The notes under the pieces were generated by a model. The model searched no databases. It saw only the letters and a list, made by a program, of their open reading frames with translations, and had not been told where the DNA came from. Of a DNA stretch of 11,816 nt, positions 1 to 11,816 are shown piece by piece; positions within the stretch are counted from its first letter, which is position 1, and each line of letters opens with the position of its first letter. The stretch is from contig JARRQT010000174.1 in assembly GCA_037381445.1 (NCBI GenBank), positions 1 through 11,816 on the forward strand, written 5' to 3'. The DNA comes from Calditrichia bacterium. Its GTDB lineage: Bacteria; Calditrichota; Calditrichia; RBG-13-44-9. The position numbers were made by a program, and so were the translations under genes.

Positions 1-40
1 GTTACGATTAACTCTAATAAATGATGCACGACATCCCCCT

Positions 41-2452
41 TCACTCATACCGCAAAGCCTCCTCCGGATTAGTAGTAGCTGATTTTATGGTTTGCCAACT
101 GATGGTTAGAAATGTAATTCCTGCGGTAATCGCCAAGGGAATTAAAAACATCCAGATATTCAACGACATCCTGTTCGCGTAGCTTTCCAGCCAATTGCTT
201 AACCCGATTATCAATAATGGAAGCACAATCACGAATGATATCAGGAGCAGGGTGATCAGCTCTTTTACCAGCAATTGAAAGATTTGAAAAACACTTGCCC
301 CTACCGCTTTTCGAATGCCGATTTCCTTGGTGCGTTGCGTCGCATTGAAGGCCGAGAGTCCGAATATTCCCAATGCGGTGATGAAGAGCGCCAGGGCGGC
401 AAAAAGGCTGAAGACCTCTCCCAGCAGGAAATCTGACTGGTATTGCTGATTGAAATATTCATCCAGGAAAAAATAATTGAAAGGATTTCCGGGGAAAAAC
501 TCATCATAGTGTTGGTGAATTATCTTAATTGTCCGACTCAAATTCCGGCTGTTCAGTTTAATTGCAAACTGGCCACGGACGTCCCGGCCGGTTGGAAGCA
601 GGCGGTAGAGATGCGGCTCAAATGCAGCCTTTAACGATTGCTGGTGATAGTCTTTCACAACACCGACGATTGTAAATATTTCTTCCCAATAATCGACTTT
701 CTGGCCAATTGCCTCCTGGCTGCTGGTAAAACCCATCCATTTTGCCGCAGTTTCGTTCATCAGCAGACTTCTTGAGTCTGTTGAAAATTTCCTGGAGAAA
801 TTCCTTCCGGCTACCAACCTAATATCAAAAACATTTACAAAATCATAATCAATCCCAACAATTTGATAATTCTTGCCTTTCGAAATATCTTCTCCTGCCT
901 TATGAATGCCGCCTGCATCCCAGTATATTTGCCGACCCGGCACTTCGGTGACATGGCAGGCATTTATAATGTTGGGATTAGCCAATATGGTTTCCTTGAA
1001 AAGATTAAACTTCTCACCATAAGCATCATCTCTCACCCGGGGGGCCTGAACGACAAGCGTCTGTTCGATATTGAAACCGAGATCCTGGTTTTTCATGAAT
1101 GACAACTGCTCATACATCGTGATGGTGCCTGCAATCAGGCCTAGAGCCATAACAAACTGGAATATTACCAACACTTTTCGGAGGTTAATTCCGCTTGCCG
1201 AATTTTTTAGTATTCCCTTGAGCACAACCGCCGGTTTGAAAGAGGATAAAACGATTACAGGGTACAATCCCGAAAAGAAAATGCCTGCCAGGAAAATTAT
1301 TGAGACTGCTATCCAGAACCAGCCGTGGGTTATAAAGCCGTAGTCGGTTGGGATGCCGGCGACTTCACTGAACAGAGGAAGAAAAAGCTCTACTAATCCC
1401 GTGGCAATCATTAATGCTGCCGAGTTAAGCAGTATTGTTTCGAGAAAAAACTGTGACATTAACTGTCGGCGGGAAGCGCCAACCACTTTGCGAAGTCCAA
1501 CTTCCTTTGCGCGGTCCAGCGAGCGGGCGGTGGAAAGGTTCACGTAATTCACCCACGCCATAACCATAATAAACAGTGCGATGATGAATAAGAAGTTAAC
1601 GGTGTCCCGGCTTCCATTCACCTCGAATTCCTGCATAAAATGAGAATTCAGGTGAATATCAGTGAGCGGCTGCATTTTTAAATCGATGGTCATTTTATAT
1701 TCTTTCAGCCAGGGACATTCCGCTTCCGCCAGCTTCTTTAATTTGCCTTCAAATTCCTTTGGGTCGGTTCCCGTTTTTACCATAAGATAGGTGTATGAGC
1801 CGGTATGTCCCCAGGCTTCGGTATACTCGGGGCCGTAAAGGGATACCAGGTTTTCCCAGGGCAATAAAATATCGAATTTAAGGTGTGAGTTTTGCGGAAT
1901 ATCTTTAAAGATGCCGGTGATCAGGTAGTCTGTTTTTTTATCCACGCTTATGGTTTTTCCGATAGGATTTTCATGCCCGAAGTATTTTTGCGCTGTGGCT
2001 TGAGAAACAAAGGCAGTGTTTGGCTCCCGGAGACCGGTGAGGGGATTGCCTTGGACAAATTTGAATTTAAGAATGTCAAGGAAATCCGGTTCTGCAAAAT
2101 ACATTCTTTCTTCCATGAAATTCATTTGTTGGTAAGATACGGCTGCCCGGTACCTGACTATCCTTCCAATTTTTTTCACCTCCGGATACTTATCGCGGAT
2201 GCGGGCTGCAGCCGGCGGACAGCAGGACGCAAATCGCACTGATTGTCCCTGTCCATCGGTGCGCTCGTAGCGCAGGCGGTAGATTCGTTCGCTGTTTTTA
2301 TGAAATCGGTCGTAGCTTTTTTCGTAAAGTACATAGTGCAAGATGAGGACACAGGCGGCCATACCGATAGCCAGTCCAAGGATGTTAATAGTAGTGAAAA
2401 TCCTGGTCTTAACAAAGTTTCTGAGCGCAATTTTCAGATAATTTTTAAACAC
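41..2452 (-). CDS. ABC transporter permease, duplicated MacB-PCD/FtsX type (803 aa)
   Basis: The ORF 41..2485 is trimmed to the GTG at 2452 (VFKNYLKIALRNF), which matches the paralog N-termini. Motifs include NILGLAIGMAAC, LQPLTDIHL-like, NYVNLSTARSLDRAKEVGLRKVVGA, LVIFQF, GVVKDYH, RTKEIGIRKAVGAS and the C-terminal NPEEALRYE. Confidence 0.93.
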   Translation of the reverse strand: MFKNYLKIALRNFVKTRIFTTINILGLAIGMAACVLILHYVLYEKSYDRFHKNSERIYRLRYERTDGQGQSVRFASCCPPAAARIRDKYPEVKKIGRIVRYRAAVSYQQMNFMEERMYFAEPDFLDILKFKFVQGNPLTGLREPNTAFVSQATAQKYFGHENPIGKTISVDKKTDYLITGIFKDIPQNSHLKFDILLPWENLVSLYGPEYTEAWGHTGSYTYLMVKTGTDPKEFEGKLKKLAEAECPWLKEYKMTIDLKMQPLTDIHLNSHFMQEFEVNGSRDTVNFLFIIALFIMVMAWVNYVNLSTARSLDRAKEVGLRKVVGASRRQLMSQFFLETILLNSAALMIATGLVELFLPLFSEVAGIPTDYGFITHGWFWIAVSIIFLAGIFFSGLYPVIVLSSFKPAVVLKGILKNSASGINLRKVLVIFQFVMALGLIAGTITMYEQLSFMKNQDLGFNIEQTLVVQAPRVRDDAYGEKFNLFKETILANPNIINACHVTEVPGRQIYWDAGGIHKAGEDISKGKNYQIVGIDYDFVNVFDIRLVAGRNFSRKFSTDSRSLLMNETAAKWMGFTSSQEAIGQKVDYWEEIFTIVGVVKDYHQQSLKAAFEPHLYRLLPTGRDVRGQFAIKLNSRNLSRTIKIIHQHYDEFFPGNPFNYFFLDEYFNQQYQSDFLLGEVFSLFAALALFITALGIFGLSAFNATQRTKEIGIRKAVGASVFQIFQLLVKELITLLLISFVIVLPLLIIGLSNWLESYANRMSLNIWMFLIPLAITAGITFLTISWQTIKSATTNPEEALRYE

Positions 2453-2463
2453 GATTTTTTCCA

Positions 2464-2491
2464 ATGACCAATAATGAATTACCAATTATCA
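2464..2491. repeat. Tandem heptamer arm, cassette C (3' arm on the mRNA): atgacca ataatga attacca attatca
   Basis: Four degenerate 7-mers read directly from the sequence; they are the reverse complement of the TGATCAT arm at 2891-2918. Confidence 0.8.
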
Positions 2492-2508
2492 TTTTCTGCA
2501 GCCTTAGT

Positions 2509-2850
2509 TCAGACTGTTTTGAGGATTGAGAATGAAATTTTCCAATTTTCCGTCTCCGCCAAGATGCCCTCATAAGTGTTCTTATTGATAGAATCTGTAT
2601 CATGGAGTAAAGAAATACCATATTTTGTTTCAAGGCATTCTTTATGTGCAATCGAAATCTTATTTGAGGAATCGGCTTTTGAAATTGCACCATTAACCTT
2701 GGAAATATTGGCCCCGATAGAAGTGCCGCTTCGAAGATGTTGTTTTGAAAGCACGAATTTCCTTTTTTCTTTTGTAAGGTATTGAAAGGCTTTCACTATT
2801 CCAATTGTGAGGTCATAGCCTTTCTGATAAACAACATTTGCCTTCTTCAT
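2509..2850 (-). CDS. Four helix bundle protein (TIGR02436/PF05635 family), 113 aa, possibly degenerating
   Basis: The motif FVLSKQxLRSGTSIGANI...K.SIA.KE..ET.Y..LL is typical of this family. Several usually conserved residues are substituted and there is no clear Shine-Dalgarno sequence. Confidence 0.85.
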   Translation of the reverse strand: MKKANVVYQKGYDLTIGIVKAFQYLTKEKRKFVLSKQHLRSGTSIGANISKVNGAISKADSSNKISIAHKECLETKYGISLLHDTDSINKNTYEGILAETENWKISFSILKTV

Positions 2851-2890
2851 TATGTTTCAACGTTATTATAAGATGGCTATCACCGGAATC

Positions 2891-2918
2891 TGATCATTGA
2901 TCACTGATAATTGTTCAT
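2891..2918. repeat. Tandem heptamer arm, cassette C (5' arm on the mRNA): tgatcat tgatcac tgataat tgttcat
   Basis: Four near-identical 7-mers; on the minus strand the arm begins 4 nt after the permease stop codon at 2923. Confidence 0.9.
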
Positions 2919-2922
2919 TTTC

Positions 2923-5236
2923 TTATTCGTACCGCAATGCCTCAACCGGATTGGTGAGCGAGGCTTTTATGGTTTGGTAGCTCACTGTGAACAGGGCGAT
3001 CAGCAAAGCAAGCATCGCAGCAAAGAAAAAAGTCAGGAAACTGATATTGATACGGTAAGCGAAATTATCCAGCCAGTCTTTCATGATCAGGTAAGCAACC
3101 GGCCAGGCAATGATGTTTGCCAGCACCACCCAGCGGGTGAATTCTTTGGAAAGCAGCAAGACGACATTCGATACAGAAGCGCCAAGCGTTTTCCGAATGC
3201 CAATCTCCTTGGTGCGCTGCTCGGTGACGAAAGATGCCAGTCCAAAAAGTCCCAGGCAGGCGATGAAAATGGCCAGCACCGCAAAGATGGACAGAATACG
3301 GGACGTCCGCTGCTCGGACTCATAAATTTTGGCAAAATCCTGGTCGAAGAACACATATTCGAACGCCTGGGCGCCGGCGAATTTATGCCAGGTTTTTTCC
3401 AGAAAGGCGAGGGTTTGTTTGATATCTCCCGGGGCAATGCGCACCGAGGTATAACGCCCGAAACCGTTGCGGCCGAACATTTTTATCACCAGCGGCCGTA
3501 TTTTCTGGTGCAGAGATTCAAAATTGAAATCCCGGGTCACTCCGATAATTTTATAGGTAATGGAGCGGTCTGCCGTAGCACCGATCTGAACGAGTTCTTT
3601 GCCTACCGGATTATCCAGTCCCAACACCTTGACAGCCGTCTGGTTGAGCACTACCGCCATGGAATCGGTCTTTCTCTCCGGAGAGAAAAATCGTCCTTCC
3701 GCCATTTTAATCTGGTAGGTCTGAGCAAAGTTGTAATCGCTGAACAAGGTCCATAGCAGGTGAGTCTCCTCGCCGGAAGTTCCGGCTACCTTATGAACGT
3801 TGCTGCCGAAATTCTTTCCAGGCAGGGTTTGAGAGTTGCTGACACCGATAACATTGGGATTCTGCATCAATTCATGTTTGAACGGTTCAATCTGGGCCCC
3901 GATATCATCGGTTTTCTCAATGACCACCACCTGGTCTTTGTTAAAACCCAGGTTTTTATTCTGAATATATTGCATCTGGTTGTAAACAATAAAAGTGCCG
4001 ATAATAAGAATAACCGAGATGGTGAACTGGAAAATCACTGCCTACCAGGACAGCCAGCCCAATGAGCGCGGGGAGAACATATATATTTGTAAAATAATGG
4101 ATTGTCACCTGTTTGTCCGCTATCTGGTTGAAGGCGGGAAGCAGCAGTTCCACGAAAATGAGGGCGAAGAAGACCGCGATAAAACTCATGAATATGGTCT
4201 CGGCCAGGAACTGCCGGACGAGCTGGGCGCGGTTTGAGCCCAAAGTTTTGCGGATTCCCACTTCCCTGGCGCGGTTGGCGGACCGGGCAGTGGCCAGATT
4301 CATAAAGTTGATGCAGGCAATCAGCAGAATTCCCAGGGCGATAACGGAAAATATTATGACATAGGTGGCATTTCCGTTTGGTTCGATCTCGAAATCCAAG
4401 TGGGAGCGCAGATGTATATCCGTGAGGGGTTGCAGGAAAAACCGGTATTGATTACCGCTGGCAATCATCTGATCCAAGGAAACGCCCAGGATCTGCTGCA
4501 CCTGGGGGCCCACATATTTTCTTACCATTTGGGGGAACTTCTCTTCAAGCTGTTCCGGGGGAAAGTCTTTTTGCAGCAGAATATAGGTATAGTAGCCATT
4601 ATTCAGCCATTGATCGCTGCGGCTATTCTCATAGGTAGAAAGTGAAGCCAGGAAATCAAAATGAAAATGGGAATTATGAGGTACATTCTTTACCACACCA
4701 GTAACCTGGTAATCCCGCCGGTTATCGGAATTGAGCACTTTCCCCATGGGGTCCTCATCCCCGAAATATTTTCGTGCCATGGATTGTGTGATAACAATAG
4801 TGTTTGGTTGGGTGAGAGCGGTTTTGGGATCTCCCTCCAGAAAAGGAATGGTAAATACATCAAATATATTGGAATCGGCGGAGAAAAATCTCTCTTCACT
4901 GAACACCCGATCCTTGTATCGCAGGACAGGAAAACCAAGATTAACAAAGCGGGTTGCCGCGATAACCTCCGGGTAGTCGTTGACAAGCGCCTTGGCCATA
5001 GGCGCGGAGGTGACGGCCTGGTTGAATTCATTGGTTCCCACAATGCCATGTATGCAAACCCGATAAATCTGATCAGCCTTTTCATTGTAGCGGTCATAGC
5101 TTAGTTCATCCGTAACATAGAGTAAAATCAGCAGGCAGGTGGCAATGCCGATGGCCAGTCCTGTGATATTAATAAACGAATAGCCCTTATGGCGGATAAG
5201 ATTTCGGAATGCAATTTTCAGATAATTCTTAAACAT
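2923..5236 (-). pseudogene. ABC transporter permease (duplicated MacB/FtsX type), split by a deletion/frameshift at ~4039
   Basis: It starts at ATG 5236 (MFKNYLKIAFRNL) with GGAG upstream. The frame runs to ...LAVLVG and then goes out of register to a stop at 3956. The C-terminal half (VIFQFTISVIL...NPVEALRYE) is in another frame, 2923..4038. The span of 2314 nt is not a multiple of 3, and the conserved LAGSYPA...LKG...RNVL segment is missing. Confidence 0.85.
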
Positions 5237-5249
5237 AATTTTCTCCGGC

Positions 5250-5284
5250 GTGAGCGCAAAGTGCATAGTGCATGGCGCACGGTT
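5250..5284. repeat. Tandem heptamer arm, cassette B (3' arm on the mRNA): gtgagcg caaagtg catagtg catggcg (cacggtt)
   Basis: A 7-nt periodicity with consensus CANAGYG, the approximate reverse complement of the CGCTNTG units at 5673-5700. Confidence 0.75.
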
Positions 5285-5287
5285 TGT

Positions 5288-5647
5288 TTAATCTCTGAGT
5301 GTTTTTCTAAAATTTGTAATTTTTCTGCATAAGTGATCTAATTTTTCAAGCAAAATATTCAAGTGATTTGCAGCAATTAAATTTATCCGATTAAGGATGA
5401 TTAAAATATTGGCATTTTCAAAAGTCGATTTTCGGGCAATATCCAAAAACTTTGAAAATTCTTTCTTTGAACTGGAACCAGATCCTTCCGCAATATTATT
5501 TGAAATACTCATGCCTGCACCGCGCAATTGTTCGGCAAAACGAAAAAGGTGCTTCTGCTCCAACTGATCGGCGATGTTAAAAAGTTCATCAGCGATTTCC
5601 ATAGCCATATTCCAAATTTCCAAATCCTGGAATCTGAATTTCACCAT
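5288..5647 (-). CDS. Four helix bundle protein (23S rRNA IVP-like, PF05635/TIGR02436), 119 aa
   Basis: Start at ATG 5647 with GGGAG upstream. Motifs: FRFQDLEIW, EQLRGAGMSISNNIAEGSG, EFSKFLDIARKS. Confidence 0.92.
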   Translation of the reverse strand: MVKFRFQDLEIWNMAMEIADELFNIADQLEQKHLFRFAEQLRGAGMSISNNIAEGSGSSSKKEFSKFLDIARKSTFENANILIILNRINLIAANHLNILLEKLDHLCRKITNFRKTLRD

Positions 5648-5672
5648 TTTTTCAATCTCCCGATGTTTTATT

Positions 5673-5700
5673 CGCTGTGCGCTTCCCGCTCTGCGCATTG
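5673..5700. repeat. Tandem heptamer arm, cassette B (5' arm on the mRNA): cgctgtg cgcttcc cgctctg cgcattg
   Basis: Four 7-mers each beginning with CGC; on the minus strand the arm begins 9 nt after the permease stop at 5710. Confidence 0.8.
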
Positions 5701-5709
5701 CCGCATGAA

Positions 5710-8166
5710 TTATTCATACCTCAGACTTTCCACCGGATTGGCTATGGCAGCCCGTATTGACTGATAGCTGACCGTTAATACGGCAATTGCCAGCGAAAGG
5801 ATACCGGAAAAAATAAAAATCCATATGGTCGGGTTTATACGATAGGCAAAATTCTGCAGCCACTGATTCATAAAATACCAGGCGGCTGGCCAGGCGATGA
5901 TATTTGCAACCAGCACCCAGCGGGTAAATTCTTTGGTCAGCAGAAGGACTATTTTGCTGACCGGTGCGCCCATCGCCTTGCGGATGCCGATTTCTTTGGT
6001 GCGTTTCTCGGTAGTAAAGGAAGCCAGTCCGAATAATCCCAGGCAGGCGATAAAGATGGCCAGCACCGAAAAGACAGTAAAGAGTTTTGCGGTAGTCTGT
6101 TCCGCTTTGTAAAGCAGGTCATAATCCTGATCGAAGAAAAAATATTCGAATGGTTTATAGGGGATATACTTGTCCCAGGTCTTCTTGATATAATCCACCG
6201 TTTCCGGTACCCGTTGCGGATGAATACGGACCGAAATATAGGTCCGGTCCAGATTCTGAAAGCCAAGCAGCAGCGGTTCAATTTTTTTATGCAATGAGGC
6301 ATAGTGAAAATCATTTACCACCCCAATAATATGCAGCATAAACCGGTCGTTTCCCGGGAATCCGATGCGCTTGCCCAGGTATGGTTTTTCGAATCCCAGA
6401 ATCCGGGCGGCCGTTTCATTGACCACCACGCCCATGCTGTCAGAGGCCATTTCGCGGGAATAGAACCGCCCTTCCTGAAATTCCAATTTATAGGTGTCCG
6501 CAAAATCAAAATCGGCCATGAAAAAATTCATGGGATGCTGTTCATCGGGAGAAGCGCCTTCGGCCAGGAAATTTGTGCTTTGCACATCTTTCCCCGGCAG
6601 GCTGGTGCTGCCCGCCACAGAAATTATCTGCGGATTTTGAAGCAGATCATGCTTGAAGGCATCAATCACGGTATTATTGGGTGATCTGCTGATCGGGGTG
6701 CCGTCTGGATTCTGGCCGATGGCCCAGCCACGTTTGATCACCACGATATTTTCTTTGTCGAATCCCAGGCGTTTTTCCTGAATATATTTTAACTGGCTGG
6801 AAACAATAAATGTGCAGACAAACAGCACAATGGAAATGGTGAATTGGATCACTACCAGAACATTTCTGAAAGCAACGCCCTGCTTTCCCTTGCTGAGGAT
6901 TCCCTTCAATACCGAAACAGGTTTAAAGGATGACAGGAAAAATGCGGGATAACTGCCGGCCAGGATTCCCACGATGAGTGAAATGACAAGAATCCCGGGA
7001 ATGATATACCAGTGGTTGAGGAAGCCACCTTGCAGATGCTTTCCCGCCAGGGTGTTGAAATAGGGAAGAACCAATTGCACGATGGCGACTGCAAAGATCA
7101 CCGCGATCAGTGTCATAATGATAGATTCAGCCAGGAATTGCTGGATAAGCTGTCTCCTGCGGGAACCCAGCACTTTTCTGATGCCTACCTCTTTTCCGCG
7201 CCCCGCAGAGCGGGAGGTGGAAAGGTTCATGAAATTGATGCAGGCGATAACCAAAATAAAAAATGCGATGAGCGAGAATATATAAATATAGGCGATGTCG
7301 CTGTTCGGCTCCAGTTCATTACTCAGGTGTGAATGCAGGTGGATGCCGGTCAGCGGCTGCAGGTAATACTCCAGTTTGCTGCCTGAGGCCTTGAATTCTT
7401 CCATGGACATTCCCATGCCGCGCTGAATGTGGGGCGCAACATATTTGCGGATGAAGTCCGGAAATTTTGCCTCCAACTGCTGCGGATCACTGTTTTCCCG
7501 GAGCATCACATAGGTATACATGAAATTATGCAGCCAGAATTCCTCCCAGTTCCATTCCCAGGATGAGAGGGGAGAGAGCATCCCGTAATGAAAGTGCGAA
7601 TTTTCCGGGGCATTCTTTGCAATGCCGGTCACCCGGTAGGGCGTCCCGTCTTCGTAGGTCACAATTTTGCCAATCGCTTCGGAGAGATTGTCAAAATATT
7701 TGGAGGCGGTTTCTTCAGTCATGACTACAGTATGGTCGTCCTTCAGGGCGGTCCGCGGATCGCCATAGAGCAGGGGAATGGAAAACACGTCAAAAAAGTT
7801 GGAATCGACCCACATGAAATGGGTTTCGTTAAAGACCCTGTCACCGTATCTCACCAGCATATTCGGGGTATGCTGCAGACGGGTGGCATGCTCTACCTCG
7901 GGATACTCCTCGGCAAGGGTGCGCGCCATCAGGGAGGAGGTCTGCGGGATGTTCAGCTCCTGATTCCCAACCACGCCCCTGACTGCCACCCTGTAGATGC
8001 GGTCGTGATTATTATAATGCCTGTCATAACTCAGCTCATCCAGCACAAACAGCAGAATCAGGAAACAGCAGGCCAGACCAATCGCCAGCCCGGCGATATT
8101 AATAAAGGTATATCCTTTTTGCCGAAGCAAATTCCGAAACGTGATTTTGAGAAAATTTTGAAACAT
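5710..8166 (-). CDS. ABC transporter permease, duplicated MacB-PCD/FtsX type (818 aa)
   Basis: Start at ATG 8166 (MFQNFLKITFRNL) with SD GAGGAG at 8173-8178. Motifs: INFMNLSTSRSAGRGKEVGIRKVLG, LAGSYPAFFLSSFKPVSVLKG, RTKEIGIRKAMGA, NPVESLRYE. Confidence 0.95.
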   Translation of the reverse strand: MFQNFLKITFRNLLRQKGYTFINIAGLAIGLACCFLILLFVLDELSYDRHYNNHDRIYRVAVRGVVGNQELNIPQTSSLMARTLAEEYPEVEHATRLQHTPNMLVRYGDRVFNETHFMWVDSNFFDVFSIPLLYGDPRTALKDDHTVVMTEETASKYFDNLSEAIGKIVTYEDGTPYRVTGIAKNAPENSHFHYGMLSPLSSWEWNWEEFWLHNFMYTYVMLRENSDPQQLEAKFPDFIRKYVAPHIQRGMGMSMEEFKASGSKLEYYLQPLTGIHLHSHLSNELEPNSDIAYIYIFSLIAFFILVIACINFMNLSTSRSAGRGKEVGIRKVLGSRRRQLIQQFLAESIIMTLIAVIFAVAIVQLVLPYFNTLAGKHLQGGFLNHWYIIPGILVISLIVGILAGSYPAFFLSSFKPVSVLKGILSKGKQGVAFRNVLVVIQFTISIVLFVCTFIVSSQLKYIQEKRLGFDKENIVVIKRGWAIGQNPDGTPISRSPNNTVIDAFKHDLLQNPQIISVAGSTSLPGKDVQSTNFLAEGASPDEQHPMNFFMADFDFADTYKLEFQEGRFYSREMASDSMGVVVNETAARILGFEKPYLGKRIGFPGNDRFMLHIIGVVNDFHYASLHKKIEPLLLGFQNLDRTYISVRIHPQRVPETVDYIKKTWDKYIPYKPFEYFFFDQDYDLLYKAEQTTAKLFTVFSVLAIFIACLGLFGLASFTTEKRTKEIGIRKAMGAPVSKIVLLLTKEFTRWVLVANIIAWPAAWYFMNQWLQNFAYRINPTIWIFIFSGILSLAIAVLTVSYQSIRAAIANPVESLRYE

Positions 8167-8172
8167 AGTTTT

Positions 8173-8178
8173 CTCCTC
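8173..8178 (-). promoter_or_regulatory. Shine-Dalgarno GAGGAG of the permease starting at 8166
   Basis: GAGGAG lies 6 nt upstream of the ATG. Confidence 0.75.
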
Positions 8179-8213
8179 ATCAGGAAAGCCGGGTGCAGAA
8201 CGCGAAATGTTAG

Positions 8214-8244
8214 CGGAGACCGGAGACAGAAGACCGGAGACCGG
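8214..8244. repeat. Tandem heptamer arm, cassette A (3' arm on the mRNA): cggagac cggagac agaagac cggagac cgg
   Basis: Three exact CGGAGAC units plus one variant; the unit is the exact reverse complement of GTCTCCG at 8656-8662. Confidence 0.93.
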
Positions 8245-8253
8245 CATTTGCGT

Positions 8254-8613
8254 TTAAAACTTTTCTTTCCTTGTTTTAATTAAATTATAAAGCATTGCCG
8301 AAATCTTTTTTGTTCGCTCGATGAATTCCTGTGCTTTCATTATTTCGATTAAAGCAAATTCATTTGACAAATAAAGTTGCGTCCGCAATTCTGAACAGGA
8401 ACCTTTTGAGACAAATAGATATTGAATAAATTCCTTATTGGAATTTCTGTCGAAGCCTTCTGCAATATTAGATGGAATTGAAACCGCCGAGCGTTGGATA
8501 TGGTCTCGAAAGGTATAATCTTTGACAGAGAGGAATGCATGATAAATATCTACTGCAAGTCTCATACTCTCTTTCCAAACCTCCAAGTCTTCAAACTTTG
8601 TTATTTTTTTCAA
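8254..8613 (-). CDS. Four helix bundle protein (23S rRNA IVP-like, PF05635/TIGR02436), 119 aa
   Basis: The ORF 8254..8850 is trimmed to TTG 8613, which has AAGGAG 6 nt upstream. Motifs: KFEDLEVWKES, IQRSAVSIPSNIAEGFDR, EFIQYLFVSKGSCSELRTQLY. Confidence 0.93.
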   Translation of the reverse strand: MKKITKFEDLEVWKESMRLAVDIYHAFLSVKDYTFRDHIQRSAVSIPSNIAEGFDRNSNKEFIQYLFVSKGSCSELRTQLYLSNEFALIEIMKAQEFIERTKKISAMLYNLIKTRKEKF

Positions 8614-8655
8614 CCTGGACTCCTTTTGTAGACTGGTTTCTATAATTTTATTTTC

Positions 8656-8683
8656 GTCTCCGGTCTCCCTTCTCCGGTTTCCC
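8656..8683. repeat. Tandem heptamer arm, cassette A (5' arm on the mRNA): gtctccg gtctccc ttctccg gtttccc
   Basis: Four 7-mers; on the minus strand the arm begins 13 nt after the permease stop at 8697. Confidence 0.9.
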
Positions 8684-8696
8684 TTCATACCTGCAT

Positions 8697-11114
8697 TTAT
8701 TCGTATCTGAGTGCTCTTGCCGGATTGATGACCGCCGCCCGCCAGGACTGGCTCAGGACGGTGAGCACCGCCACAAGCAGGGCCAATATGCTGGCCAGCA
8801 GGAAGGGCAGGGGATCCAGGGGAATCCGGTAGGCGAAACTGTTCAGCCATTTCGATGCCGCAAACCAGGCCAGCGGCCAGGCGAAGATATTGGCCAGCAG
8901 TACCCAGCGGATGAAATCGATCACCAGCAGGCGGATGATCAGGCCGGTGGATGCACCCAATACTTTCCGCACGCCGATCTCTTTAATCCGTATGGCGGTG
9001 CTGTGGCTGGAGAGACTGAACAGCCCCAGGCAGGCGATAAAAATTGCCAGAATGGAGAAGATGTTTACAATCTTGCCGGTGTTGATATCGCGCCGATACA
9101 GATTGTTGAATTCATCATCCAGGAACGTATAGCTGAAGGGATGATCGGGATAGAGTTCCTGCCATTTCTGACCGGCGTAGTTCAGTGCTTCCGGAATGCG
9201 CCCCGCCTGAATCCGGGCGGCCAGCAGATTTCCCGGAAAGCGGGCCAGCGGGAAAATTACCACCGGCTCGATAGGCTGGTGCAGCCCCAGGAAATGAAAA
9301 TCCTTCACCACGCCGATCACCCGGGCGCCGGTGGAATCCGAAGTGCCAAAATAAATCTTTTTGCTCAGGGGATCCTTCCAACCCAGTTGTTTAACGGCCG
9401 TCTGGTTGATGATAACCACGCCGCTGGTGTCGCTGCCCATTTCCCGGCTGAAATTTCTCCCTTCGGCCATTTTCATACCCAGGGTGGGAATAGTCTCCGG
9501 GCTGATAAAAAAGTTGCTCCAGATCCAGATATCCCTTTCCGAAGCGCCTTCGGGACGGACGCCGGTCCTTCCGAAAGTGCGGCCAGGGACATTACTGGAC
9601 GCGGCAACCGAAACAAAACTTCCGGCTTTGGCGAGTTCCTTCCGGAATGTTTCCAACTTTTCACCCATCTTCCGGTCGGTCATATCGAACACCACTACCT
9701 GCTCCCGGTTGTAGCCCAAATCCTTGTGCTGGACAAAATACATCTGCTTCTGAACGACCACGGTGAGGCCGATCAGCGCGATGGAAAGGGTGAACTGGAA
9801 AACCACCAGCGCCTTGCGCATGATGATGCCGGTCTGGCCGGAAGCGAAACTTCCCTTTAACACAGAAACCGGCTTGAAATTGGAGAGGACGATGGCAGGG
9901 TAAAAACCTGCCAGTAATCCAACCAGAATGAGAGCGCTGAAAAGAAAAATGACGATGAGGCCGTTTTGAAACAGATTAAGAGACATGGACGCGCCGACCA
10001 GATGGTTGAGCAGGGGCAAGGAAAACTCCGCCAGCGGGAAGGAGAGAAGCAGGGCCAAAAATGTCAGCAGAAGAGATTCCCCCATAAACTGGTAAATAAG
10101 CTGCCGGCGGGACGAACCCACCACCTTCCGCATCCCCACTTCTTTCGCGCGCTGGGTACTGCGGGCCGTGGAAAGGTTCATATAATTGACGATAGCAATG
10201 ATCAGAATCAAAAGAGCAATGGCCGCAAATATATAAATATTTTTGATATCGCCTTTGTTGACAGTCGGATCGAAAATGACATCGGTGGAGTGAAGATGAA
10301 CATCCCGCAGCGGCTGCAGGGTTATGCTGAAATTCTCCTCCACACCGTGATCCCGGCAGAGTTTGGTGAATTTCCCATCCAATCCTTCGGGTAAAGCGCC
10401 CTGTTTTAATAAAACATAAGTCGGCATCGCAACCATATCCCAATTCTCCAGCCAGATGGGCTGCGTAGTATTGGGCGGTTGATTGGTTTTGGCCACGGAA
10501 GCCTGCGTGGAGAGCGAGAGCAACCCGTCAAAATCCAGATGACTGTTATCGGGCAGATCCTGCATCACACCGGTCACCTGCGCGTCATATCCATTGCCGG
10601 TGCGAATGGTTTTTCCCATCGCTTCTTCGCTGCCGAAAATCTGCCGGGCAAGGGTCCTGGTCAAAACAATGCTGAACGGTTCGGTCAGGGCTTTTTGCCG
10701 GTCTCCCTCCAACAATCTGAAATCGAACAGGTCAAAAAAATTCCCATCCGCAGATCGCAGTTTTCTGGCATAGATTCCCTGCTGATCCCCATATTTCAGA
10801 AGCGATTTGCCGCCGCCGGACAGTCTGACGGATGCTTCAACTTCCGGGAAAGTCTCCTGCAGCGCCGGTCCCAGCGGCGGCATGGTGATCCCCACACGCT
10901 GATTATGCGTTCCCAGCGCCTTGTCAATGGTCAATACACGATAGATGCGATCCGCCTTTCCGTGTTCTTTTTCGAAGGAAAGCTCACGCTGAATAAAAAG
11001 AAGAATCAGCATGCAGGCAGCCATTCCGATGGCAAGACCCAGGATGTTGATCGATGAAAAAATTTTATGGCGAAACAGATTACGAACCGCGATCTTAAGA
11101 TAATTGGTGATCAT
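8697..11114 (-). CDS. ABC transporter permease, duplicated MacB-PCD/FtsX type (805 aa)
   Basis: Start at ATG 11114 (MITNYLKIAVRNL) with SD GAGGAGG upstream. Motifs: NYMNLSTARSTQRAKEVGMRKVVG, LAGFYPA, LVVFQF, GVVKDFHF, KEIGVRKVLGAS, NPARALRYE. Confidence 0.95.
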   Translation of the reverse strand: MITNYLKIAVRNLFRHKIFSSINILGLAIGMAACMLILLFIQRELSFEKEHGKADRIYRVLTIDKALGTHNQRVGITMPPLGPALQETFPEVEASVRLSGGGKSLLKYGDQQGIYARKLRSADGNFFDLFDFRLLEGDRQKALTEPFSIVLTRTLARQIFGSEEAMGKTIRTGNGYDAQVTGVMQDLPDNSHLDFDGLLSLSTQASVAKTNQPPNTTQPIWLENWDMVAMPTYVLLKQGALPEGLDGKFTKLCRDHGVEENFSITLQPLRDVHLHSTDVIFDPTVNKGDIKNIYIFAAIALLILIIAIVNYMNLSTARSTQRAKEVGMRKVVGSSRRQLIYQFMGESLLLTFLALLLSFPLAEFSLPLLNHLVGASMSLNLFQNGLIVIFLFSALILVGLLAGFYPAIVLSNFKPVSVLKGSFASGQTGIIMRKALVVFQFTLSIALIGLTVVVQKQMYFVQHKDLGYNREQVVVFDMTDRKMGEKLETFRKELAKAGSFVSVAASSNVPGRTFGRTGVRPEGASERDIWIWSNFFISPETIPTLGMKMAEGRNFSREMGSDTSGVVIINQTAVKQLGWKDPLSKKIYFGTSDSTGARVIGVVKDFHFLGLHQPIEPVVIFPLARFPGNLLAARIQAGRIPEALNYAGQKWQELYPDHPFSYTFLDDEFNNLYRRDINTGKIVNIFSILAIFIACLGLFSLSSHSTAIRIKEIGVRKVLGASTGLIIRLLVIDFIRWVLLANIFAWPLAWFAASKWLNSFAYRIPLDPLPFLLASILALLVAVLTVLSQSWRAAVINPARALRYE

Positions 11115-11121
11115 AAAATTG

Positions 11122-11128
11122 CCTCCTC
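11122..11128 (-). promoter_or_regulatory. Shine-Dalgarno GAGGAGG of the permease starting at 11114
   Basis: A strong SD 7 nt upstream of the ATG. Confidence 0.8.
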
Positions 11129-11176
11129 TATATTTGAAAAGCGCCCTGCGTGCTATGCAGAGATATTGCATGCATG

Positions 11177-11816
11177 TTATTCATATCTCAGGCTCTCCAC
11201 CGGATTTGCCAGTGCCGCCTTAATGGCCTGTGCACTTACTGTCAAAATTGCAATCAATAGCGCCAACCCGCCCGCCAGGGCAAATACCCACCAGCCGATG
11301 TCGATCCGATACGCAAAATTCTGCAGCCAGCGGTTCATCACATACCAGGCCACCGGCCAGGCAATGAGATTGGCATACAAAACATAGCGGGTGAATTCCT
11401 TTGCCAGCAACATAACCGTTCCTGGGACTGAAGCACCCAGGACTTTTCGTATCCCGATTTCTTTGGTCCGCTGTTCAGCCGTAAAGGAGGCCAATCCAAA
11501 CAAGCCCAGGCAGGCGATAAATAATGCCAGAAAACTGAAGGAATTTATGACTTTTCCCACCTGCTGTTCCGCAAGATACATCTTATTTATCTGGTCATCC
11601 AGAAAATTAAATTCAAAGGGGAAACCGGGAGCAATCCTGCTCCAGTCGCTTTCGATCGATTTGACCGAAGCGCTCAGGTTCCCGGGAGCCAATTTTATCA
11701 GGAGGTATTGAATTTCCCTGGGATCAAAATAAATCGCCAACGGCCCTATTTTTGAGTGAAGGGAACTGAAGTTGAAATCTTTGATGACCCCGATTATGCG
11801 GTAATTAAAGATTTTT
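11177..11816 (-). CDS. ABC transporter permease (MacB/FtsX type), C-terminal part; 5' end lies beyond the window
   Basis: The frame stays open to the window edge (…YRIIGVIKDFNFSSLHSKIGPLAIYF…). Motifs: LALFIACLGLFGLASFTAEQRTKEIGIRKVLGAS, NPVESLRYE. Confidence 0.92.
   Translation of the reverse strand, partial: KIFNYRIIGVIKDFNFSSLHSKIGPLAIYFDPREIQYLLIKLAPGNLSASVKSIESDWSRIAPGFPFEFNFLDDQINKMYLAEQQVGKVINSFSFLALFIACLGLFGLASFTAEQRTKEIGIRKVLGASVPGTVMLLAKEFTRYVLYANLIAWPVAWYVMNRWLQNFAYRIDIGWWVFALAGGLALLIAILTVSAQAIKAALANPVESLRYE

What the first reader, a model, noticed from the sequence alone, without database searches (positions are those of the whole stretch)
2464..8683. Recurrent cassette: four-helix-bundle gene enclosed by inverted arms of four tandem heptamers, resembling an rRNA intervening sequence inside an mRNA
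Seen: three cassettes of similar size, at 2464-2918 (455 bp), 5250-5700 (451 bp) and 8214-8683 (470 bp). Each reads [4 x 7-mer]-[four-helix-bundle gene]-[reverse-complement 4 x 7-mer], is co-oriented with the operon and starts 4, 9 or 13 nt after a permease stop codon. The architecture is shared although the repeat sequences are not. Established: this protein family (PF05635/TIGR02436) was first found in Leptospira 23S rRNA intervening sequences, which are stem-enclosed inserts removed by RNase III, and its function is unknown. Inference: the arms pair on the transcript, loop out the small ORF, and make the unit either an RNA-processing/regulatory module or a compact transposase-free mobile element. 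I do not know of a description of these flanks as a defined system.
Basis: partly seen in the sequence, partly recalled or inferred. Interest (0 to 1): 0.9.

Follow-up and report, generated by a model that had tools for sequence, protein, structure and literature searches.

The report
Heptamer-armed four-helix-bundle gene cassettes
Three small genes of the "rRNA intervening-sequence protein" family sit between the transporter genes of one operon, each boxed in by mirror-image runs of its own 7-base word; the same package recurs across bacterial phyla and differs between related strains at one gene junction, and its word stays conserved along with the protein, so the protein likely binds the word, which would give this unknown family a testable function.

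Summary
On the minus strand, three PF05635/TIGR02436 genes lie between tandem ADOP-type permease genes. Each is flanked by inverted arms of about four 7-mers that start 4-13 nt after a permease stop codon. Cassette 2 has the weakest arms.

The layout is general:
- All 7 family genes in this genome have it (one is cut by a contig end).
- In a sample from many phyla, 87 of 112 loci have it, against 6 of 341 shifted controls.
- Cassettes are co-oriented with the upstream gene in 66 of 76 cases and abut its stop codon (median 1 nt).

The cassettes come and go. The hemB-hemL junction is 12-26 nt in four relatives. The permease B-C junction holds a different cassette in a related strain and a decayed remnant in an 85% ortholog.

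The repeat word tracks the protein clade. It is 77% conserved where silent sites are saturated (30%). Gene-less arrays elsewhere in this genome carry the resident cassettes' words.

Arm mismatches show no G·U bias, so RNA pairing is predicted but has no direct support.

The closest known element is the ORF-bearing 23S rRNA intervening sequence of Coxiella, which has a 28-bp RNase III stem and noted heptamers. I file this as a new variant of that kind. Earlier notes of this scan describe the same layout on other DNA in at least 235 genomes.

The parts
8654..8686 (-). cassette 3, 5' arm: about 4 units of GGAGACC type. It starts 13 nt after the stop of permease B (8697-8699).
8254..8613 (-). cassette 3 gene: 119-aa four-helix-bundle protein with a TTG start and AAAGGAG 7 nt upstream
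8212..8246 (-). cassette 3, 3' arm: about 4.4 units of GGTCTCC. It ends about 45 nt before the permease C start at 8166.
5666..5702 (-). cassette 2, 5' arm: degenerate GCGCAnA-type 7-mers, the weakest of the three
5288..5647 (-). cassette 2 gene: 119-aa PF05635 protein
5246..5284 (-). cassette 2, 3' arm. It ends 10 nt before the permease D start at 5236.
2891..2922 (-). cassette 1, 5' arm: CAATGAT/CAGTGAT-type 7-mers. It starts 4 nt after the stop of permease D (2923-2925).
2509..2850 (-). cassette 1 gene: 113-aa PF05635 protein
2460..2494 (-). cassette 1, 3' arm. It ends about 10 nt before the permease E start (GTG at 2452).
41..11815 (-). host operon: five tandem duplicated MacB/FtsX (ADOP-like) permease genes. 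A is 11177-11815 (partial), B is 8697-11171, C is 5710-8166, D is 2923-5236 and E is 41-2452. The A-B junction (5 nt) has no cassette.

Best explanation
These are three independent copies of an exchangeable, IVS-type gene cassette lodged in the spacers of a permease operon. Its arms are inverted arrays of a lineage-specific 7-base word that the encoded basic four-helix-bundle protein likely binds, and the arms are predicted to pair in the operon transcript into a stem that RNase III would cut.

Shown here:
- the anatomy of the cassettes;
- its recurrence across phyla;
- placement right after the stop codon of a co-oriented gene;
- differences in presence, type and state of decay at fixed junctions;
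- conservation of the word together with the protein clade;
- gene-less arrays carrying the resident cassettes' words.

Inferred:
(a) The word is read by the cassette's own protein. Solved relatives are crystallised with five chains and are reported as pentameric rings, and Avd is reported to bind RNA.
(b) The gene has no promoter of its own and is expressed by read-through.
(c) The arms form double-stranded RNA that RNase III processes. This would release the small mRNA and leave the flanking cistrons usable, so the insertion would cost the host little.
(d) How a cassette reaches a new junction is unknown. No transposase, reverse transcriptase or target duplication goes with it.
For: Anatomy.

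Generality: all 7 PF05635 genes of this genome have 7- or 8-mer arms. Arm score is at least 14 in 87 of 112 loci against 6 of 341 position-shifted controls. In 18 further relatives of the cassette-1 protein, 17 have such arms. Period is 7 in 120 and 8 in 42 of 172 arms.

Placement: the upstream ORF is on the same strand in 66 of 76 cases and the downstream ORF in 61 of 77. The arm starts a median of 1 nt after the upstream stop, and 48 of 66 lie within -16 to +19 nt.

Turnover: hemB-hemL spacers are 12-26 nt in 4 relatives against 549 nt with the cassette here. Contigs of another study carry a cassette-1-like gene at the B-C junction, with flanks 96-98% identical. L134 carries a decayed remnant there. 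The three window proteins are only 20-28% identical to the cassette-3 protein, so they are not local duplicates.

Sequence constraint on the word: in 303 pairs with 60-75% protein identity, fourfold-degenerate sites and the 30 nt before the start codon are 30% identical. The consensus unit is 77% identical, against a null of 50%. Unit distance is at most 1 in 43% of pairs at 60% protein identity or more, and in about 0% below 45%.

Cognate arrays: 21 of 40 non-cassette arrays lie within 1 mismatch of a resident cassette word, against a mean of 4.3 and a maximum of 12 for 300 draws of foreign words.

Protein: pLDDT 97; TM 0.89 to 2gsc and 0.78 to Avd 4dwl. 2gsc and 2rld each have five chains. 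Median pI is 9.0, and 90 of 107 proteins are above 8.

Precedent: RNase III cuts the 28-bp stem of the Coxiella IVS, which carries tandem GACAGAT units (PMC4990558, passages). The Avd pentamer contacts RNA (bioRxiv 10.1101/2023.10.23.563531, passages). RNase III is present in this genome. The arms close the MFE fold of all three cassettes.
Against: There is no excess of sense-strand G·U over A·C among arm mismatches: 107 against 124 in 72 cassettes, with 21 cassettes showing more G·U and 32 fewer.

Complementarity sits at the level of the unit, not the position. Matches per 7-mer are 5.66 against 5.49 after permuting unit order. Unit-permuted arms pair as well for cassettes 1 and 2. The whole-cassette fold energies of cassettes 1 and 2 are unremarkable (z -1.45 and -0.72).

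Arms hold a median of 4.4 units with a mode of 4, not 5, so there is no simple one-unit-per-subunit match to a pentamer.

Word-protein co-conservation is also what shared descent plus any co-travelling reader would give. The pairs are not independent. No binding was tested.

25 of 112 loci show no clear arms. No catalytic domain, no target-site duplication and no movement event was seen directly.
Confidence: 0.45

Rival explanations
1. Host-serving RNA module. The stem-enclosed unit exists to process or regulate the polycistronic permease transcript, for example by uncoupling cistrons or setting mRNA stability. The small protein would be a host RNA chaperone, and the module is not selfish or mobile.
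For: Strong co-orientation and placement in operon spacers. The arms close the MFE fold. RNase III cleavage is shown for the Coxiella IVS stem. No promoter-like or terminator-like site was found inside the cassettes on the coding strand.
Against: Orthologous junctions work without the cassette, with 12-26 nt spacers and a 5-nt A-B junction here. Different cassette lineages are interchangeable at one junction. Host genes next to cassettes are unrelated: permeases and hemB/hemL in this genome and cas loci in PMC3936711 (passage). There is no G·U signature of RNA-level selection. Gene-less and decayed copies exist.
Confidence: 0.15
2. The arms are ends recognised by a recombinase or transposase encoded elsewhere, for example a Y1/HUH enzyme acting on hairpin DNA as in REP/RAYT or IS200/IS605. 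The four-helix-bundle gene would be cargo or an accessory factor.
For: The symmetric mismatch pattern fits a DNA-level feature. The genome holds 7 Y1_Tnp matches. Two of them (C71, C245) are themselves next to inverted pairs of a tandem 8-mer. Many gene-less arrays exist. A HicAB-like pair lies between direct arrays of the cassette-1 word.
Against: The word follows the four-helix-bundle clade across phyla, not the host. That requires a reader that travels with the cassette. The Y1 genes here are mostly flanked by ordinary REP-like palindromes. No target duplication was found.
Confidence: 0.15
3. The protein is an autoregulator or defence-linked nucleic-acid binder, and the arrays are its operators. 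Differences in presence between strains would come only from homologous recombination and slippage, not from any dedicated mobility.
For: The proteins are basic. The word is conserved with the protein. Array length varies, and heptamer number varies between Coxiella strains. The family was reported inside cas loci (PMC3936711, passage).
Against: Three unrelated lineages occupy equivalent junctions of one operon. The same layout occurs at unrelated junctions in many phyla. No PADLOC family matched. Cognate arrays lie scattered at many other intergenic sites.
Confidence: 0.1

Closest known systems
ORF-bearing intervening sequence (IVS) of 23S rRNA: Coxiella burnetii helix 45 (PMC4990558); Leptospira is named in the same paper
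   Same: Same protein family in the loop. Element size is similar, 428-444 nt there and 451-470 nt here. Terminal inverted repeats form a stem of about 28 bp. Tandem heptamers occur in the 5' arm, and their number varies between strains. The element was viewed as selfish. RNase III is the known processing enzyme there (passages read).
   Different: This cassette sits between protein-coding genes of an operon, not in an rRNA helix. Both arms are whole arrays of a clade-specific word. The Shine-Dalgarno sequence lies inside the loop for cassette 3, whereas the Coxiella paper says cleavage removes it. Cognate gene-less arrays are dispersed in the genome. Processing is untested here.
Avd, accessory protein of diversity-generating retroelements (PDB 4dwl, 8ub* RNP)
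   Same: Same fold, TM 0.78. Avd is reported as a basic pentameric barrel that contacts RNA encoded next to its own gene.
   Different: No reverse transcriptase match was found in this 92%-complete genome. There is no template/variable repeat pair. Sequence identity is 10-12%.
REP elements and their RAYT (Y1) transposases
   Same: By analogy only (recalled, not from a call): a single gene flanked by inverted copies of a short repeat whose gene-less copies are dispersed, with repeat type matched to gene lineage.
   Different: The gene here is a roughly 120-aa helical bundle with no known catalytic motif. The repeats are tandem 7/8-mers rather than single palindromes.
Short tandemly repeated repetitive (STRR) heptamers of cyanobacteria
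   Same: Tandem 7-mers in intergenic, transcribed regions (recalled, not from a call).
   Different: My searches found no paper linking them to this protein family. I did not test cyanobacterial genomes.

Membership tests
PF05635 / TIGR02436 four-helix-bundle (23S rRNA IVS) protein | HMM score above the curated cut-off | tested here: met
   Pfam 76.2, 96.9 and 109 bits against 33.8. TIGR02436 76.9, 92.5 and 105.1 bits against 24.
PF05635 / TIGR02436 four-helix-bundle (23S rRNA IVS) protein | Four-helix-bundle fold like Xcc0516 and BT_0352 | tested here: met
   Cassette 3 protein: pLDDT 97.3 with four helices. TM 0.89 to 2gsc and 0.80 to 2rld. Cassettes 1 and 2 were not folded.
PF05635 / TIGR02436 four-helix-bundle (23S rRNA IVS) protein | Motif GxxRxxxSxxxNxxE (named in PMC3936711, passage) | tested here: met
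   In alignment A2 of 71 sequences, S45 and N49 are invariant, and R41 and E52 are at least 90% conserved.
PF05635 / TIGR02436 four-helix-bundle (23S rRNA IVS) protein | Homopentameric ring | not tested
   2gsc and 2rld each hold five chains. The complex tool takes at most four copies, so no job was sent.
23S rRNA intervening sequence (S23p type) | Inserted in a 23S (or 16S) rRNA helix | tested here: not met
   All three cassettes lie between permease ORFs. The other own-genome copies also lie between protein-coding genes.
23S rRNA intervening sequence (S23p type) | Terminal inverted repeats that form a stem enclosing the ORF | tested here: met
   The arms pair in the MFE fold of all three. 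The duplex is significant for cassettes 3 and 1 and marginal for cassette 2. This is a prediction only.
23S rRNA intervening sequence (S23p type) | Excision by RNase III | not testable with these tools
   No RNA run holds the locus. An RNase III gene is present.
DGR (Avd with reverse transcriptase) | Neighbouring reverse transcriptase and template/variable repeats | tested here: not met
   No RVT_1 match in the genome, which is 91.85% complete.
TIR transposon / MITE | Target-site duplication | tested here: not met
   The longest shared word in the outer flanks averages 3.83 against 3.85 in mismatched pairs, over 75 cassettes. Arm borders are fuzzy, so short duplications could be missed.
TIR transposon / MITE | Transposase in the autonomous copy | tested here: not met
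   The only ORF in the cassette is the roughly 115-aa helical bundle.
Integron gene cassette | attC at the 3' end and an integron integrase with attI | not tested
   The arms flank both sides of the gene, unlike attC. No search for an integron integrase was run.

The most novel reading that the evidence does not exclude
The PF05635 four-helix-bundle ring is a sequence-specific reader of tandem 7/8-base words. Together with its inverted word arrays it forms a new class of mobile element without a transposase, analogous in logic to REP/RAYT. This element colonises transcribed spacers and rRNA loops in many phyla, sheds gene-less arrays, and is the origin of much of the unexplained tandem-heptamer DNA in bacterial genomes.
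Probability: 0.3. Interest if true: 0.9.

Novelty: new variant of a known kind. Interest (0 to 1): 0.7.

Why it matters
PF05635/TIGR02436 is a very large family with solved structures and no known function. It occurs in multiple copies in most genomes searched here: 28 of 31 relatives, with up to 14 copies. Tying it to a conserved, lineage-specific 7-base word gives a direct bench test of cognate against non-cognate binding.

It would also re-read earlier context-based associations, such as its reported presence inside cas loci (PMC3936711), as cassette insertions. It would link the rRNA intervening sequences to a much wider element that lives in operon spacers. It may also account for many tandem-heptamer arrays and for assembly breaks in metagenome bins.

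Tried and rejected
1. RNA evidence. No RNA holder is listed for the locus, so nothing can be said on expression or processing.

2. A second laying on 8695-8900 was meant to read the arm of the swapped cassette. It gave no loose ends, so the arm type of that cassette stays unknown.

3. Only 17 of 86 5' arms do so, and 26 of 86 have no stop at all. Both classes exceed shuffles, as any periodic array would. This is not a general property, and cassette 3's word has no stop.

4. One unit per subunit of a pentamer. Arms have a median of 4.4 units and a mode of 4. Five of the 123 arrays counted there were runs of masked N and should be ignored.

5. Target-site duplication: none detected.

6. Sense-strand G·U excess: none.

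7. Anti-phage defence families (PADLOC): no match for the three proteins.

8. Sigma-70 promoter and terminator scan: nothing on the coding strand inside the cassettes except a weak terminator-like hit within the 3' arm of cassette 3. The scan does not cover other promoter types.

9. The alignment of the seven paralogs was too divergent to seed a locus search, so I used the cassette 3 protein alone.

10. The first literature search was too broad to be useful. Ralph and McClelland 1993 is not held.

11. The first arm scoring relied on predicted start codons and missed arms at TTG-start genes. It was replaced by hit-anchored flanks. Even there, cassette 2 of the window scores as a miss.
Full report
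**What is in the window.** All long ORFs are on the minus strand. They are five tandem duplicated MacB/FtsX permease genes (PF12704 plus PF02687). The best NCBIfam match is ADOP, below its cut-off. Three of the four junctions between them each hold a small PF05635/TIGR02436 gene: 8254-8613, 5288-5647 and 2509-2850. The fourth junction (A-B, 11171/11177) is 5 nt long and empty.

- Each small gene is flanked by inverted arms, and TRF sees period 7 in three arms. All six arms peak at lag 7.
- The arm duplex is strong for cassette 3 (-48.8 kcal/mol, 0 of 500 shuffles as good). It is moderate for cassette 1 (6 of 500) and marginal for cassette 2 (18 of 500).
- The arms begin 4, 9 and 13 nt after the upstream stop codons.
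- They end 10, 10 and about 45 nt before the true starts of the next permease (2452, 5236, 8166), leaving that gene's ribosome-binding site.
- The three proteins are 20-28% identical to the cassette 3 protein, so they are separate lineages rather than local duplicates.

**Is it more than chance, and is it general?** The genome has 7 PF05635 matches. All show tandem 7-mer arms, 8-mer at C75 and a 14-mer super-unit at C348, in inverted orientation. At C280 a contig end cuts the upstream side.

I then took 80 loci encoding relatives of the cassette 3 protein from named genomes of many phyla. I added 29 loci with PF05635 matches in 30 relatives of this genome.

- Of 116 loci, 112 had both flanks.
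- The best local complementarity between the flank upstream of the gene and the flank downstream reached 14 or more in 87 of 112. Position-shifted controls in the same loci reached it in 6 of 341. At 20 or more the figures are 52 of 112 against 2 of 341.
- Among the 86 cassettes kept, the best period is 7 in 120 of 172 arms, 8 in 42, 9 in 7, 6 in 2 and 11 in 1.
- By a stricter array detector, arms hold a median of 4.4 units with a mode of 4. Five of the 123 arrays counted were masked N runs.
- A second sample used 18 of the 29 new loci found with the cassette 1 protein in 86 genomes of the phylum. I left out 11 weaker or partial matches. It gave 17 of 18 with arms.

**Where the cassettes sit.** In the 86 cassettes, the nearest ORF of at least 120 aa upstream is on the same strand in 66 of 76 cases, and the nearest downstream ORF in 61 of 77. 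The 5' arm starts a median of 1 nt after the stop of the co-oriented upstream gene, and 48 of 66 lie within -16 to +19 nt.

This fits insertion into the short spacer between a stop codon and the next ribosome-binding site. It need not mean that stop codons are targeted. No sigma-70-like promoter or terminator lies inside the window's cassettes on the coding strand, so read-through expression is the simplest inference.

**They come and go.**

- The own-genome cassette on C56 lies between hemB and hemL in a 549-nt spacer. I read 14 loci: this genome and 13 relatives with a HemL 68-77% identical. One partial match and two 37% paralogs were left out. The hemB end could not be placed in one of the 14 (L124, where the contig starts 370 nt upstream).
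- The hemB-hemL spacer is 12, 16, 22 and 26 nt in four relatives and 56-208 nt in seven. In one it is 721 nt, with CAGATTT-type arms and no intact gene. Two others carry short heptamer arrays.
- For the window's B-C junction, Logan contigs of a different study (X2 and X3, one sample) join 8176 to a cassette-1-like gene piece and then to 8695. That piece covers 2562-2688 with 27 differences in 127, and 2765-2793. The flanks differ from the window at 44 of 1086 and 4 of 206 positions.
- Other contigs in X2 and X4 carry the cassette 3 type.
- A metagenome contig whose permease is 85% identical to B (L134) has arm remnants of the GGAGACC type at this junction. It also has the last 14 or so codons of the cassette 3-type gene and extra arrays of another word.
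- One junction therefore shows three states: intact, swapped and decayed.

**The word is conserved with the protein.** Loci whose protein is at least 56% identical to cassette 3's come from several phyla. They mostly carry GGAGACC-like words. Those at 50-58% carry GGT-rich 8-mers, and those at 39-49% (Geomonas, Nitrospirota and others) carry GTTCAAn. The cassette 1 clade behaves the same way: CAATnAn at 56-59%, GAATTAC/AATTAAC at 45-49% and GAATGnA at 33-43%.

- Among 72 cassettes, the unit differs by at most 1 base in 43% of pairs at 60% protein identity or more. The figure is 12% at 45-60%, and about 0% below 45%.
- In 303 pairs at 60-75% protein identity, fourfold-degenerate sites and the 30 nt before the start codon are both 30% identical, that is, saturated. 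The consensus unit is 77% identical, against a null of 50%.
- Within the unit, 3-4 positions are kept and the rest vary: GGA(G/A)A(C/A)C and GTTC(A/T)AN.
- These pairs are not independent. Even so, a non-coding word that outlasts silent-site saturation is under sequence-specific constraint, not only a need to pair.

**Gene-less arrays.** The genome has 26 period-7 and 17 period-8 arrays, against 1 and 5 in a locally shuffled genome. Nearly all are intergenic.

- Of the 40 arrays outside the cassettes, 21 lie within 1 mismatch of a resident cassette's word. Sets of seven foreign cassette words gave a mean of 4.3 and a maximum of 12 in 300 draws.
- Some form empty hairpins, for example C173 377-504 and C209 2649-2805. 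Others stand alone or beside arrays of another word.

**RNA or DNA?** The arms close the minimum-energy fold of each cassette transcript, and the genome encodes RNase III. In the homologous Coxiella IVS, a 28-bp terminal stem is cut by RNase III in vitro with ends mapped by RACE. Two or three tandem GACAGAT units precede the ORF there (PMC4990558, passages read).

Against selection on RNA pairing:
- In 72 cassettes with ungapped arms, 2104 of 2617 columns are Watson-Crick. The transition-type mismatches split 107 as sense-strand G·U and 124 as A·C (binomial p 0.29).
- Permuting the order of units changes little: 5.66 against 5.49 matches per 7-mer. That comparison is biased towards the observed order.
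- Unit-permuted arms pair as well for cassettes 1 and 2.

So the complementarity follows from two inverted arrays of one word. A stem is still predicted, but I have no evidence that it is the selected feature.

**The protein.** The cassette 3 protein folds with confidence as four helices (pLDDT 97.3). It matches Xcc0516 (TM 0.89), BT_0352 (0.80) and Avd (0.78), including Avd chains in the DGR ribonucleoprotein. Both solved homologues found by sequence have five chains.

The proteins are basic, with a median pI of 9.0. The published motif GxxRxxxSxxxNxxE is kept. Avd is described as a positively charged pentameric barrel similar to S23 ribosomal proteins, with an Avd-binding RNA element (bioRxiv 10.1101/2023.10.23.563531, passages). 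PF05635 is stated to resemble Avd (PMC10053308, passage). No reverse transcriptase was found in this genome, so this is not a DGR.

**Literature.** Searches for the family names together with heptamer or heptanucleotide terms returned only the Coxiella paper as linking the two. One paper reported 18 family genes inside cas loci and read them as CRISPR-associated (PMC3936711, passage). A preprint found the domain in rRNA insertions of CPR bacteria (10.1101/2024.02.27.582315, passage). I saw no supplements. Subscription papers, including Ralph and McClelland 1993 and Lin et al. 2006, were not readable.

**Earlier notes of this scan.** A word search returned 242 notes in at least 235 genomes with the same layout on other DNA. 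They are AI notes and I did not use them as support. I tested the cross-phylum claim, the inserted/replaced/lost claim and the stop-codon idea myself. One note calls this genome Calditrichota, which I did not test.

**Verdict.** The best reading is an exchangeable IVS-type cassette whose arms are arrays of a word read by a factor that travels with it, most simply its own protein. RNase III processing of the paired arms is predicted by homology but unsupported here. How the cassette moves is open.

Noticed in passing
window 4038/4039: Contigs of three runs (X1, X2, X3) carry 110 extra letters between these two positions. The split of permease D into two overlapping ORFs (2923-4038 and 3956-5266) is therefore probably an assembly deletion rather than a real frameshift.
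   Followed up: partly
own genome contig C318:4800-7300: A 2.5-kb stretch without long ORFs is packed with arrays of at least five different words, including those of cassettes 1, 3, C75 and C280. It also has recurring GC-rich hairpins and a HicAB-like gene pair that lies between two direct, not inverted, arrays of the cassette-1 word.
   Followed up: no
own genome contig C195:37-190 and 3151-3300: Two copies of a composite gene-less element. Each has a CAATGAT-type array, a spacer of about 55 nt with a small hairpin, and then an array of the cassette-2 type word. Arms of different word families can therefore be combined.
   Followed up: no
own genome C71:13604-13948 and C245:1746-2087: Two Y1 transposase (PF01797) genes sit next to inverted pairs of a tandem 8-mer (ACCTTATT x2). 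Two other copies (C259, C315) have ordinary REP-like palindromes nearby.
   Followed up: no
L119, L123, L124 (hemB-hemL junctions of relatives): The same housekeeping junction has been hit repeatedly. One relative has a 721-nt insert with CAGATTT arms and no intact gene. Another has a 110-nt insert with two unlike arrays. A third has an AATCYGC array just before hemL, which also stands before hemL in this genome.
   Followed up: partly
L153 (G025:C37): A cassette-1-type cassette lies between two convergent permease genes, with an arm abutting the stop codon on each side.
   Followed up: no
relatives' genomes, table: Many PF05635 matches lie only 60-300 nt from a contig end. This suggests that the repeated arms break short-read assemblies and that copy numbers in bins are underestimates.
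   Followed up: no
window 41-11815: Five ADOP-like duplicated permease paralogs lie in one row, with no ATPase gene in the window.
   Followed up: no
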